Source: a virus. From it: 64,000 nucleotides of DNA. Both the position numbers and the translations under genes were made by a program. The notes beneath the pieces are model-generated. The model saw only the letters and a program-made list of their open reading frames with translations, was not told where the DNA came from and ran no database searches. This document shows, one piece after another, positions 1 through 64,000 of this stretch (positions are counted from its first letter, which is position 1; every line of letters begins with the position of its first letter). The stretch lies in IMG/VR virus record IMGVR_UViG_3300022746_000018. One strand, 5' to 3'.

Positions 1-44
1 CTAATAGTATGTTTGAATATATATAGATAAAGAAAGGAAAACTA

Positions 45-218
45 ATGAAAGACTTCAACACAATCATCATCACCAAGCGAGGCTGTCGGGAAGATGGCGT
101 AGCGTTCACTATGCACAAGTTCTCAGCCTCTACTCAAGAGCAGGTTCAGGCTATCATCAGCCACCCAAGCATCAAGGGTTGGAAGTATGGCATCAGCATT
201 GGTTATGCCAAGTTGTAA
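45..218 (+). CDS. hypothetical early protein (57 aa)
   Basis: ATG 45 follows the AAAGGAAAACTA RBS shared by most early genes. Hand translation MKDFNTIIITKRGC...IGYAKL, TAA at 216. Below the 60-aa cutoff of the ORF track. Confidence 0.6.
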   Translation: MKDFNTIIITKRGCREDGVAFTMHKFSASTQEQVQAIISHPSIKGWKYGISIGYAKL

Positions 219-241
219 ATGTCAGACCTATCATCTATAAT
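213..241 (+). promoter_or_regulatory. promoter, TTGTAA-N17-TATAAT with AAATGTC element
   Basis: -35-like 213-218, AAATGTC 217-223, TATAAT 236-241. Same AAATGTC-to--10 spacing as the other early promoters. Confidence 0.5.
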
Positions 242-266
242 AGACTTATCAAACAAAGGACAAAGA

Positions 267-479
267 ATGACTCACTACATCAAGACTCTACTCAAGGCTT
301 CGTTTCTATCACTAGCACTAACTATCTTGACTGTGTTTCTTGGTATCACTACCGCCACTAATTCAGACCCATACATTTCAGCCCTTGCTCAGATGGGAAC
401 CTTTATTATTGGTATGTTCACTATCGTTGCTATCATCAGCACTACCGTCTATATGTTTGTTGGTGATGAAAGAATCTAG
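267..479 (+). CDS. small membrane protein (70 aa)
   Basis: Internal ATG 267 of track ORF 219..479 has the RBS AAAGGACAAAGA. The ATG at 219 lies inside the promoter motif. Two hydrophobic helices are present. Confidence 0.6.
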   Translation: MTHYIKTLLKASFLSLALTILTVFLGITTATNSDPYISALAQMGTFIIGMFTIVAIISTTVYMFVGDERI

Positions 480-507
480 CGTGTCAGCTTGACAACTGAT
501 CTCGAAA

Positions 508-521
508 GGGGTCGGCCCCCC
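508..521. repeat. G4-N4-C4 early-region element, copy 1
   Basis: GGGGTCGGCCCCCC, intergenic, about 40 nt upstream of the promoter at 559. Confidence 0.8.
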
Positions 522-553
522 TGTTATCAAACTGTTATAAGAAATGTTACAAA
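522..553 (+). promoter_or_regulatory. three direct TGTTAYMAA repeats upstream of -35
   Basis: TGTTATCAA 522, TGTTATAA 533, TGTTACAAA 545, spaced 11-12 nt. Confidence 0.5.
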
Positions 554-558
554 TATGC

Positions 559-588
559 TTGACAAATGTCTGAGGGTATGCTTATAAT
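559..588 (+). promoter_or_regulatory. early promoter, TTGACA + AAATGTC + TATAAT
   Basis: TTGACA 559-564, AAATGTC 564-570, TATAAT 583-588. Confidence 0.75.
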
Positions 589-612
589 AGATACATAAAG
601 AAAGGACAACTA

Positions 613-828
613 ATGTCAAACATCGAATGGGTAGTAACTCTAGTAACCGAGGACAACACTGTAGTTCGTGGTGTTCAGAAGGCTATGTTTGGTCACCCTG
701 CCATTGACTTCTTCTCAAAGCGTGTAGGTATCAAGGCTAAGGCAGCCTCTGCTGAGAAGATGGTTCACTTTGAACAGTTTCTAGCACAGGGTCTACGCAA
801 TCCGCTTACCGCTGAAGAACTAGCCTAG
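613..828 (+). CDS. hypothetical early protein (71 aa)
   Basis: Track ORF with the RBS AAAGGACAACTA immediately upstream. Confidence 0.75.
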   Translation: MSNIEWVVTLVTEDNTVVRGVQKAMFGHPAIDFFSKRVGIKAKAASAEKMVHFEQFLAQGLRNPLTAEELA

Positions 829-840
829 GGCTACCAGGGC

Positions 841-869
841 GACACGCCCGACAGCGTGGGTCGGCCCCC
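841..869. repeat. 20-mer GACACGCCCGACAGCGTGGG plus G4-N4-C4 element, copy 2
   Basis: The 20-mer 841-860 is identical to 2732-2751. It is followed by the GGGTCGGCCCCC core at 858-869. Confidence 0.8.
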
Positions 870-891
870 TGTGGATAACTCTGTGGATAAA
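870..891 (+). promoter_or_regulatory. two perfect DnaA boxes (TGTGGATAA x2)
   Basis: TGTGGATAA at 870-878 and 883-891 is the reverse complement of the TTATCCACA consensus. The pair lies about 60 nt upstream of the promoter at 950. Confidence 0.6.
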
Positions 892-922
892 GCTACGAAG
901 ATCGATCCAAATCCCCTAGCTC

Positions 923-942
923 TGTTATCAAATCGTTACCAA
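923..942 (+). promoter_or_regulatory. direct repeats TGTTATCAA / CGTTACCAA upstream of -35
   Basis: Same repeat family as 522-553. CTGTTATCAAA is identical to 521-531. Confidence 0.45.
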
Positions 943-949
943 AAAAGAC

Positions 950-979
950 TTGACAAATGTCCTAGGGTGTGCCTATAAT
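950..979 (+). promoter_or_regulatory. early promoter, TTGACA + AAATGTC + TATAAT
   Basis: TTGACA 950-955, AAATGTC 955-961, TATAAT 974-979. Confidence 0.75.
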
Positions 980-1003
980 AGAGGTATCAAGAAAGGAAAA
1001 CTA

Positions 1004-1195
1004 ATGAAAATCAACTTCAATACCCCAAGCGTAGAGGCTCAATACATTGCCCTTACCGCTCACTGGGACGACCGTTTCTATGTAAACGAATGCCTCTGTG
1101 GCTATGAGTTGTTTGGTCGCACTAAGTCAGACCTAATCAAGGCTTTTGAGTTTCACATTCAGACTTGCGACACGAAAAGCCTAATGAAGAAATAA
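1004..1195 (+). CDS. hypothetical early protein (63 aa)
   Basis: Internal ATG of track ORF 950..1195 follows AAAGGAAAACTA. The start used by the track is the TTG of the -35 box. Confidence 0.7.
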   Translation: MKINFNTPSVEAQYIALTAHWDDRFYVNECLCGYELFGRTKSDLIKAFEFHIQTCDTKSLMKK

Positions 1196-1218
1196 ATGTC
1201 TGCCCCTACTGTTAGACT
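1194..1218 (+). promoter_or_regulatory. AAATGTC-type promoter (no TTGACA), -10 TAGACT
   Basis: AAATGTC 1194-1200. TAGACT 1213-1218 starts 19 nt after the first base of AAATGTC, the conserved offset. Confidence 0.45.
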
Positions 1219-1242
1219 TGTAACACAACGAAAGGAAAACTA

Positions 1243-1398
1243 ATGAACGAAATCTTCCCTCTAAGCAAGGAATACTACGCAGAGGACTTTGGCTTCTGTG
1301 ACCTATGCGACAACTACACCCCATTCGATGAATGTGTCGAATGTGGCGAAGATGTTTGTGTTGTTTGCCACAACGCCTACGGTTGCCCTGAAGACTAA
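1243..1398 (+). CDS. Cys-rich mini-protein (51 aa), zinc-ribbon-like
   Basis: AAAGGAAAACTA RBS. Hand translation MNEIFPLSKEYYAEDFGFCDLCDNYTPFDECVECGEDVCVVCHNAYGCPED. Confidence 0.6.
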   Translation: MNEIFPLSKEYYAEDFGFCDLCDNYTPFDECVECGEDVCVVCHNAYGCPED

Positions 1399-1421
1399 AT
1401 GTCTGTGGCTACTGCTAAAAT
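1397..1421 (+). promoter_or_regulatory. AAATGTC-type promoter, -10 TAAAAT
   Basis: AAATGTC 1397-1403, TAAAAT 1416-1421. Confidence 0.45.
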
Positions 1422-1445
1422 AAAATCACTACGAAAGGAAAACTA

Positions 1446-1625
1446 ATGACCAAAGATGAAAAACTAGCCCTGTTGGAAGACCTATTCCGTCAGGAAGATG
1501 ACCGCCAGAGTATGGTCTATGCTCGTATGTATGGAATGCTTGCCGCTTGGGTTCGTGATGAAGACCTGAACCAGATGCTTCAGTTTCGTGGCGTAAACCT
1601 TGACAACCTAACCGAAACCCTGTAA
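1446..1625 (+). CDS. hypothetical early protein (59 aa)
   Basis: AAAGGAAAACTA RBS. Hand-translated MTKDEKLALLEDLF...NLTETL. Confidence 0.6.
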   Translation: MTKDEKLALLEDLFRQEDDRQSMVYARMYGMLAAWVRDEDLNQMLQFRGVNLDNLTETL

Positions 1626-1654
1626 ACTAGTAGAAACGAACAAAGGACAGAAAA

Positions 1655-1831
1655 ATGATGACTCGCAAAGACTATGTAGCAACCGCAGAGATTTTGAACG
1701 AATACAAGGACAAGATTGACTTTTTGATTTTGGCAGACATCGCTGAAGACTTTGCTGAAATGTTTGCTGAAGACAATGAGCGTTTCAACCACCAGCGTTT
1801 TATTGACGCAGTATTCGCAGAGGGGAACTAA
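1655..1831 (+). CDS. hypothetical early protein (58 aa)
   Basis: RBS AAAGGACAGAAAA. Hand-translated MMTRKDYVATAEIL...AEGN. The stop overlaps the next start (TAATG). Confidence 0.6.
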   Translation: MMTRKDYVATAEILNEYKDKIDFLILADIAEDFAEMFAEDNERFNHQRFIDAVFAEGN

Positions 1832-1968
1832 TGGGATATGTCTTGGTTGCTCTTGGGTATATTGGCCTTTGTGCTTATATTGTTTTTCAAGCAATAACGC
1901 TTGATAAATTCCGAAAGTGGAATGCAGAGTTGCGACTTGAGGTTGAGTTAAACAAACCTCCATTCTAA
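1831..1968 (+). CDS. small membrane protein (45 aa)
   Basis: TAATG coupling to the upstream gene. N-terminal hydrophobic helix GYVLVALGYIGLCAYIVF. Confidence 0.5.
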   Translation: MGYVLVALGYIGLCAYIVFQAITLDKFRKWNAELRLEVELNKPPF

Positions 1969-2059
1969 AATAGGAATATGTCTGCCTGGGGCTGGATCCC
2001 CCAAACCAAGCGGTAGACAACTAGATCTGGTAGCTAAAATAAAATAGGCTACCACATCT

Positions 2060-2074
2060 GGGGGTCGGCCCCCC
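2060..2074. repeat. G4-N4-C4 element, copy 3
   Basis: GGGGGTCGGCCCCCC. It is preceded by the GGTAGC...GCTACC hairpin at 2029-2056. Confidence 0.8.
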
Positions 2075-2117
2075 TACATCTAGTAGCTTACGTAGCTTAA
2101 GACACAAGATCTAGATC

Positions 2118-2144
2118 TGTGGAATGTTATAAATCTGTTACCAA
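2118..2144 (+). promoter_or_regulatory. direct repeats TGTGGAATG / TGTTATAAA / TGTTACCAA
   Basis: Phased about 11 nt apart, directly upstream of the -35 at 2151. Confidence 0.45.
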
Positions 2145-2150
2145 ATAGAC

Positions 2151-2180
2151 TTGCTAAATGTCTGTTGGTCTTGCTATACT
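2151..2180 (+). promoter_or_regulatory. early promoter, TTGCTA + AAATGTC + TATACT
   Basis: TTGCTA 2151-2156, AAATGTC 2156-2162, TATACT 2175-2180. Confidence 0.65.
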
Positions 2181-2205
2181 TATTTTATCAACGAAAGGAC
2201 AACTC

Positions 2206-2340
2206 ATGACCCCAAACGCTATCGTATTCTACAACGGCTTCAACCTACTACTTGACATTGTGTTCGTATACATTGCTTATCGTATTGGCAAGTCTATCGG
2301 ATACCGCCAAGGCGAAGAGGATAACCAGCCACCATTCTAA
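2206..2340 (+). CDS. small membrane protein (44 aa)
   Basis: Internal ATG of track ORF 2158..2340 follows AAAGGACAACTC. Hydrophobic core FNLLLDIVFVYIAY. Confidence 0.6.
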   Translation: MTPNAIVFYNGFNLLLDIVFVYIAYRIGKSIGYRQGEEDNQPPF

Positions 2341-2341
2341 T

Positions 2342-2366
2342 AAATGTCATACCCCTATGCTAAACT
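2342..2366 (+). promoter_or_regulatory. AAATGTC-type promoter, -10 TAAACT
   Basis: AAATGTC 2342-2348, TAAACT 2361-2366. Confidence 0.45.
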
Positions 2367-2393
2367 AAATACATAATCAAGAAAGGCAAACTA

Positions 2394-2531
2394 ATGGCTA
2401 AGAGCAACTACACCCTGTATTCATACAACTTCAACGGCAGCGAGGTTGTTTCGGCAATCCACGCCTATGACTTGAGCAAGTTTCTAACAGAACACCCAGA
2501 CGCAAAGCCATTCAAGCGAGAGGTAAACTAA
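2394..2531 (+). CDS. hypothetical early protein (45 aa)
   Basis: RBS AAAGGCAAACTA. Hand-translated MAKSNYTLYSYNFNG...KREVN. Confidence 0.55.
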   Translation: MAKSNYTLYSYNFNGSEVVSAIHAYDLSKFLTEHPDAKPFKREVN

Positions 2532-2680
2532 TGTCAAGCCCTATTATCTGCCAAATGTGTGATGAAGCACGAGCAACCGAGGTTGGCGTATTTGTTGATG
2601 GTTCGATGATGGCTCTATGCGATGAATGCCTAGAGAAGTCTGAAGAGTTTATCGTGAATGTTGGGTGTCTAGCAGACTAG
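2531..2680 (+). CDS. zinc-ribbon mini-protein (49 aa)
   Basis: TAATG coupling. CQMC...CDEC motif pair. Confidence 0.55.
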   Translation: MSSPIICQMCDEARATEVGVFVDGSMMALCDECLEKSEEFIVNVGCLAD

Positions 2681-2731
2681 ACGCTAGGGGGCTAGGGTGA
2701 GCCTAGAAATAGCAAATAAACTTAGCCCCAC

Positions 2732-2760
2732 GACACGCCCGACAGCGTGGGCCGACCACC
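2732..2760. repeat. 20-mer GACACGCCCGACAGCGTGGG plus inverted G4-N4-C4 element, copy 4
   Basis: The 20-mer is identical to 841-860. It is followed by GGGCCGACCACC. Confidence 0.8.
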
Positions 2761-2792
2761 TGGATCTGGATCAGCATTAAGTTTAAGATAAT

Positions 2793-2817
2793 AAATGTCC
2801 TAGGTCTGTGATAGGCT
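2793..2817 (+). promoter_or_regulatory. AAATGTC-type promoter, -10 TAGGCT
   Basis: AAATGTC 2793-2799, TAGGCT 2812-2817. Confidence 0.35.
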
Positions 2818-2823
2818 GAAGCC

Positions 2824-2928
2824 ATGAACGTAGAAGAATTTAACGAGTTTTTTGCTGGCATGACCGCTGAGGAGATTCAGCAGTGGTATGACGAAAACAT
2901 GTTCAATAAGGATTGGGATTGGACCTAG
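2824..2928 (+). CDS. hypothetical mini-protein (34 aa)
   Basis: ATG 2824 lies 7 nt after the putative -10, so it may be leaderless. There is no clear RBS. Confidence 0.35.
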   Translation: MNVEEFNEFFAGMTAEEIQQWYDENMFNKDWDWT

Positions 2929-2930
2929 AA

Positions 2931-2941
2931 GGGTCGGCCCC
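2931..2941. repeat. G4-N4-C4 element, copy 5
   Basis: GGGTCGGCCCC directly after the stop at 2928. Confidence 0.75.
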
Positions 2942-2969
2942 TAGCTTATCAAATCAATTAAGATAATGC

Positions 2970-2998
2970 TTGACATTTCCTAATTTATGATGTAAGAT
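2970..2998 (+). promoter_or_regulatory. promoter TTGACA-N17-TAAGAT driving a leaderless gene
   Basis: TTGACA 2970-2975, TAAGAT 2993-2998. The ATG at 3005 is 7 nt past the -10. Confidence 0.6.
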
Positions 2999-3004
2999 AA
3001 TACT

Positions 3005-3175
3005 ATGAAGAAAAACAAGAAGCCATTGGGCAAAGCCAATGAAGCAAGACGCAAGGCAGAAGCAAAGGCACTATTTCAGTCTATGCTATCCAACCACGCT
3101 AGTGTAGTTATCCCTAATCGTTTCAAGGGTAGTCGTCAAGCAAACATTCGCAAGGCTATTAGCGAGTCTTACTAA
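3005..3175 (+). CDS. small basic protein (56 aa), leaderless
   Basis: Hand-translated MKKNKKPLGKANEARRKAEAKALF...ISESY. No RBS; the start coincides with the predicted TSS. Confidence 0.55.
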   Translation: MKKNKKPLGKANEARRKAEAKALFQSMLSNHASVVIPNRFKGSRQANIRKAISESY

Positions 3176-3177
3176 AT

Positions 3178-3202
3178 AAATGTCATACCCCCCTGTTATA
3201 CT
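3178..3202 (+). promoter_or_regulatory. AAATGTC-type promoter, -10 TATACT
   Basis: AAATGTC 3178-3184, TATACT 3197-3202. Confidence 0.5.
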
Positions 3203-3230
3203 ATAAACAACCTCAAAAGAAAGGCTCACA

Positions 3231-3698
3231 ATGGGCACTCGTAATCTAACCAAGGTAATCAACAGCGATGGCGTTACTGTCGTTGCACAGTATGGTCAAT
3301 GGGATGGCTATCCAGAAGGTCAAGGCTTAGTTGCTTTGCACCATGCTCGTATGGCACACGCTATTTCTAATGCCCTGCCGTATGTTCGTTTTATTTCAGA
3401 AGATGAAGCCAATGCCCTATTTGCTGGCTATGACTTTGCTAATGGAAACTTTAGCCGTGACTTTCCTACCTTTAGCCGTGATACTGGTGCAGACATTCTA
3501 GGTGTTATTGCCTATTCCGCTGGTGAAGTATTGCTTATTGATAACAGCGAGTTTGAGAATGACGACCTGTTTTGTGAAGGTGTCTACACTATTGACTTTG
3601 AGTCTAACAAGTTTATTAGCAACTTTGGCAAGGTAGTTGAGTTTGACTTGAGTAATCTGCCTACTAAGGAACAGTATTTGGATGCCTTTAGGGCTTGA
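3231..3698 (+). CDS. hypothetical protein (155 aa)
   Basis: Track ORF with the RBS AAAGGCTCACA. Confidence 0.8.
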   Translation: MGTRNLTKVINSDGVTVVAQYGQWDGYPEGQGLVALHHARMAHAISNALPYVRFISEDEANALFAGYDFANGNFSRDFPTFSRDTGADILGVIAYSAGEVLLIDNSEFENDDLFCEGVYTIDFESNKFISNFGKVVEFDLSNLPTKEQYLDAFRA

Positions 3699-3723
3699 CA
3701 ATACCCCCACTATCCTGTAAACT
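3695..3723 (+). promoter_or_regulatory. promoter TTGACA-N17-TAAACT
   Basis: Overlaps the stop of the upstream gene. Confidence 0.5.
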
Positions 3724-3751
3724 AATACCAACCCTAAAGAAAGAAGGCACT

Positions 3752-3970
3752 ATGCCTAGTTATGTTACTCGCCAGACTCGTGTTTCAGAAGTCAGCAAGT
3801 GGAATGAGATTTACACTAGCGACATCGGGACGGTATGGAAGGCAGAAAACTTTTTTGGATACTACAAAACCAAACTAAATGGTAAGACAAAGTATTTCAA
3901 GGGAGAGATGGCAGAGATGGACATTGAGAGAATGTTTCGTGATGCTGGAGATTGGGAGTGTATGCTATGA
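3752..3970 (+). CDS. hypothetical protein (72 aa)
   Basis: Internal ATG of track ORF 3695..3970 follows AAAGAAGGCACT. Confidence 0.65.
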   Translation: MPSYVTRQTRVSEVSKWNEIYTSDIGTVWKAENFFGYYKTKLNGKTKYFKGEMAEMDIERMFRDAGDWECML

Positions 3971-4041
3971 GCGATGAACCAACTTGTGCCTATTCCTTTG
4001 ATGGAGATAACTGCGAAGTCTGCTTTCCTGATGAAGGTTAG
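3967..4041 (+). CDS. possible Cys-containing micro-protein (24 aa)
   Basis: ATGA overlap with the upstream stop. Very short. Confidence 0.25.
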   Translation: MSDEPTCAYSFDGDNCEVCFPDEG

Positions 4042-4044
4042 CTA

Positions 4045-4066
4045 GGCCCCTTCGGGGGCCGACCCC
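4045..4066. repeat. G4-N4-C4 element, copy 6 (inverted) with UUCG hairpin
   Basis: GGCCCC-TTCG-GGGGCC followed by GACCCC. Confidence 0.8.
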
Positions 4067-4098
4067 TCCCTACACACCCCCTTGATCAAAAAATTTTG

Positions 4099-4107
4099 TT
4101 TAAGAAA
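4099..4107 (+). promoter_or_regulatory. TTTAAGAAA box 3 nt upstream of -35
   Basis: TTTAAGAAAtgcTTGACT. The same arrangement occurs at 5870-5887. Confidence 0.5.
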
Positions 4108-4110
4108 TGC

Positions 4111-4139
4111 TTGACTTTTGCTTGGAACTTTGCTAAACT
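4111..4139 (+). promoter_or_regulatory. promoter TTGACT-N17-TAAACT (TGn extended)
   Basis: TTGACT 4111-4116, TGcTAAACT 4131-4139. Confidence 0.65.
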
Positions 4140-4166
4140 AAACATACAAAGAAAGGCTAACCCCCA

Positions 4167-4886
4167 ATGGCACTTATCAGAAGCAAAGACCGTAAAGTCA
4201 CTAATGCTGTATCACCTAATGGCAAGACCCCTACTATTGCTAATACCTTTGGACTACCTGCTGGCAAGGCTTTTTCATGCCCTGGGGCTACCTCGGTTTG
4301 CGAGAAGGTTTGCTATGCTGGAAAGTTGGAAAAAGTATACAAGGGCGTTCGCAACATCCTAGTGACTAACTATGAGCAACTATTGGCTACTGATAAAATG
4401 GGCATGGTCAATTTGTTGAACGACATGATTGTTGATTTCAAAAAGGATTGCGACAAGCGTGGGGCAGAAAAGTTGTTCCGTATCCATTGGGATGGCGATT
4501 TCTTTAGTGTCACCTACGCTATGGCATGGGCTATGGTTATTGAACTACACAAGGATGTTCAATTCTGGGCATACACTCGTTCAGATTTTGCTGTTCCATA
4601 CCTGTATGACATTGACAACCTAGCCCTGTATTTCTCAACTGATAGTGCTAATCGTGCTTTGGGCATTCGCCTCAAGAAGCAATTCGGTATCAAGTTGGCA
4701 TACCTTGCAAACACTTTTGCAGAAGGTAAAGCAGACTTCAAGCAACTACAAGACAAGTCTGCAGTGCCATGCCCTGAAAACAACAAGAAAGTCAAGTTGA
4801 TTAGCGAACAGGGTTCAGCGTGTGTTCTATGCTCTCAATGTGTATTTGCTCGTAATGACATTTTGTTTAGTGTGACTAAGAAATAG
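4167..4886 (+). CDS. conserved phage protein with N-terminal Cys cluster (GP88-like, tentative)
   Basis: 239-aa track ORF with the RBS AAAGGCTAACCCCCA. The CPGATSVCEKVCY motif is present. The family assignment is from memory only. Confidence 0.8.
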   Translation: MALIRSKDRKVTNAVSPNGKTPTIANTFGLPAGKAFSCPGATSVCEKVCYAGKLEKVYKGVRNILVTNYEQLLATDKMGMVNLLNDMIVDFKKDCDKRGAEKLFRIHWDGDFFSVTYAMAWAMVIELHKDVQFWAYTRSDFAVPYLYDIDNLALYFSTDSANRALGIRLKKQFGIKLAYLANTFAEGKADFKQLQDKSAVPCPENNKKVKLISEQGSACVLCSQCVFARNDILFSVTKK

Positions 4887-4892
4887 GTAAGT

Positions 4893-4955
4893 ATGGAAAT
4901 AGTATTAGTTATCATGGCTGCCCTGATTGTGTTGCTGGCTTTTCTAAACCAGTGA
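4893..4955 (+). CDS. possible hydrophobic micro-peptide (20 aa)
   Basis: MEIVLVIMAALIVLLAFLNQ with a weak RBS TAGGTAAG. Confidence 0.25.
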   Translation: MEIVLVIMAALIVLLAFLNQ

Positions 4956-4971
4956 CCCTTCGGGGCCGACC
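4955..4971. repeat. G4-N4-C4 element, copy 7 (inverted)
   Basis: ACCCTTCGGGGCCGACC. Confidence 0.75.
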
Positions 4972-4992
4972 TGGATCGACCTCCTAAAATCT

Positions 4993-5010
4993 TTTAAGAA
5001 AGTTTAAGAG
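4993..5010 (+). promoter_or_regulatory. TTTAAGAAA / TTTAAGAG direct repeats upstream of -35
   Basis: Copies at 4993-5001 and 5003-5010. Confidence 0.5.
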
Positions 5011-5015
5011 TATGC

Positions 5016-5044
5016 TTGACATTCTCCTGAATCTCTGGCATACT
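5016..5044 (+). promoter_or_regulatory. promoter TTGACA-N17-CATACT
   Basis: TTGACA 5016-5021, CATACT 5039-5044. Confidence 0.6.
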
Positions 5045-5070
5045 ATATATATCGAAGAAAGGCCAACTAT

Positions 5071-5319
5071 ATGCTAATGAAGTATGACTACGACTACCAA
5101 GCCTTTGTATCAGGCGATGGCAGTTATGGTGTAGACACTGTTGTTACATTTAACTACGATGAGTTTCATGAGCGTTACCCCAATGCATGGTCAAGCCTTG
5201 ATGAGGTTCACGACTCTACTCGTATTGAGTTGATTATGGCTACCCTTGAGCAGGATGAGGAAGCCATCCGTGACCTTTGTGACGAGAACGACCTTAACCC
5301 TCTAGACTTCCTAGATTAA
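5071..5319 (+). CDS. hypothetical acidic protein (82 aa)
   Basis: Track ORF with the RBS AAAGGCCAACTAT. Confidence 0.75.
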   Translation: MLMKYDYDYQAFVSGDGSYGVDTVVTFNYDEFHERYPNAWSSLDEVHDSTRIELIMATLEQDEEAIRDLCDENDLNPLDFLD

Positions 5320-5341
5320 TGTCATACCCATACCGTATACT
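5317..5341 (+). promoter_or_regulatory. AAATGTC-type promoter (TAATGTC), -10 TATACT
   Basis: TAATGTC 5317-5323, TATACT 5336-5341. Confidence 0.4.
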
Positions 5342-5372
5342 TAGACGTAAACCCCAAGAAGAAGGAACCTTC

Positions 5373-5777
5373 ATGAACGAAGAAAACGCAGTTATCGACA
5401 ACACCATTGCAAGCGAGCACCCAGTGCTTATTCAGTATAAGACCCAGATTGCTACTCTTCAGTCATCTCTTGATGACATGCGTCAACGTTGGGAACGCAC
5501 GTTCAGTGCAAAGAACACTTTCGAAGAGAAGGTGAAGAACGTTCTTATTGAGGCCATTGAGGACCATGACGAAGATACCGTCCGCTACATTGCTAATCAG
5601 CTAAACGTTGACCTAACGGTTACCAAGACCTACGAGATTAACGTGACCTTCCGAGTAGACGTTGAGTTGGAGATTGGTGAAGACATTGACCCAGATTGGG
5701 ACTTTGACTTTACCGTATCCAGTGACAAGGTTGTTGACTATAGCTCTGACATTATTTGGAGCAACGAAGTTTCATAG
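5373..5777 (+). CDS. hypothetical protein (134 aa)
   Basis: Internal ATG of track ORF 5319..5777 follows GAAGGAACCTTC. Confidence 0.7.
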   Translation: MNEENAVIDNTIASEHPVLIQYKTQIATLQSSLDDMRQRWERTFSAKNTFEEKVKNVLIEAIEDHDEDTVRYIANQLNVDLTVTKTYEINVTFRVDVELEIGEDIDPDWDFDFTVSSDKVVDYSSDIIWSNEVS

Positions 5778-5818
5778 GGGTATGAAAAAAGGGACCTAGG
5801 CTACGTCCATGTAAACTG

Positions 5819-5841
5819 GCCCCCTTCGGGGGTCGGCCCCC
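5819..5841. repeat. G4-N4-C4 element, copy 8 with UUCG hairpin
   Basis: GGCCCCCTTCGGGGGTCGGCCCCC. Confidence 0.8.
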
Positions 5842-5857
5842 TGGGTGATCGAAACTT

Positions 5858-5878
5858 TTTAAGAAATCTTTTAAGAAA
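5858..5878 (+). promoter_or_regulatory. two TTTAAGAAA boxes, 12-nt phasing
   Basis: Copies at 5858-5866 and 5870-5878; the proximal copy is 3 nt from the -35. Confidence 0.55.
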
Positions 5879-5881
5879 TGC

Positions 5882-5910
5882 TTGACAAATCCCCTGTTAT
5901 GCCCCATAAT
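5882..5910 (+). promoter_or_regulatory. promoter TTGACA-N17-CATAAT
   Basis: TTGACA 5882-5887, CATAAT 5905-5910. Confidence 0.65.
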
Positions 5911-5965
5911 AGTATTACAAGGAAATACGGAAGCAAGAAACAGTCTAGAAAATAAATAAAAAAGT

Positions 5966-6006
5966 TTGACAAAATGCTTGACAAATCCTGTTTTCCCTGT
6001 CATAAT
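5966..6006 (+). promoter_or_regulatory. tandem promoter, two TTGACA boxes and CATAAT
   Basis: TTGACA 5966-5971 and 5978-5983, CATAAT 6001-6006. Confidence 0.6.
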
Positions 6007-6079
6007 AGATAAGTAAACAAAAACGGAGAACAAACTCCCCTAACAAAATCCTAATACCGATTAGGTGAAAGAAGCAAAA

Positions 6080-6226
6080 ATGACCGCTATTACTGTTGGC
6101 TCACAGTTCGCAACCCAGAAGTCTGGCGTTGTTGGTATTGTTCGTGAGGTAGTTGCTAACAAGAACGGCACTCAGCGTGTTCGTCTTGAGGTAAACGGTG
6201 CTGACCGTTGGACTACTGTCAAGTAA
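6080..6226 (+). CDS. hypothetical protein (48 aa)
   Basis: RBS AGGTGAAAGAAG. Hand-translated MTAITVGSQFATQKSG...WTTVK. Confidence 0.55.
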   Translation: MTAITVGSQFATQKSGVVGIVREVVANKNGTQRVRLEVNGADRWTTVK

Positions 6227-6394
6227 GACCCTTTCAGTAGGGAAAAGTCCTGAGTATGACTTTGTGAAAATAACTGCTCAACATCTTTGGAAAATGTAAA
6301 CTAATCCCTTTTGCTTGGGGGGTAGGTATTCTAGAAATGCTTATCCCCCTAGCGATTGTTCAACCCCCATACCCCCAAAAGAAAGAAAACTAAA

Positions 6395-6826
6395 ATGGCT
6401 CGTGCCCTATCTGTAAAAGTTCCAACCGCAAGTGTAATCGCTCTTATTGAGCAGAAGATTGCTGACATTGAAGTAAAGGTTGCTTCCTACAACGAAGATG
6501 TAAAGGCATACAAGGAAGCATACAAGCAGTATAAGCGTGACCTTGTTTCTGCTGCTGTTGAGGCTATCAAGAACAACGCTGATGAAGATGCTTTTGACGC
6601 TACCACTTCATACAATGGTCGTGATGTAAACCTGACCATTAGCGGTTCGTTGATTATCCTGCCAGAGCCACCTGCTCAGGTTACTGACCCAAACCAGCGT
6701 GAGTGGATTGGTCGTGAGCACATCTCTCGCCTTGAGGTTTTGAAGAAGAACCTTGCTGTGCTAAAGATGACCACCCAAGAGGAAATCAACGCAAGTTCCT
6801 ACTCGTCTGTAATGGACTTGCTGTAA
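6395..6826 (+). CDS. hypothetical protein (143 aa)
   Basis: Internal ATG of track ORF 6356..6826 follows AAAGAAAGAAAACTAAA. Confidence 0.75.
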   Translation: MARALSVKVPTASVIALIEQKIADIEVKVASYNEDVKAYKEAYKQYKRDLVSAAVEAIKNNADEDAFDATTSYNGRDVNLTISGSLIILPEPPAQVTDPNQREWIGREHISRLEVLKKNLAVLKMTTQEEINASSYSSVMDLL

Positions 6827-6923
6827 AACCATTTGGCTTCCCCTAGTCTTCCGTTCCGTAAGGGTAAATCGCTAGACTTGCGTTAGCCAAAACACCTGAG
6901 TATGTGTTCTAAACTGCTCACCT

Positions 6924-6995
6924 GCCCCCATAGGATAGTGGTTAGTCTTCTGGTCTTTCATACCAGCGGTGAGAGTTCGATTCTCTCTGGGGGTG
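6924..6995 (+). tRNA. tRNA-Glu (anticodon TTC)
   Basis: Hand-folded cloverleaf. Acceptor GCCCCCA/TGGGGGT, anticodon loop CTTTCAT, T arm GAGAG-TTCGATT-CTCTC. Confidence 0.8.
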
Positions 6996-7013
6996 CTTCG
7001 GGGGTCGGCCCCC
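6996..7013. repeat. G4-N4-C4 element, copy 9
   Basis: CTTCGGGGGTCGGCCCCC immediately 3' of tRNA-Glu. Confidence 0.8.
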
Positions 7014-7073
7014 TCAGCTCATGATCCATTTACGATAACGTTACGACACGCTAAAATATTTTCCCAAATAGTC

Positions 7074-7102
7074 TTGACAAACACCCCAAACTCATGTATT
7101 CT
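7074..7102 (+). promoter_or_regulatory. promoter TTGACA-N17-TATTCT (TGn)
   Basis: TTGACA 7074-7079, TGtATTCT ending at 7102. Confidence 0.55.
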
Positions 7103-7139
7103 AGTCTTATAAGAAATCCCCTACAGAAAGAAGTGGCTC

Positions 7140-8159
7140 ATGGCTCACGAACTAGAAATCAATGAAGAAACTGGCGAAGCAACTTTTGCGTCTTTGCGTG
7201 AACCTGCTTGGCATGGACTAGGCACTGTATTTACTGAAGAAGTAACTACTGCTAAGATGTTGGAACTTGCTCACCTTGACAACTGGAATGTTCGCCTAGA
7301 GGACGTTGCTGTGCCAGAGGGTTTTGCTAGTGACAAGACCTACTCATTCGTTACTCGCACTAACCCATTCAATAAAGACCAGAACGACATTCTTGGTGTT
7401 GTTGGTGAGCGTTACAAGGTTTTGCAGAATGAAGACCTGTTTACCTTTGGTGACAACCTGCTAGATGGTGGTAGCCGTTGGGAAACTGCTGGCTCTATCA
7501 AGGGTGGACGACAGGTGTTTGGTTCGCTTGCTCTTGAGCGTGAAACTATTCTAGACCCTAATGGTGTATCTGATAAGGTAAAGACTTATCTGCTAATCAA
7601 TACCTCGCACGATGGTTCTGTGGCTATTCAGGCAAGCATTACCCCTGTTCGTGTTGTCTGTGCAAATACTCTGAACCTTGCTCTGTCTGCTGTTCGTGGC
7701 AAGAAAGCACCTAAGCAGACTTTCAAGATTCGTCACACTCAGACTGCAGAGGGCAAGATTGCTATTGCACGAGAAGCACTTGGCTTGGCTAATGCTTACA
7801 TGGACGAGTTTGACCTAATGGCTAAGGCTATGATTGAGAAGACCGTTACCGATAACCAGTTCTTGGAAATCATTGCTAAGGCATACCCTGCACCAGAAAA
7901 GGACGCTAAGGGTTCGTTCAAGAAGTATGACGCTAAGGTAGATTTGCTTCAGGGCATTTATCGTGGACAGTTCAACGACACTATCGCTGGAACTGCTTGG
8001 GGTGCTTACAATGCATTGACCGAGCGTCTGGACTGGTATCGTTCTGCACGAGGTGGCAGTAACGAATCTATCTTGGCTAGTGCTTCAGGCTTTGACCCAA
8101 TGGTGAACGCTGAGAAGAACCGCCTAATGAAGATTGTTCAGGAAGTGGTTATGGCGTAA
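7140..8159 (+). CDS. DUF932-family protein (phage/plasmid-like, tentative)
   Basis: 339-aa track ORF. N-terminal LREPAWHGLG pattern recalled from DUF932. RBS GAAAGAAGTGG. Confidence 0.8.
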   Translation: MAHELEINEETGEATFASLREPAWHGLGTVFTEEVTTAKMLELAHLDNWNVRLEDVAVPEGFASDKTYSFVTRTNPFNKDQNDILGVVGERYKVLQNEDLFTFGDNLLDGGSRWETAGSIKGGRQVFGSLALERETILDPNGVSDKVKTYLLINTSHDGSVAIQASITPVRVVCANTLNLALSAVRGKKAPKQTFKIRHTQTAEGKIAIAREALGLANAYMDEFDLMAKAMIEKTVTDNQFLEIIAKAYPAPEKDAKGSFKKYDAKVDLLQGIYRGQFNDTIAGTAWGAYNALTERLDWYRSARGGSNESILASASGFDPMVNAEKNRLMKIVQEVVMA

Positions 8160-8204
8160 GCCATAGCCCAACCTGGGTCTCCTACTTGACAAAGTGGGGG
8201 ATCT

Positions 8205-8217
8205 GGGGTCGGCCCCC
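8205..8217. repeat. G4-N4-C4 element, copy 10
   Basis: GGGGTCGGCCCCC, followed by TGTTACAAA at 8218-8226. Confidence 0.8.
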
Positions 8218-8253
8218 TGTTACAAAACATTTATAAAATATCTTACGAAACAC

Positions 8254-8282
8254 TTGACAAACCCCAGAATCTATGAAACAAT
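8254..8282 (+). promoter_or_regulatory. promoter TTGACA with weak -10
   Basis: TTGACA 8254-8259. Only AACAAT-like hexamers lie at the expected distance. Confidence 0.4.
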
Positions 8283-8308
8283 AGATGTATAAGAAAGGAC
8301 AACCCCTA

Positions 8309-8479
8309 ATGCCTGTTTATACCTATAGAGTGACTGCTACTTATTGGATTGATGTTGAAGCCCCTGATGAATCTACCGCTGAACAGTTGGCTATGACTAA
8401 CTATGAAGATGGTGCTTATGACGGTGTAGATTCCTGTGACCTAATGGCGGTAGAGGAAGATGAGGAAGTAGATGAGTAA
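8309..8479 (+). CDS. hypothetical acidic protein (56 aa)
   Basis: Internal ATG of track ORF 8285..8479 follows AAAGGACAACCCCTA. Confidence 0.65.
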   Translation: MPVYTYRVTATYWIDVEAPDESTAEQLAMTNYEDGAYDGVDSCDLMAVEEDEEVDE

Positions 8480-8657
8480 CTTTATCCGTGCCAGTCTAGT
8501 CTTTGAATACTTTCCAGAAGAAGACGAGATAATGCAAGACCTATCCCCAGAAGAGCAAGAAGAGTATGTTCTAGGGACTGTCATTGAAGACATTTTTTCC
8601 TATCAGTTGCACGGTGAATTGCAAGAGTGTATCAAGATTGAGAGAATCTATGATTGA
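8472..8657 (+). CDS. hypothetical acidic protein (61 aa)
   Basis: Track ORF; 8-nt overlap with the upstream gene. Confidence 0.65.
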   Translation: MSNFIRASLVFEYFPEEDEIMQDLSPEEQEEYVLGTVIEDIFSYQLHGELQECIKIERIYD

Positions 8658-8757
8658 TGATTTTCGTAAACTACTAGACCTAATAATGTCGGAGGGTCTT
8701 GATAGAATAGACTCTCTATCCGATGATGAACTGAGAAAGGTAATGGTTGATGGCTAA
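8650..8757 (+). CDS. hypothetical mini-protein (35 aa)
   Basis: Overlap-coupled. Hand-translated MIDDFRKLLDLIMSEG...VMVDG. Confidence 0.4.
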   Translation: MIDDFRKLLDLIMSEGLDRIDSLSDDELRKVMVDG

Positions 8758-8893
8758 AACCTATGAAGAGGCTATCGGTGAAGCATTTGCTGACGGTGTG
8801 AAGTATGCCCTAGAGTATCTTGAAGAAGTCTATGGCGAGGGAATAATGGAAACGGACATTTGGAATGATTACTTTGGAGAAGACAATGCTTGA
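8750..8893 (+). CDS. hypothetical mini-protein (47 aa)
   Basis: Overlap-coupled. Hand-translated MAKTYEEAIGEAFADG...GEDNA. Confidence 0.45.
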   Translation: MAKTYEEAIGEAFADGVKYALEYLEEVYGEGIMETDIWNDYFGEDNA

Positions 8894-9107
8894 ACTAAGT
8901 CCAGACGCAGACTACACATCTATGGAAGACCTTGCTAACGAACTCATTAGCAGGATAACTAGTTATACATTGGAACAGGAGAAGTTTGACGAAAATGACC
9001 TTGACGGTTTCTATGATTATCTTGGCGGTCTTATTTCTGCTTATCAATCAGTAGCAGGAATGATTGGTGTTCCACACGAGATTGCTTACCCGAACGGAGA
9101 TTGCTAA
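8886..9107 (+). CDS. hypothetical acidic protein (73 aa)
   Basis: Internal ATG of track ORF 8865..9107, overlap-coupled (ATGCTTGA). Confidence 0.6.
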   Translation: MLELSPDADYTSMEDLANELISRITSYTLEQEKFDENDLDGFYDYLGGLISAYQSVAGMIGVPHEIAYPNGDC

Positions 9108-9223
9108 TGAACCTTGATTACCTTACCCCAAGTATGTGGGAGACCCTACGCAAGTTGGATTATTATCAGTTGCTGAAGTTTGCAGAGATGATGCAGCCAG
9201 TAGAGGAGGAATACAATGGATAG
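9107..9223 (+). CDS. hypothetical mini-protein (38 aa)
   Basis: TAATG coupling. Hand-translated MNLDYLTPSMWETLRK... Confidence 0.4.
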   Translation: MNLDYLTPSMWETLRKLDYYQLLKFAEMMQPVEEEYNG

Positions 9224-9338
9224 CGAGTATGTAGCAGAGCTAGTAGCAATGTATCAAGAGGGAGAAATCTCTGCCACCGATTTGATGATGGATTTGGATA
9301 TTGGTGGATTTGATGGAGATTTGCTAGACTTCCTGTAA
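9216..9338 (+). CDS. hypothetical mini-protein (40 aa)
   Basis: RBS GAGGAGGAATACA. Hand-translated MDSEYVAELVAMYQEG... Confidence 0.5.
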   Translation: MDSEYVAELVAMYQEGEISATDLMMDLDIGGFDGDLLDFL

Positions 9339-9342
9339 CCAG

Positions 9343-9362
9343 GACCCTTCGGGGTCGGCCCC
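9343..9362. repeat. G4-N4-C4 element, copy 11 with UUCG hairpin
   Basis: GACCC-TTCG-GGGTC followed by GGCCCC. Confidence 0.8.
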
Positions 9363-9425
9363 TTATTTAGATATATAATGATCAAATATCGATTACGATA
9401 GATCTAAAAATTTCCCAGAAACCGC

Positions 9426-9454
9426 TTGACAAATGCTTAGTCCTCTGTCATAAT
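9426..9454 (+). promoter_or_regulatory. promoter TTGACA-N17-CATAAT
   Basis: TTGACA 9426-9431, CATAAT 9449-9454. An ATTACGATA box lies at 9392-9400 upstream. Confidence 0.65.
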
Positions 9455-9483
9455 AGATATACAACCCCAAGAGAAAGAACCCC

Positions 9484-10026
9484 ATGCATACTTTACATTG
9501 GATTGCAGTAAAAGACGTAGAAGATAAAGACATGGCTCTACGCACAGTCACAAATAACCTAGAAGCCCTAATGGGAGACGAATACTCTGGTGGCACTTGG
9601 TTTGACTGGTTTGTTGCTGGTGGTGGACGCTGGAATGTTGAAGAAGGCGAAGACTTTGCAGAAGCATATAAAGACTATAAGACTAATATGATTATCTCTT
9701 TTGAGGAAGAGCCTGACCTATTTGAAGAGCGTGTCCTTCTGTCTATGGAAGCACGTAAGTCAGAGTTTGATAGTTATGCTAAAGACGTGAAGCCAGAGTT
9801 GCTTACTAAGATTATTAGTGAATACAATCCACGTGAGATTGACTGGTCTATTACTATGGATGTTTATCCTATCAAGAAGGTTATTGATATGGCATATGGA
9901 GAGTGGGATTTCAACTCTTATTTCTATGACATGGAAAATACTTCAACTACCCCGAAATATATGTTTGAAACTATTGACAAGGGCGACAAGAACTGGTATA
10001 TTGTTCCTGTAGACTTCCACTTCTAA
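9484..10026 (+). CDS. hypothetical protein (180 aa)
   Basis: Track ORF with the RBS GAGAAAGAACCCC. Confidence 0.8.
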   Translation: MHTLHWIAVKDVEDKDMALRTVTNNLEALMGDEYSGGTWFDWFVAGGGRWNVEEGEDFAEAYKDYKTNMIISFEEEPDLFEERVLLSMEARKSEFDSYAKDVKPELLTKIISEYNPREIDWSITMDVYPIKKVIDMAYGEWDFNSYFYDMENTSTTPKYMFETIDKGDKNWYIVPVDFHF

Positions 10027-10038
10027 GGAGAACCCCAA

Positions 10039-10179
10039 ATGGAATACAAAATTACACTAGTTCATTCACCAAGTGGTCAGTATCTAGAGTTTTATGCTGA
10101 CCTTGATGAGTTTGATGAACAAGACATTGCTGATGATATTATTTCTAATTGTTACGTTTCTGTGGAGTGTGTGGAGTAG
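10039..10179 (+). CDS. hypothetical mini-protein (46 aa)
   Basis: RBS AAGGAGAACCCCAA. Hand-translated MEYKITLVHSPSGQY... Confidence 0.55.
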   Translation: MEYKITLVHSPSGQYLEFYADLDEFDEQDIADDIISNCYVSVECVE

Positions 10180-10182
10180 ATA

Positions 10183-10602
10183 ATGTCTAAGTTTTATACA
10201 TATGACGCTTGGGTTCGTGAGTTTCAACCTATCAAGAATACTATCACTAAGTATCCTGACATTCTTCACTTTGAAACTTATGGTGAGGAAGTAGAGTTTG
10301 TTCAGAAGGCAGATAACAAGTATATCTGGACTGAAGTAGATGGTGATAGTGGCACTTACATTATTGCAGGGTATCACTATGTGAACCGTATCCATTACTA
10401 CATTACAGAGAACCCTTGGGACGATGAGTATACCGAGGTTCCTACTTGGGTATACCGCCGTTGTGACTGCACCGAGGAAGATGGTTTCGAAGACGGTAAC
10501 CCAGATTGCACTGAATGCGAGTATGGTGACATTGATATCTCTATTGATACTATCGAAGACCTAAAGCAGATTTATGGAGAGGAGGCCAACATTGTTAGTT
10601 AA
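10183..10602 (+). CDS. hypothetical protein (139 aa)
   Basis: Track ORF. Confidence 0.75.
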   Translation: MSKFYTYDAWVREFQPIKNTITKYPDILHFETYGEEVEFVQKADNKYIWTEVDGDSGTYIIAGYHYVNRIHYYITENPWDDEYTEVPTWVYRRCDCTEEDGFEDGNPDCTECEYGDIDISIDTIEDLKQIYGEEANIVS

Positions 10603-10852
10603 TAAGTTTACTTTACTTGTTGACAATGAATGGCTTCGTGAGATTCTTAAGCACTATGACCATGTAGAGGGCGGTGAGGTATTTCAACTACTGGACCAGG
10701 AATCGATCGAAATCTGTGATGACTGTCAATCATACTTGACAAAGGATGACGGAGAGGTTATCATGGATGTATACCGTTGCCCAGACCAGCAAGAGTTTTG
10801 CCTCAATTGCTGTGGATGCCCAGAACACGAAGGAGAACTTTGGTATGAGTAA
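10592..10852 (+). CDS. Cys-rich hypothetical protein (about 86 aa)
   Basis: Track ORF 10574..10852. A TTG at 10592 sits 6 nt after GGAGG (10581-10585) and is the more likely start. CDDC...CLNCCGC motifs. Confidence 0.6.
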   Translation: MLVNKFTLLVDNEWLREILKHYDHVEGGEVFQLLDQESIEICDDCQSYLTKDDGEVIMDVYRCPDQQEFCLNCCGCPEHEGELWYE

Positions 10853-11231
10853 TTATCTAGATAAGAACACACTGAGTATTTTGGAATATGACCTAAACGT
10901 TTTCTATGCTGAAGACTGGTCTGAAGAAAAGGGCACCACTTGGGAGGACGTATACACTATTCAGCCTAGTATTTACTATGTAGTTAAAGATACATGGGCA
11001 TCCTCACGTGTATATATGAAATCATTCAAGTTGACTCTAGCAGAGACTAGGGCCATTGCTCCTGACTTCCCTGAAGAAGAGTGGGGTAGTGATTTCTTCA
11101 TTGGCCTAGAGTATTTCACTAATACCTGTAAGGCACTTCCTGACAGTGTTAGAGACAAGCTAGCTTTACTTCCAAACCTAGACATGCTAGATATCGATCC
11201 CGATGCTAGTGAACTAGAATGGATTAATTAG
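10845..11231 (+). CDS. hypothetical protein (128 aa)
   Basis: Internal ATG of track ORF 10746..11231 follows GAAGGAGAACTTTGGT. Overlap ATGAGTAA. Confidence 0.7.
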   Translation: MSNYLDKNTLSILEYDLNVFYAEDWSEEKGTTWEDVYTIQPSIYYVVKDTWASSRVYMKSFKLTLAETRAIAPDFPEEEWGSDFFIGLEYFTNTCKALPDSVRDKLALLPNLDMLDIDPDASELEWIN

Positions 11232-11315
11232 TCTTCCCTGTTGAGATTACTCCAGGGGTGGACCACCAGTAAGGGGTTGCTAGGTGGGTCCAAGGGGGAA
11301 GTTGGGATTTAGGTC

Positions 11316-11344
11316 TTGACTTCCCCCTCTTATTTTGATAAAAT
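11316..11344 (+). promoter_or_regulatory. promoter TTGACT-N17-TAAAAT (TGn)
   Basis: TTGACT 11316-11321, TGaTAAAAT ending at 11344. Confidence 0.6.
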
Positions 11345-11370
11345 GTATGTGTATAAGTGAATAGAGTATT

Positions 11371-11580
11371 ATGGCAAAACAAACTAATGAAGAGAAAGCA
11401 GTAAGCGTAATCGCAAAACTACTAGCAAGTCTAGATTTGGACATTGAAATGGTTGGTCGCTATCTAGCCCAAAATGTCAGTAGGGTAGTGTATAATCGTT
11501 TTATAACAATCGCTGAGAGTGCGGAATACGAGCAAGAGAAAAAGAAAGCAAGGATTGAAGACTATGGAAACTACTTTTGA
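11371..11580 (+). CDS. hypothetical protein (69 aa)
   Basis: Track ORF. Confidence 0.65.
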   Translation: MAKQTNEEKAVSVIAKLLASLDLDIEMVGRYLAQNVSRVVYNRFITIAESAEYEQEKKKARIEDYGNYF

Positions 11581-11845
11581 AAACAAGTGCGTTATTCTAG
11601 CAGACCTATGGCTAGAGTATCGGGAAGACCCAGAGTTTGAAGACTACATCAAGTATAATGACCTATCACTTCCACTAGCATACGCTATCACTAATAAGAT
11701 AATCGAACCTAGTGACAGAGCAAAGTCTTTCATCAACGAGGGATTTGCCTTGCTGCTTGATTTGCTAGATGTATCAGATGACAACTATCAAAGTCTAGAT
11801 GACTTGTTTGCTGGTTCTATTGGAGACACTCCAGAAGAAAATTAA
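11564..11845 (+). CDS. hypothetical acidic protein (93 aa)
   Basis: Internal ATG of track ORF 11519..11845 follows AGGATTGAAGACT. It is the last gene of the + block. Confidence 0.65.
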   Translation: METTFENKCVILADLWLEYREDPEFEDYIKYNDLSLPLAYAITNKIIEPSDRAKSFINEGFALLLDLLDVSDDNYQSLDDLFAGSIGDTPEEN

Positions 11846-11850
11846 CTAGA

Positions 11851-11880
11851 CAGGCTCATATCAGAAATGGTATGGGCTTG
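11851..11880 (+). terminator. 10-bp stem-loop at the end of the early block (no U-tract)
   Basis: CAGGCTCATA-loop-TATGGGCTTG with two G-U pairs, hand-folded. Confidence 0.4.
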
Positions 11881-11883
11881 CCT

Positions 11884-11894
11884 GGGCCGACCAC
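11884..11894. repeat. G4-N4-C4 element, copy 12 (inverted, degenerate)
   Basis: GGGCCGACCAC. Confidence 0.65.
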
Positions 11895-12002
11895 ACCAAA
11901 CACCAAATGTCAAGTAGCAAAAATAACAAATAAATAACATTACGATAGCTATCCAAAATTCGTGGAAGTTTCCAAATTGGGATATCAAGTTATGTGTTTG
12001 TA

Positions 12003-12155
12003 TATAGGGTATTTCTACTATAGGGTATTACGATCATCAATTTAGATACCCCCGATTTGAGGGGGTCTGCCTGGCAGGGTATTACGAAGTATCCCAAAAT
12101 CCCCCTATAAGTAATAACACCCTATATACAATATATAAGCAATTTCTACCCTATA
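12003..12155. repeat. iteron-like TATAGGGT / AGGGTATT repeats around a GC hairpin
   Basis: TATAGGGT is direct at 12003 and 12019 and inverted at 12119 and 12148. Partial copies lie at 12076 and 12103. Hairpin ACCCCC/GGGGGT spans 12048-12066. Confidence 0.7.
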
Positions 12156-12159
12156 AGAT

Positions 12160-12224
12160 AAAACACTTTTTCTTTTTGATATTTATTTATTTATATTATT
12201 TATTGATATTTATTCTCAATAAGC
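12160..12224. other. AT-rich DUE-like tract with two TTGATATTTATT 12-mers
   Basis: Almost pure A/T. The 12-mers lie at 12176-12187 and 12203-12214. Confidence 0.6.
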
Positions 12225-12253
12225 TTGACAAATTGATCAAAATATGATATGGA
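12225..12253 (+). promoter_or_regulatory. possible promoter TTGACA-N17-TATGGA reading into the DnaA-box cluster
   Basis: TTGACA 12225-12230. The -10 is weak, with an upstream TG. Confidence 0.3.
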
Positions 12254-12335
12254 TATTTGGGGGTATATGGCTATTTGGATATGGGGATTTGGAGGTTTAG
12301 GAGCTATGCTGAGATAGGGCTATTTGGGGCTAGAA
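12245..12335. repeat. degenerate ATATGG / ATTTGG short tandem repeats
   Basis: GATATGGATATTTGGGGGTATATGGCTATTTGGATATGGGGATTTGG... Confidence 0.55.
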
Positions 12336-12452
12336 GGGGGCAAGGAGGGCCGAACAGCATTACGATGGCCCCTTATATACCTGTATTATTACCCAAACAA
12401 CATTTCCCAAATCAATCCCTATTGATAACCATTATCATCAGTAATATCTATC

Positions 12453-12551
12453 TGTGGAAAACTATGTGGATAAGTCTGTGGATATGTCCTAGTTATCTGT
12501 GGATAACTAAGGACTAGGCGTAGCCATAACTCTATTTTAGACTGTGGATAA
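12453..12551 (+). promoter_or_regulatory. cluster of five co-oriented DnaA boxes
   Basis: TGTGGAAAA 12453, TGTGGATAA 12465, TGTGGATAT 12477, TGTGGATAA 12498, TGTGGATAA 12543. Confidence 0.65.
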
Positions 12552-12557
12552 CTTGGA

Positions 12558-12749
12558 TTAAGCGAAGTCATAAATGTCATTTTCGTCTAAATCAGGGGTA
12601 TCCAGGTCTAGCTTCTTGTGGATAGATCTGTGGATATCTTGAAAGTTATTTATGTTATTGTTTACAAAATCTTGTTTAAATAATGTGTCACACATATCAC
12701 AATATAACTCCGTATCAGATAGTGTCTTTACATAGAAAAGTCTTTGCAT
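12558..12749 (-). CDS. hypothetical protein (63 aa)
   Basis: Track ORF; the last gene of the - block. Confidence 0.6.
   Translation of the reverse strand: MQRLFYVKTLSDTELYCDMCDTLFKQDFVNNNINNFQDIHRSIHKKLDLDTPDLDENDIYDFA
12617..12637 (+). promoter_or_regulatory. two further DnaA-box-like 9-mers inside a CDS
   Basis: TGTGGATAG 12617 and TGTGGATAT 12629, in the same orientation as the cluster. Confidence 0.4.
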
Positions 12750-12844
12750 TATTTCCCTAAATACAGACTATAGGCAACATAACATTCAATCAAGTCATAG
12801 CCCATTACTTCTGATTCTTCACCAGCTATTACGATCTTATACAT
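12749..12844 (-). CDS. possible mini-protein (31 aa)
   Basis: TAATG coupling to the downstream gene. Hand-translated MYKIVIAGEESEVMGYDL... Confidence 0.25.
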   Translation of the reverse strand: MYKIVIAGEESEVMGYDLIECYVAYSLYLGK

Positions 12845-12902
12845 TTCATTAGGATGTATTTGTATCAATAGGTATTCTTTCTACTTGTAATTTGTTATAG
12901 GG

Positions 12903-13154
12903 TTAGTGAGCTATCTTTTCTATACCCTGCAAAATTTGGGATTTCAAATTGGAGATATCTTCTACCAGGGTTTCTCCTACCCATTCACCAGACTCTATAA
13001 TTCCTACTAGGATTTCTTGTGCATATAGGGATGCGAATTTTCTACCATTTACATACCCTGCCCAATAGTGCTCACAGTCTTTCTGGTAGCCTTCGCATTC
13101 AGGACATGCACGGTTAGCATAATAGAAATCATTTGCGTTCATACTATTCATCAC
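12903..13154 (-). CDS. hypothetical Cys-containing protein (about 80 aa)
   Basis: Track ORF. The start is ambiguous (13142-13154). CPECEGYQKDCEH motif. Confidence 0.65.
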   Translation of the reverse strand: MMNSMNANDFYYANRACPECEGYQKDCEHYWAGYVNGRKFASLYAQEILVGIIESGEWVGETLVEDISNLKSQILQGIEKIAH

Positions 13155-13572
13155 TTACCCAATTCTTTTTATCAAAGATGTTTACAAACTTGTCTTCTTT
13201 TATCTCTGGCACTTCTTTTACTAGGAGTGAGAATCCTGTGCCATAGTATCCATTACCATCACTACCGCTGATATCTGCTACTGATGTTGAGATACCCCCA
13301 GAATATACAAATAGTTGATAAAACTTGTCTTCCTCATATTCATCAAGATCGATTACCTTGACTTCTACATTTGTAATGATGTTATCAAACTTGTTGATAT
13401 TATCTAAGTAGTAGTCTCCAGCAGAACAAGCACACCCACCCTTATTAGGATAAACAAATAGCTCAGTGCCAGTATCTAGGGTAAGGACATTATTTTCTGC
13501 CTTCACAATCTTTCGACCAAGAAGAGCAGACTTAATCTTATCAGCTTCGTAATATCCGATTAAGCTTTCCAT
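13144..13572 (-). CDS. hypothetical protein (142 aa)
   Basis: Track ORF, ATGA-type coupling. Confidence 0.75.
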   Translation of the reverse strand: MESLIGYYEADKIKSALLGRKIVKAENNVLTLDTGTELFVYPNKGGCACSAGDYYLDNINKFDNIITNVEVKVIDLDEYEEDKFYQLFVYSGGISTSVADISGSDGNGYYGTGFSLLVKEVPEIKEDKFVNIFDKKNWVSDE

Positions 13573-13880
13573 TAGTTATCCCAAGGGGCTTTCTTGCTAA
13601 ATAAGTCATTTAATCCTTTGCTAAACTTAGATGGTCTATTAAGATCTTCTAGCATTTGAGCATATGCTTCCTGGCTAAATGTAATTGTATATGGTTCTGG
13701 CTTTTGTGTTCCATAGAAACGCTCACTTAGATTCTTTACAATCATCTCTAGATTGTTAATACTACTACCATAGAACTTAACAGTATCTTCTAGCTCAGAG
13801 ATACGTGCTTCATGGTATGCAATTATTTCAGAATGCATTGCTACAATTTCTTCAAATAGCTTTTCTGTTTCTTTATTCAT
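13572..13880 (-). CDS. hypothetical coiled-coil protein (102 aa)
   Basis: Track ORF 13572..13883; the ATG at 13880 is preferred over the TTG. Confidence 0.7.
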   Translation of the reverse strand: MNKETEKLFEEIVAMHSEIIAYHEARISELEDTVKFYGSSINNLEMIVKNLSERFYGTQKPEPYTITFSQEAYAQMLEDLNRPSKFSKGLNDLFSKKAPWDN

Positions 13881-14028
13881 CAAAATATGCTTTCAGTTCT
13901 GGATGTAGTTTAAATAGGTGTGTGTATACCATAGTTAATATAGTATTTCCTGTTACTTCATATACCCTGCCATCCAGGTTAAAAGTATAAATCTTATCCC
14001 TGTGAATTTGGTATCGAAATTTGTCCAT
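13873..14028 (-). CDS. hypothetical mini-protein (51 aa), leaderless
   Basis: The ATG at 14028 lies 7 nt past the TATACT of a consensus promoter. Hand-translated MDKFRYQIHRDKIYTF... Confidence 0.5.
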   Translation of the reverse strand: MDKFRYQIHRDKIYTFNLDGRVYEVTGNTILTMVYTHLFKLHPELKAYFDE

Positions 14029-14034
14029 ATATTA

Positions 14035-14063
14035 AGTATAGTAGAGAATGGCCCTTGTGTCAA
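14035..14063 (-). promoter_or_regulatory. promoter TTGACA-N17-TATACT
   Basis: On the - strand, -35 is at 14063-14058 and -10 at 14040-14035. Confidence 0.6.
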
Positions 14064-14080
14064 GGGTTTGGTTCTCTTAT

Positions 14081-14242
14081 TTACCGCCGAGCTTTATGGC
14101 ATTTACAATTGCACTCTACGCCATTAGAAATTACTTTAATACATATATCATGATGTCCTGTTATACACCAACCGAACTTAGAACCAGTTTCTTTTACTAC
14201 TGGCTCTTCATCTTTAACTTTCTTTGGTCTGCCTCTAGGCAT
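14081..14242 (-). CDS. AT-hook-like (PRGRPKK) Cys/His-rich mini-protein (53 aa)
   Basis: Hand-translated MPRGRPKKVKDEEP...CITGHHDICIKV...CNCKCHKARR. ATGCCTAG overlap with the upstream stop. Confidence 0.55.
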   Translation of the reverse strand: MPRGRPKKVKDEEPVVKETGSKFGWCITGHHDICIKVISNGVECNCKCHKARR

Positions 14243-14612
14243 CGAACTCTCCATTTAGATAATTAAGCATAGTCTGATACTCTTCTACGGATCCCATGAA
14301 ATAATACTCAGCATCTGGACTAGTGTTCTTTGCTTCTTCTAGATTACGAGATACCCAAATCTTTGCATTATGTATTTGGAATAGTAGGTTATCTCTTAGT
14401 TCTTCTTCTGCTTCTTCTAGGGTTGTGCATTTGCTACCTTCAAAGTTGTCTCCGACATACCCCCAGTGAAATGCTTGGTAGTATGGAGGTTCTCCATAAG
14501 AATAATACTTTTCCACATACCAGTGACAATCTTTATCTTTGTGATGATCTAGTCCAACAAACCGCATCCAAAGATAACTAAGCTTTGTGATCTCTTCTTG
14601 TAGTGGTGTCAT
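14235..14612 (-). CDS. hypothetical protein (125 aa)
   Basis: Internal ATG of track ORF 14235..14675 follows GGAGAG and lies 1 nt after the upstream stop. Confidence 0.7.
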   Translation of the reverse strand: MTPLQEEITKLSYLWMRFVGLDHHKDKDCHWYVEKYYSYGEPPYYQAFHWGYVGDNFEGSKCTTLEEAEEELRDNLLFQIHNAKIWVSRNLEEAKNTSPDAEYYFMGSVEEYQTMLNYLNGEFDA

Positions 14613-14613
14613 G

Positions 14614-15129
14614 TTACTCTCCGTTTGTAATATCTCTGAAACCAATAGGTGGATGTGGTATACGTTCTGCACCAATAGCCTCTAGCTTTTCTAGTGCATT
14701 CTTATATGAAATCTTAGTATTTGTTCCTAGCTTACCTGTGCCATACCACTTTAATACCTGGCTATTTGAGACCTTATATACAGGAACATTTGGGAACTGA
14801 GTAATGTCAGTAACGATATATCCTTCAATACTATTTACTTTATTAAAGAATCCTTCTTCATCGAAGCTACGCTTTGAACCTACCATTGACGATGGACAGA
14901 AGTAAATACCTGAATTAGTTAATGATCGGACTTCCCATTTCTTACCAAATCGATCTTCAATGTCCCAACCAGCACCCTCGCTGTCTGCTCTCTTGCCACC
15001 AGTATAATCTCTTACAAGTCTATTCTCTAGAATAAAAGAGGCTTTACGACCATCGTTAAAGTATTCAATTACAGCATCTTTAGAAATACCCAAGGCTTCT
15101 TCAAGAGCCTGAATGTTGAATTTGATCAT
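14614..15129 (-). CDS. putative PD-(D/E)XK restriction-endonuclease-like protein
   Basis: Track ORF 14614..15159 (GTG start); the ATG at 15129 is preferred. The GWDIED...WEVRS pattern resembles a D-x(n)-E-x-K/R nuclease core. Motif-level call only. Confidence 0.45.
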   Translation of the reverse strand: MIKFNIQALEEALGISKDAVIEYFNDGRKASFILENRLVRDYTGGKRADSEGAGWDIEDRFGKKWEVRSLTNSGIYFCPSSMVGSKRSFDEEGFFNKVNSIEGYIVTDITQFPNVPVYKVSNSQVLKWYGTGKLGTNTKISYKNALEKLEAIGAERIPHPPIGFRDITNGE

Positions 15130-15205
15130 TTTTTCGTTCTTCCCTAACACAATATACACAGATAAACATAAATGGTTGACGGTGAGTCTTACAGAAATGC
15201 TTCAT
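15101..15205 (-). CDS. possible Cys-rich micro-protein (34 aa)
   Basis: Strong RBS AAGGAG 6 nt upstream. MKHFCKTHRQPFMFICVYCV... It overlaps the start of the nuclease-like gene. Confidence 0.3.
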   Translation of the reverse strand: MKHFCKTHRQPFMFICVYCVREERKNDQIQHSGS

Positions 15206-15207
15206 TG

Positions 15208-15348
15208 TCACTCCTTCGTTACAAATAATAGTATAAGGGATACGGCTGTAATTGTCAAGGATATCATTGGATCTCCATTAATAATAAATCCACCGATTCC
15301 TACTACCAGCATACCGCTGGCAATTGCTCTAATCATTAAACTAATCAT
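15208..15348 (-). CDS. small membrane protein (46 aa)
   Basis: Hand-translated MISLMIRAIASGMLVVGIGGFIINGDPMISLTITAVSLILLFVTKE. Confidence 0.45.
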   Translation of the reverse strand: MISLMIRAIASGMLVVGIGGFIINGDPMISLTITAVSLILLFVTKE

Positions 15349-15349
15349 A

Positions 15350-15358
15350 TGATATACT
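15350..15358 (+). promoter_or_regulatory. extended -10 promoter (TGaTATACT) for a leaderless + strand gene
   Basis: TG 15350-15351, TATACT 15353-15358. The ATG lies 7 nt downstream. Confidence 0.4.
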
Positions 15359-15364
15359 TTCTAT

Positions 15365-15475
15365 ATGGCTGCTAAGAAAACTTCTACTCGTAACTCAAAC
15401 CGTCAAAACGGCAAGGCTTCTAAGAAACGTCCTAAGATGTTTGATCCTGCTAAAAGACGTTTAGTTTCTATTTAA
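15365..15475 (+). CDS. highly basic 36-aa peptide, opposite strand, leaderless
   Basis: Hand-translated MAAKKTSTRNSNRQNGKASKKRPKMFDPAKRRLVSI. It lies in a 224-nt gap between - strand genes. Confidence 0.35.
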   Translation: MAAKKTSTRNSNRQNGKASKKRPKMFDPAKRRLVSI

Positions 15476-15572
15476 TCTTTTACCCTGCATTATTAATAGC
15501 TTTGCTTGAAATGTTGACAATGATACGATTACACTACCCACTACCCTGATTCCCCAGGTAAGCGGTGTTCCC

Positions 15573-15881
15573 CTACGCTTGTGTCGTGCCATTGCTCTCT
15601 CCCTGCTTCTTCTGATATTCAACACCATCAAACCAGCCTTCAGATGCACCTTCATCTTTGCCACGCATAAAAGCTAATTTCTCAAGAGGCTTTGCTTCAC
15701 GCCACTTCAAAACAGGTCCACCACCAGCACAAGATTGTAGATGTTCGGTCATATCATATTTGATATCAGAACAGGTGCATTCTACAAAGGATTCATCGAT
15801 CTCTTCCCAAGTTTCTCCACAGCAACCTGGGTCTCCGCAACCCCAGATAGTATTGTCTTGCTTTATGTAATAAATAGTCAT
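15573..15881 (-). CDS. Cys-rich hypothetical protein (102 aa)
   Basis: Track ORF with a GCGDPGCCGE motif. Confidence 0.75.
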   Translation of the reverse strand: MTIYYIKQDNTIWGCGDPGCCGETWEEIDESFVECTCSDIKYDMTEHLQSCAGGGPVLKWREAKPLEKLAFMRGKDEGASEGWFDGVEYQKKQGESNGTTQA

Positions 15882-16150
15882 TTGTTCTCTTCCTTGATAA
15901 GTGCGATTAGTTTAATTAGCAGGTCAAGTTCACGCTTCGCTAGTGCAATGCCAAAAAACTCAATGGTGTCATTATACTCTTTTTCTAGCAACTTGATAAT
16001 GCGTTCCGTAGTTTCTTTTACTACTCGTGCATCACGCTCTACCATGTAGCGATCAAATGCTTCACCCTCAACCTCAGCAAGTTCTGCACGACCCTCAACT
16101 CCATACCCCATATACCAATCACGAAGTTCTTTATCTGTTGGTGTATTCAA
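15878..16150 (-). CDS. hypothetical protein (90 aa)
   Basis: Track ORF, ATGA coupling. Confidence 0.75.
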   Translation of the reverse strand: MNTPTDKELRDWYMGYGVEGRAELAEVEGEAFDRYMVERDARVVKETTERIIKLLEKEYNDTIEFFGIALAKRELDLLIKLIALIKEENK

Positions 16151-16151
16151 C

Positions 16152-17318
16152 TTAGTCTCCCTTTACGTTAATAATCTGTCTTAGTGTGTGTCTAATCTTT
16201 ACTAAATCTTTTGCATCTTCCATAACAACATCAATATCTTTGTATGCATTTGGATGTTCGTCAATGAATGCATCGGAGTGTGACCATTCAATACCCTCCA
16301 TCATAGCATCCAAAGACTCTTTTGTAAAGGTCTTACGTGCTTCATTGCGAGAATATTCACGTCCAGCCCCATGTGGTGCAGTGCAGAATGATAACCTATT
16401 TCCAAGTCCCTCAACTACATACGAGGCAGTTCCCATTGATCCTGGAATAAGACCCATCTGTCCTTCATTGGCAGAGATAGCACCCTTACGAGTTATCCAC
16501 AAGTCTTTGCCCCAATGATTCTCAGGCTGAGTAAAGTTGTGATGACAGTTAATTTCTTCAATGATCTCAAAGTCTCCTGCGTGGTGCTTGAAAGCCTTCT
16601 TGACACGCTCCATCATTACTTCACGATTCTTAAATGCAAACTTCTGTGCCCAAGTCATTTCAGCAATATAGCGATCGAATTCTGGAGTGCCTTCTACAAG
16701 GTATGCCAAGTCTGGATCTACAAGGATAATGAAGTTCTTCTTAGCATACTCTTGTGCAACAGCAATGTGATGTGTAGCAATCTTGTTACCAACTCCACGT
16801 GAACCTGAGTGCAGGAATAGCCAGATAGACCCCTCTTCATCTTTCGTAATCTCAATAAAGTGATTGCCAGATCCAAGCGAACCAATCTGGTGTGTCCAGT
16901 TGCTTGCATACTCAGATGGATTAAATCCTGCGTCCAATGCAGACTCTAAAAGTTCTTCTGCTGCATCAAGTGCGTCTGGCTTGACTGTCTGATTATGCTT
17001 AAAAGCTGACAGTGGAATAGCAGACTCAATTGACTCTCGTAATCTTTTAAGGTCCACGGTAGCCAAATCATCTACAGTCTTATTAGTCTTAATAGCCATC
17101 ATTCCACAACCAATATCCACGCCAATTGCAGCTGGCATAATTGCTCCCTGCGTAGGAATTACAGAACCGACAGTTGACCCCTTGCCAAGGTGTGCGTCTG
17201 GCATTAAGGCTAGGTGTGGAAATATGAACGGCATTGATGAAGTCACTTTAGCCTGTTCAAGTGTCTTTTCATCTAAGATGGATGCCCAGTTAAATAGTTT
17301 GTTAGTTATTTGTTTCAC
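16152..17318 (-). CDS. rtcB: RtcB-family RNA 3'-phosphate ligase
   Basis: MPDAHLGKGSTVG, GCGM and GSGNHFIE motifs typical of RtcB. A GTG at 17318 follows AAGGAGAG and overlaps the upstream stop (GTGA). Confidence 0.9.
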   Translation of the reverse strand: MKQITNKLFNWASILDEKTLEQAKVTSSMPFIFPHLALMPDAHLGKGSTVGSVIPTQGAIMPAAIGVDIGCGMMAIKTNKTVDDLATVDLKRLRESIESAIPLSAFKHNQTVKPDALDAAEELLESALDAGFNPSEYASNWTHQIGSLGSGNHFIEITKDEEGSIWLFLHSGSRGVGNKIATHHIAVAQEYAKKNFIILVDPDLAYLVEGTPEFDRYIAEMTWAQKFAFKNREVMMERVKKAFKHHAGDFEIIEEINCHHNFTQPENHWGKDLWITRKGAISANEGQMGLIPGSMGTASYVVEGLGNRLSFCTAPHGAGREYSRNEARKTFTKESLDAMMEGIEWSHSDAFIDEHPNAYKDIDVVMEDAKDLVKIRHTLRQIINVKGD

Positions 17319-17512
17319 TTGTTCTCTCCTTTGATAACATCCTGTAACCATTCAAGACTACTTACAACCTCTGGATAGTCGCTGTTTTCAATGAATTCAT
17401 CGATGATGCCATTGATGCGTTCACGCTCTTGCTTTGCCCCAAGGTCGATGTCCTCTTGGCGAAGTGCTTGCCCCTGACGGACAAGTTCTCTTAGGTGTTC
17501 TTCCCTGCTCAT
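17315..17512 (-). CDS. hypothetical protein (65 aa)
   Basis: Track ORF. Confidence 0.7.
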   Translation of the reverse strand: MSREEHLRELVRQGQALRQEDIDLGAKQERERINGIIDEFIENSDYPEVVSSLEWLQDVIKGENK

Positions 17513-17791
17513 TTACTTTTCTCCTTCACAACATCCATCACAGCCATGCACTTTTCGACTAGGCAGATGTAAATTAATTTCATCTGGGTCTGGGTGACCA
17601 ATTCCATGTGGGCAGATACGTTCCATCATGCTCTTATCTCCACGCCATTTCTGGGGGAATGCCCTCATAGAGTGGTTACTACGATTATGAATAGTGCAAT
17701 ACTCTCCAACACAAGAATCTGAAGAATGCATCCACACAAAAAACTTGGTGGTATGTTCCATAGTGATGATTTTATCAGTTTCTAGGCTCAT
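17513..17791 (-). CDS. Cys/His-rich hypothetical protein (92 aa)
   Basis: Track ORF with CVGEYCTIH...CPHGIGH...HGCDGCC motifs. Confidence 0.75.
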   Translation of the reverse strand: MSLETDKIITMEHTTKFFVWMHSSDSCVGEYCTIHNRSNHSMRAFPQKWRGDKSMMERICPHGIGHPDPDEINLHLPSRKVHGCDGCCEGEK

Positions 17792-18271
17792 TTAGTTCTC
17801 CTTGTGAGTTACCCAGTAATAATTGCATCGTTCACAGCATGGCTCATTGTTAGGATCAATAACAGCACTAGCAAAGTCATGATAGTAAGCATCATCTTTA
17901 CGATATAGATTAGCTTTGTGTGTTGTAGTTACCCTGGCGATAATGTCTTGGTTATTAAACCAGGCTGGCAGCTTTTCGTTCCATGTTGCAGCACGTTGCA
18001 AAGCAATCATAAGTAGATTAGCCTTGTTCTTGTCAGTCTTGATACCACGCTTGTCTGCTTCTTGAACCATGTTAATGGTATAAGTATACAAAGCACCTTC
18101 ATGTCCACGCCACATCTTTACAGCAGGATGGTTACGCCATCCAGCACGTGGGTCTTCATTGTATAGAACATTAAGGATTTGGTAGCACTCTAGAATTTGC
18201 TTGTTAAGACGCTTGTTGTCTAGTGCCTTGGCAGACTCTCGGAAGTCAGCATATGGAAGAAAAGTTTGCAT
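17792..18271 (-). CDS. Pyr_excise-like protein (pyrimidine-dimer DNA glycosylase superfamily, tentative)
   Basis: MQTFLPYADF...LDNKRLNKQ...GWRNHPAVKMWRG pattern recalled from that family. RBS GAAGGACAAC. Confidence 0.5.
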   Translation of the reverse strand: MQTFLPYADFRESAKALDNKRLNKQILECYQILNVLYNEDPRAGWRNHPAVKMWRGHEGALYTYTINMVQEADKRGIKTDKNKANLLMIALQRAATWNEKLPAWFNNQDIIARVTTTHKANLYRKDDAYYHDFASAVIDPNNEPCCERCNYYWVTHKEN

Positions 18272-18305
18272 GTTGTCCTTCGTTTAACGGAAACTTTATA
18301 TATTA

Positions 18306-18334
18306 ATTATACCTAGCGAGGAATAGTTTGTCAA
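18306..18334 (-). promoter_or_regulatory. consensus promoter TTGACA-N17-TATAAT
   Basis: On the - strand, -35 is at 18334-18329 and -10 at 18311-18306. Confidence 0.75.
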
Positions 18335-18342
18335 GCATACGG

Positions 18343-18351
18343 TGATATAAT
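18343..18351 (+). promoter_or_regulatory. extended -10 promoter (TGaTATAAT) for a leaderless + strand gene
   Basis: TATAAT 18346-18351. The ATG at 18358 lies 7 nt downstream. Confidence 0.4.
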
Positions 18352-18357
18352 TATTGA

Positions 18358-18564
18358 ATGGATCTTGAAGAGATGCAAATTGAAATAGATAAGCTTGCTA
18401 ATGAACTTGGACCTAGAGCTGAAGAATTGTTTTCTTTAGCCATTGCTTATGAAAGAACTCAGATGTTCTTAAAACTTAGAGACATCATTATTACTAAAGA
18501 TGCTATGAATGATCAGATTGCTGTTGATACCCTGGCATGGGCATGGCAAGAATTGTCTTTATAA
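18358..18564 (+). CDS. hypothetical helical protein (68 aa), opposite strand
   Basis: Track ORF. Leaderless architecture. It is convergent with the tRNA cluster. Confidence 0.4.
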   Translation: MDLEEMQIEIDKLANELGPRAEELFSLAIAYERTQMFLKLRDIIITKDAMNDQIAVDTLAWAWQELSL

Positions 18565-18565
18565 G

Positions 18566-18638
18566 TGCCCCCAGTAGGGATCGAACCTACGGCCTAGAGA
18601 TTAGAAGTCACTCGCTCTTTCCACTGAGCTATGAGGGC
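18566..18638 (-). tRNA. tRNA-Arg (anticodon TCT)
   Basis: Hand-folded. Anticodon loop CUUCUAA, T arm GUAGG-UUCGAUC-CCUAC, one U-U in the anticodon stem. Confidence 0.75.
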
Positions 18639-18642
18639 TTAG

Positions 18643-18715
18643 TCCCCCAGGGGAATTTCGAAATCCCGACCCTTCGATTAAAAGTCGAATGCTACTGCCT
18701 CTGAGCTACTGGGGG
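18643..18715 (-). tRNA. tRNA-Lys (anticodon TTT)
   Basis: Hand-folded. Anticodon arm UUCGA-CUUUUAA-UCGAA and a perfect acceptor. Unusual U53-U61 in the T stem. Confidence 0.7.
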
Positions 18716-18732
18716 TAGTTATTAAGTTATAG

Positions 18733-18813
18733 TGCTCCAAGTGAGATTCGAACTCACAATCCTTTCGGCAATTGATTTTAAGTCAATCGTGTATACCATT
18801 CCACCATTAGAGC
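18733..18813 (-). tRNA. tRNA-Leu (anticodon TAA), type II
   Basis: Hand-folded. Anticodon loop CUUAAAA and a 13-nt variable arm with a CC-GAAA-GG stem. Confidence 0.8.
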
Positions 18814-18817
18814 ATGG

Positions 18818-18894
18818 TCCTCCAGGTGGGACTTGAACCCACGTGTCACCAACTACGGTTTCAACACCTTATAAGAGTGAGCCGATACTAGAGG
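18818..18894 (-). tRNA. tRNA-like element with canonical acceptor/T-arm but non-canonical core
   Basis: Acceptor CCUCUAG/CUGGAGG and T arm GUGGG-UUCAAGU-CCCAC are clean. I could not fold a normal D arm or a 5-bp anticodon arm. The best hairpin is CACU-CUUAUAA-GGUG. Confidence 0.35.
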
Positions 18895-18902
18895 CTATTG
18901 AA

Positions 18903-19454
18903 TTATAGAGTTGTGATTAAAGAGTCTATTTGTTTATGCAACTCTTCTATCGAACCGTTATTCAATATTACACCATCAAATGGGAAGTTGTCAAGTGCTG
19001 TCTCAGAATTGTGTGCATTTACTGCTTCAACTCCATCCTTAACTACCCTGAAAACCTTTCCGTAATAAGACTTAATCTGAGCAAACTCATTAGGAAATCG
19101 AACATCTGTAAACACTACCTGACTATCAGAACTAACTTTGTTCTGTTGCCATGCTTGATGAACCCAAAAATCTGTTCCAAACATTTGTCTGCCAACCTCA
19201 GTTCCCATTCTTTGCAGTAGTCCACGAACCTGTGGTGACGATTGCTTAACCAACTCCCAGCCAAGACTATCTACAGCAGAACGAAGATGAACTCCTGGAA
19301 CCTCTGGGATATCAGAAATTATTGGGTCAAGTCTATACAGTGCTTCACGCAATGGGTCTGCAAATGCGATACGTTTGAAGCCATAGTTTGTAACCAAATG
19401 CTGTGCAATAGTATCTTTGCCTGTTTGAGCGTATCCGCTAAGACCAATAATCAT
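18903..19454 (-). CDS. deoxynucleoside monophosphate kinase-like P-loop protein
   Basis: Internal ATG (19454) of the track ORF, ATGA coupling. GLSGYAQTGKDT Walker A; resembles phage dNMP kinases. Confidence 0.7.
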   Translation of the reverse strand: MIIGLSGYAQTGKDTIAQHLVTNYGFKRIAFADPLREALYRLDPIISDIPEVPGVHLRSAVDSLGWELVKQSSPQVRGLLQRMGTEVGRQMFGTDFWVHQAWQQNKVSSDSQVVFTDVRFPNEFAQIKSYYGKVFRVVKDGVEAVNAHNSETALDNFPFDGVILNNGSIEELHKQIDSLITTL

Positions 19455-19630
19455 TGCTTTGTTCCTGTTCCACGATTCATACCTGCAACATAACCTGCCT
19501 GGAATGCCTTCAGCTCTGCCTCTGTTGGTGGAAGAGCCAAGGTCACAATCCAATTCTCAGTATCAATCTTTGCTTTACGAATGATTGAATTAAGGAGACG
19601 CTCTTGTTCTCGCTTTGTCTGCCTACTCAT
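19451..19630 (-). CDS. hypothetical protein (59 aa)
   Basis: Track ORF 19451..19642; the ATG at 19630 overlaps the thyX stop. Confidence 0.6.
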   Translation of the reverse strand: MSRQTKREQERLLNSIIRKAKIDTENWIVTLALPPTEAELKAFQAGYVAGMNRGTGTKQ

Positions 19631-20294
19631 GAAGTGCCTCAAATGTCTTTGGGAATGCCTGGTGTGCTAGATCTTTAACAGCATGAGCATACTCCTGGAT
19701 CTCTACCTGTGCATCATGCTCTAGTCGCTGGTCAAGGAATGTCATTACTCCCTGTAGAGAAGTTGTCCAACGCCAACGAACATACATTCCATATGCAGGT
19801 AGGAATAGACGTGCAATCTCTGGAGCAATGTTATCATTCATAGCATCATGATACAGCTTGGTTCCCTGAACAATAAGTTCATTTAGCTTATTAGTATAAT
19901 ATGCTCCATTAGAGAAGTGGATTGGTTCTCCACTACCCTGCTTGCTATTCTCTGGCTTGGAACGCCATGAGGATGCACTAGGAACGTAGAACTCTTCTTG
20001 CTCCGTAATATAACGGCGTGAGCTTTCATTCCAGCCATTCTGGTCGTCTACGTGCGTTGAACCAACGGCATACTTCCACCACTGTCTTGCAACAAATAGT
20101 GGTGCATATACCTCAAATGTGAGGGCTGCGTGACGAAATGGTGACGTGTGACCCTCACGGACGAGGAAGTCAATAAGCTTTGCATCTTTGGGGGTAAACT
20201 CCTCAGACTCTTTATCATACGATACACGAGCAGCATTAACGACAGATAGGTCATTACCAAGAGTATCAACAAGACGAACATAACCTTTATCCAA
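19623..20294 (-). CDS. thyX: flavin-dependent thymidylate synthase
   Basis: RHAALTF and ESSRRY (ThyX motif) are present. Confidence 0.9.
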   Translation of the reverse strand: MDKGYVRLVDTLGNDLSVVNAARVSYDKESEEFTPKDAKLIDFLVREGHTSPFRHAALTFEVYAPLFVARQWWKYAVGSTHVDDQNGWNESSRRYITEQEEFYVPSASSWRSKPENSKQGSGEPIHFSNGAYYTNKLNELIVQGTKLYHDAMNDNIAPEIARLFLPAYGMYVRWRWTTSLQGVMTFLDQRLEHDAQVEIQEYAHAVKDLAHQAFPKTFEALHE

Positions 20295-20313
20295 TACATT
20301 AACAGTATTAATT

Positions 20314-20451
20314 TTATTTACCTAGTTTCTTTTTTAACAGTTTATAAACAATTGTTGCTAGAACTATTTCGAACATTGAGTTCCAAATAAATTCTATAAG
20401 CATTTGAGTAGGATCAGCCAGCGTTTGCCAAACGATATCCCAATTTATCAT
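20314..20451 (-). CDS. small hydrophobic protein (45 aa)
   Basis: Hand-translated MINWDIVWQTLADPTQMLIEFIWNSMFEIVLATIVYKLLKKKLGK. Confidence 0.4.
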   Translation of the reverse strand: MINWDIVWQTLADPTQMLIEFIWNSMFEIVLATIVYKLLKKKLGK

Positions 20452-20453
20452 TG

Positions 20454-20741
20454 TTACTCAATCACAGCAAACAGGTCACGGATAGTGATAACCAGATAGT
20501 CTTCTCCATCATGGGTGATTTCTGTTCCACCATATTGCGAGAATACTACTCTATCTCCTGGCTTTACATCTGGAGTAATCTTTGAGCCATCTGGTAGTGT
20601 AATACCTGGGCCTACTGCTACAACGATACCCTCGTTTGAAACTTCTTTATTACTAGTGATAATGAGACCTGATGCAGACTTCTCTTCTGAAATCTTGTCT
20701 CGCTTTACGACAATTTTGTCTTCAATTGGTTTAAGTGACAT
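20454..20741 (-). CDS. groES: co-chaperonin GroES
   Basis: 95 aa with KP..D.I.V......EKSASGLII...........G.VVAVGPG, the classic Cpn10 pattern. Confidence 0.9.
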   Translation of the reverse strand: MSLKPIEDKIVVKRDKISEEKSASGLIITSNKEVSNEGIVVAVGPGITLPDGSKITPDVKPGDRVVFSQYGGTEITHDGEDYLVITIRDLFAVIE

Positions 20742-20930
20742 TTAATATTCACCTTTCTGGTGCTTAACACCGTGCTTATCGTCAATATACTTGTGAATCT
20801 TTGGAAGGACTATCTTCTTAATAATTATACCGTAGCCGAATGTAATAATCAATACATCAAATACAATATTCCATGCTAATTCTGCCAAAATATGATTTGG
20901 ATCAGTGGCAATTTCCCACCAAGTTTCCAT
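20742..20930 (-). CDS. small membrane protein (62 aa)
   Basis: Track ORF with the TM helix FDVLIITFGYGIII. Confidence 0.65.
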   Translation of the reverse strand: METWWEIATDPNHILAELAWNIVFDVLIITFGYGIIIKKIVLPKIHKYIDDKHGVKHQKGEY

Positions 20931-21145
20931 TAACGCTTTCCTTTACGAATAATCTCTATTGCTCTGTCTAGTCCAGCTTCTAAATGCTTGTTTTCGTCAG
21001 TGCTTTGAATATGCTTTATTTCTTGAACAAGTAATTTAATTAATACCTTGCGAATTTCTGCTGTAACCTTTTTACGTGCTGAGTCAAAGCCTTCTTGCCA
21101 TCCTCTACTTGCTACTGCATCTAAATCTCTTTTTCTTATGAACAT
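20930..21145 (-). CDS. hypothetical protein (71 aa)
   Basis: Track ORF with the RBS AAGGAGGAAAGA. Confidence 0.7.
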   Translation of the reverse strand: MFIRKRDLDAVASRGWQEGFDSARKKVTAEIRKVLIKLLVQEIKHIQSTDENKHLEAGLDRAIEIIRKGKR

Positions 21146-21158
21146 TCTTTCCTCCTTG

Positions 21159-21229
21159 CTCCCCCACCTGGACTCGAACCAAGACTAAAGGCTCCAAAGG
21201 CCTCTGTGCTGCCATTACACCAAAGGGGA
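21159..21229 (-). tRNA. tRNA-Gln (anticodon TTG)
   Basis: Hand-folded. Anticodon arm GAGGC-CUUUGGA-GCCUU, U1-A72, T arm CUUGG-UUCGAGU-CCAGG. Confidence 0.7.
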
Positions 21230-21234
21230 ATGTG

Positions 21235-21308
21235 TGCTCTAGGTGGGATTCGAACCCACAACCTTTTGATCCTAAGTCAAACGCCTCTACCAGTTGGGCT
21301 ACAAGAGC
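21235..21308 (-). tRNA. type-I tRNA with Leu anticodon TAG (5-nt variable loop)
   Basis: Hand-folded. Perfect anticodon arm UUUGA-CUUAGGA-UCAAA, variable loop AGGUU, T arm GUGGG-UUCGAAU-CCCAC, A73. Confidence 0.65.
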
Positions 21309-21312
21309 ATCA

Positions 21313-21391
21313 GTGGCATGTCAGGGAATCGAACCCTTCTAGCAAATTGCACAGGATTTACAGTCCCGTCTCTGTCCCAGCAGCCATGCCA
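21313..21391 (-). tRNA. tRNA-Tyr (anticodon GTA), type II, atypical junctions
   Basis: Anticodon arm CGGGA-CUGUAAA-UCCUG and a variable arm with a GCA-AAU-UGC stem. The acceptor/D and acceptor/T junctions do not fold canonically by hand. Confidence 0.55.
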
Positions 21392-21396
21392 TATGG

Positions 21397-21482
21397 CGGA
21401 AGATGTGAGATTCGAACTCACGGTAGGTTTTGCCTACGCTTGTTTTCAAGACAAGTGCCTTAGTCCACTAGGCTAATCTTCC
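21397..21482 (-). tRNA. tRNA-Ser (anticodon TGA), type II
   Basis: Anticodon arm CUUGU-CUUGAAA-ACAAG, a long variable arm GUAGG...CCUAC, and a perfect acceptor. Confidence 0.85.
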
Positions 21483-21492
21483 TTATGTATTA

Positions 21493-21521
21493 ATTATATA
21501 GGTGTGATATCTATTTGTCAA
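21493..21521 (-). promoter_or_regulatory. consensus promoter TTGACA-N17-TATAAT driving the tRNA cluster
   Basis: -35 at 21521-21516 and -10 at 21498-21493. The tRNA-Ser 5' end lies about 11 nt downstream. Confidence 0.75.
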
Positions 21522-21524
21522 GCA

Positions 21525-21944
21525 TTATTTAGAAAATGCTGACCCAGACCAAACATTGTCTGATTTAGTTCCCATTGATCCGCCAGGACCACCAGAAGCA
21601 AATGCTCCTGTGCTATTATTCGCATCTGCTGAAATACCCCTACGAGCTTTTAGCTTTTTAGCTCTACGACTTTTACGCTTACCGCCTGGATTTACATCAG
21701 GATATTTAATGCCTACTCCTGGGTAGTGTGGATTTGGTGTAGACGATGGATTGATTCCAGATCCTGTTAGTAATCCGTCTCCCATTGCTTTATCTATTCC
21801 TGGCTCATTGATATGAAGAGCTGCCATTTGCTTCATAGCATCATCTTGTGATGGGTGGCATCCCATAACTTCACCAGTTTTAGTTTTAACTACAGGGTAT
21901 CCAGAGCAACCGTGAGAACCCTTTTCTCCGATTGAGTAAGGCAT
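21525..21944 (-). CDS. hypothetical protein (139 aa) with basic Gly-rich tail
   Basis: Track ORF, ATGA-type coupling. Confidence 0.75.
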   Translation of the reverse strand: MPYSIGEKGSHGCSGYPVVKTKTGEVMGCHPSQDDAMKQMAALHINEPGIDKAMGDGLLTGSGINPSSTPNPHYPGVGIKYPDVNPGGKRKSRRAKKLKARRGISADANNSTGAFASGGPGGSMGTKSDNVWSGSAFSK

Positions 21945-22399
21945 TAGTCCTGCTCAACATCCTTGGCAGATGCACGAAGCTGCCAGCACCACTTCTGGTG
22001 CATAGTCTGACGGTCTCCAAGGAAGTTTGCTAGTCCATACTGCTTTGCTGCAGTTGCATTGTCGCAAGCAGCGACTATTGCAGCAGTAACTAGGTCTAGA
22101 GACTCACAAAGATCATTAGCCATATCGATTGGGTCTGAGGACACTGAAGCCTCTGGAACGATGCTAAGAGATGCTAAACGTGATAGAGAGAATGGAGCAT
22201 ATGCATTTACATCAAGCATACGAATCCATTCTGCAAATGTGTCAATAGCACCATCTAGATCCTCGTAGATGTCTCCAAACTTATCGTGCCATTGAGGGAA
22301 ATCGTCCCCTTCACAGTTCCAGTGGAAACCATGTGCCTTAAATTTAAGGGCTACGGTGCTGGCTTCAAGCACCTTTAGGGTATCAATTAACTCATTCAT
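21944..22399 (-). CDS. dps: Dps-like ferritin-fold protein
   Basis: LKFKAHGFHWNCEGDDFPQWHDKFGDIYEDLD matches the Dps ferroxidase-site pattern. Leaderless start. Confidence 0.8.
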   Translation of the reverse strand: MNELIDTLKVLEASTVALKFKAHGFHWNCEGDDFPQWHDKFGDIYEDLDGAIDTFAEWIRMLDVNAYAPFSLSRLASLSIVPEASVSSDPIDMANDLCESLDLVTAAIVAACDNATAAKQYGLANFLGDRQTMHQKWCWQLRASAKDVEQD

Positions 22400-22405
22400 A
22401 CTAAC

Positions 22406-22414
22406 ATTATAGCA
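22406..22414 (-). promoter_or_regulatory. extended -10 promoter (TGcTATAAT), leaderless dps
   Basis: TATAAT at 22411-22406 on the - strand. The ATG at 22399 lies 7 nt downstream. Confidence 0.55.
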
Positions 22415-22454
22415 TAATAATAGAGCAGTTTTAACTCGTGCTCAGGAGTATATG

Positions 22455-22901
22455 TTAGCCAATATTAATTGACTTTGGCTTTTCTTCTTCTGGAACTGAT
22501 CTTACCAGAGAAATAGAAAGAATTCCATCTGCAACGGATGCATCAAGAACTTCTGTATAGTCTGGCAAAGTAAACGAACGAGAGAACTTGCGAGTGGCAA
22601 TACCCTTGTGTAAATACTTTGCTCCATCAATTAGTTCATCGATATCATCAATAGTTTTTTCACCAACGATTGACAATACCCCCTTGTGTGTCGTTACCTG
22701 GATTTCTTCACGAGAAAACCCTGCAACTGCAAACTCAAATAGCCATTCGTCATTATCAATTTGAATAATGTTGTAAGGTGGGTAGTTGGTTGCTCCAGTT
22801 ACTGGGCTCTTTGCGAGTGTGTTGAACATCTTATCAAATTCCTGACTAAGTGTTCCAATGTTGGGGAATCCCCCATTAGGTCCATAAGTTAATGTAACCA
22901 T
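22455..22901 (-). CDS. small heat-shock protein (Hsp20 / alpha-crystallin)
   Basis: AVAGFSREEIQV...GVLSIVGEK...RSFTLPD...DGILSISL pattern. The ATG at 22901 lies 9 nt after AGGAG; the track start at 22910 abuts the RBS. Confidence 0.85.
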   Translation of the reverse strand: MVTLTYGPNGGFPNIGTLSQEFDKMFNTLAKSPVTGATNYPPYNIIQIDNDEWLFEFAVAGFSREEIQVTTHKGVLSIVGEKTIDDIDELIDGAKYLHKGIATRKFSRSFTLPDYTEVLDASVADGILSISLVRSVPEEEKPKSINIG

Positions 22902-22954
22902 ATATATCATCTCCTATTAAGCGAGTTGTGCATCCCATTTGGCGATGCATATAT

Positions 22955-22983
22955 ATTATAGCAAAAGAAAAGAGGTAATGCAA
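22955..22983 (-). promoter_or_regulatory. promoter TTGCAT-N17-TATAAT (TGn) for hsp20
   Basis: -10 at 22960-22955. The -35 lies inside the upstream terminator hairpin. Confidence 0.55.
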
Positions 22984-22993
22984 ATGCATTACC
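22961..22993 (-). terminator. rho-independent terminator
   Basis: GGUAAUGCA-UU-UGCAUUACC followed by UCUUUUCUUUU on the - strand. Confidence 0.75.
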
Positions 22994-23012
22994 CCTAATC
23001 TATTTAGCAATA

Positions 23013-23282
23013 CTACTTCTTTGCAGTAGTCTTTTTTACAGCTGGTTTCTTTGCCACTGGCTTGACTTCAGTCAATGCCTCCTCAATTTCCTTAGCTGCT
23101 GGAACACGTCCAAAAGCAGGATCATTTGGATTTATGTAGCGAATGATTACAGGAACCAATGCTGCCAGGAGAGCGTTTAGCAACTCCGTTGGATTAGTAA
23201 TACCAGACATGTATAGTGCTATTGCTGCACCCAGAACTGATCGTCCATAGGATGCAAGAAGAGCCTTAGTCTTTGCATTCAT
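23013..23282 (-). CDS. membrane protein with Lys/Ala-rich tail (holin-like, tentative)
   Basis: Track ORF. Two hydrophobic segments and a KKPAVKKTTAKK tail. Confidence 0.7.
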   Translation of the reverse strand: MNAKTKALLASYGRSVLGAAIALYMSGITNPTELLNALLAALVPVIIRYINPNDPAFGRVPAAKEIEEALTEVKPVAKKPAVKKTTAKK

Positions 23283-23291
23283 AATTTCTCC

Positions 23292-23693
23292 TTAATTATT
23301 TGGCGTTTCGCTAGGAAGGGTTGCAGCCTTCAAAGTTTCAAATGCCTTTTTAATTTCTTTAACATCTTTATATCTAGATGTTTCAAAAATTGATTTTGTT
23401 TCACTATCAAACTTTTTGATAGCTTCTTGTAATGACTCTATAAAGCTAAAGGCTGAGTCTCTTGACTCTTCCAAAAACTTTAAGAACCCATCTGTTTGTT
23501 CTATTGGCTTTTTCTCTAAATTATCTAGAGCTTCTGACAATTTCCCCAACACTAAATATCGATCTATTATTGCTTGGTTTAGTAACTCTTCCGTAATCTT
23601 GTTATGCTTACGAAGCTTGTATACATAAAACACAAGTGCAATAGTTCCCATCGATGAAATTGATAAGATAATGTCATTCAACATCTTTCCCAC
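23292..23693 (-). CDS. N-terminally anchored coiled-coil protein (133 aa)
   Basis: Track ORF with the TM helix IILSISSMGTIALVFYVY. Confidence 0.7.
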   Translation of the reverse strand: MGKMLNDIILSISSMGTIALVFYVYKLRKHNKITEELLNQAIIDRYLVLGKLSEALDNLEKKPIEQTDGFLKFLEESRDSAFSFIESLQEAIKKFDSETKSIFETSRYKDVKEIKKAFETLKAATLPSETPNN

Positions 23694-23919
23694 CTTCTCT
23701 AACTACCAACACAATAGCTCCATTAGCCTCAAATGCCATTTTTACCTTAGACATGTATTCTACAGCCTTACGCTTATCAAAATCATTCAGTCTCATAAAG
23801 ACATCTTCTTTAGCTAAGATTGTGATAAACATGTCATTGTCAAAAACATCTACATAAAAGCCTTTTGGACAGTAAGAGTCTAGAGAGCGAAAAGCCCTCT
23901 TCATGTCGTTTGTATACAT
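23674..23919 (-). CDS. hypothetical protein (81 aa)
   Basis: Track ORF. Confidence 0.7.
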   Translation of the reverse strand: MYTNDMKRAFRSLDSYCPKGFYVDVFDNDMFITILAKEDVFMRLNDFDKRKAVEYMSKVKMAFEANGAIVLVVREGGKDVE

Positions 23920-24215
23920 TATTTGTCTCTATCTATTGTTAGATTTGCCCATTTTTCAGCCCAGTCTTGTTTGGATTTGTGTCTATTAAATTCCCTGGAA
24001 ATTTTTCCATTCTCTAAATAAACTCCACCCCAAACACCCCAAGCTTTTTGAGAGATGCCAACAGCAAAACAGTGTCTAACCAACGGACAACTAGCACATA
24101 GTTCATCTATGTCTCGTCTTAGTTCGTATGATTCATCATTTTCATAATCATCATAAAACAAGTTGGTGTCAAATGATTTACATATAGCATCGTCTTTCCA
24201 AGCATTATTACTCAT
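23919..24215 (-). CDS. whiB: WhiB-like Fe-S transcription factor
   Basis: C-x(n)-C-x2-C-x5-C pattern (ICKSFD...CASCPLVRHC) followed by GVWGG. Confidence 0.85.
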   Translation of the reverse strand: MSNNAWKDDAICKSFDTNLFYDDYENDESYELRRDIDELCASCPLVRHCFAVGISQKAWGVWGGVYLENGKISREFNRHKSKQDWAEKWANLTIDRDK

Positions 24216-24217
24216 GA

Positions 24218-24430
24218 CTACCTCATAAGTTTACTTGGAATCTCCCAACCCTTAGCAGTTGCATCATAACGCTTCTGTATGATCCACTTGCCATCAACGT
24301 ATGCACCGTCTTTTGACATTGCACCATTATCATTGGTTCGGTTTTCTAGGACGGTCCAGCCATCCCAAGATAGGCTATCGTTATTCTCTACGATAGTCTC
24401 CATCTCTTCTAGTGATTTGATAAACATCAT
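24218..24430 (-). CDS. hypothetical protein (70 aa)
   Basis: Track ORF. Confidence 0.7.
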   Translation of the reverse strand: MMFIKSLEEMETIVENNDSLSWDGWTVLENRTNDNGAMSKDGAYVDGKWIIQKRYDATAKGWEIPSKLMR

Positions 24431-24435
24431 CTCTC

Positions 24436-24786
24436 CTAGTATCTATATACGCCTACTTCAACACTCTTCTTGTCTGCAATATCAACCAATGGAGAAACTG
24501 TCTCCTTTGGCTTGCTAAAGAATGCGAAGTAGTCTATCTTACTCATATTTTCTTCGATCCACGAAGGTGGAACTTTAATAAGCTTAATTTTAATTCCACG
24601 AGCCTTAAGGCTACGTTCCGAGATATTCGTAAACTCCATTGCCATAGAGTTTAAACGTGCTGGACCAGCAGAATAAACAAGAATTATCTCGTCACCCTGT
24701 TCAAGACCAGACATGGCTGTTCCCATAGCTCTAAGGAAAATGGAATAATCATCAAAATTTTTAGTTGCCTGTATGGCAATAATCAT
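24436..24786 (-). CDS. hypothetical protein (116 aa)
   Basis: Track ORF. Confidence 0.75.
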   Translation of the reverse strand: MIIAIQATKNFDDYSIFLRAMGTAMSGLEQGDEIILVYSAGPARLNSMAMEFTNISERSLKARGIKIKLIKVPPSWIEENMSKIDYFAFFSKPKETVSPLVDIADKKSVEVGVYRY

Positions 24787-25151
24787 TTTTCTAATCCTTC
24801 CGTAAGCTTTTCGATAACAAATGCTATCTTTTCTAATTGTATCTTGTCCATGCTTATCATGTCAAGCTGTTTTGCTGAAGTTTTATCAATATTATTTTCA
24901 TCTGCCATATTTGCAACAAATACAGCATTGTCTTTAATCCAATAAGCTTCATTATCCATAACGAATACACGCATCATTAGGGATTTCTCAAACTTTCTAG
25001 CCTGAGTTTCTTTATATTCTAATTTCTTCAGAATGTCCAGAATGGGCATTGCAGGAGCGATTGTCTTATAAATATATGATTGTGAAATTCTTACTTTATA
25101 TGTTGGCTTTCTAAAGAAATCTGCAACATGTAGTAAAAATTTTATAATCAT
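24783..25151 (-). CDS. hypothetical protein (122 aa), leaderless
   Basis: Track ORF. The ATG at 25151 lies 7 nt past the TATAAT of a consensus promoter. Confidence 0.7.
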   Translation of the reverse strand: MIIKFLLHVADFFRKPTYKVRISQSYIYKTIAPAMPILDILKKLEYKETQARKFEKSLMMRVFVMDNEAYWIKDNAVFVANMADENNIDKTSAKQLDMISMDKIQLEKIAFVIEKLTEGLEK

Positions 25152-25157
25152 AAAACA

Positions 25158-25186
25158 ATTATACGACTATAGTTACTTGTTGTCAA
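25158..25186 (-). promoter_or_regulatory. consensus promoter TTGACA-N17-TATAAT inside the 3' end of the upstream gene
   Basis: -35 at 25186-25181 and -10 at 25163-25158. Confidence 0.7.
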
Positions 25187-25598
25187 GGTAATCTGTGCAA
25201 ATTCCAAAGCAATCATATTCCCCAGAATTTTCTAGGTCTACGATTACGGACCAATCTCCAACTTGCTTGCCTGGATATGTCCAAACGTAATTTTGACTAG
25301 TCATAGTAAAGTCATCTTCTTGATGCCAAAAGTAATTAAAAGAGTTGCCCATCTTGGCAAAATGATCTAGAGCTTCAAAATTTTTACAATGAATCCAAAG
25401 ATGAAGAATATTCTTGAGCAAGAAATCTTCTGTGATTAAATATTGTGCATGGTCGTGCCCAGCCCAAAGATATTGACCCATCTTCCATACATCTATCTCA
25501 ACATCATAACCCTTATCCATAGCTTCTTCTAGATACCAAAGTTGGTTTTCATGAATGCTAGGACCGTTGGTGTTTCCTCTATGTGCGATCTTTCTCAA
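25173..25598 (-). CDS. glycerophosphodiester-phosphodiesterase-like (GDPD fold) protein
   Basis: AHRGN...HENQL...G.D.EIDVW...AGHDH pattern. A TTG at 25598 lies 6 nt after GGAGG; the track ATG at 25628 would overlap the upstream gene by 50 nt. Confidence 0.6.
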   Translation of the reverse strand: MRKIAHRGNTNGPSIHENQLWYLEEAMDKGYDVEIDVWKMGQYLWAGHDHAQYLITEDFLLKNILHLWIHCKNFEALDHFAKMGNSFNYFWHQEDDFTMTSQNYVWTYPGKQVGDWSVIVDLENSGEYDCFGICTDYLDNK

Positions 25599-26289
25599 GA
25601 TATGCCTCCAAATCTTCAGGTGTTCCAATACCGTGCATTTCTTCTACAAAATATGGAATCACGATATGACCATCATTGATGGCTTCATTATAAACTGGAC
25701 AGATATAGAATTCATTATTAGTTCTAATATTCTTTTCAATCATTTGTTCTGCATATTTAACATAGTCGGAACCATGCTGGAATCCATAGACACCTACACT
25801 GGCATTGTCACTAATAACTTCTTTTTCTGCTACCTTTGTAACCATACCGCCATTAATTTGAGCAAAGGACCACTTGGGATCATTGGCTTTAAATAGGGCT
25901 ATAGCGTCCCTAGAACGGAGCAGGGAGGTAAATACCAAACTATCCCATATGATTACCTGGTCTGAATTTGCAATTAGCAAAGGAGCATCATTATTGATCA
26001 AATCTTTTGCAGCAAGAGTAGTTCTTGCAGCACCATCTGTAAGTCCATCTATCTCAACAATCTTGCATCCTGGAACAAATTCATCCAATACATCTTGAAG
26101 ATGATATTTTACAGAGTGTTCTTTTTGCACAATAAAAATATAATTGCCATCAATATTAAGACTATCAATTACAGCCTTAATCATCGGAACACCGTTAACA
26201 TCAATAAGTGGTTTTGGCTTTTCGTATCCCTTTTGGGCAAATCTAGATCCCAGACCTGCCATTGGTATAAGTATGTTTATTTTACTCAA
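25579..26289 (-). CDS. sugar-phosphate nucleotidyltransferase
   Basis: N-terminal ILIPMAGLGSRF...KPKPLI signature of the NTP_transferase fold. Confidence 0.8.
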   Translation of the reverse strand: MSKINILIPMAGLGSRFAQKGYEKPKPLIDVNGVPMIKAVIDSLNIDGNYIFIVQKEHSVKYHLQDVLDEFVPGCKIVEIDGLTDGAARTTLAAKDLINNDAPLLIANSDQVIIWDSLVFTSLLRSRDAIALFKANDPKWSFAQINGGMVTKVAEKEVISDNASVGVYGFQHGSDYVKYAEQMIEKNIRTNNEFYICPVYNEAINDGHIVIPYFVEEMHGIGTPEDLEAYLEKDRT

Positions 26290-26905
26290 GATAACTGATC
26301 ACCATATTTCTTACAAAACGCATAGTGATATCTGCTCTACTTTCTACTTCTACAAGATGTCCACCAGATGCCCTGGCTGCTTCTCTTCCGATATTGCTAT
26401 CTTCAAATATTATAGCATTCTCTGGGGCTACGCCAAGCATAGCCATACACTTATTATAGATTTCAGGATTAGGCTTGGGATTACTTACATCCTCATTACT
26501 CAAAGATACATCTATATATCTCCAGATACCTAATGATTGTAAACAGTTAGTCAGGGTGTCTCTGATGCTATTACTAGCTACTCCCACCTTAAGCCCACTA
26601 TCCTGGAGATATTTAAATATATCTATAAGCTCTGGATCTGATTCAAGACTCTCAAACATCACAGACGAATATTCCTGTTTAAGTTGCCAGACATACTGAT
26701 GTAACTCTTTTGGAAGCCCCTTGAGATGTGTGAGTAAATCTAATTTAGATTTAGTAGTCATTCCCTCATAGATAGTGTCTTGCTCTTCTTGTGATATAAC
26801 ATATTTATTATTTACATTGGCGAGGGCAAGATTGAGAGCATTAAAATGTAACTCTTTGCTTTCAACAAGGACTCCATCAAGATCAAATATAACTGCTTTA
26901 TTCAT
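26282..26905 (-). CDS. HAD-superfamily phosphatase / phosphomutase
   Basis: VIFDLDGVLVES motif I and FEDSNIGREAA motif IV. Confidence 0.8.
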   Translation of the reverse strand: MNKAVIFDLDGVLVESKELHFNALNLALANVNNKYVISQEEQDTIYEGMTTKSKLDLLTHLKGLPKELHQYVWQLKQEYSSVMFESLESDPELIDIFKYLQDSGLKVGVASNSIRDTLTNCLQSLGIWRYIDVSLSNEDVSNPKPNPEIYNKCMAMLGVAPENAIIFEDSNIGREAARASGGHLVEVESRADITMRFVRNMVISYLE

Positions 26906-28025
26906 GGGTAATAAAGTCTTTCAAGCCTGGAACATTTTCAATAATGCTCTTTATCTTTTCTGCTTTTCTATGGAAATTAGGGATTGATACGTATACGATA
27001 TCTCTAAAGAATGCTAAGTTGTGATAGAACATATGAAGTTCTTGAACTAAATTAGGATCTAATGCAATGTCTTCAGGGTCTATTTCATTTTCTGCAAAAT
27101 ATCCTTCTGTAATTAAAGGTGAGTGAGTAATCAGTGGGGTAGCTAGTTCAATCAGGATACCACCTGGCTTCATAAACATGGCATTGGTTAATCCAGATCC
27201 AGTGACTCCAGCCACAATCCTAGCTGAATTAAATAATGCAATTTGTTCCTCAAAAGTTTGGATAGACTCACCATATACTATATCAAATCCCATTTCAAGA
27301 AAAACTTGCTCAATTTCTTGATGGTTGTCCATTCTATTGTCATTAGGATATGAAAAGTCTTGAGTGTGGTGTCCAAAATTTGAATCTGCAACCCTGGCTC
27401 TGGAAATAAAGATCTTTCTTTCTCCAGACTTATCTGCTGCTATAGTGAGATGCTTTGTCAAATATTCATAAAGCAGGTCAAGTCTTGCACCAGAATGGAA
27501 TGGGAATAGAACTTTTGAGAACTTATTTATATAAATACCATCTACCTTAGACAGGTCTACCAGGGTATACTTTACTTTGTCTTTGTCTAAACATGCTAAG
27601 AAATAATTAACAAGATCCCATTCAACCTTGTCTAACCTATCTGCAATATCGGTTATATCTAAGATTAACTCAATATTCTTTGGAGAGATTTGCAAAGCAT
27701 ATACAATTTCTGCAAGATCGTCTGCTACAACGTGATAGAAGCTATTAACTAATGGCTTAAAAAGCTTGATATTGTCATTTACAAAGTTCAATACATTTGG
27801 TCCAACATCCTGATATCCAGGAGCAATTGCTGCACTAAGCCCTTTGGCTAAATGCTTGGTTCCATGCTTGGCCTCTGGATCTGTAAATACCATTGTTGAT
27901 ATTTCATCAACAAAGGGTAGATGATTTTTGTAACCTTTTGGGATATTGGTCTCTAGCACCCTAGAGATACCTTCTCCGCCTCTTCCAAAAACTGTAAATG
28001 CTTTCTTGATAGCAGTCTTATTCAT
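26898..28025 (-). CDS. glycosyltransferase, GT61/DUF563-like
   Basis: RKIFISRA...EQIALFNSARIVAGVTGSGLTNAMFMKPGGILIEL pattern recalled from GT61/DUF563 proteins. Confidence 0.65.
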   Translation of the reverse strand: MNKTAIKKAFTVFGRGGEGISRVLETNIPKGYKNHLPFVDEISTMVFTDPEAKHGTKHLAKGLSAAIAPGYQDVGPNVLNFVNDNIKLFKPLVNSFYHVVADDLAEIVYALQISPKNIELILDITDIADRLDKVEWDLVNYFLACLDKDKVKYTLVDLSKVDGIYINKFSKVLFPFHSGARLDLLYEYLTKHLTIAADKSGERKIFISRARVADSNFGHHTQDFSYPNDNRMDNHQEIEQVFLEMGFDIVYGESIQTFEEQIALFNSARIVAGVTGSGLTNAMFMKPGGILIELATPLITHSPLITEGYFAENEIDPEDIALDPNLVQELHMFYHNLAFFRDIVYVSIPNFHRKAEKIKSIIENVPGLKDFITHE

Positions 28026-28026
28026 A

Positions 28027-28245
28027 CTAATCTTCTAATGTCCTATTCTCTATGAGACGTTCTCTCTCATCAATTATATCAAAAGCAAACGCTTCTAGTT
28101 TAGATCCATTAGCTTTGTTATAGTGATGGGCACAGAACATAAGCTCTCCAGAGATTCCCCTGACTAGAACATATGCCTGTGCCCCACACTGATAACCATC
28201 GCATCGGTCATTGGCTGTCAATGTCCATGCCTTGGTTTCAATCAT
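28027..28245 (-). CDS. hypothetical Cys/His protein (72 aa)
   Basis: Track ORF, TAATG coupling. Confidence 0.7.
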   Translation of the reverse strand: MIETKAWTLTANDRCDGYQCGAQAYVLVRGISGELMFCAHHYNKANGSKLEAFAFDIIDERERLIENRTLED

Positions 28246-28421
28246 TACTTATCCTTGCTGTAAAATCCACTACCGTTAAATGTAATGGCTCCAATGTTGT
28301 ATACTTGAGTCATTTTGTTACCGCATTTTTCACACATGTGAGTTGGTGTAGGTGCAGTAATTGATCTTGTTTCTGATAAAGTAGTTTCACATTCACGACA
28401 AATATATTGGTATGTTGGCAT
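28245..28421 (-). CDS. FmdB-family zinc-ribbon protein (58 aa)
   Basis: Hand-translated MPTYQYICRECETT...CEKCGNKM... It is TAATG-coupled at both ends. Confidence 0.6.
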   Translation of the reverse strand: MPTYQYICRECETTLSETRSITAPTPTHMCEKCGNKMTQVYNIGAITFNGSGFYSKDK

Positions 28422-29143
28422 TAACCCAGAGCCTTCCAGGTAAGCGGACCAACAACTCCATCGGCCTTTAGTCCCGACTTCTTCTGAAGGGCTGCAACAG
28501 CCTTGTGAGTGTTGCTACCAAAGAATCCTACTTCATCTCCAGTAACACCAAGAGTTGTTTGAAGATACTTAACTGCTGCACCCTCAGAACCCTTCTTTAG
28601 TTCTCCAACAAGCTTTGGCTTGGCTGGCTTCTTTGGTGCTGGAGCAGCGACAACTGCTGCTGGAGCCTCTGCCTTTGGTGCTGCTGGAGCAGCAGGAGCA
28701 GACCCTGTAGAATTTTTTGTAATGTGCTTAATAGGATCAATTAGCTTATCATATGGTGCTAGGTGACCATTCTTTTGCTTTGACATTCCTAGGTGAAGGT
28801 GGGCCCCAGTGCTTGCGGATCCACTTGGAGTATTGCGTCCTCCACCAACACGACCAATAGGTTGACCAAGAGTAACAAGATCTCCTACCTTATAGCTTTG
28901 TGGCTTTGCTGCAAGGTGACAGTATTGAGCGTAAACTCCATCTTCACCTAGCACTTCTACAACGTGACCAAGAACATCAGACCAGAAAATCTGAGTAACT
29001 TTTCCTGCAGTAATTGCTGGAATGATTGTCTTTTCTGCTGGATGCCAGTCTTGTCCACGGTGTGGGTGCTTGCGGTATGAAGCCATGTTTCCGAATTCAT
29101 CACCACGTAATTTCTTATCAAATGGTTCTTTATAAAGTGCCAT
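28421..29143 (-). CDS. endolysin: M23 peptidase + peptidoglycan-binding domain
   Basis: HRGQDW...H.H.G M23 pattern, an Ala/Pro linker, and a C-terminal YLQTTLGV...ALQKKSGLKADGVVGPLTW PG_binding_1 pattern. Confidence 0.85.
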   Translation of the reverse strand: MALYKEPFDKKLRGDEFGNMASYRKHPHRGQDWHPAEKTIIPAITAGKVTQIFWSDVLGHVVEVLGEDGVYAQYCHLAAKPQSYKVGDLVTLGQPIGRVGGGRNTPSGSASTGAHLHLGMSKQKNGHLAPYDKLIDPIKHITKNSTGSAPAAPAAPKAEAPAAVVAAPAPKKPAKPKLVGELKKGSEGAAVKYLQTTLGVTGDEVGFFGSNTHKAVAALQKKSGLKADGVVGPLTWKALG

Positions 29144-29194
29144 TATTCCTCCTAATGTAGAGTTTTCTACATATTAATTTTAGCATTACTTTGG

Positions 29195-29266
<72 letters not shown>

Positions 29267-29276
29267 GTATTATTTA

Positions 29277-29305
29277 ATTATAGCACTAGAACTACTTGCC
29301 GTCAA
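29277..29305 (-). promoter_or_regulatory. promoter TTGACG-N17-TATAAT driving tRNA-Thr and the endolysin
   Basis: -35 at 29305-29300, inside the HNH gene 3' end; -10 at 29282-29277. Confidence 0.65.
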
Positions 29306-29726
29306 GTGGTTTGTGTGGTTTAATTAAAAGCTTCATGTTTGCCTGTTCTGGAGTGCGTCCACCTTTTTTCAGATTACATTCCCTGCAGCAAGCAACAGTA
29401 TTAAGCCAGGTAGACATTCCATCCTGGCATCTTGGAATAACGTGATCTACAGTAGTGGCATGTTTCTTACAGTATGCACAAACATTATTATCTCTACGAA
29501 GCACTGCTTCCTTGGAGTATTGATTCTTACGAATCTCATACTTCCAACGAGCATAGATATACTTAACCAGCTGGACAGCCTTTGGGATAATAAAAGAACC
29601 CACAGAATCATCCGTGGGCGTGATAATGCTTACTACACCCCGATGAAGCATGGTTAGTGCTTTCTTAACAGATACTGTCATTAGAAGTTCTGTTCCGCCT
29701 TGGTTATATACTGCTACGTTTGTCAT
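29292..29726 (-). CDS. HNH endonuclease
   Basis: CAYC...DHVIP...N....CC..CN..K pattern. Confidence 0.85.
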   Translation of the reverse strand: MTNVAVYNQGGTELLMTVSVKKALTMLHRGVVSIITPTDDSVGSFIIPKAVQLVKYIYARWKYEIRKNQYSKEAVLRRDNNVCAYCKKHATTVDHVIPRCQDGMSTWLNTVACCRECNLKKGGRTPEQANMKLLIKPHKPLDGK

Positions 29727-29741
29727 AATGATTCTATTATA

Positions 29742-30470
29742 CTATATGTCCATGCTTTTGAAAAATAGACGTTTTATATGATTCTTAATATTATAAATCT
29801 TACTTGGTCCACGACCATCGATGTAAAACTTTTGGAAAACATATTTTTCGGAATAGGTTCTAATTAGTTTATGTCTAGAGTCAGCATACTCGTTAAAGTC
29901 TTTATACAATTCTGGATTTTCACGAATGTCTTTTGCTTTTAATGAAAAGTTTTCGACTGTGTTTCTTTCAATTGGAAAAAAACAGAATAGTGGATCTCCC
30001 TTTTTAAATTCTACCGTGCCAGGTTCAATAAACTTAAAGTTATAGGTAAAAGTAAATGGCAACCAGTCAGTCTCTACGATAGCATCTAGTGGTTTTAGGA
30101 TGCCATAGTCATGATTTGGAATACCACGAATATAAAGAGAATAATTTTCTGGTGTTGTAATCAAAAAGTCTGGAAGAATTGTAAGAACAGATTCTCCAAA
30201 ATGAGTAACAAATCTTACTGGATCAAATTTTGGATCATCTGAGAATACCTCTACATCATTGTGCTTTGTTCCTCCATACCAAGAAACGGTAAAATCTACT
30301 GGAGATGCTACAGCCCAACCATATTGATTGGCAATGCCTAATGGCAAACACTTATATACAAACTTCTCTTTGCTATTATGCATCCAGTCTCTTTGCATGG
30401 TAAGGGGAACAATATCAAAATATTTATTCTCTATGCCGTCAAGGTAATTTGCAATAATTTCTTTAGACAT
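29742..30470 (-). CDS. conserved hypothetical protein (DUF6065-like, tentative)
   Basis: 242-aa track ORF. The family name is from memory only. Confidence 0.75.
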   Translation of the reverse strand: MSKEIIANYLDGIENKYFDIVPLTMQRDWMHNSKEKFVYKCLPLGIANQYGWAVASPVDFTVSWYGGTKHNDVEVFSDDPKFDPVRFVTHFGESVLTILPDFLITTPENYSLYIRGIPNHDYGILKPLDAIVETDWLPFTFTYNFKFIEPGTVEFKKGDPLFCFFPIERNTVENFSLKAKDIRENPELYKDFNEYADSRHKLIRTYSEKYVFQKFYIDGRGPSKIYNIKNHIKRLFFKSMDI

Positions 30471-30489
30471 TCTATCTCTTTCTTACTTG

Positions 30490-30563
30490 TGGGAAATACA
30501 GGATTCGAACCTGTGACATTTTGCTCCGTAGGCAAACGCTCTAATCCTCTGAGCTAATTTCCC
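30490..30563 (-). tRNA. tRNA-Arg (anticodon ACG)
   Basis: Clean cloverleaf with anticodon arm UUUGC-CUACGGA-GCAAA. Confidence 0.85.
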
Positions 30564-30731
30564 ATTTGCCAATCGTGCACCGTTTTATGTTCGCATACCA
30601 TTGGCTGTATATCCTAGTCCTCGCATTAGGCATAGGGTCCATGAGTCTGAACACTTTCACCCTACCGCTGGGACAGCGTAATTTTCGGATACACATATCT
30701 TAGTATAAGTTGTTCAGACTTATACCTTGAG
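30564..30731 (-). ncRNA. structured inter-tRNA spacer 1 (putative stable RNA)
   Basis: No ORF of 60 aa or more. Hairpin GTATAAG/CTTATAC spans 30703-30725. Its loop TGTTCAGA (30711-30718) is complementary to TCTGAACA (30646-30653). Confidence 0.3.
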
Positions 30732-30805
30732 CGATCTGTATGGGACTTGAACCCACGACCCCCACCGTGACAGGGTGGTGCTCTAACCAACTGAGCTAAC
30801 AGACC
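30732..30805 (-). tRNA. tRNA-Asp (anticodon GTC)
   Basis: Anticodon arm CCACC-CUGUCAC-GGUGG. G-U pairs occur in the acceptor and T stems. Confidence 0.8.
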
Positions 30806-30997
30806 AAATGTGAGAAGGTGGATTGTCTATTACCACCAAGGAGAAGTCTAGATACCATTAGATATCGCCTTAATCCTACCACAGCCTTGCTCCGCTAAGA
30901 GCAGGGACGCTAATCCCAGCCATGTGCCTTTCTCATTCCATCTAGACAAGGAACTTCGTTCAGCCATTCTCCAGACCTCTCGTCAGAGATCTGTTTG
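30806..30997 (-). ncRNA. structured inter-tRNA spacer 2 (putative stable RNA)
   Basis: Several hairpins, including GGTGG...CCACC, CCTTGCTC...GAGCAGGG and CAGACCTCT...AGAGATCTG. Confidence 0.3.
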
Positions 30998-31068
30998 AGC
31001 GAATAGCGAGAATCGAACTCGCATTATCTGCTTGGAAGGCAGAAGTTTTACCACTAAACTATATTCGC
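30998..31068 (-). tRNA. tRNA-Gly (anticodon TCC)
   Basis: Anticodon arm UCUGC-CUUCCAA-GCAGA with a perfect acceptor. Confidence 0.85.
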
Positions 31069-31232
31069 AGTTGAGATGTCAGATTAATCAGATCTACATC
31101 TCTGAGTCGTTTCCTAAGACGAGTGACCAACTCCGAACCGATAACGAGAGATTCCTACACGCTTACTGTATCGCTGTAAGGGCGTTCATTTGTCCGAAAT
31201 GAAACGGTTGTGATAGTGATTATCTATCAACG
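31069..31232 (-). ncRNA. structured inter-tRNA spacer 3 (putative stable RNA)
   Basis: Hairpins GAGATGT...ACATCTC and CGT-TTCCTAAG-ACG. No ORF of 60 aa or more. Confidence 0.3.
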
Positions 31233-31305
31233 CTGGTCCAGTAGGATTCGAACCTACAACCGATCGGTTAACAGCCGATTGCACCGCCAATTGTGCTATG
31301 GACCA
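31233..31305 (-). tRNA. tRNA-Asn (anticodon GTT)
   Basis: Anticodon arm AUCGG-CUGUUAA-CCGAU. The 5' end overlaps the endonuclease VII stop by 10 nt. Confidence 0.85.
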
Positions 31306-31727
31306 AGATACTCTATAAGTCTTTGTAAAACGACTTTAGAATCTTTTAACAATCCCAATGCCGTATTACATTGATTACAAAGTATGCCACGAATACAACT
31401 TCCACAACTTCTATTGCCTGGGCAACAAGAATGGTCATGGTCTATATTTGTAGCTTTGTTTGTTTTACAAGTATAGCATTTGCCATCAAATTTGTCAACC
31501 ATTTCATCGAACTTTTCTTTTGAAATGTGATGCCTTTTCCAGTTAAAATCTTTACCTGTATTTATTCTATTTTTAATTGTTCTTTGTTCGTCATTATTTT
31601 TATAGTAATTAACCATGTAATCAGAGTGGCATTGCTTACAAATATTTCTTCTGCCATCTTTATAGGCTTTACCCTTGGCAAAAAGCTCAATGTCCTTGCT
31701 CTGATTACATTTATTACATATCTTCAT
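31296..31727 (-). CDS. recombination endonuclease VII
   Basis: NIDHDHSCC...CGSCIRGILCNQCNTALG, the Endo VII zinc/HNH-like signature. Confidence 0.85.
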   Translation of the reverse strand: MKICNKCNQSKDIELFAKGKAYKDGRRNICKQCHSDYMVNYYKNNDEQRTIKNRINTGKDFNWKRHHISKEKFDEMVDKFDGKCYTCKTNKATNIDHDHSCCPGNRSCGSCIRGILCNQCNTALGLLKDSKVVLQRLIEYLGP

Positions 31728-31755
31728 ATGTTAACAGTATAGCATACTTGTTAAA

Positions 31756-31935
31756 CTAAACAAGAATTTTTATTACTGGGGCACATGGATCTCCGCCATC
31801 TTCCCATTCTTTTTCTTCTTCTTCTGTCATATATGGATCGCCATCATGCGTGTAACAGAATGGCTCAGTTACCCAACCATTCTTAATACCAACATCAAGC
31901 CATTCATACATTTCTGTATAATTTACTTCACTCAT
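31756..31935 (-). CDS. hypothetical acidic protein (59 aa)
   Basis: Internal ATG of track ORF 31756..31992 follows GAAGGGG. The track start lies in the promoter -35. Confidence 0.6.
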   Translation of the reverse strand: MSEVNYTEMYEWLDVGIKNGWVTEPFCYTHDGDPYMTEEEEKEWEDGGDPCAPVIKILV

Positions 31936-31963
31936 GTGAAAACCCCTTCTAGGTGATATATAT

Positions 31964-31992
31964 ATATTATACCAACTACAAGGGGTTGTCAA
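31964..31992 (-). promoter_or_regulatory. promoter TTGACA-N17-TAATAT
   Basis: -35 at 31992-31987 and -10 at 31969-31964. Confidence 0.55.
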
Positions 31993-32010
31993 GGGGTTGT
32001 TATAGATTCG

Positions 32011-32391
32011 TTACACAACTGTATCTTCATCTACTGGTGGGTGTTTGTATTTCTTATCTGGGACATAACCCGAAACAGCCTCATAAGGGTGATCAATTGG
32101 AAGATCAAGTGGTCCTTCCGCAAGCTGTTTAACTGCTGCTTCTGGATTATCGATATTCTTAAGCTTGACTGTCTGTTGAAAAGCTGCATTGATTTCATCC
32201 TTAGTTAACTTTCCATCTTCTAGGAATGCTAGAGATAGAAGTTCGATTACTTTAGCTACCGCCAAAATACCTCCCATTGTTGCTGCAAGCACTGGTGGAA
32301 CTCCACCGATTGCTCCTGCACCAATTACTCCAAGTGCTGATGCTACGAATGTTGCGACAATACGCATTATTACATTTCCGAATAACTTCAT
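32011..32391 (-). CDS. membrane protein (126 aa)
   Basis: Track ORF with the RBS GGAGAGGAGGAG and N-terminal TM helices. Confidence 0.75.
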   Translation of the reverse strand: MKLFGNVIMRIVATFVASALGVIGAGAIGGVPPVLAATMGGILAVAKVIELLSLAFLEDGKLTKDEINAAFQQTVKLKNIDNPEAAVKQLAEGPLDLPIDHPYEAVSGYVPDKKYKHPPVDEDTVV

Positions 32392-32392
32392 A

Positions 32393-32569
32393 CTACTCCT
32401 CCTCTCCTTGTGAATTTCTAAATGGGTAAGTTACTGCCCACAAACCTAGTGTTCCTAGAATGCAGTATCCTACTATAGTTTTGGCTGAACCTTCTAGAAC
32501 AATCCATGCTACAAACATACCTAGAAGAGTCCAGGCTTGTTCAAGAATATCTTTAATTATTTTTTTCAT
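32393..32569 (-). CDS. small membrane protein (58 aa)
   Basis: Hand-translated MKKIIKDILEQAWTLLGMFVAWIVLEGSAKTIVGYCILGTLGLWAVTYPF... ATGA overlap with the PA14 gene stop. Confidence 0.55.
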   Translation of the reverse strand: MKKIIKDILEQAWTLLGMFVAWIVLEGSAKTIVGYCILGTLGLWAVTYPFRNSQGEEE

Positions 32570-34569
32570 CTTGTTTCCCTCCTATTAGGTTTATTTGTTT
32601 CTGTTTTTTCATTACCGCCAGAACTACCGCCTGACGAGCCACCAGAGCCTCCTGTGGACCCTGTAGAAGCTGCTGAGGTTGCTGCACCTGTAGCAGCACT
32701 TACGGCTGCTCCTGTGGCTACAACGGCTGCGATAACCTCTTTCTTGGCTTTCTCACGAGTAGCTGGTGCCATGTCTGCACCAACATTTCCCATAAAGTTA
32801 ATAGCTGCAATGGCTGCTACGGCAGCTTGCCCTACACCTGGAATAGCAGCAAGGGCTGGATCAACTTGAATATCGTCTGCTTGAGCAGCAACAAACAGGG
32901 CATCTAGGGCTTTTTCATATTCTGGAGAGCCTTCCTTGGCTGTCGCCAAGACTTCATTTGCTGCTAAGACTAATTGCGTTACTTCGGCTGAAGACAATTC
33001 TTGAGGATCAATTGAAGAAATGTCTACAGGTAGCTTAGGTTCTGGTTGAACTTCTGGGGTTGATACTTGCTCTGGAGTTCGTGTCGGGATTGGCTCAGGC
33101 GTTGCTGGCTCTTGAGTAGGTTCCGAGGACGGCGTAGGTGTAGATGTTGGCTCTTCCGTAGGTGGAATGGTTGGTTCCACGGTTGGTTCTTGAGTTGGGA
33201 CAACTACTGGCTCCTCTGTTGGCTCTACCGTTGGTAACGGTGTTGGTTCTATTATACCTGTTGTTTCAGATGGTGCAGGTGTGGGAGTAGGCGTAGGAGT
33301 TGCATTAGCAGCTGCTTCTGCAGCTTGTCTGGCAGCCTCTTCTGCTGCCAATTGAGCTTGTCTAGCTGCTTCTTCTGCTGCTGCGACTGCGGCAAGTCTA
33401 TCTCTTTCTGCTTGAGCAGCAATAGCTGCTTGCTCTGCAGCAATCCTATCCGCCTCTGCTTGAAGTGCTGCTGCTTGCTCTGCTTGTTGCTGTGCAAGTT
33501 GTTCTGCAGCAATCCTATCTGCTTCAGCTTGAGCAGCTTGTTGTGCTGCAAGAGCATCTGCTGCTGCTTGCTGGGCAATCCTATCTGCTTCTGCTTGTTG
33601 TTCTGCTAATAACGCTGCAGCTTCTGCATCTGCTTGAGCCTGAGCTGCTTGCTGTTCTGCCAAAATTCTAGCATTTTCTGCATCTATTAATGCTTGAGCA
33701 TCATCAACAGCTTGTTGCAGTAATGGCATGGCTTGAGTTGCAGTGTCTAGTCTAATTTGTGCTTGTTGTTGTGCGATTTGAGCAGCATCCAATTCTTGTT
33801 GTGCTTGATTTAAAATAAGTTGTTTTTCTTGGACTATTACTAATAATGCTGGATCATTAACCATTATAGTAGTAGCTGTTTGACCAAACCATGCTGCAGG
33901 AACTACCCCCCAGTTACCTGAATTTTGATAATATAAAGTAGAACATGCCCCTCCACCATTTTCATAGAACCAGGCATCAAGAGTGTAAGCATGACCAGCT
34001 TCAAGATTTATTGGATACCAGTTACCTCCACAACCTTTGTCTCGCCATTCGGGAATAACTACCTGACCATCTAAGGTCATGTAAAACCCATCATCTGCTA
34101 TGTTGCGGAAATAGTATTGTCCACTTGTCGGCACAGTTAATGTTCCATAATAATGAATAGTTACCCAGTCAGAATTACATCCCATGACAGATCCACTACC
34201 CCAGTTAGCAGAGATTTGGCTAACAGTGTCGTGACGACATAATTGCCATGCCTCTGGAGTTCTGCTAATTATATTATTATAAATATCTACAGATAGTCCA
34301 GATCCACTAGAAGTTGTTTGTGAAATTAAATTAGTATCATAGTTAGTTTGTGCTATTGTTAGTTCTTCTTGAGCAGCAACTACGGCTGCTAATTTATTTA
34401 CAACCAATAAGTCTGCATCTGCTTTAGCTTGGGTAGCGTCAGATAGCTCTTGCTGCCCTGCCAAAAGAGCCGATTGAGCTTCTTCTAGTGTTTGTGCTTT
34501 TGCAGGGGTTATTATAAAGAGGGATATAGTTGCTAGTGTTATTGCTGTTAAAAATCTAAGAGTTTTAAT
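32566..34569 (-). CDS. secreted PA14-domain coiled-coil protein with PT-rich linker and C-terminal hydrophobic anchor
   Basis: Track ORF 32566..34464 (TTG start). The same frame stays open 35 more codons up to a TAG at 34582-34584. Those codons encode a Sec-type signal peptide (IKTLRFLTAITLATISLFIITPAKA). AGGAG lies 9 nt before an ATT at 34569. PA14-like block GTLTVPTSGQYYFRNIADDGFYMTLDG. Confidence 0.7.
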   Translation of the reverse strand: MKTLRFLTAITLATISLFIITPAKAQTLEEAQSALLAGQQELSDATQAKADADLLVVNKLAAVVAAQEELTIAQTNYDTNLISQTTSSGSGLSVDIYNNIISRTPEAWQLCRHDTVSQISANWGSGSVMGCNSDWVTIHYYGTLTVPTSGQYYFRNIADDGFYMTLDGQVVIPEWRDKGCGGNWYPINLEAGHAYTLDAWFYENGGGACSTLYYQNSGNWGVVPAAWFGQTATTIMVNDPALLVIVQEKQLILNQAQQELDAAQIAQQQAQIRLDTATQAMPLLQQAVDDAQALIDAENARILAEQQAAQAQADAEAAALLAEQQAEADRIAQQAAADALAAQQAAQAEADRIAAEQLAQQQAEQAAALQAEADRIAAEQAAIAAQAERDRLAAVAAAEEAARQAQLAAEEAARQAAEAAANATPTPTPTPAPSETTGIIEPTPLPTVEPTEEPVVVPTQEPTVEPTIPPTEEPTSTPTPSSEPTQEPATPEPIPTRTPEQVSTPEVQPEPKLPVDISSIDPQELSSAEVTQLVLAANEVLATAKEGSPEYEKALDALFVAAQADDIQVDPALAAIPGVGQAAVAAIAAINFMGNVGADMAPATREKAKKEVIAAVVATGAAVSAATGAATSAASTGSTGGSGGSSGGSSGGNEKTETNKPNRRETR

Positions 34570-34585
34570 TTGGGGTTTCTCCTAG

Positions 34586-34599
34586 TTGGAAGTTTCCAA
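34586..34599. promoter_or_regulatory. 14-bp palindrome TTGGAAGTTTCCAA between -10 and RBS
   Basis: The 13-mer TGGAAGTTTCCAA is repeated exactly at 11963-11975. Confidence 0.5.
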
Positions 34600-34606
34600 C
34601 AAAATA

Positions 34607-34615
34607 ATTATAACA
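34607..34615 (-). promoter_or_regulatory. extended -10 promoter (TGtTATAAT)
   Basis: TATAAT at 34612-34607 on the - strand. No good -35. Confidence 0.5.
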
Positions 34616-34621
34616 TTATTT

Positions 34622-34655
34622 AGATAAATAAAAAGAGGGGGCTTTCGCCCCCCCT
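34622..34655 (-). terminator. rho-independent terminator after nrdF
   Basis: GGGGGC-GAAA-GCCCCC followed by UCUUUUUAUUUAU. Confidence 0.8.
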
Positions 34656-34662
34656 TGTTTAG

Positions 34663-37713
<3,051 letters not shown>

Positions 37714-37721
<8 letters not shown>

Positions 37722-38124
37722 TTAGTTTCTCCAACCTCTTTCTTACTTTTTGGACATCTTCTGATGTTCCAAATATTTCTACCCTGGCAATTATGGGGAT
37801 GCCAGTCTTCCCTGAAATCATTTCTGCAGCTTTACAATAATGATTACCAAAATTAGTATTGCCCAGACCTACAATTCCTATTAACAATTCTCTGTTTTCA
37901 GGTATGTTAAGGAAGCTTCTTACTTGTCTGGGTATGGCGGATCTTTCGCTTCCGCCTCCGTAGGTAGGGACAAAAAGAACATACTTGTTCTTAGCAATGA
38001 TAGGGTCAGAATCGTCCCAAGATATAGGGATCCGAATAATATCGTATTGTCCATTGTCAACCTTTTCTACGAATCGTTTTGTGTTCCCCGAATAATTGGA
38101 GAAATACACAATAGTGATAGACAT
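37714..38124 (-). CDS. nrdI: flavodoxin-like NrdI
   Basis: [17 protein letters not shown]...VPTYGGG pattern, directly upstream of nrdE. Confidence 0.9.
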
Positions 38125-38151
38125 CTATTTTACCTCCATTTTTTGATATCC

Positions 38152-38187
38152 AGGGACAAGAAAGGGGAAGGATATTTCGCCTTCCCC
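38152..38187 (-). terminator. rho-independent terminator
   Basis: GGGGAAGG-CGAAAUAU-CCUUCCCC followed by UUUCUU. Confidence 0.75.
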
Positions 38188-38204
38188 AATCTATTTTATC
38201 CCAA

Positions 38205-39188
38205 TTACTTGAGAAGTGCAACCTTGTGCTTTGGATTAGCCTTGTTCCACTTTGCAGCAAGAGCATTATACTTAGCCTTGTTGCCAGCAGTAGCAGCATC
38301 TGCAAGGGCAAGCTTTGCAGTAAGGTCTGCAACCTGTGCAGATAGAGCAGTCTTTTCAGCAGTTAGTGCAGTTACCTTGCCATTTGCCACAGCAAGTTCT
38401 GCATCCTTTTCTGCTACTAGAGCAGCAAGGTCTACAACCTTAAGGGTTCCACGAACGAAACCTACAGGAGCAGCAAGACCAGTAATAGCAGTTGCTACAG
38501 TAGCAGTTGCAATTAAATCATACGAACCTACAGCAAGACCAGTCAGCTCCTTGGTAGCTTCGCCTCTTGCATCAGTGCTTACCGAATAGGTATTGGTGGC
38601 AGTGCCACTAACTACCTGAATTGCTACAGTTGAACCTGCAACAGCATTTCCGAATACGTCAGTTCCAGCTACAGTTACCTTAGCAGTGGTGCCAAGAGCA
38701 GCAGTTGGTGCTGAAAGTGCAATAGTATTTAGTGCACCTGCAGTTCCCTTTACGTAATAAGTTCCAATAGTAGCAGTTCCAGCGGTGATCACAATCTTTC
38801 CAACAGCAGTTGACTTAGTGTAGGCATAGAACGTAGCACTAGTTCCAGTTCCAGTAGCAACAGAAGCAGATGCGGTTCCTGCAGAAGCAGTAACAGAGTC
38901 TCCAACAGTGGATACAAGAAGTGCATTGGTTGCAGTAGCGGTTACGGTTACGTTGTTGTCTAGACCAGTAACAGCAATACGAACTGCATCAGTTACCTGA
39001 ACAGCATTATCTGCTGGGACTGGAAGGATAACGGCGGTTGCCTCAGTTAGACCATCGGTGGTGGTTGCTACAGCATTAACAGTTAGACCAGTTGCTACTG
39101 CAGCGTTTGCAGGTGCAGCAACTAGTGCGGTTGTAGCAAGTGCTACTGCAGTGGCAATAGCGATAAGTGGCTTCTTTAGTGAAGTCAT
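38205..39188 (-). CDS. Sec-signal Thr/Ala/Val-rich beta-repeat protein with C-terminal coiled coil
   Basis: Signal peptide MTSLKKPLIAIATAVALATTALVAAPANA. Ig-like low-complexity repeats. C-terminal heptads AEKDAELAVANGKVTALTAEKTALSAQVADLTAKL. Confidence 0.8.
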   Translation of the reverse strand: MTSLKKPLIAIATAVALATTALVAAPANAAVATGLTVNAVATTTDGLTEATAVILPVPADNAVQVTDAVRIAVTGLDNNVTVTATATNALLVSTVGDSVTASAGTASASVATGTGTSATFYAYTKSTAVGKIVITAGTATIGTYYVKGTAGALNTIALSAPTAALGTTAKVTVAGTDVFGNAVAGSTVAIQVVSGTATNTYSVSTDARGEATKELTGLAVGSYDLIATATVATAITGLAAPVGFVRGTLKVVDLAALVAEKDAELAVANGKVTALTAEKTALSAQVADLTAKLALADAATAGNKAKYNALAAKWNKANPKHKVALLK

Positions 39189-39207
39189 GTATTTTCCTTT
39201 TCTATAG

Positions 39208-40983
39208 TTAGATTAATTCGAATCTAGCCAGGTATTCTTTTACCTCTTTTGGCATAGGATTCAATCTTATCACATTGTCATTATCCATGTCAAGTTGTTT
39301 TTTAGGTCTATCTTTAAAAGTATGAATTTCAACAACTTGATTTAGATCCTTTGGAGTGTGCGATATGGCTCCAAAGATAGCTCCACAAACAGCATCTGCC
39401 AAGTCTTTGGAAGATTTACGAGGGTGGTCTACACGATTTTGTTTTACAATCTTTAATTCTGTAAGCTCTTCAAACAATAGTTCAATAGCTGGCATGATAA
39501 GACGATCTTCATAAACAAGCATTGCCATATCTTCGTAGTGCTTCTTGGCAACAGAAACAGTATCTGTTCTAATACCAACCTGTTTTAGCTCATTCTGAAT
39601 ATCAAATGAGTTCCAACGGTCAAATGACACCATTCCAATATTGAAACCTAGTCTACGTAGATTTTGAATCCATTGCTTAACCTCAGATAAGTTTACAGGG
39701 CCTTCTACCTTTGGCTCCCACCATGCTACAGCATCTACTACAACAATTGGTGCTACCTGGCTATAATCCTTAACTACCTGAATATTTACCCATTTGTCTA
39801 CGTGAGCAATTGCAACAGCACACTTGTCATGTTTCTGTGCAAGGTCAGCATGGACAAAATAAGTCTTATCTGGGTCTGGCTCAAATGATTCCTCAAATCT
39901 CTTCCAGCCGTCAATAGGATTTCTAATGCTCATGGCAGAACGAATCTTATCTTCTTGCTTAAAGAAGCGATCAGACGAGAACGTAGGAACACAAGCAAAA
40001 CGTTGCATAGCATCTCCCATGTCAGTAAAGAATGAAACTTTAAAATCATCAATTTGTCTGGTAGGATTTACAACCCAAGTTGGACGCTTAAGAGCAAACA
40101 TTCCTGGGTATTTGTATGACAAGATGGTATCTTCGTCCCACTCAATTTCTAAGAAGTTTCCTTCGGCATCTTCGGGCAGGTCAGGATTCATAATAAATTT
40201 ATGTTTCTTGGTGACAACTTCCTTGTCAGCAATTACTGCGTCATAGCGAGATGAGATAAAGTCTCCTGGATAACGAGGGAATGATAGTAGTGCCACCTTT
40301 CCCAAATCTGGGAAACGAGAGTCTACAGAAGCACGGAAGGCTTTATATATGTTGTCTGCTGTCTTACCCTGATCATTACCAGTCCCAATCTCTTGAGCAA
40401 AACCAGAGATCTCGTCAAGAACTGCTAGGATAAGGTTAAGACCCTCGTGAGACTCACGCTCTGAGTGACCAGAGTAAACGGTTATTGACTTATCGAATTC
40501 GATACTTTCTGCTTTCGCATAGAACTTACCAGCAAACCACGGAGATTTCTCAATCTTAGTTTTAAAACCTTTAAAGAAAACGTTCTTTGCCTGTTGTGCG
40601 TTAATAGCCACGTTGATAATATCGATGGCATCTCCACTGGGCTTACCAAAATAACGAGCAGGGTCTTTAAGGCATAGTAGTTTATAGACAATATAGCTAC
40701 AAGCAACAGTAGAGGTAAAGTCTTTACCACTTCCCTTGCCAAGTTGTAGAATAACTTCATTCTTAGTATACTTTTTAAAATAACGTCTACCTTCCGTATC
40801 TCCCATAAGCTCAATAACATCTTCAAGCTTGTAAATCTGACTCATAGCTTCAACAATATCATACTGAATTTGTGACAATGGTGGCTGGTTTAGATAGTCT
40901 TCACCCTCAACAAATGTCTTGGCATCCACTGGTCGTTCTGCGAATACATCAGACTTGAGGGCTTCTAGAAAATCATCAAACAT
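39208..40983 (-). CDS. terL: terminase large subunit
   Basis: 591 aa. Walker-A-like QLGKGSGKD and a LAVLDE Walker B. The C-terminal nuclease-type half is typical of TerL. Confidence 0.8.
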   Translation of the reverse strand: MFDDFLEALKSDVFAERPVDAKTFVEGEDYLNQPPLSQIQYDIVEAMSQIYKLEDVIELMGDTEGRRYFKKYTKNEVILQLGKGSGKDFTSTVACSYIVYKLLCLKDPARYFGKPSGDAIDIINVAINAQQAKNVFFKGFKTKIEKSPWFAGKFYAKAESIEFDKSITVYSGHSERESHEGLNLILAVLDEISGFAQEIGTGNDQGKTADNIYKAFRASVDSRFPDLGKVALLSFPRYPGDFISSRYDAVIADKEVVTKKHKFIMNPDLPEDAEGNFLEIEWDEDTILSYKYPGMFALKRPTWVVNPTRQIDDFKVSFFTDMGDAMQRFACVPTFSSDRFFKQEDKIRSAMSIRNPIDGWKRFEESFEPDPDKTYFVHADLAQKHDKCAVAIAHVDKWVNIQVVKDYSQVAPIVVVDAVAWWEPKVEGPVNLSEVKQWIQNLRRLGFNIGMVSFDRWNSFDIQNELKQVGIRTDTVSVAKKHYEDMAMLVYEDRLIMPAIELLFEELTELKIVKQNRVDHPRKSSKDLADAVCGAIFGAISHTPKDLNQVVEIHTFKDRPKKQLDMDNDNVIRLNPMPKEVKEYLARFELI

Positions 40984-41515
40984 CGTTGCTCACCACCACA
41001 GTTATTACTTCTTTATCTTTGGATACTGATGAAAGTCTACGCATGATATCGTCTCTAATTTGTGGATAGTCTCTTGCAATATCCTTAAGAATGTTTACTA
41101 GGACTTCCTGCTTACGCTCAATCTCAACCATCTCTTCTGCCAGCTCCTTGTTTTCTAGCAGACCAGCCTTCTGAAGCATATCAATACGCTTAGACTCAAG
41201 GTCCATGACTAGCTTAATACCAGAAGTCTTAGCCTGTAGGTTTGCAGTTGTCGTAGCATCATCAATAACTTCATATGCCTTCTGGATTAGTTTAGTGTAA
41301 TGAGTGTCTGCTCCTACCAGGGCTTCTTTGGCTCTAGCACGGATAGCAGCATTATCTGCAGCCATGCTACGCCACTCATTAATATAAGCCACAACTTTTT
41401 GTCTAGGCATGGCAAGCTCTTTGGAGATCTGGGTAGGTTCATTACCTGCCAGATATTTTTCTACAACCTTGTTTACTTCATCAAGGTGTTCTACGGTTAG
41501 GTCCTCAAATGACAC
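40976..41515 (-). CDS. putative terminase small subunit / HTH DNA-binding protein
   Basis: N-terminal HTH (EPTQISKELAMPRQKVVAYINEW). Immediately upstream of and overlapping terL. Confidence 0.5.
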   Translation of the reverse strand: MSFEDLTVEHLDEVNKVVEKYLAGNEPTQISKELAMPRQKVVAYINEWRSMAADNAAIRARAKEALVGADTHYTKLIQKAYEVIDDATTTANLQAKTSGIKLVMDLESKRIDMLQKAGLLENKELAEEMVEIERKQEVLVNILKDIARDYPQIRDDIMRRLSSVSKDKEVITVVVSNDV

Positions 41516-41795
41516 GCTTTGCTCTCTTTCCTCGTTGTGGAATACGCTTTACCATTTCTGGTCTGAACGACCGATAAGCAGATGCCGAGGCACGGAATAC
41601 CTCAAAGCAATCTACCCATACAGCTCCAGTCTCAGTATTCGTAACTAGGCTATCAAACTTAAACTTAGTTCCATACTGACCAGATACCTTTATAAGGTCA
41701 CCCTTAACAATTTCAAATCCATTAACAATTACCCTATCCTCACGGACAAACTTTTTTGCCATTTCTGGAACAACATACTTTTTAGGTCTAGCCAT
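41505..41795 (-). CDS. hypothetical basic protein (96 aa)
   Basis: Track ORF. Confidence 0.7.
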   Translation of the reverse strand: MARPKKYVVPEMAKKFVREDRVIVNGFEIVKGDLIKVSGQYGTKFKFDSLVTNTETGAVWVDCFEVFRASASAYRSFRPEMVKRIPQRGKRAKRVI

Positions 41796-41955
41796 TTGTT
41801 TCCCTTACTGATACATATTTCATACAGCGATCACAAGACTCATATGTATACCCTGTAAAAGGGCATGATGCCTTGTGTGTGTTCTCGTGCTTGCAGCCAA
41901 TTCTAACTAGATAAGACTTTGCTACGTGAACAAAATGCTTTAAAACTCTTTTCAT
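41788..41955 (-). CDS. Cys/His-rich mini-protein (55 aa)
   Basis: Hand-translated MKRVLKHFVHVAKSYLVRIGCKHENTHKASCPFTGYTYESCDRCMKY... It overlaps both neighbours. Confidence 0.5.
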   Translation of the reverse strand: MKRVLKHFVHVAKSYLVRIGCKHENTHKASCPFTGYTYESCDRCMKYVSVRETNG

Positions 41956-42107
41956 CTTTTACTCTTTCTTAACCCAAACTTAGCTAGATAAACATAGATG
42001 GTTTCTACGCTTGTCCCACACTCTTTAGCAATCTCTTCTGGAGTCTTCTTATCTAGGTGATATCTCTTCTTGAGCCATGCTTCGCTGGTATATAGTTTAG
42101 TAGCCAT
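41952..42107 (-). CDS. HTH mini-protein (51 aa)
   Basis: Hand-translated MATKLYTSEAWLKKRYHLDKKTPEEIAKECGTSVETIYVYLAKFGLRKSKR. TAATG and ATGA coupling. Confidence 0.5.
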   Translation of the reverse strand: MATKLYTSEAWLKKRYHLDKKTPEEIAKECGTSVETIYVYLAKFGLRKSKR

Positions 42108-42685
42108 TACTTTGCAATCTTTCCCCAGTTATTGATAGCATAATGACCAATACCGACAGCATCAGCCACGTCATCATCCTGGATATTCTTGTCATAGAAT
42201 CCATTGACAAAGGTAATGGTCTTTTGCTTTCGAACTTCTCGCTCTTTAGCTTTATACCAAGTCTTTGTTTTATTTGGGAATTCATTCATTATAGCTTGTT
42301 TTTCCATTGCTGTCAACTTGCCATTGCCAATATACGTTTGCCATGTAATTGGATTGATTGAACCTGCAGTTCTAATACCTGCAATTCTTGCAGCTCCCAG
42401 CAAAGCTCCTTGAATCAGGGCTAGATCAGAAGCAGTCTTTGGGCTATTAATAAATACTGTATGTTCAATAACAATTGCATCTATTTTAAAATTTTTAAGG
42501 AATGGCAAAGTTTTTCTTGCAGCATCTCCTAGTTTTTGATAAGCGTTAAGGCCATCAAATCTAATCTTTCCATATTTAACTAATGACTTGCCCTCAAAAA
42601 TAGAAAAGGCCAGACTTGTGGTGCTTGCATCAATAGCCATAATTACATTTGGTTTATTATTACCTATTTGTGCTAGCTTACTCAA
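42107..42685 (-). CDS. ruvC: RuvC-like Holliday junction resolvase
   Basis: IMAIDASTTSLAFSIF...IVIEH...DDDVADAVGIGHY acidic tetrad pattern. Confidence 0.75.
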   Translation of the reverse strand: MSKLAQIGNNKPNVIMAIDASTTSLAFSIFEGKSLVKYGKIRFDGLNAYQKLGDAARKTLPFLKNFKIDAIVIEHTVFINSPKTASDLALIQGALLGAARIAGIRTAGSINPITWQTYIGNGKLTAMEKQAIMNEFPNKTKTWYKAKEREVRKQKTITFVNGFYDKNIQDDDVADAVGIGHYAINNWGKIAK

Positions 42686-42965
42686 GTCCGAACCTCTTCA
42701 TTTCCTTTAATGCCCTACCGACATCTTTTGGATTTACAGAACATACGCTACACAGAATGTCGTCATTATAGATTGATAATTCAGCATTACAAGATTTGCA
42801 GTTACGTTTTTTACCATTTGCTCTTCTTGAAATTCTTGATATCTGATATCTAGCAGCAATCTTTTCTTTAGTTGCTGCTTCACGACACTCTGCGGAGCAG
42901 TATATCTGATAGCTTATTTTTGTTTGAAATTGGTGGTCACACCATTCACAGTGTTTGTTTTTCAT
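42678..42965 (-). CDS. zinc-finger protein (95 aa)
   Basis: CEWCDHQF...YCSAECRE and CKSCNA...CSVC motifs. Confidence 0.7.
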   Translation of the reverse strand: MKNKHCEWCDHQFQTKISYQIYCSAECREAATKEKIAARYQISRISRRANGKKRNCKSCNAELSIYNDDILCSVCSVNPKDVGRALKEMKRFGLE

Positions 42966-43770
42966 CTAGTGGCTCCAAGGAATTAATTTTTAATACCCCA
43001 GTTCCTGCATTATCGCAAGCTTCCCGAATCGGACAAGTCTTACAGATCTTTGAATTGCTGCGATAGTTCTTGGTAGGAAGAGTCTTATCTTCCCAAGCCT
43101 TTCGAACAGTTCGCATCCAATCAAATGCATTCTCCACCCACTGATACATATACTCATTTAGTTCGATTGGAATAATCAAAAGTTCATGAGTATTTTTGTT
43201 TTCATAAATAAGAACTGATTTATTCTTATTCATAATCTTCATATAGATAAGCAGCTGAACTAGATGTCCTAGCTTTGGCTTACCCGAAATCTTGCGATAC
43301 TCAAAAGCATCGTGAGGCATAGTCTTAATCTCACCAAGAAGTTCTGACCCTTCCCAGTTAAGCATAACGTCACCAAATCCAAAGATTGGTGGGTCATTAG
43401 ATGTAACCTTAAACTCTGAATCAACCAAGAAGCCAGGAACATTTCCCATTGCTTCCTGAATTCTTTCATGTGACTTGGTTCCTGCTGTCATGTTAGCAGC
43501 ACCATAAGCATCTGCATTGTCAGTGAAATTAGCACCTTCAAATGCTAGATACCAGTAACGAGGACATTCTCCGTGAGAGAATGCAATTGTGCTTGGAGCA
43601 AATGTCTTTTTGGTTGTAAACTTGTCCACACGGTTAATGGTGTATCCAGAATTAATCTTTGCAATAAGAGCATCTTTATCAAGAAAAGATGGTTTTGATT
43701 CTGGACCATTTTCCATCTTCTTGAGCATTACTTGCTGTAATAAATTTTTTGCCATAATGTTATCGAACAA
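42946..43770 (-). CDS. Cas4/AddB-type PD-(D/E)XK exonuclease with Fe-S Cys cluster
   Basis: N-terminal HGECPRYW Cys, a GEIK-type core, and C-terminal CKTCPIREAC. Confidence 0.7.
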   Translation of the reverse strand: MFDNIMAKNLLQQVMLKKMENGPESKPSFLDKDALIAKINSGYTINRVDKFTTKKTFAPSTIAFSHGECPRYWYLAFEGANFTDNADAYGAANMTAGTKSHERIQEAMGNVPGFLVDSEFKVTSNDPPIFGFGDVMLNWEGSELLGEIKTMPHDAFEYRKISGKPKLGHLVQLLIYMKIMNKNKSVLIYENKNTHELLIIPIELNEYMYQWVENAFDWMRTVRKAWEDKTLPTKNYRSNSKICKTCPIREACDNAGTGVLKINSLEPLDEKQTL

Positions 43771-44065
43771 TATACTTTAGTGCTGATACAAGGTCAGTAA
43801 TGGCCTCGTGAGCAGTGAAGTAAATATTCTTCTTCTCCCTATTTCCTTTGTCTACGTTAACCATCCAGGTTGCTTTAAATGCCATCTTGGCAGCGATTGC
43901 CTGGAGTCTAACGATCTCTATGGTGGCAACATTTAGTGGAATATCTGGCTTAATGATTAGCTTGGCAATAAAAGTAAGAGCCTCAGTTAGTTCATCATCA
44001 TTCATGTAGTCAGCAATCTCTGAGAGACCGTTGACCATATCAATTGTCGTTTTATTTTGTTCCAT
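43760..44065 (-). CDS. hypothetical protein (101 aa)
   Basis: Track ORF. Confidence 0.7.
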   Translation of the reverse strand: MEQNKTTIDMVNGLSEIADYMNDDELTEALTFIAKLIIKPDIPLNVATIEIVRLQAIAAKMAFKATWMVNVDKGNREKKNIYFTAHEAITDLVSALKYIVR

Positions 44066-44092
44066 TAGTTTTCCTTAAACATTGTATTTCTA

Positions 44093-44380
44093 TTATACAT
44101 CATCAGACAGGATTTGTTCAAGTAAAGATAGCTCAATTATAGCAAGCCTTGTCTTTGGAGCACTATCTCCAATAACAACAACGATAGCAGGATCGTTGCC
44201 ATTTCGAATAGCATCAGTAGTAGCTTTGGCCCATACATCCTTATTAAGTGTAAAGCTTTTGCCAACTTCTTTGAAGTCAACTGTAAAGTTTTCCCAGGTA
44301 GCATCTCCCTTATGAGTTCCTCTACCTGAGTTCTTGTGTTGTTTAGCTCCAATACGCTTACTCTCGCTCTGTTCGCTCAT
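44093..44380 (-). CDS. small PD-(D/E)XK-like nuclease (tentative)
   Basis: NSGRGTHKGD...VDFKEV resembles a GD...(D/E)xK core. Motif-level call only. Confidence 0.5.
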   Translation of the reverse strand: MSEQSESKRIGAKQHKNSGRGTHKGDATWENFTVDFKEVGKSFTLNKDVWAKATTDAIRNGNDPAIVVVIGDSAPKTRLAIIELSLLEQILSDDV

Positions 44381-44543
44381 AGTCTTCCTTTTTCTTTTTA
44401 GTATTAAGACTTACTTCACTTAAATGTTTTTCTGGACACATCCAAGTTAGTTTCTTAAGCTCTGGGTAAGAGCGGAGGGTTTTAACCTCCGCCTTACACA
44501 CATGACATACGAATGAGCCTGGGTATATGTTATACCGTGCCAT
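44358..44543 (-). CDS. zinc-ribbon mini-protein (61 aa)
   Basis: CHVCKAE...CPEKH. Confidence 0.65.
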   Translation of the reverse strand: MARYNIYPGSFVCHVCKAEVKTLRSYPELKKLTWMCPEKHLSEVSLNTKKKKEDYERTERE

Positions 44544-45546
44544 TGACCTTTTCCTTAATTAAATCTTGTAGGTCTAAGTCTTCACGGACTCTTGCTACGA
44601 ATTTTTCTCTACCTTGCAACTTATCTCCACTGCCGTCTGGCAAAATATACCAAGCACCAGTTCTCTCTACAATACCCATCATTTCAGCAGTGTCTACTAG
44701 ATCGCCTATGCTATCTACACCCACGTCACCACGGAAATAGAAGTCATATTCACCAGACTGAAAAGCAGGTGAAGTCTTTGAGAACTGAACTTCCCAACGA
44801 ACTCTGCGTCCTACCTTCTCTTCAATGAGCTTATCTCCCACCGCAATCTTGCCTTTAATAGCCTGATTGTCTGACTCAGAAGAGAAAAGTTTGATAACGG
44901 TTGAACTATAGAACTTAGTCGCTTGACCACCCGAAGGCTGCTGACTTGTATACATAGCACTAATATTATTACGAGATTGACTAATAAGAACAAGCATCGT
45001 AGGCTTAACCTTATTATTGGCATAGTTAAGCATTTTCCATGCGTTGCTAAAGTCTCTAGACTCAGCTCCAATTTGCTTGGTGTTTTCAAGCTCTTTGAGT
45101 TCATCAGTTCCCTTTTCAAAATAAATAGCTGGCAGAAGTGAAGTAATAGAGTCAACAACAATTAGGTCAACCCCAGCATTCATAAGTGCAACACCTACGT
45201 CTACCATCTCGTTAATTGTTCTTGCTTGTGATACGATTAGCTTGTCTGTATCTACCCCTAGCTTTTCTGCCCACTCTTCAGAATATGACATCTCAGCATC
45301 GATCCAGGCACAAAGCTTTCCCTCTTGCTGGGCTAGGGCAATCATCTGAAGGCACATAGAGGACTTTGCAGACGACTTTGAACCCCAAATAAGAACCTGT
45401 CTACCATATGGCAAACCGCCATTCAGAGCACGATTAAGACCAAAGCTAGGAGTCTTCTGGAACTCAGTCTTAAAACCAATTCCAGTTGTTAGACGTTTAC
45501 GAATCTTTGGGTCCAGCTGTGCGAGAGCTTCTTCGACTGTTGTCAT
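44530..45546 (-). CDS. RecA/RadA-family recombinase (Sak4/UvsX-like)
   Basis: Walker A WGSKSSAKSS, Walker B DLIVVDSITSL, and RecA-like length and order. Confidence 0.75.
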   Translation of the reverse strand: MTTVEEALAQLDPKIRKRLTTGIGFKTEFQKTPSFGLNRALNGGLPYGRQVLIWGSKSSAKSSMCLQMIALAQQEGKLCAWIDAEMSYSEEWAEKLGVDTDKLIVSQARTINEMVDVGVALMNAGVDLIVVDSITSLLPAIYFEKGTDELKELENTKQIGAESRDFSNAWKMLNYANNKVKPTMLVLISQSRNNISAMYTSQQPSGGQATKFYSSTVIKLFSSESDNQAIKGKIAVGDKLIEEKVGRRVRWEVQFSKTSPAFQSGEYDFYFRGDVGVDSIGDLVDTAEMMGIVERTGAWYILPDGSGDKLQGREKFVARVREDLDLQDLIKEKVNGTV

Positions 45547-45767
45547 TAATTAGCCAGCCCATCTAGCTTGTCTGGCTTGTATCCTGCCCATGAATCGTTG
45601 TCAGTAATTACCACTGGAGCAGCCTGGAAGCCCAAAGCAACAATCTTGTCATATGCTTCCTGGTCCTGGGTGATATCTACTGTAGCAAACTCAATGTTGA
45701 GCTTCTTTAGATGTCTCTTAGTAGCATCACATTGAACACATGATGGCTTTGTATATACTGTAATCAT
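45546..45767 (-). CDS. nrdH: NrdH-like glutaredoxin
   Basis: 73 aa with a CVQC redox motif near the N-terminus and WAGY/KPDKL C-terminal pattern. Confidence 0.8.
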   Translation of the reverse strand: MITVYTKPSCVQCDATKRHLKKLNIEFATVDITQDQEAYDKIVALGFQAAPVVITDNDSWAGYKPDKLDGLAN

Positions 45768-46102
45768 TAGAATCTTACTCCGTGCTTCTCAGGACGTGCC
45801 TGGTTAATATTAGTCTTCTTTTCAAATGCGTGATCTAGAGATATCGTAGTGTATCCATGCTCTACAAGACCTGCGTATAGATCAAAAGTGCGGATAAGAA
45901 TATCTGCCATTTCATCGGCAACTTCTTCCTCTCCCTTATCCTTTCGGATAGCCTCCATAACCTCCACAGCCTCTGATACAATCATCATTAGCTGCTTGGT
46001 TACAAAGATGTCTGTCTGCTCCTGTGTAGCGTCCTCCAAGACGCTCCAGAAGCCCTTTTTGACTGCAGTTTCATGCAGCTGTTCACAAATGTCATCAAAC
46101 AT
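45767..46102 (-). CDS. mazG: MazG-like nucleotide pyrophosphohydrolase
   Basis: EAVEVMEA...EEVADEMADILIR EEXX(E/D) pattern. Confidence 0.75.
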   Translation of the reverse strand: MFDDICEQLHETAVKKGFWSVLEDATQEQTDIFVTKQLMMIVSEAVEVMEAIRKDKGEEEVADEMADILIRTFDLYAGLVEHGYTTISLDHAFEKKTNINQARPEKHGVRF

Positions 46103-49100
46103 TGTATACCTCTTCCATTATTGTTGTTCCGTCCTTAGTTTTACCAAGGTCAAATTTATATACTCCACCCTCGTCAATTTTCATATAGGCCTTTGAGAAG
46201 TTTGTTGGGAATACTGTCACACTTTGTAGTTCACGAGTTGAGTCAGCAAGCACTAGAGATGCCATCTTCTTTCCAGCCTTAGTTACACGAGGCTTAAACG
46301 ATACCACAAACTTTTCATCTTCCTTGAATGGCAGAGTCTTGTAGTTTAGAATTTTTACTAGTCCAGACTGATTGCCCTTAATTTCATCTGCTGGAATAGC
46401 ATTAGTAACACGGTTATCGCTGGCAAGAATTAGATAAGTCTTTCCTGGCTCAATGGTTGTCTGTTCTTCATCGAAGATACCAACACTACCAGTCTTATCT
46501 AGGATCTCTACACGAGACCATCCCTTGCCACGCTTGATAGCTTTTACCATTCCCATGAGGATGAATGAGCCCTTTTCTTCGTAGTCTTCGGCATCATTGA
46601 TGAATGCATAATAATGCTGTGGGACCGTGATGTTAAACTCTGGAAGATTAAGATATTCATAGAGATTCTCACGAATTTCTTCATCATTTCTAGGATTGTC
46701 TTCAAAGGTTGCAGCACCAACAGCTCTAAGAGCCTGAAGAGCACGAGAATTAACACCATTACCCTTAGTAAAAGTAAACTCTTCAAGTTCTTTATATGAG
46801 CTAAAAGGACGAGCATCAATAAACTTGCTAGCAATGTTGTCTGAAATAAACTTAATTGCTGATAGTCCAAAACGGATTCCCTTTCCCTCAATCTTAAAAT
46901 CAATGTCTGAATCATTTACGTGTGGCAAACGGACAGGAATACCCATACGCTTGGCCTCAATAAGATACTCAGTTCGTGCATCCTTATCGCCCTCATTCTT
47001 AAGTAGCGAATACATGAACTCAATTGGATAGTAGTTCTTTAGCCATGCAGTCCAATATGACACAGTAGAGTATGCAACAGCGTGTGACTTGTTAAACGAA
47101 TATCCTGCGTGAGCCTCAAAGTCATGCCATAGTTCTTCTGCTACTGCTGGATTCAAATACTGAGAAGCTCCAGATACGAACTTGTCCTTGAACTGGTCGA
47201 ATTCCTTAGCATCCTTCTTCTTACCAATGATCTTACGAACCTTATCGGCCTCAGCCATTGTCATACCGCCAAGTTCTACACAGGCAAGCATAACTTGTTC
47301 CTGATACAGAATACAGCCATATGTTTCCTGGGTAAAAGCTTTCATTCTAGTGTGCTTATAGTCTAGGTTCTGCTTACCGTGCTTACGAGCAATGTAATCT
47401 TTACCGATAGTGTTCATAGCACCTGGACGAACCAAAGCATTAGAAGCAGCAAGTTCTGCAAAGCTCTTTACACCCATCTTAACTAGAAGATTCGTGTATG
47501 GAGTTGCTTCACACTGGAAAACACCCTTAGTGAATCCATCAGACAGCATGGCGTAGACGTTCTTGTCTTCCATATCAATATCATGCAGATCGATAGTCTT
47601 ACCAGTTCGATCCTTAATAATTTTTAGTGTGTCTTGAATAACAGATAGAGTTTTTAGACCAAGTGCGTCAATCTTAATTAGACCAATACGCTCTGCTTCT
47701 TCCATGTCTACCGCCACAACAGGAATACGCTCTTTGTTTCCTGGCGATGTGCGAGTCTCTAGAGGAGCAAACTTAAAGATAGGCTGCTTTGAGGTCACAA
47801 CACCTGCAGCGTGAATACCAGTGCCACGGATGCGTCCACGAAGTTGCTCTCCATACTGCTCAACTTCTGGATACTTTTCACGGAACCATGATGCTTGCTT
47901 TGAAGAGCAATAGTCGTCCCAGTCGTCAATAGTCTTAAGAACCTTGTTTACGTCAGTCAGAGGGATCATTAGAACACGAGAAATGTCACGAACAATGCCC
48001 TTACCCTTGAACTCAAGGAATGTAGCGATAGATGCAACATGGCGATACTGACGAACCAGATAGTCCTTTACTTCTTCACGGCGTGAGTCCTGAATATCGG
48101 TATCGATATCTGGGAAGTCGTTACGCTCTGGGTTAATGAATCGGAAGAACAGCAGTCCATGCTTAATGGGGTCAATGTCAGTGATGCCTAGAGCATAGCA
48201 AACTAGAGAACCAGCAGCAGAACCACGTCCTGGTCCAACCATAATGTCTTCTTTCTTAGCCCAATTAATCATGTTACGAACTACTAGGAAGTATGGTCCA
48301 AACTTCTTATCCTTAATTACCTGAAGCTCTTCATCAAGACGTGCCAGATATTCCTCATTCTTATCAAGACCCATGCTTGCAAGACCTTCAAGAGCAAGGT
48401 TCTTAATTTCACTATCTGGATCTTGATACTGTGCAGGAAGAAGGTCTAGATGATCTTTGATATTATAGTCTTCAATCTTGTTTACAATCTCAATGGTATT
48501 GTCATACATATCCTGACGATCGATACCCTGGGCTTCCATAGCCTTGTGCATCTCTTCATCCGATAATAGGTGAATCTCAAAGTCACGGAAAGTCATTTGA
48601 CGATCTGCACCATAAAGGTAGTCTAGACGGTCCATGAGATTATCCATACTTGCAGACTTATCGTAGGTAACATCTTTAACAGTCTTGTTTGAATAAGAGT
48701 TAAGGATAAGCTTTAGCTCCTGAATCTCACGCTGTGCTGGATCAGAGTGGTGGCAGTCTGGAGTGACGATTGGCTTTAGTCCAAACTCGTCTGCAAGGGC
48801 TAGAATAGTTTTATTTACTTCTGGAGGATTGTGTGGCATTACCTCAATGTAATAATCATCTCCAAATGTTTCTTTAGCCCACTTAAGATGCATCTTAGCA
48901 GCAGCTAGGTTGTCTGCCTCAATTGCCTTTGCAAGGTATCCTGATAGGCAGCCAGAGGTAATTACAAGCCCCTCTTTATACTGCTCTAGAATTGCCCAGT
49001 CCATACGAGGCTTCTTGAAGAACCCCTCAGTCCAGGCAAGTTCATTTAGCTTGTTAAGGTTTTCTAGACCCTTTTCATTCTTTGCAAGCACAATAAGGTG

Positions 49101-49373
49101 ATTGTAGTTTAGATCAAGTGGGTCGTTCTTGTCTTTCTTGTCTTCGTGGTCAAAGCGATCCTTGGTAATGTATCCCTCAATGCCCAGGATTGGCTTAATA
49201 CCCTTTTCCTTAGCAGCACGATACATTTCACGGTGCCCAGATAGCGAACCGTGGTCAGTAATTGCGATGGCTGGCATACCAATTTCTACAGCCCTATCCA
49301 CATATTCCTGTGGGGTAGCGATGCCATCGAATAGGCTGTAGTGAGTGTGAACGTGAAGTCCAGCGTAACTCAT
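46095..49373 (-). CDS. dnaE: DNA polymerase III alpha subunit
   Basis: 1092 aa with an N-terminal PHP domain (HVHTHYSLFDG) and a Pol IIIα core (GRGSAAGSLV, FPDIDTD). Confidence 0.95.
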   Translation of the reverse strand: MSYAGLHVHTHYSLFDGIATPQEYVDRAVEIGMPAIAITDHGSLSGHREMYRAAKEKGIKPILGIEGYITKDRFDHEDKKDKNDPLDLNYNHLIVLAKNEKGLENLNKLNELAWTEGFFKKPRMDWAILEQYKEGLVITSGCLSGYLAKAIEADNLAAAKMHLKWAKETFGDDYYIEVMPHNPPEVNKTILALADEFGLKPIVTPDCHHSDPAQREIQELKLILNSYSNKTVKDVTYDKSASMDNLMDRLDYLYGADRQMTFRDFEIHLLSDEEMHKAMEAQGIDRQDMYDNTIEIVNKIEDYNIKDHLDLLPAQYQDPDSEIKNLALEGLASMGLDKNEEYLARLDEELQVIKDKKFGPYFLVVRNMINWAKKEDIMVGPGRGSAAGSLVCYALGITDIDPIKHGLLFFRFINPERNDFPDIDTDIQDSRREEVKDYLVRQYRHVASIATFLEFKGKGIVRDISRVLMIPLTDVNKVLKTIDDWDDYCSSKQASWFREKYPEVEQYGEQLRGRIRGTGIHAAGVVTSKQPIFKFAPLETRTSPGNKERIPVVAVDMEEAERIGLIKIDALGLKTLSVIQDTLKIIKDRTGKTIDLHDIDMEDKNVYAMLSDGFTKGVFQCEATPYTNLLVKMGVKSFAELAASNALVRPGAMNTIGKDYIARKHGKQNLDYKHTRMKAFTQETYGCILYQEQVMLACVELGGMTMAEADKVRKIIGKKKDAKEFDQFKDKFVSGASQYLNPAVAEELWHDFEAHAGYSFNKSHAVAYSTVSYWTAWLKNYYPIEFMYSLLKNEGDKDARTEYLIEAKRMGIPVRLPHVNDSDIDFKIEGKGIRFGLSAIKFISDNIASKFIDARPFSSYKELEEFTFTKGNGVNSRALQALRAVGAATFEDNPRNDEEIRENLYEYLNLPEFNITVPQHYYAFINDAEDYEEKGSFILMGMVKAIKRGKGWSRVEILDKTGSVGIFDEEQTTIEPGKTYLILASDNRVTNAIPADEIKGNQSGLVKILNYKTLPFKEDEKFVVSFKPRVTKAGKKMASLVLADSTRELQSVTVFPTNFSKAYMKIDEGGVYKFDLGKTKDGTTIMEEVYNV

Positions 49374-49402
49374 ATATTTTCCTTACGTTTTGTTGTTATA
49401 AA

Positions 49403-49431
49403 AGTATGACATAGTTTTTTTTGAAAGTCAA
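49403..49431 (-). promoter_or_regulatory. promoter TTGACT-N17-CATACT upstream of dnaE
   Basis: -35 at 49431-49426 and -10 at 49408-49403. Confidence 0.55.
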
Positions 49432-49463
49432 TAGCAAAAGGGGGATAAGTTTCCCTATCCCCC
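49432..49463 (-). terminator. rho-independent terminator
   Basis: GGGGGAUA-loop-UAUCCCCC followed by UUUUGCUAUU. Confidence 0.75.
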
Positions 49464-49476
49464 AAGCTAATGCATA

Positions 49477-50130
49477 TTACCAATCGGTATTACTTGAAGT
49501 TACCGAACCAGTATCAAAGCCAAAGTAGAACGACTCCTGCTCTGCATACGGAACCTCACGAACAACCTTTTCAAGATCAAAGGTTTCTAGATTACCCCAC
49601 TGATATGGCTCTGCGTCTGGCTTAATTGGTAGAAGAGTATAGTTAGTCTCAGTTCCCTGACCATTACGCTTAATCTTCCATTCAAGATTTGATACTGAGC
49701 CAGTGTCTAGTGCATACTCACGAATAGTGTTGAATGCTGACTGCTTGCTGATACCCTGTGACCATACAGCGACATATGGCTCTTCAATTCCGTCATTTAC
49801 AATAACGTTGCAATAGAAGCGAAGACGTGAACGCCATCCGCTCTTTGGATCCTTACGTGCCATCTCGCAACCATAGCAACGACCTTCACTATCCATAGTG
49901 CAAGCAGCCTTACGCTTGTAGTCCTTTGGATTGGTGTGTTCTGCGATTACAACCGACAGACCACGTTCAGCTGAGTAACTTGCCGAATCTTCATCCAGCT
50001 CCTCAACAAATCGAATCTTTGCAGACTGTCCGTCTGCCAACTTGACCCAGCGAACCTTCTGACCCGAAGACTCAAACTTCGGCTTGTCTAGGATTGCACT
50101 GATGTCCTTTAGTCCCTTAATAATACTCAT
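49477..50130 (-). CDS. putative ssDNA-binding protein with gp32-like zinc site
   Basis: The H-x12-C-x8-C-x2-C spacing (HTNPKDYKRKAAC TMDSEGR CYGC) resembles the T4 gp32 Zn site. Located between primase and polymerase. Confidence 0.5.
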   Translation of the reverse strand: MSIIKGLKDISAILDKPKFESSGQKVRWVKLADGQSAKIRFVEELDEDSASYSAERGLSVVIAEHTNPKDYKRKAACTMDSEGRCYGCEMARKDPKSGWRSRLRFYCNVIVNDGIEEPYVAVWSQGISKQSAFNTIREYALDTGSVSNLEWKIKRNGQGTETNYTLLPIKPDAEPYQWGNLETFDLEKVVREVPYAEQESFYFGFDTGSVTSSNTDW

Positions 50131-50161
50131 AATATATTTCTCCTGTATCTGAATTGGTATT

Positions 50162-51106
50162 TTAGTTTAGCATAGCAGCGATAGATTTGTCAAACGATTC
50201 TTCAATATTTTTTATTGCTTCATCTGACATATCGCCAATATCCTTATATTGTTTATCTAATGTAATAACGCTAACACGAGATCCTAGCCTTTCAATAAGC
50301 TTATCTTTCATGTTACCGCCAGCTTCATCGTTATCTGCAATGACATATATCTCATTGAAGTATTTTTGAAGTAGGTCTGTTTGGTAGTTGGATACGTTTG
50401 CACCCAATGTAGCTACCGCTGGAAAACCGCATTGGTCAAGTCGAATAGCATCGAATGATGATTCGACAACATATACCTTTCCTGCGGTTTTAGTTCTATG
50501 CAAATTGAATAGCACTTTTGATTTTGGTAGTCCTGGAGTATTTTTAAATTCTTTGCCTTCTACAGAACGCCCAACAAAGCCAACTGCAATTCCATCTGGT
50601 GAGTGAACAGGAATAGTTACCATGTCCTGCTTTTCTGAAAATCCTAATCCAAACTTTTTTACAGATGATTCTGTTATCAATCTACCATTGTAATATCTCA
50701 TAGCACGTGGAGATTCTAGTGCCTGAACATTAAGTCGTTTTATAAGAACATCATCATATGGGGTATACATTGGTTTCTCTACCAGCTTCTTATCTATTTC
50801 GCTAGATAGGTCTGTTTCAGTTTCTTTAGATTTAATAAAACGGACAGCCTCAAAATAGGTTCTGCCAGAAGTATGCATTACAAACTCATTAAGCTCTGCA
50901 ATTTTTTGGCATGAAAAACAGAAAAAGATTCCAGAAGATTTATCAATTTCGCCAGCAGGTGAGCGAGAATTATTGTGATATGGGCAAAAGATGATATAGT
51001 CAGAGTCTACTTCAGATTCGATGCTGATTCCTGATCCAGTAAGGACCCTTTTGATTTGCTCGGCTGTATAGCTATTACTTCTGTTCCATCTATTCCTATT
51101 GTCCAT
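50162..51106 (-). CDS. dnaG: DNA primase (CHC2 zinc finger + TOPRIM)
   Basis: CPYHNNSRSPAGEID...FFCFSC zinc finger, then TOPRIM-type EG/DNDEAG motifs (VVESSFDA, IADNDEAGG). Confidence 0.85.
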   Translation of the reverse strand: MDNRNRWNRSNSYTAEQIKRVLTGSGISIESEVDSDYIIFCPYHNNSRSPAGEIDKSSGIFFCFSCQKIAELNEFVMHTSGRTYFEAVRFIKSKETETDLSSEIDKKLVEKPMYTPYDDVLIKRLNVQALESPRAMRYYNGRLITESSVKKFGLGFSEKQDMVTIPVHSPDGIAVGFVGRSVEGKEFKNTPGLPKSKVLFNLHRTKTAGKVYVVESSFDAIRLDQCGFPAVATLGANVSNYQTDLLQKYFNEIYVIADNDEAGGNMKDKLIERLGSRVSVITLDKQYKDIGDMSDEAIKNIEESFDKSIAAMLN

Positions 51107-51354
51107 TGTGCTCTCGTCTTTCCTACATATGATCCGTATACTGATAATGTAAATTCAAAATGTTCTCTTATATGATTATAACTAATTGTGAAGTCTGGGT
51201 CAATATCCAATCTTGGAACATACCCCAGAATTTTCATCTCTGAATTGATTAAACGCATATACTCAGCACGAAGACGTTGGATAGCTGAATCATCTCTAAT
51301 AGATCCAGCAAATCCAAACTTTCTTATAGGCTTATGATGTATGTGTTTAAACAT
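51007..51354 (-). CDS. hypothetical protein (115 aa) overlapping the primase start by 100 nt
   Basis: Track ORF. Both frames stay open across 51007-51106. Confidence 0.55.
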   Translation of the reverse strand: MFKHIHHKPIRKFGFAGSIRDDSAIQRLRAEYMRLINSEMKILGYVPRLDIDPDFTISYNHIREHFEFTLSVYGSYVGKTRAQWTIGIDGTEVIAIQPSKSKGSLLDQESASNLK

Positions 51355-51366
51355 ACATCTATTATA

Positions 51367-52587
51367 CTAGTTATCTTCGTAATCCTTATACTTATACCAT
51401 CCCTTGTCAAAATCTGCCTGGACAAGGAATTCGCCCATAAATCCATTACGGTTCTTACGGAATACACACTCAATAATATCAGAGTTTGTAGCACGACCAA
51501 GTGCTAGAACCCAGTCAGCGTCATATGCAATCTGTCGTGACCATGCAGTCTGTCCTAGAGTAGGAACAGTATCTAGTTTATTAACATCATCTGGAGTTGC
51601 AGACGAAATAGCAATGATAGGCATTTCTTCAGCAATTGCCAAAAGCTTTAGCTCACGAGACAGGTTCTTCATACGAACAGTTTCGTTATCTGACTTCTGG
51701 TTAGGAGACATTAGTTGTAGATAGTCAACAATAATAAGATCTGGCTTATATTGGTCAATCTTTCCACGAATTACCGATGGTGATACATCTCCTGCACCAT
51801 CATTAGAAATGATATGGAACTCTGGCTTACCCTGCAACTCTTTCTTGTGCCAACGGCGTAGATCATCTGTTTCTACTGCACCAGAAGAAAGTTTGCGGTG
51901 TGACCAAAGACCTTCACCCATGATAGTAAATACACGGTTACGAACTTCTGTCTCACTCATTTCTAGAGAGATGATTAGTGGTGACTTACCCTGCTTCCAT
52001 GCTTGAACAGCAAAGTATAATGCCATCCATGACTTACCGATACCTGGGTAGGCTAGGAATACGCCTAGTTGACCTGGAGTAATACCAGCAGGAAGATAGT
52101 TGTCAAAGCCAGCAAGACCAGTCTTAATTCCAACAGAGCCAAGTTCATTCTGCCTCTTTACATGCTCATAATAAGCAACAGCATCTTCAATATCAATTAC
52201 ATCGATATCACGAATTACGGTTGTGGTCTTGCGAAGTGCAGAAGTTTTGGTAATGATATCCTCTAATGCCTTGGCTCCCTGACCAGCTTGAACATCGGCT
52301 GCAGTGGCCCTCAGAACGTCCTTGAGACTGTCTGTAAGGAATTCTGACTGTAATTCATCTAAATGATATTTCGTGGCTCCTACGCCCTCTACAGGGACGA
52401 AATCACGGAATTTTTCGACAACCAAGCTAGTAGGAGGAACGGTTCCGTTCATGTCAGCATAGTTGCGGATAAATTGCCAGATATCATTGTGAGTTCTTAG
52501 AATGCTGTCAACATTTGCCTGTAGCAAAACGTGAACTTGCTTGTCCTGTAGAACTGCTGAAATTAGCTTTGATTCTGTATTACTCAT
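51367..52587 (-). CDS. dnaB: DnaB-like replicative helicase
   Basis: Walker A AYPGIGKSW, Walker B IIVDYLQLM, and a DnaB C-terminal pattern. Confidence 0.9.
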   Translation of the reverse strand: MSNTESKLISAVLQDKQVHVLLQANVDSILRTHNDIWQFIRNYADMNGTVPPTSLVVEKFRDFVPVEGVGATKYHLDELQSEFLTDSLKDVLRATAADVQAGQGAKALEDIITKTSALRKTTTVIRDIDVIDIEDAVAYYEHVKRQNELGSVGIKTGLAGFDNYLPAGITPGQLGVFLAYPGIGKSWMALYFAVQAWKQGKSPLIISLEMSETEVRNRVFTIMGEGLWSHRKLSSGAVETDDLRRWHKKELQGKPEFHIISNDGAGDVSPSVIRGKIDQYKPDLIIVDYLQLMSPNQKSDNETVRMKNLSRELKLLAIAEEMPIIAISSATPDDVNKLDTVPTLGQTAWSRQIAYDADWVLALGRATNSDIIECVFRKNRNGFMGEFLVQADFDKGWYKYKDYEDN

Positions 52588-52888
52588 TTAGCCACTCCTT
52601 AGCCCTCTTACGGCGTTCGGCTCTCTCCTTTAAATCTTGATTATAGTCTTCTCGTGCATCGATAATTTTGTCTGCATAGTTTGCAAAGTATTTCCAACTA
52701 GGAGACTGTGCAACATTGAAATAATATTCTAGCAGATCATAGCAATATGGTAAAGTATATGATTCAATAAGTGCGTCAGCAGCCCATTGCTCAACGTTTA
52801 GATTGAGAGTAACTCTTTGCTCATAATGCTTGGTGTGCAACTTAGCGTAGCGACTGAGCAAAGCCATACGGTCTTTGCGTTCAGCCAT
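52580..52888 (-). CDS. hypothetical protein (102 aa)
   Basis: Track ORF. Confidence 0.7.
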   Translation of the reverse strand: MAERKDRMALLSRYAKLHTKHYEQRVTLNLNVEQWAADALIESYTLPYCYDLLEYYFNVAQSPSWKYFANYADKIIDAREDYNQDLKERAERRKRAKEWLNE

Positions 52889-53127
52889 TACTTACCTTCG
52901 ATCTCGCTCTGTGCTTCAGATACCTTTTCCTGAAGCTTGGCTTCTACAAAAGCGTATACTCGCTCAAATGCCTCGTTGACATTTTCGCCTTCACGCTTAT
53001 TGTCCTGGATCTCTAGATCAATTCGTAGCGACTGAAAGTTTCCCAAATTGATGGTGTAACCTAGTGCTACCTTTACCTTAGTTTCTTCGTTAACAACTGT
53101 GTTGTTTACTATGTTATTCATACCCAC
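52888..53127 (-). CDS. hypothetical protein (79 aa)
   Basis: Track ORF. Confidence 0.7.
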   Translation of the reverse strand: MGMNNIVNNTVVNEETKVKVALGYTINLGNFQSLRIDLEIQDNKREGENVNEAFERVYAFVEAKLQEKVSEAQSEIEGK

Positions 53128-53144
53128 GTTCCTTTCAAGAACAA

Positions 53145-53675
53145 TTAAATTGATTCAGACCAAATAGGAATATATCTTCCATCTTCAGTCCTCGTATATG
53201 TTAGTATACCATCACCCATACGTCTTGTCAACTCCTGTTTTGTGGGAGTTACATCATTTGTTATAAGCTTGTCATTTCTTGGTCTACCGTGGTGGTAGGA
53301 AGCAAGTATATCACGAATCTCACGAACTTGCGACTCTGAATAATACGCTCTTACTTGCCAAGCAATTGCTCCACCCTTTTGTGCCCCTGTTGGACCAGGA
53401 ATAATGCCCTTCTTGACAATCTGTGGCATATACTTTCTGTGTCTATTTACAAGTTCTGCAGTCTGATTAACAGTATAAGCTCTCTCACGATTCTTTTTAA
53501 AGTCGGCAATTAGGCAGCTTTCAATCTGATCTTTTGTAATATTGAAAACAGACATGATTCCATTAGATCTGTTTAGGTGGTGAACTCTTACTAAGTCTCC
53601 ATTAAGAAACCAGATCTTAGCTACCGATTTTACAGGAGGAGCACTATTATAATCTTCTCTAGTTCTTAGAGCCAT
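53145..53675 (-). CDS. putative HTH DNA-binding protein (176 aa)
   Basis: YTVNQTAELVNRHRKYMPQIVKKGIIPG resembles a MerR/excisionase-type HTH. It lies at the tail/replication module boundary. Confidence 0.55.
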   Translation of the reverse strand: MALRTREDYNSAPPVKSVAKIWFLNGDLVRVHHLNRSNGIMSVFNITKDQIESCLIADFKKNRERAYTVNQTAELVNRHRKYMPQIVKKGIIPGPTGAQKGGAIAWQVRAYYSESQVREIRDILASYHHGRPRNDKLITNDVTPTKQELTRRMGDGILTYTRTEDGRYIPIWSESI

Positions 53676-54088
53676 TATGCTCCAGTTGCTGAGGGGTATC
53701 CAATTGCAATAACATTTACAACAACAGATGATACTCCAGTATCAAATTTGGCTACTATATTGCATCCACCTGTTGTTACATTTTGCACAGATACTGAAAG
53801 ATTGTTAGTGCTGGCAATTCCTGATGAATCAATTACAGCGGTAACAATTGGAGGAGCTCCAAATTTAGATGTTCCAAAACTAATTGGAACAGATGTTCCT
53901 GATGCAGAGATTGTCTGTTTTAGTGCAACAACAGATAGATTGGCTGTTGGAAGAATGTTTCCACTAATGTTGGCATTCTTTCCACTAGTAATTTGTGTAT
54001 CGTATAGTGAATTAATTGCTGCAACCATGTCTGTCAAGAATAGTGCGTCAACTGGTTGTCCAGGACTTATATTTGGTAATCTGCTCAT
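53675..54088 (-). CDS. tail-associated protein (137 aa)
   Basis: Called from its position in the tail module and its Ser/Thr/Asn-rich composition. Confidence 0.6.
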   Translation of the reverse strand: MSRLPNISPGQPVDALFLTDMVAAINSLYDTQITSGKNANISGNILPTANLSVVALKQTISASGTSVPISFGTSKFGAPPIVTAVIDSSGIASTNNLSVSVQNVTTGGCNIVAKFDTGVSSVVVNVIAIGYPSATGA

Positions 54089-54106
54089 GAATTTAATTAT
54101 AGCATA

Positions 54107-54634
54107 CTAGACCGAGAAGTTTGTTTCTTCCCAGATTTTTGCAGTAGAAACTACTTCATGTGGATTTGTAGCAACCTGAATAAGAACATCTAGGTGTTTG
54201 GCTGTGTTTGGAATTCTTAATGTAAACAGATTGTATGTTGGCTGAGAGCCAGCTGTTCCAGCATATTTGTAAGAAGAAAAACCAGATAAATATGCATTAG
54301 ATGCATCTTTCCATCTTACATAGATATCAAAGAAATTTGTGTTTATGCCTTTGCTTGTAACATTATTATTACCGTCATAAGTAATTACGTTAGCAGGATT
54401 GTCCCAAACAATAGATGCAAGTGTTCCAGTTGATGATACAGAAATGTTTACATTTGTTTGTGGAATTGATCTAATTGGGACTTCGTATATTGGAGACCAT
54501 GCAGAAGTTTCAGTTCCATCTTTTGATACAATCCTATATCTAACAGGATAAACTAGTTCATTATTACCAATCAAACTTAGAACTGGAAGCTTTGATGCAG
54601 AGTATACTACTTTTTTAATTCCAGTATCTGACAT
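54107..54634 (-). CDS. tail-associated protein (175 aa)
   Basis: Called from its position in the tail module. Confidence 0.6.
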   Translation of the reverse strand: MSDTGIKKVVYSASKLPVLSLIGNNELVYPVRYRIVSKDGTETSAWSPIYEVPIRSIPQTNVNISVSSTGTLASIVWDNPANVITYDGNNNVTSKGINTNFFDIYVRWKDASNAYLSGFSSYKYAGTAGSQPTYNLFTLRIPNTAKHLDVLIQVATNPHEVVSTAKIWEETNFSV

Positions 54635-55707
54635 TATGTCACATCCAAGCTAAATCTAAACTCTACGAAGTTTGTTGTGTTTGCAGCTTTTACAATTGGA
54701 GATCCTATGGTGGTGTTTCCGATTGTTACTGGATTAACTACTACCTTGTATGCAACAAGTCCAAAAGATGAATTGAATGATGCAGTATTGTCAATTCTTA
54801 ATCCGTCAAGTAGTAGCCAGTTAGTTTCTGTTGCAGAACCACTAGTTTTAGCAATTGAAAATTGAACTCTATTAATGTTATATAGTGTTGGACTTGTTCC
54901 AACAGCCTCTAAGCTTTTAATTTGAAATGGCTCAATATTGTATCTTGAACTAGAAAGACTATTTGCATCTATGTCAAAAGTGTGTCTATAGTAGTCTGTT
55001 TCTGAGGATGTCATAAATTTTATTGTAACAGTATAGGTATTCTGAACTCCCAAGCCATCGCCAACCGTGTCATTTAGGAAAGAGTATGCTAACGACACAT
55101 AGTCTTCTGGTGAATTTTTACTTAAGTCAATATTTAAATTTCGTGCTTCTACAGATCCAGTTGTATTAGATTTAATAAGCAATGCCTTATCTAAAAATCG
55201 TGGGGCTTCCAATCTTTTTTGTCTATCATCAGATGTTAGTTGACCGTCTGAAGAACTAATAAAGAATGGTTTTGTTTCTGTTACATCACTAATTGTTCCG
55301 CTATTAGGAATGTTTACTGTTGTAGAAGATATGTCAGAAATGGTATTTGAATTATAGACATATGCTTCATCTACAAAGTTAAGTAATATTCTACTATCAT
55401 AGTCTTTTGCCGATGGATTTTCTAGTCCTGGGAACAATGCAATTTCGGTAATGCCATATCTGTTATTAGTTGGCAATTCTGCGATTAAAGATAGTTCTGG
55501 AATTCCATCATTGTTAACGTATCCTCGTGAAATAATTTTTGATCTATATGTTTCAAATCCTAGCTTGGTTTGCGATATATATGGGTTATTTGTTGGCTCT
55601 TGGGTAAGTGCCTTGGCACCACAGCCAATTGCAATATGGGTAGCAAAAGCAGGTAATTGACCAAGCATATATTTTGCTAAAAGGGAAGATCCAGAACTTG
55701 TAAACAT
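54634..55707 (-). CDS. tail fibre / baseplate-associated protein (357 aa)
   Basis: Called from position and Ser/Thr/Asn-rich beta-type composition. Confidence 0.6.
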   Translation of the reverse strand: MFTSSGSSLLAKYMLGQLPAFATHIAIGCGAKALTQEPTNNPYISQTKLGFETYRSKIISRGYVNNDGIPELSLIAELPTNNRYGITEIALFPGLENPSAKDYDSRILLNFVDEAYVYNSNTISDISSTTVNIPNSGTISDVTETKPFFISSSDGQLTSDDRQKRLEAPRFLDKALLIKSNTTGSVEARNLNIDLSKNSPEDYVSLAYSFLNDTVGDGLGVQNTYTVTIKFMTSSETDYYRHTFDIDANSLSSSRYNIEPFQIKSLEAVGTSPTLYNINRVQFSIAKTSGSATETNWLLLDGLRIDNTASFNSSFGLVAYKVVVNPVTIGNTTIGSPIVKAANTTNFVEFRFSLDVT

Positions 55708-55722
55708 AAATCTATTATAGCA

Positions 55723-56589
55723 TTAATAGCTATATACCTCCGAAGAATCCATAACCTCTACCTGAACCGTCTCTTGTGTTTTATCTGTAATGCCTATAAC
55801 CTCAATAATTAAGTTATCTAAATTAGTAGAAGATATTGTGTCTTCCATATAAATATAAAAATCTTTTGTTGGTGATAGCGGAACATATTTTGATATGTCT
55901 ATTGGATATGCATTAAGACTATCCCCAATTGCATCTTGCAATCCAGACAAACTCTTTGGAGAATATTTGCTTTGTAAAATTGATAAATCTGATAATGGTT
56001 GATATGCTAATGCCTGATTATCAATATCATATACCATATCGGATCTAGAATATTGCAATATTTCTATACCGCCGATAGATTGGAACAGCATGTTCGTAGT
56101 TGCTTCAGCATCTATTGTTGGTGGCTTAAAGGCCAACAAATTGTCTGTTGCCAATTTTATTGTTGTAGATGCATTACCTGTATTTTGAGATGATGATCCG
56201 CTATTTGACGAAGATCCTCCACCAGTTGTAATTGTCGTTGGTGTAGGGGTGACTGTAGGAGTTACAATTACTGGAGTTGATGTTGATGTTGGAGTGGGAG
56301 TCTTGAATTCTGGTGAATTTGTAACATATGATTGAGCTGCTCTTACTATACCATGATCTATGCCAGCTGCATCTGCTTGAGAATAGGTCATGTTAGATAC
56401 GGCAAGGGTATCTGCTTTAGCTTTGGCAGCACTTGCTGCTGCTGCTGCATCGTCTGCCCTAAGAGCTGCTAAGGCTTTTTGTTTAGCTGCTGCTGCAGCG
56501 GCATCTGCTGCTGCTTGTTTGGCTGCTAGCTCTTGTTGATATTGTGATCTTAATGCAGGACTTGCTGCTAAACTATCTGCTGATGGCAT
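55723..56589 (-). CDS. tail-associated protein with Ala-rich coiled coil and TP linker (288 aa)
   Basis: Called from position. AAKQAAADAAAAAAKQKA repeats. Confidence 0.6.
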   Translation of the reverse strand: MPSADSLAASPALRSQYQQELAAKQAAADAAAAAAKQKALAALRADDAAAAASAAKAKADTLAVSNMTYSQADAAGIDHGIVRAAQSYVTNSPEFKTPTPTSTSTPVIVTPTVTPTPTTITTGGGSSSNSGSSSQNTGNASTTIKLATDNLLAFKPPTIDAEATTNMLFQSIGGIEILQYSRSDMVYDIDNQALAYQPLSDLSILQSKYSPKSLSGLQDAIGDSLNAYPIDISKYVPLSPTKDFYIYMEDTISSTNLDNLIIEVIGITDKTQETVQVEVMDSSEVYSY

Positions 56590-56590
56590 A

Positions 56591-59500
56591 CTATATTCCT
56601 CCCAATGGTTCTACTATTTCACTTAAGTATACAGTATTCTTAATTCCATCAGCACCCTTAGAGTATTGAATGTTATATACCACAAATCTTGAATCTGAAG
56701 ATACCGCTTCGTCAATACCGTTTGATTGATAATCAATTTGAACTATATCTCCCAGTTGAAGTATCGGCATCCCGAACAACTCAAGACCAACAGATTTTCT
56801 TGGTCGCATTACTTTTTGAGTAATCCAAGCCATTAGCTTATTAGCCAAATCTTCAGACTGAATATATGGAGTATCTAGTGTAAACTCCTTCTTCCCATAC
56901 GTCATTCGACTTGCTTTAATATCATCATAGGTCTTTTTGTTTTTTAACTCTTCCTTTGAAGATAATTTGAAATTTGAGAAATCGCTATTCTTCATAAAGA
57001 ATTGATCTACAGTTAATTCATTTTGTGTTTGTTGCGTAAATGCTATTCCCTGGATTCTTAAATAATTTCCACTAGAATCGTCCAACGTCAGAAGAGTGTC
57101 TGTATTGTTGAAAATTAAGAACTCTGCTCCATATGGAGTTGACTTAAATCCAGATATGGTGTAGCCCTTTAGGCTATTAAATGTTGGTGATACAACAGAA
57201 TACAGCGATGGATATGCCTTGTCAAATCTTACATTCATGTATGCACATTCACGCATAATTGTTCCAAATTCATCGTAGTAAATGTTATATTTTGGATCAG
57301 CTTGAGCACCAATTCCAGACAAGTATGCACCATTTACAATACCACTCATGGCATATTTTCTAAATGAATCTGTTACAGAAATTAATCCTAGGTGATCGGA
57401 TCCATATCCAAATGCCTTAGCTGTGTCATTTCCTACAGGAACATCTAGCAATGCGTCATTAGTTTGTGAGTAATTTTTCACAAGACCATATACATTTTCA
57501 AACATTAACTTTGAAGATCCTCTGGTAAATAATGCAACATTTGTAGTAGAAGAATTATTTTCTGGCAGAGCACTTTTATCTTCTACTGTTGCAACTACTT
57601 GACCATTTATAAATAGATAGAATTTTTTAGTAGTGGCAGAAATTCTTTCATATTCAACGGCTAGGTCATATACTGTCGGAGATGTTTCGTTCATCATTCT
57701 TGACTGTCCAGTAAAGTTGCCATCATCTACAATGATAGGAGCAAGTCCAGACCATAGAACATTTGGAATGGCCTTGTCTCCATCCGAGGTAGCTGTAGCA
57801 CTTCTTTGAATTTTATAGAAGAACATGTTATTAATTGGAACTGATCCAGAATAGTTGTTAACATTATTATTAGTTAGTGCAGCTATTTCAAAGTAGTATC
57901 CGTTATTAGTTGTTGGATCAATTAGTATTGCAATACCGCCACTAGAACCACCAAGAACTTGTGCTTTTGATGTTACGTTTACTGTTGTAGTTGTTCCATC
58001 TGCATTAGTTATAGTCTTTGGATATGTTGTTTCTTTTAGAGAATACATTGTAGAGTTTCCTACTGGTTGTTGGTCATAACCTGATCCATTTCCAATTGAA
58101 CCTATAATTCTTGTCCTAGTTCCAAAGTGTGTGTATCTTGTTGACAACTGTTTATACACATAGGAAACATAATCAACAGGGTTTTGAGAGCTACTAAATG
58201 ATGGTCCATTCATAACTAAAGCAGATGATTGAACGGTAGCTGGAACAGCCTGATCAGTAGTAGTAAATATATTCTTAATTACTCCAGATATTGTTGTATT
58301 ATTTTTATTTGATGTTTCAATACCAGCTTTACCATTTGAATTATTGATAGATACAGTTCCTCCATTAAGAAGTATTTTTGAATCCATGAAACAGCCCTTT
58401 AGGTTGTTTGAATTAGTCCATGTCGATCCAAGCCCATAATAGTGATCAACGATATCTGTTCCAAATTGACCACGACCGTGTTTGGCAACTGCCCCCACCT
58501 TGTATGTTCCATCTGAATTAACATTTGGTTCTGCATATATTCTAACTCTACCTGTTGGATATATTCTTTGACCAAGAGTTAATTTGGCAAAATAGTATTC
58601 AAAGTCTTTAGGATTTGATATCCACACTAGGGTTGGTGTTCCTGTAGAACCAGATATGGAGAATTCAACAGCATCATATCTAATAATTTCACCATTTGCA
58701 TAGAAGTATCCAGAATATTTTGAAATAAACTGGATGCCATCTCCAAATTCCATGATGTTGTCAATCACAATACCAGACGAATTTACTGTAGGAAGAGTCT
58801 TGGATAATCCAATACCGTCTGTTCTTGAGCCAGATAGTGGAATGGCTGACAAAGTATATGCAGATTGTGAACCAGTTTCTCCATTTGTAGGGTTCAGGTT
58901 TGCTTCTGGGGATACTTCCCATAACAATGATGGTTTATATATCCAGGTTTTTGATTTTAGTCCAGAACTTGATTGCGATACAGCACCATAAGTCTTTTGA
59001 ATATATTTATTTGAATAAGTAATTTTTCCACTATTAAAAATAGTTGTGTCTGCCGATGCCACATCAATAATATTATTGTTACCGTCTATAACTAAATTAG
59101 TAGCTCTATCTGATGATGACGGCATCATATAGTCTCTTGTCATTACAACAAAATTGTTGTCTTCATCAAAGAACATCGCTGACTGTGTAGAGATAGCTAG
59201 CTGTTCTAAAACTTGAGATACATTTGTATCTGGACCAACAAAGAAGTAAGGGATTACATCATTATTGTTTTTTGTTGCGTAGAATCTATAATTTGAAAAT
59301 CCAATAGAGTCCATTAATCTTGAAACTATATAAAGGAATGGCTTATTGACCATCATCATTTGTGGAACAATTGTTGTCTCTAGCAGAATGCTAAGATCTC
59401 TCAATTGAATTGATAAATCTCTTGTGGAAGAGTTTAACTTAGGTGCATCATCTGAATACATTGTTTTAATAGGAACATAGTAATCATACATAGTTCCATT

Positions 59501-60967
59501 GTTGTTAACATCAAATATTGCCTCATAAAACTTAAACTGTATATTTCTTGTAGTTAGACCATAAAAAATACTAGAGTCATTATTTTCTGAAAATGCCTGG
59601 TCAAAATCAAACAAGCTTATGCTACCTGTTCCTGCTAACATTTTTGAAACTGGAAGTCCTGCTCCAGATAGGTCTGATGCTGGCTTTGTAATGTCATATG
59701 ACTGAACTCTATCTGATATATTCATAAACAATCTAGGAGATAGTTCAATAAGGTCAAAACTGGATCCTGGAGCATTCATTTCATCTACAACAATTCTAAT
59801 TCCGTTCAAATAGTCAAACTGTCTATACTTTGTAATTCCAGATTGAACATAGGAAGTGTTGGTTTTAATTGGATCTGTAAGATAAATGGTTTGGCTATTT
59901 ATTGCTTGCTCACTTGGAAGCCATGAATAATTTGGGCTAAATGATTTATATGGGTTATTGTAATCTTCATCAGTCCAAATGTAGAAAGTTCCAATATCTG
60001 TATTGCTATTTTTAATTAAGTATGTATAACCCAAAAATGATGTTTGTGGCAATGCAGATGTAGAAGATAGCTCTCCTGCAAAAACAAATATGTCTTTGTA
60101 TTGGTCAGGAACTTGTAGTCCATAAGAAAATTCTACATAGCCATCTTCTGCAATTGTTGCTGGCATGTTAGAATAGTCAACGATGTCCACCCAATCAGTT
60201 CCTTGGAGTTTTTGCAATTTCCATTTTTTTGGAACTGTTTTATTGGCATCTCCATAAAATGGATCATTGATTGTTTTATTAGAAGATGTTTTTAATGAAC
60301 CTAGGTTGATAGTTCCAACATTAGTTTGCATCTTAATTACTATTTTATTTGCAGCAATTGAATTTTTATATACAATGAATGGTGCAACATCTTCTATTGG
60401 GTATCCTCCAGATATTGATGCCGTATTAGAAGAATATCCTCTAGTAGCCAAAACCTTTTCTGTTGTGTCCCATTCAGTTTTATATGATGTCCAATACTTA
60501 AAGATGTCGTCTTTATCAGATGCATAGTATCTTGGTCGTTTCTCAATGATCGATGTATTGCCAGACATAGTTTGTCCAACTTGAAGAATTTGACTAGACT
60601 TATCCAAATATCTTAATTTATTAATTCCAGAACGTGGTCTGAATCTTCCAAAACAATCTTCAAGAGAGTAGTATAGTTGTTCTTTTATTTTCTTTTTGGT
60701 AAAGAATACAGATTCGCTATTCCCATCAATACCTCCAGAAATTACGGCATCTGCATTAGTTCCATTATCGTAATATCTTCCAGTATCATTAGCATCGAAC
60801 TGTCCATATGGTGTTACATATTGTGGGTCTGTTTTTCTATATTTGTAGTTTCCAATTTTTGAAATGTTTGTTGCATCATTTAGATTCCATTCCATTAAAA
60901 TTAAAGCTTGGCTTTTTATTGCTGAACTTGTTTCTAGATGATTTTTTAATGCTGAGTCTGTATACAT
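56591..60967 (-). CDS. large tail-tip protein (Tal-like, about 1458 aa)
   Basis: It follows TMP and Dit in the canonical siphovirus order. The ATG at 60967 is TAATG-coupled; the track start is at 61000. Confidence 0.7.
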   Translation of the reverse strand: MYTDSALKNHLETSSAIKSQALILMEWNLNDATNISKIGNYKYRKTDPQYVTPYGQFDANDTGRYYDNGTNADAVISGGIDGNSESVFFTKKKIKEQLYYSLEDCFGRFRPRSGINKLRYLDKSSQILQVGQTMSGNTSIIEKRPRYYASDKDDIFKYWTSYKTEWDTTEKVLATRGYSSNTASISGGYPIEDVAPFIVYKNSIAANKIVIKMQTNVGTINLGSLKTSSNKTINDPFYGDANKTVPKKWKLQKLQGTDWVDIVDYSNMPATIAEDGYVEFSYGLQVPDQYKDIFVFAGELSSTSALPQTSFLGYTYLIKNSNTDIGTFYIWTDEDYNNPYKSFSPNYSWLPSEQAINSQTIYLTDPIKTNTSYVQSGITKYRQFDYLNGIRIVVDEMNAPGSSFDLIELSPRLFMNISDRVQSYDITKPASDLSGAGLPVSKMLAGTGSISLFDFDQAFSENNDSSIFYGLTTRNIQFKFYEAIFDVNNNGTMYDYYVPIKTMYSDDAPKLNSSTRDLSIQLRDLSILLETTIVPQMMMVNKPFLYIVSRLMDSIGFSNYRFYATKNNNDVIPYFFVGPDTNVSQVLEQLAISTQSAMFFDEDNNFVVMTRDYMMPSSSDRATNLVIDGNNNIIDVASADTTIFNSGKITYSNKYIQKTYGAVSQSSSGLKSKTWIYKPSLLWEVSPEANLNPTNGETGSQSAYTLSAIPLSGSRTDGIGLSKTLPTVNSSGIVIDNIMEFGDGIQFISKYSGYFYANGEIIRYDAVEFSISGSTGTPTLVWISNPKDFEYYFAKLTLGQRIYPTGRVRIYAEPNVNSDGTYKVGAVAKHGRGQFGTDIVDHYYGLGSTWTNSNNLKGCFMDSKILLNGGTVSINNSNGKAGIETSNKNNTTISGVIKNIFTTTDQAVPATVQSSALVMNGPSFSSSQNPVDYVSYVYKQLSTRYTHFGTRTRIIGSIGNGSGYDQQPVGNSTMYSLKETTYPKTITNADGTTTTVNVTSKAQVLGGSSGGIAILIDPTTNNGYYFEIAALTNNNVNNYSGSVPINNMFFYKIQRSATATSDGDKAIPNVLWSGLAPIIVDDGNFTGQSRMMNETSPTVYDLAVEYERISATTKKFYLFINGQVVATVEDKSALPENNSSTTNVALFTRGSSKLMFENVYGLVKNYSQTNDALLDVPVGNDTAKAFGYGSDHLGLISVTDSFRKYAMSGIVNGAYLSGIGAQADPKYNIYYDEFGTIMRECAYMNVRFDKAYPSLYSVVSPTFNSLKGYTISGFKSTPYGAEFLIFNNTDTLLTLDDSSGNYLRIQGIAFTQQTQNELTVDQFFMKNSDFSNFKLSSKEELKNKKTYDDIKASRMTYGKKEFTLDTPYIQSEDLANKLMAWITQKVMRPRKSVGLELFGMPILQLGDIVQIDYQSNGIDEAVSSDSRFVVYNIQYSKGADGIKNTVYLSEIVEPLGGI

Positions 60968-61584
60968 TATGCCTCTTCCAAAGTAAGAGAAATATTCCAC
61001 AGGTCGTGCTCATTACTTCCACGCTTAACTATTGAATAGGAAAAATCTGATATAAACATTTCTAATACCTGGTTGTATTCGTGAAGATGTCCATATTGGT
61101 TTTCAGAGTTTGGGTTAAACTCGTTATACTTATCATAGGCTAAATAAACATAGAATGAACCATAGTGGTTTTCATACCAATCTAGAAGCTCTACGCCTCC
61201 AGCACCACCGTCTACGGTTACCTCGTCTGTTCCACTTAATGCTCCAGATGTATTAAATGTTGGTGCACTATTAAATGATCTTGATGGAATCATATTCCAT
61301 GAAACTGACATCGAAAGTTTGTCTGCAATATGGTAAGAACGCATTCTACCATTTATTGTTCTTTTTCTTTGCTCAATACGAATAGCTTTCATTTGAAGAG
61401 GATCTCTATTATGGTCTGATAGAATTATAAAATCCTCAAACTCATTTCCATCTGGAACAAAATATCCATTGCTAATGGTTCCCTGATTATTTGAAAATAG
61501 TAATGCTGCTGGGCGACCACGAAGAACACCGCTTACCTCATTAACAAATTTTTGTCTTCCTATGATGTAGTCTTTTGTTGACAC
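60967..61584 (-). CDS. distal tail protein (Dit-like)
   Basis: 205 aa, immediately downstream of the tape measure gene. Positional call. Confidence 0.55.
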   Translation of the reverse strand: MSTKDYIIGRQKFVNEVSGVLRGRPAALLFSNNQGTISNGYFVPDGNEFEDFIILSDHNRDPLQMKAIRIEQRKRTINGRMRSYHIADKLSMSVSWNMIPSRSFNSAPTFNTSGALSGTDEVTVDGGAGGVELLDWYENHYGSFYVYLAYDKYNEFNPNSENQYGHLHEYNQVLEMFISDFSYSIVKRGSNEHDLWNISLTLEEA

Positions 61585-63995
61585 TAAACTCTAACTCCTC
61601 TTACACGCTGGCTATCGTATTCACGGATCTTTCCAATTACTGCTCTAGCAATTGAGTCTGTATCCTGTGAGCCAGTAGTGTGAATATTAACACTATAGCT
61701 ATTATTATACACTGAACTGTTGTCAACGTTTGAGGAAATGTTATTGTTTACTGGAGATACCTGCGAAATTTGTGGAGTTGCAGAGTATGAAGGCATTTCA
61801 AAGTTTCCAGCGTTAATACTATCCATCAATCCAGAGCCATACTTCTTTACAGACGATCTGCTCATAATAAACTCTCCTGGAGTTAGCATGGCAGGAACTG
61901 TATCGGACCCTCTGGCAATAAAACCACCATTGGCATAATATCCCATTTTTGCCAATTCGTCTTTTGGCAGGAACTGAAGTCCTGCAGGAGCCTGAACTAG
62001 TGGTTTTGTTGTAGTGCTTATTGTAGATGATGAAGATGTTGCAGACTTTGGAGCCATTCCAAGTAACGCTCTCTCTTCATCCGATAACGCATCGGCACCG
62101 CTACTTTGAAGATGAATAAGTGCAAATCTTGCCTTTTCTGATCTATCTAATGAAGTATCTGGTGCAGGTGCAGGTATAGGTGTTACAGATCCTAATGCCT
62201 TTGTAGCTGCGACCATATCATAAACAGCCTTAGCTGCATTGTATTCATCAGTTCTTGCAGCAATGTTTGCCTTAATTGCAAGAATTGCTTGAGAGCTTTC
62301 AAAGTTATAAATGCTTTGCTCTATTGCCAGAATATCTGCTTCAATTTGTTTACGTGTCATCATGGTTCCATTTACCGATACCATTATTGAATCAAGTTCA
62401 CGTTGGTGTGCAGTATCAAGGGCATCTTTTTGATCTTGCATTGCACGATCAGCAGAATTCTTTCTAGCTTGTTGAACTGCTCTAGCTGCTGCTGCCATGT
62501 CACCAGTGGTAATTGCTGATGCTACGTCAAGTTGGTCTTGCTGTGCCTGAGAAATCGCTTCTTGTGCTTTTTGAATTTCATCAAGTGCCTTAGTTCTTTC
62601 GTCATAGGTCTTATTGATGGCATCTTCTTTTCTAGATATTTCTTCTAGTGCCTGGTTATCCATAGCAAGCTTGTTCTGCTTTGCTTCCATGCCAAACTTA
62701 GCTTCAGCTGCAGATAGTTCTGCATTTGCAGAGTCAAGTCTTGCCTGGGCAGCATCCATAGCCTTTTCTTCGGTTGACTTTGCTGCTTCGGCTGCTGCAT
62801 CGCTGGCTGCTTGTGCTGCATCATCGATTAACTTTTGATTAGCATCAATTTCTCCTTGAAGAGATATCTGCTGTCTCATTGCAGCAAGAATTGCATCTCT
62901 CTTCTTTTTGGTATTTGCTGATGCCCATGCTTCTTGCCACATAGAATCTGCAGAAAGTTTTGCAGCATCTGCAATGCTAAAGCCAAGACTCTTCAGGCTG
63001 GTCTGAAGTCCTATCTGTGCTCTAAAGTTTTTTACGTTTGTTGATACAGAATTAAGAGCTTCCTGGATAACCTTTTTATCATATGCTTCTTTAAGGGCTT
63101 TTCCTGCAGCCTTAAGGGTAAATACTCCATTCTTATTGATATATCCGTAATAGTCTCTAGTCTTTTTATCCATTCCAGCAATAATTTCTTGCATACCTGC
63201 TGTAATGTCCTTATTTCTAATAAGTTGTTTTCCTAATACTGCTGCAGCAGCTGCTGCTCTCATATCTTTAAGTGGAGCCTTGACATCTACCTTGTTGGCT
63301 CCTGAACTATTATTGCTTGTATCTGGAGTTGTATATGTCTGTTTAAATATCTTAAAGATATCTCCATAAGCTTTCAAATCTTTTTTAGCTTGTGCAATTT
63401 TTCCAGCATTGTTTGACATAAGACCAGAAACAATGTTCTGACCCTTTGTAGGATCTGCCTGAAGTATTGTCAGAAGCATTAGCTGGTCATTAACATTTCT
63501 TAGTCCTGCAGCTGCAGTTCTTGCAGTTGGGCCTCCAAGAGAACCAATAGTATTTAATAGATTTGCTTTTCCTTGAGCTGATTTACTTATGTTGGCAGCA
63601 ATTTCTCCAATTGATGCTCCAAATTGCTTTGAGTTAATAATGCCCTTGCCGAATTGTGCTGCTAGGTCAGCAATGCCTTGCTTGAAGTTATTTGATGAAG
63701 CTTTTGCTGCATTGGCTTTTCCTACAAAACTATTAAAGTCTGCATTCTTAAAGAATTCTAAATCTGCTCTTTGCTGGTCAGTTAGATTCTTAGCCTTGCC
63801 AAGGTCTGAACCAACAAATGCATCTACTCTTTTACCTCGTTGCCATTTAGCAAGTTCGGCGTTTCCAGAAGCAGTAACATCTTGTGCCACTTTTTTGGCT
63901 AGATCTGCTCTTCCCTTTTTTGTGGTTACGTCTATATCTGCAAAGGTAAGCTTTAGAGATTCTTTTCCTGCTGCAATTTGAAGAGCTTTAATCAT
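61584..63995 (-). CDS. tail tape measure protein
   Basis: 803 aa and highly alpha-helical, Ala/Gln/Lys-rich. C-terminal GGFIARGSDTVPAMLTPGEFIMS motif typical of TMPs. The start lies 5 nt from the window edge. Confidence 0.85.
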   Translation of the reverse strand: MIKALQIAAGKESLKLTFADIDVTTKKGRADLAKKVAQDVTASGNAELAKWQRGKRVDAFVGSDLGKAKNLTDQQRADLEFFKNADFNSFVGKANAAKASSNNFKQGIADLAAQFGKGIINSKQFGASIGEIAANISKSAQGKANLLNTIGSLGGPTARTAAAGLRNVNDQLMLLTILQADPTKGQNIVSGLMSNNAGKIAQAKKDLKAYGDIFKIFKQTYTTPDTSNNSSGANKVDVKAPLKDMRAAAAAAVLGKQLIRNKDITAGMQEIIAGMDKKTRDYYGYINKNGVFTLKAAGKALKEAYDKKVIQEALNSVSTNVKNFRAQIGLQTSLKSLGFSIADAAKLSADSMWQEAWASANTKKKRDAILAAMRQQISLQGEIDANQKLIDDAAQAASDAAAEAAKSTEEKAMDAAQARLDSANAELSAAEAKFGMEAKQNKLAMDNQALEEISRKEDAINKTYDERTKALDEIQKAQEAISQAQQDQLDVASAITTGDMAAAARAVQQARKNSADRAMQDQKDALDTAHQRELDSIMVSVNGTMMTRKQIEADILAIEQSIYNFESSQAILAIKANIAARTDEYNAAKAVYDMVAATKALGSVTPIPAPAPDTSLDRSEKARFALIHLQSSGADALSDEERALLGMAPKSATSSSSTISTTTKPLVQAPAGLQFLPKDELAKMGYYANGGFIARGSDTVPAMLTPGEFIMSRSSVKKYGSGLMDSINAGNFEMPSYSATPQISQVSPVNNNISSNVDNSSVYNNSYSVNIHTTGSQDTDSIARAVIGKIREYDSQRVRGVRV

Positions 63996-64000
63996 ACTGT

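Follow-up and report, generated by a model that had tools for sequence, protein, structure and literature searches.

In the tRNA array of bacteriophage T4, two annotated small stable RNAs of 119-139 nt, rnaC and rnaD (species 1 and 2), sit together at the array end, with rnaD 1 nt behind tRNA-Arg and rnaC 6 nt after rnaD. Both are released by tRNA processing, and the same array also holds a homing endonuclease (segB). GOLLD and ROOL are phage and prophage RNAs that lie near tRNA islands and form nanocages (PMC12286853, PMC5737381); they are many hundreds of nucleotides long, and many GOLLD RNAs exceed 800 nt (PMC12286853). Weinberg et al. (2010, PMC2864571) put manA RNA (Rfam RF01745) forward as a candidate riboswitch because it occurs in 5' UTRs. 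In vitro, cryo-EM reveals manA as closed homo-oligomers (8-, 10- and 60-mers) that assemble via intermolecular kissing loops (bioRxiv 10.64898/2026.07.01.735769).

The window analysed here, the whole 64,000-nucleotide stretch of viral DNA, contains four minus-strand tRNA genes at 30489-31305 on which ARAGORN and Rfam agree. A first-pass annotation had described four tRNAs with three long spacers between them, and these calls bear it out; the spacer lengths that it gave (168, 192 and 164 nt) are each one nucleotide too high. The array and its neighbours are listed below, with bit scores for R1 and R2, our own covariance models of the RNA families in spacers 1 and 3, respectively.

31470..31498, minus strand: sigma-70-like promoter candidate (TTGACA, 17 nt, TATACT, with TG), about 165 nt upstream of tRNA-Asn, matching 11 of 12 consensus positions
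31296..31727, minus strand: endonuclease VII-like ORF (Pfam PF02945, 2.7e-18), directly upstream of the array
31232..31305, minus strand: tRNA-Asn (GTT), first in the array; ARAGORN, Rfam tRNA 66.6 bits
31069..31231, minus strand: spacer 3, 163 nt, between tRNA-Asn and tRNA-Gly; uncatalogued 'family 3' RNA with a conserved 3' domain at 31069-31162; R2 105.3 bits
30997..31068, minus strand: tRNA-Gly (TCC); ARAGORN, Rfam 75.5 bits
30806-30996, minus strand: spacer 2, 191 nt, between tRNA-Gly and tRNA-Asp
30807..30990, minus strand: manA RNA (RF01745) within spacer 2, its first helix reaching 30993; 6 nt after tRNA-Gly and 1 nt before tRNA-Asp
30731..30805, minus strand: tRNA-Asp (GTC); ARAGORN, Rfam
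30564..30730, minus strand: spacer 1, 167 nt, between tRNA-Asp and tRNA-Arg; uncatalogued 'family 1' RNA; R1 172.2 bits
30489..30563, minus strand: tRNA-Arg (ACG), last in the array; ARAGORN, Rfam
29742-30470: DUF6065 gene, 18 nt downstream of tRNA-Arg
29292-29726: HNH ORF (Pfam PF14279 and PF01844)

The other two tRNA clusters of the window are indeed tight, with ARAGORN placing their genes 3, 16, 4 and 6 nt apart and, in one case, in a 1-nt overlap. The window also encodes an RtcB tRNA ligase. Two further features of the spacers hold up on measurement: they are richer in GC than their surroundings (0.43-0.50 in the array vs 0.27-0.40 in the flanks), and they contain no ORF of at least 60 aa, the longest being 56 aa (31032-31202, plus strand) and 51 aa (30541-30696, minus strand). 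The structured RNAs begin 0-7 nt past one tRNA and stop 0-2 nt before the next. As supposed, they are mutually dissimilar, since the manA model, R1 and R2 each match their own spacer only. Relative to shuffled sequences, the fold energies of spacers 1, 2 and 3 have z scores of -3.47, -2.39 and -0.36, respectively; compensatory base changes, the check that the first-pass annotation had proposed, are present in all three spacers and fall on the tRNA strand. Its suggestion that the spacers are novel structured RNAs survives in part: in a 1.2-kb search, spacers 1 and 3 have no Rfam match at E<=10, manA included, whereas spacer 2 is a catalogued RNA. With blastn, none of the spacers found homologues among 50,697 GenBank phages, and relatives came only from IMG/VR and metagenome contigs.

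Spacer 2 matches RF01745 over model positions 1-192 of 192 (cmscan, 65.9 bits against a gathering score of 55.2; E = 1.5e-14), and by this full-model match it is the known manA RNA and hence not novel. The outer helix (GAGAA/UUCUC) and the core hairpins are intact, but the copy is divergent: one peripheral hairpin (model positions 100-115) is missing, and the score compares with 120-173 bits listed for marine cyanophage copies. It also differs from these in the phage that carries it, whose terminase is closest to those of Streptomyces phages, not of T4-like cyanophages. Among seven manA copies in tRNA arrays, 22 of 42 predicted pairs covary. With tRNA-Gly and tRNA-Asp as its neighbours, the window copy has no 5'-UTR context, and the 'cis-regulatory' label is inappropriate for it. 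In addition to the window, manA is packed against tRNA genes in seven other phage arrays (five uncultivated loci and the cultured cyanophages S-CREM1 and S-SSM7), usually on both sides. Copies in three of the uncultivated loci (L033, L082 and L156) are likewise flanked by tRNAs at 0-7 nt; the L029 copy has a 19-nt gap to the downstream tRNA, and the sequence just upstream of the L154 copy has a tRNA-like end where no tRNA was called. In S-CREM1, tRNA-Leu, manA and tRNA-Asn are in direct contact, a layout already annotated, and in S-SSM7 manA abuts tRNA-Gly. Because some copies occupy ordinary 5'-UTR-like positions with no tRNA beside them, such as that between regA and purL in P-SSM2, the manA family as a whole is not tied to tRNA processing.

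Spacer 1 folds into six helices, with two complementary hairpin loops:

30703-30725, minus strand: helix P1, a hairpin carrying loop L1
30711..30717, minus strand: loop L1 (CUGAACA), on P1
30687-94 with 30607-14, minus strand: helix P2
30667-74 with 30617-24, minus strand: helix P3
30659-65 with 30632-38, minus strand: helix P4
30644-55, minus strand: helix P5, a covarying 3-bp stem carrying loop L5
30647..30652, minus strand: six-base loop L5 (GUUCAG) on P5, the full complement of L1
30568-30605, minus strand: helix P6

Family 1 comprises 12 distinct sequences from viral and metagenome contigs, all packed against tRNAs. Every copy lies directly between two tRNAs or, at one locus, between an upstream tmRNA and a tRNA; the neighbours themselves vary (Asp, Gly or Asn upstream; Arg, Thr, Glu, Trp or Ile downstream). 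Four of ten metagenome matches were rejected as coding false positives, and a model scan of genome contigs returned a single match, again a coding false positive, with no bacterial or prophage copy. Across the 12 sequences, the six-helix fold has 97.5% of its cells paired, with compensatory changes at 26 of its 44 pairs, a count that favours structure because the alignment was fitted to our own model. None of 500 shuffles reached the observed value, slid controls gave 29-39% pairing and 4-7 compensatory pairs, and a MAFFT-only alignment, not fitted to structure, still contained 17 covarying pairs out of 31. The many G-U pairs assign the RNA to the tRNA strand. The hairpin at 30703-30725 and the complement of its loop at 30646-30653, which the first-pass annotation had singled out as a potential pseudoknot or kissing interaction, are exactly as claimed, and both segments lie in hairpin loops. 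The pairing CUGAAC:GUUCAG is unchanged in 11 of 12 copies while the P1 stem covaries around its loop, and the 12th copy retains the pairing with one G-U. Because the loop pair never varies, the loop-loop interaction is without covariation support. The junctions contain many invariant unpaired nucleotides. Judged by its conservation and covariation, family 1 is an uncatalogued structured RNA family that recurs only between tRNA genes of uncultivated phages, with the tmRNA locus as a variant upstream.

The whole of spacer 3 folds no better than shuffled sequence, so thermodynamics alone gives no support and the case is carried by conservation and covariation. R2 describes 14 distinct family-3 sequences from 16 loci; two weak matches (L154:9373-9460 and one in L115) were discarded after inspection. 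Modelling was restricted to the 3' domain, as the 5' half varies between subtypes and MAFFT/RNAalifold misaligned these non-homologous halves at full length. Within this domain, pairing holds in 97.7% of cells and compensatory changes occur in 16 of 19 pairs (14 sequences), a count subject to the same bias towards structure as that for family 1. We discarded a local hairpin in the core (GAGU/ACUC), because three sequences carry a U-to-C change that disrupts it. Complementary loops are present on the first and last hairpins:

31212..31228, minus strand: first hairpin P1, loop AUAAUCA (UAAUCA = 31217-31222), which complements the terminal-hairpin loop
31073..31102, minus strand: terminal hairpin, loop CUGAUUA (UGAUUA = 31085-31090), partner of the P1 loop

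In the terminal hairpin, 9 of 11 stem pairs show compensatory changes, and the P1 stem differs in sequence by subtype with its pairing always kept. Loop-loop complementarity (UAAUCA:UGAUUA in the window) extends over 5-7 nt in all members. The lineage of L082 and L141 has a swapped loop pair, AUUAC:GUAAU, and loops of one type match those of the other over 2-3 nt only. We scored this pairing from a table of loop complementarity, having dropped a column-wise count in which the L082/L141 swap is one position out of register; the compensatory argument for the predicted pairing comes from this single swap event. On the strength of its 3' domain, family 3 is a second uncatalogued structured RNA family, also recurring only between tRNA genes of uncultivated phages.

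Comparison with related phages indicates that these RNAs come and go at fixed positions. In the close relative L001, the one informative relative among the loci sharing the DUF6065-gene flank (the other 20 are without these RNAs), tRNA-Trp occupies the manA slot, and a different sequence stands in for the 5' half of spacer 3. Elsewhere, the same types of junction either measure at most 20 nt or hold inserts of discrete sizes, and related phages carry several further uncatalogued cassettes at the same junctions. As judged from this polymorphism, the RNAs behave as cassettes that can trade places with tRNAs at the junctions between tRNA genes. L001 is 100% identical to the window over tRNA-Asp and spacer 1 (242 nt), in contrast to 86.7% over the surrounding 5 kb; the identity of spacer 1 could reflect selection or recent recombination. 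The endonuclease VII-like and HNH ORFs that bracket the array are a possible driver of cassette exchange.

We consider it probable that the interval is a single phage tRNA operon whose four tRNA genes are interleaved with genes for three non-coding RNAs (family 3, manA and family 1), which are unrelated to each other, fold independently and are released as stand-alone RNAs. The sequences show what the three RNAs are, that they are conserved and covary, that they lie between tRNAs and that the cassettes are polymorphic; we infer that the RNAs are co-transcribed, excised and stable, and that they act in trans and oligomerise. The minus-strand operon would be read as one precursor. The candidate promoter at 31470..31498 would lie upstream of it, in a scan whose total number of sites is not above shuffled expectation; no terminator-like site was found on the minus strand within the array. 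Host RNase P would cut at the 5' end of each tRNA, and, because none of the four array tRNAs encodes CCA, an RNase Z-type enzyme would cut after each discriminator base. As the RNAs abut the tRNAs at 0-7 nt, these cuts would yield each as a separate RNA of about 165-190 nt, equal in amount to the tRNAs. Once released, each RNA would adopt a compact multi-helix fold locked by a conserved complementary pair of hairpin loops, which in families 1 and 3 may pair within one molecule or between molecules, and would act as a stand-alone folded particle, not as a cis-regulator of a downstream gene. At the DNA level, the RNAs would be swapped with tRNAs as cassettes.

The closest parallels are T4 rnaC/rnaD and the tRNA-linked GOLLD and ROOL. 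The analogy to rnaC and rnaD, drawn already in the first-pass annotation, is apt in layout: the T4 RNAs follow a tRNA by 1-6 nt and the window RNAs by 0-7 nt. It does not extend to sequence, as R1 and R2, run with filters off on the T4 region, returned noise only and did not match rnaC or rnaD, nor to order, as the T4 pair lies together whereas the window RNAs alternate one-for-one with tRNAs. A search with both models of S-CREM1, Streptomyces phage Gilson (first 50 kb only), T4, P-SSM2 and S-SSM7 likewise found nothing. GOLLD and ROOL resemble the window RNAs in being phage-encoded, beside or inside tRNA arrays; they are held by kissing loops, and oligomerisation of families 1 and 3 is a hypothesis. 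The window RNAs are also much shorter, at only 163-191 nt, and neither the window nor 18 related loci contain an Rfam match to GOLLD or ROOL.

Their strict position between tRNAs would also suit RNAs that serve as processing aids or insulators, keeping the tRNAs from misfolding or presenting sites for RNase P and RNase Z before being degraded; the complementary loops at the two ends of family 3 could then draw the flanking tRNAs together. Such a role would be accessory, because these phages do without a spacer at most of their tRNA junctions, and the very same junctions function with gaps of 0-4 nt in relatives. Three unrelated, elaborate folds with invariant loops and junctions go far beyond what insulation needs, and manA is also found away from tRNAs and forms defined particles alone. 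We therefore regard insulation as unlikely.

A role as cis-acting regulators is, in our estimate, improbable. Riboswitch-like leaders, in which a ligand controls read-through or processing of the next tRNA or of the DUF6065 gene, would agree with the original proposal for manA (PMC2864571), with the P-SSM2 copy upstream of purL and with the invariant unpaired junction nucleotides of family 1, which resemble ligand-binding cores. Against this, tRNAs lie on both sides of the RNA in the window and six other arrays, mostly at 0-7 nt, too close for an expression platform to fit; up to the next tRNA there is no terminator or anti-terminator, no downstream ORF and no ribosome-binding site. Moreover, the downstream partner of family 1 varies freely.

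The polymorphism at fixed junctions, with tRNA-Trp in place of manA in L001, the bracketing nuclease ORFs, comparable to segB in T4, and the perfect identity of spacer 1 amid a diverged background could together describe selfish mobile DNA that spreads with the help of the adjacent homing endonucleases or by recombining at tRNA genes, with RNA structure incidental or serving mobility only. However, extensive compensatory substitutions and strand-specific G-U pairs in all three families show long-term selection on the RNA fold, and the elements have neither terminal repeats nor coding capacity. Mobility would account for the spread of these elements and not for the retention of their folds. We regard this explanation as quite improbable.

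Self-cleaving ribozymes are common in phage DNA, and family 1, family 3 or both could be new examples that excise themselves from the tRNA precursor; the pseudoknot-like loop pairing and invariant junction nucleotides of family 1 would be in keeping with this. We give the idea very little weight, as there is no Rfam ribozyme match at E<=10, no conserved cleavage-site signature was identified, and both ends of each RNA would already be set by tRNA enzymes. Decayed tRNA genes or short protein-coding genes, which the location in a tRNA array and stop-free stretches of 25-56 codons might suggest, are effectively refuted. ARAGORN at a relaxed (80%) threshold and the Rfam tRNA model RF00005 both find no tRNA in any spacer, and tests for a degenerate tRNA, a tmRNA and a conserved small ORF all came out negative. 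From one family member to another the stop-free stretches vary in frame and length, the alignments contain 1-2-nt indels, and the substitution pattern is that of paired RNA.

Returning to the reading of the RNAs as stand-alone products of a tRNA operon, an extension by analogy is that families 1 and 3 are self-assembling RNA-only particles like manA, GOLLD and ROOL, their loops pairing head to tail between molecules to close into rings or cages. On this view, phage tRNA arrays would commonly house a diverse class of small RNAs that form such structures and serve in tRNA or translation warfare. We think this less likely than not, and more doubtful than the operon reading itself. If true, the RNAs would be made in amounts equal to the phage tRNAs and might, for example, sequester or shield tRNAs or act as decoys for host anticodon nucleases.

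The July 2026 preprint that described manA RNA-only cages of up to 60 subunits did not give their biological context (bioRxiv 10.64898/2026.07.01.735769). The arrangement described here lets manA join GOLLD, ROOL and T4 rnaC/rnaD among the RNAs that phage tRNA operons carry, and speaks against calling the array-embedded copies 'cis-regulatory'. S-CREM1 and S-SSM7, as cultured cyanophages, allow manA to be studied in infected cells. Families 1 and 3 are two new families of small RNA, supported by covariation and each with a built-in complementary loop pair, that are easy to make and to test for self-assembly. Together with the further cassettes at the same junctions, they open the role of the additional stable RNAs of phage tRNA clusters to comparative and structural work.

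Four tRNA genes of the window, on each of which ARAGORN and Rfam agree, alternate one-for-one with three spacers of 167, 191 and 163 nt, whereas in the remaining two tRNA clusters the inter-tRNA gaps are 3-16 nt, much as the first-pass annotation had proposed. The relevant features are:

16152-17351, minus strand: RtcB-type tRNA/RNA ligase (PHROG 1075, E = 1.8e-144)
29292-29726, minus strand: HNH ORF, on one side of the array
30489-30563, minus strand: tRNA-Arg(ACG)
30564-30730: spacer 1
30731-30805, minus strand: tRNA-Asp
30806-30996: spacer 2
30997-31068, minus strand: tRNA-Gly
31069-31231: spacer 3
31232-31305, minus strand: tRNA-Asn
31296-31727, minus strand: Endonuclease VII-like ORF, on the other side, its 3' end overlapping tRNA-Asn by 10 nt

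That annotation also held that the spacers lack ORFs of 60 aa or more, are GC-richer than their flanks and do not resemble one another. An ORF scan, their GC content (0.43-0.50 versus 0.27-0.40 around them) and their folds bear this out, and ARAGORN in relaxed mode, one of the suggested checks for degenerate tRNAs, makes no tRNA call within them. Folding energy is better than that of shuffled sequence for spacers 1 (z = -3.47) and 2 (z = -2.39), with no advantage for spacer 3 (z = -0.36). The spacers hold three unrelated RNA folds that lie on the tRNA strand, are packed against tRNAs and are under selection. In another cluster, right after tRNA-Leu(TAA), ARAGORN reports at relaxed threshold only a 95-nt tRNA-Ile(TAT) with a long insertion (~18815-18909, minus strand), on which the Rfam tRNA model is silent; the cluster end first placed at 18894 probably included it.

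The proposal that the spacers encode novel RNAs holds for spacers 1 and 3, which represent uncatalogued families, but not for spacer 2, a known Rfam RNA. Spacer 1 had no match in Rfam at E<=10 or, by blastn, among GenBank phages. IMG/VR and metagenomes were scanned with sequence patterns and then searched with a covariance model (R1), which brought this family (family 1) to 12 distinct sequences. Each copy for which flanking tRNA calls were available occupies a tRNA-tRNA gap, between differing neighbours: tRNA-Asp, -Gly or -Asn lies upstream, and tRNA-Arg, -Thr, -Glu, -Trp or -Ile downstream; one copy, in L154, has a phage tmRNA on one side and tRNA-Trp on the other. In the alignment fitted to R1, the six-helix fold is 97.5% paired with compensatory changes in 26/44 pairs; none of 500 shuffles equals it, and slid controls reach 29-39% paired and 4-7 compensatory pairs. 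A MAFFT-only alignment already yields 17/31 covarying pairs. Because of G-U pairs, the family-1 strand is the tRNA strand; no reading frame is conserved across the family. The previously described hairpin (30703-30725) and its loop complement (30646-30653) are present exactly as claimed, and the pairing of that hairpin's (P1) seven-base loop CUGAACA with the six-base loop GUUCAG, which sits on a covarying 3-bp stem, is kept across the family: neither loop changes in 11 of the 12 sequences, and the divergent copy (L093) retains the pairing with one G-U. Spacer 1 is a member of an uncatalogued, well-supported RNA family. In L154 (metagenome contig JACCDQ011294238.1), the tmRNA (130 bits), a family-1 RNA that abuts it with no gap, and then tRNA-Trp span 8699-9271, with a manA copy ~400 nt beyond (9674-9854). 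L156, a 3.3-kb contig with 15 tRNAs and one manA copy, has a degenerate tRNA after its family-1 RNA (1628-1754, minus strand; Rfam 44.8 bits at 1683-1754, no ARAGORN call).

A 23-mer from the 3' half of spacer 3 matched 10 IMG/VR contigs, and model R2, built on its 3' domain, gathered 14 distinct sequences from 16 loci, all within tRNA arrays. In this domain 97.7% of cells are paired and 16/19 pairs show compensatory changes, against 1-3 in slid controls; the 5' half varies by subtype, and no common structure was derivable across subtypes. In all members the opening hairpin loop is complementary to the terminal hairpin loop over 5-7 nt, mostly as UAAUCA:UGAUUA. The pair in L082 and L141 is AUUAC:GUAAU, cross-compatible with the other type over just 2-3 nt; this swap counts as one covariation event supporting a loop-loop contact. 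Spacer 3 is a member of a second uncatalogued RNA family (family 3). Unusual tRNA-like genes, scoring 42-47 bits with the Rfam tRNA model, occur directly behind the family-3 RNA or, in L029, upstream of it; for some, ARAGORN gives a two-base 'anticodon ga', and they may be tRNAs of a non-standard or suppressor kind:

L023, 297-365
L027, 1974-2042
L029, 2308-2376
L030, 2507-2574
L082, 5263-5331
L141, 3997-4064

Within spacer 2, positions 30807-30990 (minus strand) match manA (RF01745) across the whole model (65.9 bits; gathering score 55.2; E = 1.5e-14), with the outer helix intact and one peripheral hairpin absent. manA itself is already known, having been a riboswitch candidate since 2010, from marine metagenomes and T4-like cyanophages (PMC2864571). 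In a July 2026 preprint that leaves tRNAs unmentioned, cryo-EM shows manA RNAs assembling by kissing loops between molecules into octamers, decamers and an icosahedral cage of 60 subunits (bioRxiv 10.64898/2026.07.01.735769). manA also stands against tRNAs in related arrays (L033, L082, L029, L154, L156), with gaps of 0-7 nt except for 19 nt downstream in L029; just upstream of the L154 copy is a tRNA-like end without a tRNA call. Among seven tRNA-array copies, 22/42 pairs covary. The annotation of cultured cyanophage S-CREM1 lists tRNA-Leu (10132-10213), manA (10215-10429) and tRNA-Asn (10429-10501); the Rfam manA coordinates in S-SSM7 stop one base short of tRNA-Gly, and P-SSM2 manA lies between regA and purL, without a nearby tRNA. 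What is new here is the recognition of manA copies as built into tRNA operons. In S-SSM7 (L162, NC_015287), the annotated hypothetical ORF SSSM7_180 (151441-151572) lies almost wholly within manA (151363-151563), extends into tRNA-Gly and probably does not represent a real gene.

The window's uncultivated phage has a terminase 55% identical to those of Streptomyces phages of Stanwilliamsviridae, and also encodes ribonucleotide reductase, DnaB-like helicase, DNA polymerase and RtcB. A close relative (L001, IMGVR_UViG_3300047560_001886) is 86.7% identical over 5 kb. Between its positions 1-716 and window 30471-31320, tRNA-Asp plus the family-1 RNA (242 nt) are 100% identical, tRNA-Trp takes the place of manA, and the family-3 RNA has a different 5' half: a mosaic exchange. 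Across 157 fetched loci, any given type of tRNA junction measures at most 20 nt or else carries inserts of discrete sizes. From these differences and sizes, the spacer RNAs behave as cassettes interchangeable with tRNAs. Recurrent inserts at other junctions measure about 61, 68, 98 and 271 nt, and those in L141, L023, L027 and L031 had no Rfam match. A ~50-nt hairpin element (UAAUGGUUCCGCUUGCACCACUCC...) recurs between tRNA-Asn and tRNA-Gly:

L025, 1389-1437
L027, 1677-1728
L030, 2212-2260
L031, 3182-3232
L033, 4775-4825

At the same Asn/Gly junction, S-CREM1 (L159, OP535465) has a 37-nt 'abiF' match (10531-10567); its 170-nt tRNA-Met/tRNA-Leu gap (9962-10131) holds an unannotated tRNA-like-looking stretch.

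The parallel drawn earlier with T4 stands for layout and fails for homology, of which there is none. In T4, rnaD and rnaC follow tRNA-Arg at 1 and 6 nt, an arrangement equal to the window's, and the homing endonuclease gene segB within the T4 array recalls the ORFs bracketing this one. GOLLD and ROOL likewise come from phages and tRNA islands and assemble by kissing loops (PMC12286853, PMC5737381), but their size is far greater and neither matches these RNAs. Elements of this kind are thus already known; families 1 and 3, and tRNAs alternating one-for-one with three different RNAs, are new.

No terminator was found on the minus strand within the array, and its tRNAs lack an encoded CCA. The array would be read as one precursor, from which RNase P and an RNase Z-type enzyme would free each spacer RNA with defined ends; compact folds would confer stability on the products. 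The conserved loop pairs may link molecules to one another, by analogy with manA in vitro, or may just as well join two parts of a single molecule. The RtcB-type ligase, a tRNA-repair capacity, together with 13 tRNAs, is a hint that the phage may contend with host defences that cleave tRNAs. We consider a trans-acting particle tied to tRNA or translation biology more likely than a cis-regulator.

Follow-up and report, generated by a model that had tools for sequence, protein, structure and literature searches.

The virus genome IMGVR_UViG_3300022746_000018 (IMG/VR), of which a stretch of 64,000 nucleotides was analysed (the window), carries a gene for a PA14-domain protein whose start codon, judged from the sequence, is most likely the rare ATT. 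Counted from this codon, the gene comprises 667 codons (34569..32566; all features described here lie on the minus strand). It is probable that it encodes an AUU-initiated, Sec-exported, and membrane-tethered PA14 protein belonging to a lysis-type module. The analysis establishes the anatomy and conservation of the gene, its synteny, and the fold of its product; the promoter, the use of AUU in vivo, export, topology, and role are inferred. The phage is likely a freshwater actinobacterial phage, with an uncultured and likely monoderm member of the Actinobacteria as its host.

The initiation codon of the PA14 gene

Gene callers place the start at a TTG codon (34462..34464), which yields an open reading frame (ORF) of 632 amino acids (P0001) and is judged here not to be the real start. 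Reading of the minus-strand frame upheld the initial annotation, according to which the call at TTG 34464 drops 35 in-frame codons, the frame is closed upstream by a TAG (34584-34582) with no ATG, GTG, or TTG in between, and an ATT (34567..34569) sits 9 nt after a Shine-Dalgarno (SD) sequence AGGAG (34579..34583). None of the 39 codons between TAG and TTG is a canonical start codon; the TAG lies 4 codons upstream of the ATT, and the 35 codons downstream of the ATT are devoid of ATG, GTG, and TTG. The spacer between AGGAG and ATT is A/C-rich, and the second codon is AAA. Inspection of the sequence by eye revealed no AGGAG- or GGAG-type SD before TTG 34464, and the residue encoded at this position is not conserved, being Tyr or Ala in the closest homologues (P0002-P0004). 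The leader is identical in 5 independent assemblies (ENA and JGI), which excludes an assembly error as the source of the ATT. Samples containing the phage include JGI 3300022747 and 3300023700 and ENA ERZ27249398.

Within the window, the PA14 gene is the only long ORF that needs a combination of SD and ATT. A pattern scan of 647 kb of related phage DNA for AGGAG, a spacer of 5-10 nt, ATH or CTG, and an ORF of 100 or more codons lacking any usable canonical start returned 23 matches, all 23 from the PA14 gene family and 0 from other genes. Readthrough or recoding of the TAG was considered and rejected, as all other genes are normal under table 11 and the homologues can do without such a mechanism. 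The same holds for an in-frame mini-ORF (TTG-GAA-ACT-TCC-AAC-TAG, 34599-34582) acting as a re-initiation device, which is unconserved, lacks an SD, and lies inside a hairpin; in L025, L031, and others, the frame of this region continues open farther upstream.

Non-canonical codons make up 0.004-0.024% of annotated start codons, and initiation factor IF3 discriminates against AUU, which is the codon most sensitive to it (PMC5499595). On the PA14 transcript, the initiator tRNA would read the near-cognate AUU at 34569. A strong SD together with an A-rich second codon would partly offset the weak codon, so that output would be low and possibly IF3-dependent. A likeness exists to infC (IF3) and pcnB of Escherichia coli, in which a near-cognate AUU (or AUA/AUC) start behind an SD is kept across orthologues: the PA14 gene has an SD-spaced AUU without a usable canonical start, and its non-canonical codon is conserved among orthologues. 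E. coli infC also begins with AUU-AAA, and to our knowledge only a handful of genes (infC, pcnB) have conserved AUU/AUA starts. In contrast to these two, the PA14 gene is a phage gene with a predicted exported product, and its family mixes ATT, ATA, CTG, TTG, and few ATG starts, with no autoregulatory logic evident.

Export signal and protein architecture

The 35-codon extension reads IKTLRFLTAITLATISLFIITPAKA up to the predicted cleavage site and QTLEEAQ thereafter. The initial annotation had described it as a textbook Sec signal peptide, and a simple-rule heuristic (not SignalP) agrees, with 60 of 60 distinct family members passing. In the window protein, the rules delimit a Sec-type signal peptide for signal peptidase I (SPase I) at residues 1-25 (34495..34569), composed of MKTLR, FLTAITLATISLFIIT, and PAKA, with cleavage before Q. 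The basic n-region has a charge of +2, the uncharged core spans 18 residues and thus falls within the 10-20 residues expected of an h-region, and the small residues at -3 and -1 are both Ala. The cleavage region, an AxA site as used by SPase I, contains no lipobox Cys. Family members share the consensus xKxLRxFAAL...P.L...PAxA. The nascent chain would carry a signal peptide that is cut after Ala25, and the mature protein would be exported; its predicted N-terminus corresponds to the semi-tryptic peptide QTLEEAQSALLAGQQELSDATQAK.

The domain order proposed initially (coiled coil, PA14, repeats, a PT linker, and a C-terminal hydrophobic segment with a basic tail) is reproduced by the AlphaFold model, which comprises a helix, the PA14 domain, a 175-residue helix, a disordered PT linker of about 100 residues, and a C-terminal helix with a basic tail. 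The two helices flanking PA14 cover residues 28-79 and 240-414 (33328..34488), with pLDDT values above 90 up to about residue 330. The second one runs into Ala/Glu/Gln repeats that resemble TolA domain II, to which matches are weak. The Pro/Thr-rich linker (residues 415-515; 33025..33327) shows pLDDT values below 50 and no secondary structure.

The PA14 lectin domain itself (residues 82-237; 33859..34326) was recognized by Pfam, AlphaFold, and Foldseek. Its Pfam score (PF07691, residues 107-218) is 31.7 bits against a cutoff of 24, and its pLDDT exceeds 90. The predicted fold and the alignment with 6qe7, 6x7x, and 6m8m point to a PA14 beta-sandwich with the Asp-Asp sugar/Ca motif: the ADDG sequence, of which D159, D160, and G161 are invariant in the family, is aligned with the DDG of 6qe7 and 6m8m. 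Foldseek returned E = 3.5e-11 to the PA14 domain of RsgI3 (6qe7) and about 1e-9 to sugar-bound Marinomonas PA14. The domain also contains four conserved Cys, a feature of the sequence that would fit an extracytoplasmic location.

The conserved C-terminal domain (32569..33024), delineated by alignment and AlphaFold, is helical, with pLDDT values of about 90 for residues 520-570, a putative anchor helix at residues 602-634, and a Gly/Ser-rich and basic tail. Neither the protein nor the C-termini of its relatives show an LPxTG or LAxTG sorting motif. The conserved C-terminal motif is instead N-I/V-G-A/N-D-M-S/A-P, found as N-x-G-A-D-M-A/S-P..R..A-K-K within the consensus NIGADMSPxxRxKAxKxxVxTVV...RR. 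Membrane anchoring is uncertain, since the C-terminal helix, rich in Ala and Gly, reaches only borderline hydrophobicity (Kyte-Doolittle value of about 1.6, computed by hand) and is short in some relatives. The mature protein would stay tethered to the cytoplasmic membrane by this conserved helix, probably together with the two-transmembrane (2-TM) product of the gene that overlaps its own downstream. On a very long helix and the Pro/Thr linker, a stalk long enough to cross an actinobacterial wall, the PA14 protein would hold out a lectin head of the Ca type.

Searches with the PA14 protein, its partners, and two homologues against NCBIfam gave no matches, including none to a known sorting-signal model. 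PHROGs matched the PA14 protein in its low-complexity region only, GenBank phages yielded no megablast match to the locus, and tblastn returned distant PA14 matches only. The best sequence match (5e-19), like the best fold match, is the anti-sigma factor RsgI3 (6qe7, 6qdi), whose PA14 domain binds polysaccharide; both proteins are membrane-anchored with an extracytoplasmic PA14 domain, on the phage side by prediction. RsgI, however, combines an N-terminal anti-sigma domain with C-terminal tandem PA14 domains, whereas the phage protein has a single PA14 domain near its N-terminus, a predicted cleaved signal peptide, and a C-terminal anchor. No sigma-factor partner for the phage protein was seen. 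The PA14 heads of adhesins (Marinomonas MpIBP, 6x7x/5j6y; Lap, 6m8m; yeast Flo5/Epa1) share the beta-sandwich, the Asp-Asp motif, and a long stalk but only 12-16% identity, and they differ in their anchoring and in that the phage gene resides in a lysis-type module. The closest cellular PA14 domains, with 44-51% identity, occur in wall-anchored, signal peptide-bearing proteins of Microbacteriaceae (a Rhodoluna metagenome-assembled genome (MAG), L086), and such surface proteins of freshwater Microbacteriaceae are the likely source of the phage domain. At its C-terminus, the L086 host protein has a sortase signal of the LAxTG type (LADTG), whereas the phage protein carries its own conserved C-terminal motif and is accompanied by a 2-TM partner gene.

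The leader region

An intrinsic terminator (34633..34656; 10-bp stem with 7 GC pairs, T run) of the upstream gene nrdF, encoding the small subunit of ribonucleotide reductase (RNR), separates the PA14 gene from the preceding operon. It is followed by a putative extended -10 promoter, TGtTATAAT (34607..34615; TATAAT 34612-34607), proposed on consensus and conservation. In 16-20 diverged leaders, the -10 positions T6, A7, T8, A9, and T11 never vary, and the TG two bases upstream hardly ever does; a TATAAT-like box is found in 18 of the 20 ATT-class leaders. A sigma-70 scan did not list this promoter because it has no -35 element, and we infer the promoter and the transcription start from the conserved TGnTATAAT only.

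About 7 nt after the -10 box and 1 nt before the SD lies a hairpin, GTTGGA-AACT-TCCAAC (34585..34600), with a folding energy of -7.4 kcal/mol (z = -2.7). Across the alignment, 86.6% of cells are paired, vs. 17-46% in slid controls, and base pairs covary at 23-36, with GC 8 and AU 7, as well as at 25-34, with 5 pair types. In L060/L066, L059, L013, L022, and L079, the same place is taken by hairpins of other sequence. The window holds no other TATAAT...GTTRG leader, so the hairpin motif was rejected as a general element of the phage; further GTTGG...CCAAC matches in the window lie in distant regions, with no link to such a leader. From an extended -10 promoter of host type, placed immediately after the nrdF terminator, a short leader would be transcribed; its 5' end, expected near 34601, would fold into the 6-bp hairpin, followed by the perfect AGGAG, the 9-nt spacer, and AUU-AAA.

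Start codon usage in the family

Homologues were found in uncultured freshwater phages, with 509 related stretches in IMG/VR alone. The initial annotation had suggested looking for an ATG at the equivalent position and held that homologues without the upstream extension would speak against the ATT start; the homologues carry the extension, and many start with ATG or TTG exactly there (MKALR..., MTRKLR...). Of about 60 distinct leaders, 20 start with ATT, 5 with ATA (6 with L071), 1 with CTG, 24 with TTG, 7 with ATG, and 4 with GTG. ATT, ATA, or CTG thus serves almost half of the relatives and is spread over several clades. In many relatives with 30-79% identity, ATT or ATA stands at the equivalent position without a canonical alternative, and in L037 a TAA directly precedes the ATT. 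The gene calls of the examined ATT/ATA members are cut short (P0001, P0009). Gene finders limited to ATG, GTG, and TTG lose the export signal, and as a result the family appears cytoplasmic in databases.

The AUU might be a real start without regulatory meaning, weak starts being tolerated and the codon drifting among TTG, ATT, ATA, and CTG. Frequent switching on the tree of the family (16 start-codon changes overall, with at least 6-7 for the ATT label and 5 for ATA) agrees with such drift, as does the finding that TTG is as common as ATT (18 each in a same-locus comparison, besides ATG 7, ATA 5, GTG 3, and CTG 1). We nevertheless consider drift rather unlikely. ATG is under-represented (7 of about 60 leaders), whereas the overlapping downstream gene in the same loci, taken as a control, starts with ATG in 44 of 52 cases (GTG 5, TTG 3). 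SD strength, moreover, rises as the start codon weakens and so compensates for it, AGGAG at 5-12 nt being present in 17 of 20 ATT-class but 0 of 7 ATG-class leaders. The ATT class also has a specific leader with the extended -10 box, the covarying hairpin, and AAA or AAT as the second codon. This overall pattern looks more like a tuned design than like drift, which is no proof of IF3 sensing. It is doubtful at present whether the AUU/AUA start acts jointly with the perfect SD and the 5'-terminal hairpin as an IF3-sensitive translational gate on the first gene of the lysis module, a gate that would set the level of an envelope-spanning, glycan-sensing PA14 regulator and hence the time of lysis.

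A functional start at this position is challenged by the view that the ATT is a decayed ATG, from which it differs by one base, and that the gene is poorly expressed or dying. The overall rarity of non-canonical starts (PMC5499595) would suit this view, but it is highly improbable: the frame of 667 codons is complete and does not differ among 5 assemblies taken from different samples, neither frameshifts nor stops were encountered, and many lineages retain ATT or ATA together with a perfect AGGAG even at protein identities of 30-40%. The annotated start at TTG 34464, which would imply a cytoplasmic protein behind an accidentally open upstream frame, is chosen by every gene caller (P0001) and uses a canonical codon, yet it has next to no likelihood, as more than 60 diverged relatives preserve the 35 upstream codons as a signal peptide, with indels in-frame only, the TTG itself lacks both conservation and an SD of the types sought, and the conserved Cys of the PA14 domain fit an exported protein.

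A lysis-type gene module

The PA14 gene is followed by a gene for a 58-aa protein with two hydrophobic segments (32393..32569) and by one for a 126-aa holin-like membrane protein (32011..32391), the latter matching phrog_26427 (2e-21) and phrog_443, annotated as 'holin' (1.3e-3). The ATGA coupling initially proposed for both small genes applies to the first (AGATGA, 32569/32566) and not to the second, which is separated by a 1-nt gap (TAG-T-ATG). In 51 of 53 complete loci, a partner gene of 53-67 aa directly follows the PA14 gene, with an overlap of 1-7 nt or a distance of up to 2 nt after the PA14 stop; one gene intervenes in L026 and L035. The partner proteins share the motif WT(L/F)(L/V)G(M/L)F.AW.VL.GSAKT.VG, and the holin-like gene is conserved downstream in many relatives, resulting in the conserved order PA14 protein, 2-TM protein, holin-like protein.

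A gene encoding CHAP and PG_binding_1 domains or a Peptidase_M23 comes directly after the module in 7 of 10 relatives sampled, and through these relatives the PA14 gene can be assigned, as a putative accessory gene, to the holin-endolysin cassettes, in which holin-like and hydrolase genes are contiguous. In the window phage, the candidate endolysin, a cell-wall hydrolase with Peptidase_M23 and PG_binding_1 domain matches (28421..29143), is not adjacent but 3.4 kb downstream, with endonuclease VII, a tRNA/ncRNA cluster, and DUF6065 in between. The PA14 gene would thus be the first of a module continuing with the 2-TM protein, the holin-like protein, and the cell-wall hydrolase. Its earlier framing as a virion component finds no support in this setting.

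Possible functions of the PA14 protein

Our best guess, offered tentatively, is that the protein, present in few copies, reads or binds an envelope glycan and serves lysis as an accessory factor or regulator. It is also possible that it serves as a surface lectin that masks or binds wall glycan and thereby mediates superinfection exclusion, blocks re-adsorption of progeny, or makes cells stick. The putative host-type promoter of its own, the resemblance of the PA14 lectin fold to adhesins, and the fact that the closest cellular PA14 domains reside in wall-anchored (LAxTG) proteins of freshwater Microbacteriaceae MAGs, e.g. Rhodoluna, are consistent with a surface lectin. Such a function accords less well with the near-universal tight coupling to 2-TM and holin-like genes and with the hydrolase gene that comes next in 7 of the 10 relatives sampled. 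In addition, the weak start implies a low copy number, which fits the masking of an abundant receptor poorly.

Some phages place exported or membrane-tethered non-enzymatic proteins beside their holin genes, as with the unimolecular spanin (u-spanin) gp11 of T1 and the antiholin RI of T4. T1 gp11 has the u-spanin topology, with an N-terminal signal and a position in the lysis cassette. By its predicted N-terminal signal, C-terminal helix, and holin-like neighbours, the PA14 protein resembles gp11, and it might connect the membrane, via the C-terminal helix, to an outer layer held by PA14 and help to disrupt this layer at lysis. We regard this as very unlikely: the lipobox that would mark an N-terminal lipoprotein signal is absent, the likely hosts are monoderm Actinobacteria, and neither sequence nor fold searches matched a spanin. 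The lysis-type neighbours of a spanin are present, and the AlphaFold helix at residues 602-634 is the borderline hydrophobic one described above. From both T1 gp11 and T4 RI, with which it shares no sequence or fold similarity, the PA14 protein further differs in its far larger size, its lectin head, and its likely monoderm host.

Implications

In literature searches, no paper linked PA14 with phage and lysis cassette, and neither this PA14 family nor AUU starts in exported proteins of phages turned out to be described. For genome annotation, the export signal will continue to escape gene finders that accept ATG, GTG, and TTG only, across an abundant family of freshwater phages. From the viewpoint of translation, this is an entire family that avoids ATG and in which stronger SDs go with weaker codons; it offers a natural series for studying the tuning of initiation and possible IF3 control in Actinobacteria and their phages. 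If the reading as an IF3-sensitive gate were true, the phage would sense the translational state of its host through the ratio of IF3 to ribosomes, as affected by growth rate, cold, or late infection. For phage biology, a predicted exported, stalked lectin that heads the lysis genes together with a dedicated 2-TM partner would represent an undescribed component of the lysis or surface-remodelling modules of actinophages.

A Probable ATT Start Codon for the PA14 Gene

The PA14 gene was called from a TTG codon at 34464 (minus strand), giving a protein of 632 aa (P0001), and its frame is open upstream of this codon as far as an in-frame TAG (34584-34582). The codons in between include no ATG, GTG or TTG. 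The initial annotation had proposed a start at ATT (34569-34567, minus strand), 9 nt after an AGGAG Shine-Dalgarno (SD) sequence (34583-34579), and the sequence agrees. Translated from ATT, the frame reads IKTLRFLTAITLATISLFIITPAKA, followed across the predicted cleavage point by QTLEEAQ. No other long ORF of the window has an SD and an ATT, ATA or ATC codon together with the lack of a canonical alternative. Contigs of at least five independent assemblies, two of ENA and three of JGI, carry the 632-aa protein cluster. Since the leaders of all five are identical to that of the window, apart from one base upstream of the SD in locus L004, an assembly or sequencing error in the start codon is excluded.

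A search with residues 1-260 matched 113 protein clusters. All are of metagenomic origin or belong to uncultured Caudovirales, and a PA14 domain is present in most. Homologues with complete N-termini start with MKALRTIAALFV..., MKALRKFAALFV... or MTRKLRIFTAFLL... and keep the basic, hydrophobic and AxA layout of the window protein, which ends just before (T)LEEY/AQ. Hence, the upstream extension is coding sequence that has been conserved, with the window ATT aligned to the initiator codon of these homologues, as expected from the proposed start. A start codon that is simply dead is highly improbable and effectively excluded. The annotated TTG is the least credible start of all and likewise effectively excluded, the Leu that it encodes being replaced by Tyr or Ala in the nearest relatives. 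In ATT and ATA members, gene callers pick internal TTG or ATG codons (P0001, P0009), so that the signal peptide is partly or wholly missing from the database entries; the P0009 call starts within the hydrophobic core (MFAAISVL...).

Start Codon Usage in the Family

Of 509 related stretches in IMG/VR, 79 loci were fetched; in each, the PA14 frame was traced upstream to a stop and the signal peptide located there. Among about 60 distinct leaders, the start codon is TTG in 24, ATT in 20, ATG in seven, ATA in five (plus L071), GTG in four and CTG in one. In the ATT/ATA class, no canonical codon that could serve as a start lies between the stop upstream and the hydrophobic core, and in L037 a TAA immediately precedes the ATT. 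On a maximum-likelihood tree built from 50 distinct PA14 cores, the label changes at least six to seven times for ATT and five times for ATA. The window and L006, both with ATT, adjoin the TTG-starting L007, and a separate clade of 15 rows comprises 12 ATT, two ATA and one ATG despite protein divergence of several substitutions per site. The overlapping downstream gene serves as a control: it starts with ATG in 44 loci, GTG in five and TTG in three, compared with ATT 18, TTG 18, ATG 7, ATA 5, GTG 3 and CTG 1 for the PA14 gene of the same loci. A scan of both strands of 647 kb of loci for AGGAG, a 5-10 nt spacer and ATT, ATA, ATC or CTG opening at least 100 codons, with no canonical start nearby, gave 23 occurrences, all 23 in the PA14 gene family.

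AUU initiation as such is known from infC and pcnB. What is new is that the family as a whole avoids ATG and that about 43% of distinct leaders start with ATT, ATA or CTG; literature searches gave no description of such a family. Among annotated bacterial starts, non-canonical codons account for 0.004-0.024% and AUG for 80% (PMC5499595).

A Structured Initiation Region

SD strength is inverse to start-codon strength: full AGGAG is present in 17/20 ATT leaders (mean anti-SD match 5.3), 3/5 ATA (4.8), 4/24 TTG (4.5), 0/7 ATG (3.7) and 0/4 GTG leaders (3.5). Codon 2 of the ATT genes is AAA or AAT in 17 of 20. The AUU may be just a weak start without IF3-based regulation, a less likely reading; the SD compensation favours tuning, though not necessarily sensing.

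Leaders of the ATT class share one plan: the upstream gene's terminator is followed by an extended -10 (TGnTATAAT; putatively 34615-34607 in the window, minus strand), a gap of about 7 nt, a hairpin and, 1-2 nt later, AGGAG, with ATT another 7-9 nt on. The window hairpin (GTTGGA/TCCAAC, 34600-34585, minus strand; -7.4 kcal/mol, z = -2.7) was not found as a leader motif elsewhere in the window. Across 16 aligned leaders, 86.6% of hairpin cells are paired versus 17-46% in slid controls, with clear covariation at pairs 23-36 (GC 8, AU 7) and 25-34 (five pair types). Distant members carry unrelated stems at this position (CAGAC/GTCTG, GTTAAG/CTTAAC, TGGCT/AGCCA). The covarying hairpin and the inverse SD/codon relation are new, literature searches having yielded no description of either. 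Stem-loops at the 5' terminus are known from the ompA, ermC and aprE leaders; by analogy, mRNA stabilisation is the most likely role here, with a protein operator as a less likely alternative. A TTG-starting subgroup (L020, L030, L048, L054; e.g. L020:3960-4003) shows a different structured initiation region of the same gene, TCAAT-gggag-ATTGA-TTG, with the SD GGGAG in the loop and the 3' arm entering the start codon.

A Predicted Signal Peptide, a Lectin Head and a Putative Anchor of Its Own

The Sec signal peptide claimed for the extension is borne out by rule-based criteria, both in the window protein (n-region +2, 18-residue core, AKA cleavage motif before Q) and in 60/60 distinct relatives. 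An AlphaFold2 model (90-sequence alignment, mean pLDDT 75.5) predicts a signal helix (residues 2-18), a helix (28-79), the PA14 beta-sandwich (82-237, pLDDT above 90), a single helix (240-414), a disordered Pro/Thr linker (415-515), a confident small helical domain (527-595), a helix (602-634) and a disordered Gly/Ser and basic tail. According to Foldseek and HMM searches, the head is nearest to the PA14 domains by which RsgI3 anti-sigma factors sense polysaccharide (6qe7/6qdi), followed by the sugar-bound PA14 of a Marinomonas adhesin, by Lap and by the yeast Epa/Flo lectins. The family-invariant A-D-D-G aligns with the DDG of these lectins. Four nearly invariant Cys are consistent with a position outside the cytoplasm. 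At the C-terminus, the whole family shares the motif N-I/V-G-A/N-D-M-S/A-P..R..A-K-K, which is followed by a hydrophobic helix and a basic end; this region contains no LPxTG/LAxTG and matched no NCBIfam sorting signal.

The closest cellular PA14 domains (44-51% identity) belong to signal-peptide proteins in MAGs of Micrococcales, Rhodoluna and Aquiluna, in keeping with an actinobacterial phage. One of them, a 301-aa surface protein of a Rhodoluna sp. MAG (L086, 4776-5681) with a signal peptide and a PA14 domain 51% identical to that of the phage, ends in a LADTG sortase signal. This points to a host origin of the lectin head, combined with a phage-specific anchor; the Rhodoluna protein is a possible donor.

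The Lysis-Type Module and the Proposed Role

The initial annotation described ATGA coupling to two small membrane-protein genes, which stands for the 58-aa gene (32393..32569, minus strand; 4-nt overlap, 32569/32566); the next junction reads TAG-T-ATG. In 51 of 53 complete loci, the gene directly 3' of the PA14 gene encodes 53-67 aa with two hydrophobic segments; it overlaps the PA14 gene by 1-7 nt or starts at most 2 nt past the PA14 stop. L026 and L035 have one gene in between. This partner is strongly conserved in WT(L/F)(L/V)G(M/L)F.AW.VL.GSAKT.VG. Usually next comes a holin-like protein (MKLFGNV.MRIVA.F.AS.LGVIGAGA; phrog_26427, weakly phrog_443 'holin'). Its 126-aa window version (32011-32391, minus strand), with two hydrophobic segments, matches phrog_26427 at 2e-21; that family is labelled 'nuclease', which seems mistaken for a membrane protein with a glycine zipper, and holin-like is the better fit. 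A CHAP+PG_binding_1 or Peptidase_M23 gene follows in 7/10 relatives sampled. In the window, endonuclease VII, a tRNA/ncRNA cluster and DUF6065 separate the module from an M23+PG_binding_1 hydrolase (29143-28421, minus strand). In this context, the PA14 gene heads a lysis-type module; nothing links it to the virion, and BFVD returned only other uncultured-phage 'PA14 domain' proteins.

Several further genes were noted. A small acidic protein (31756-31935, minus strand; MSEVNYTEMYEWLDVGIKNGWVTEPFCYTHDGDPYMT...; conserved motif W..G...GW.....C.THDG.P), for which no family match was found, is also encoded immediately 3' of the module in many relatives (L032-L034, L052, L064, L069, L073). L008 (6984-7184) and L009 encode, after the partner, a 66-aa Cys/Pro-rich lipoprotein (lipobox LSLTGC), o-spanin-like in size and composition, with a TM protein and a CHAP hydrolase next. 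A cassette swap, about 4 kb downstream from the PA14 gene, distinguishes the near-identical phage genomes L001 and L002 (DUF6065 and HNH in L001 and the window; Peptidase_M23, Zn_ribbon_8 and DUF7455 in L002). A second predicted signal-peptide protein (38205-39188, minus strand) adjoins the terminase region and has a sub-threshold Big_1 Ig-like match (28.5 bits, cutoff 34.9).

A surface lectin serving exclusion or anti-re-adsorption is a tentative alternative, nearly as plausible as a lysis regulator. A u-spanin-like role is improbable, as the host is probably monoderm and a lipobox is lacking. A low-copy lysis regulator or sensor that would read envelope glycan is tentatively favoured, because the weak start implies low abundance, the protein is structurally closest to the glycan sensors of transmembrane regulators, and the gene is welded to small holin-type membrane proteins. 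Also new is the protein family, in which a lectin stalk of the lysis module has an anchor motif and a partner of its own; literature searches gave no description of it. Most likely, the PA14 lectin stalk is translated from AUU, exported via Sec and tethered to the membrane, where it probably acts together with its 2-TM partner within the lysis module.
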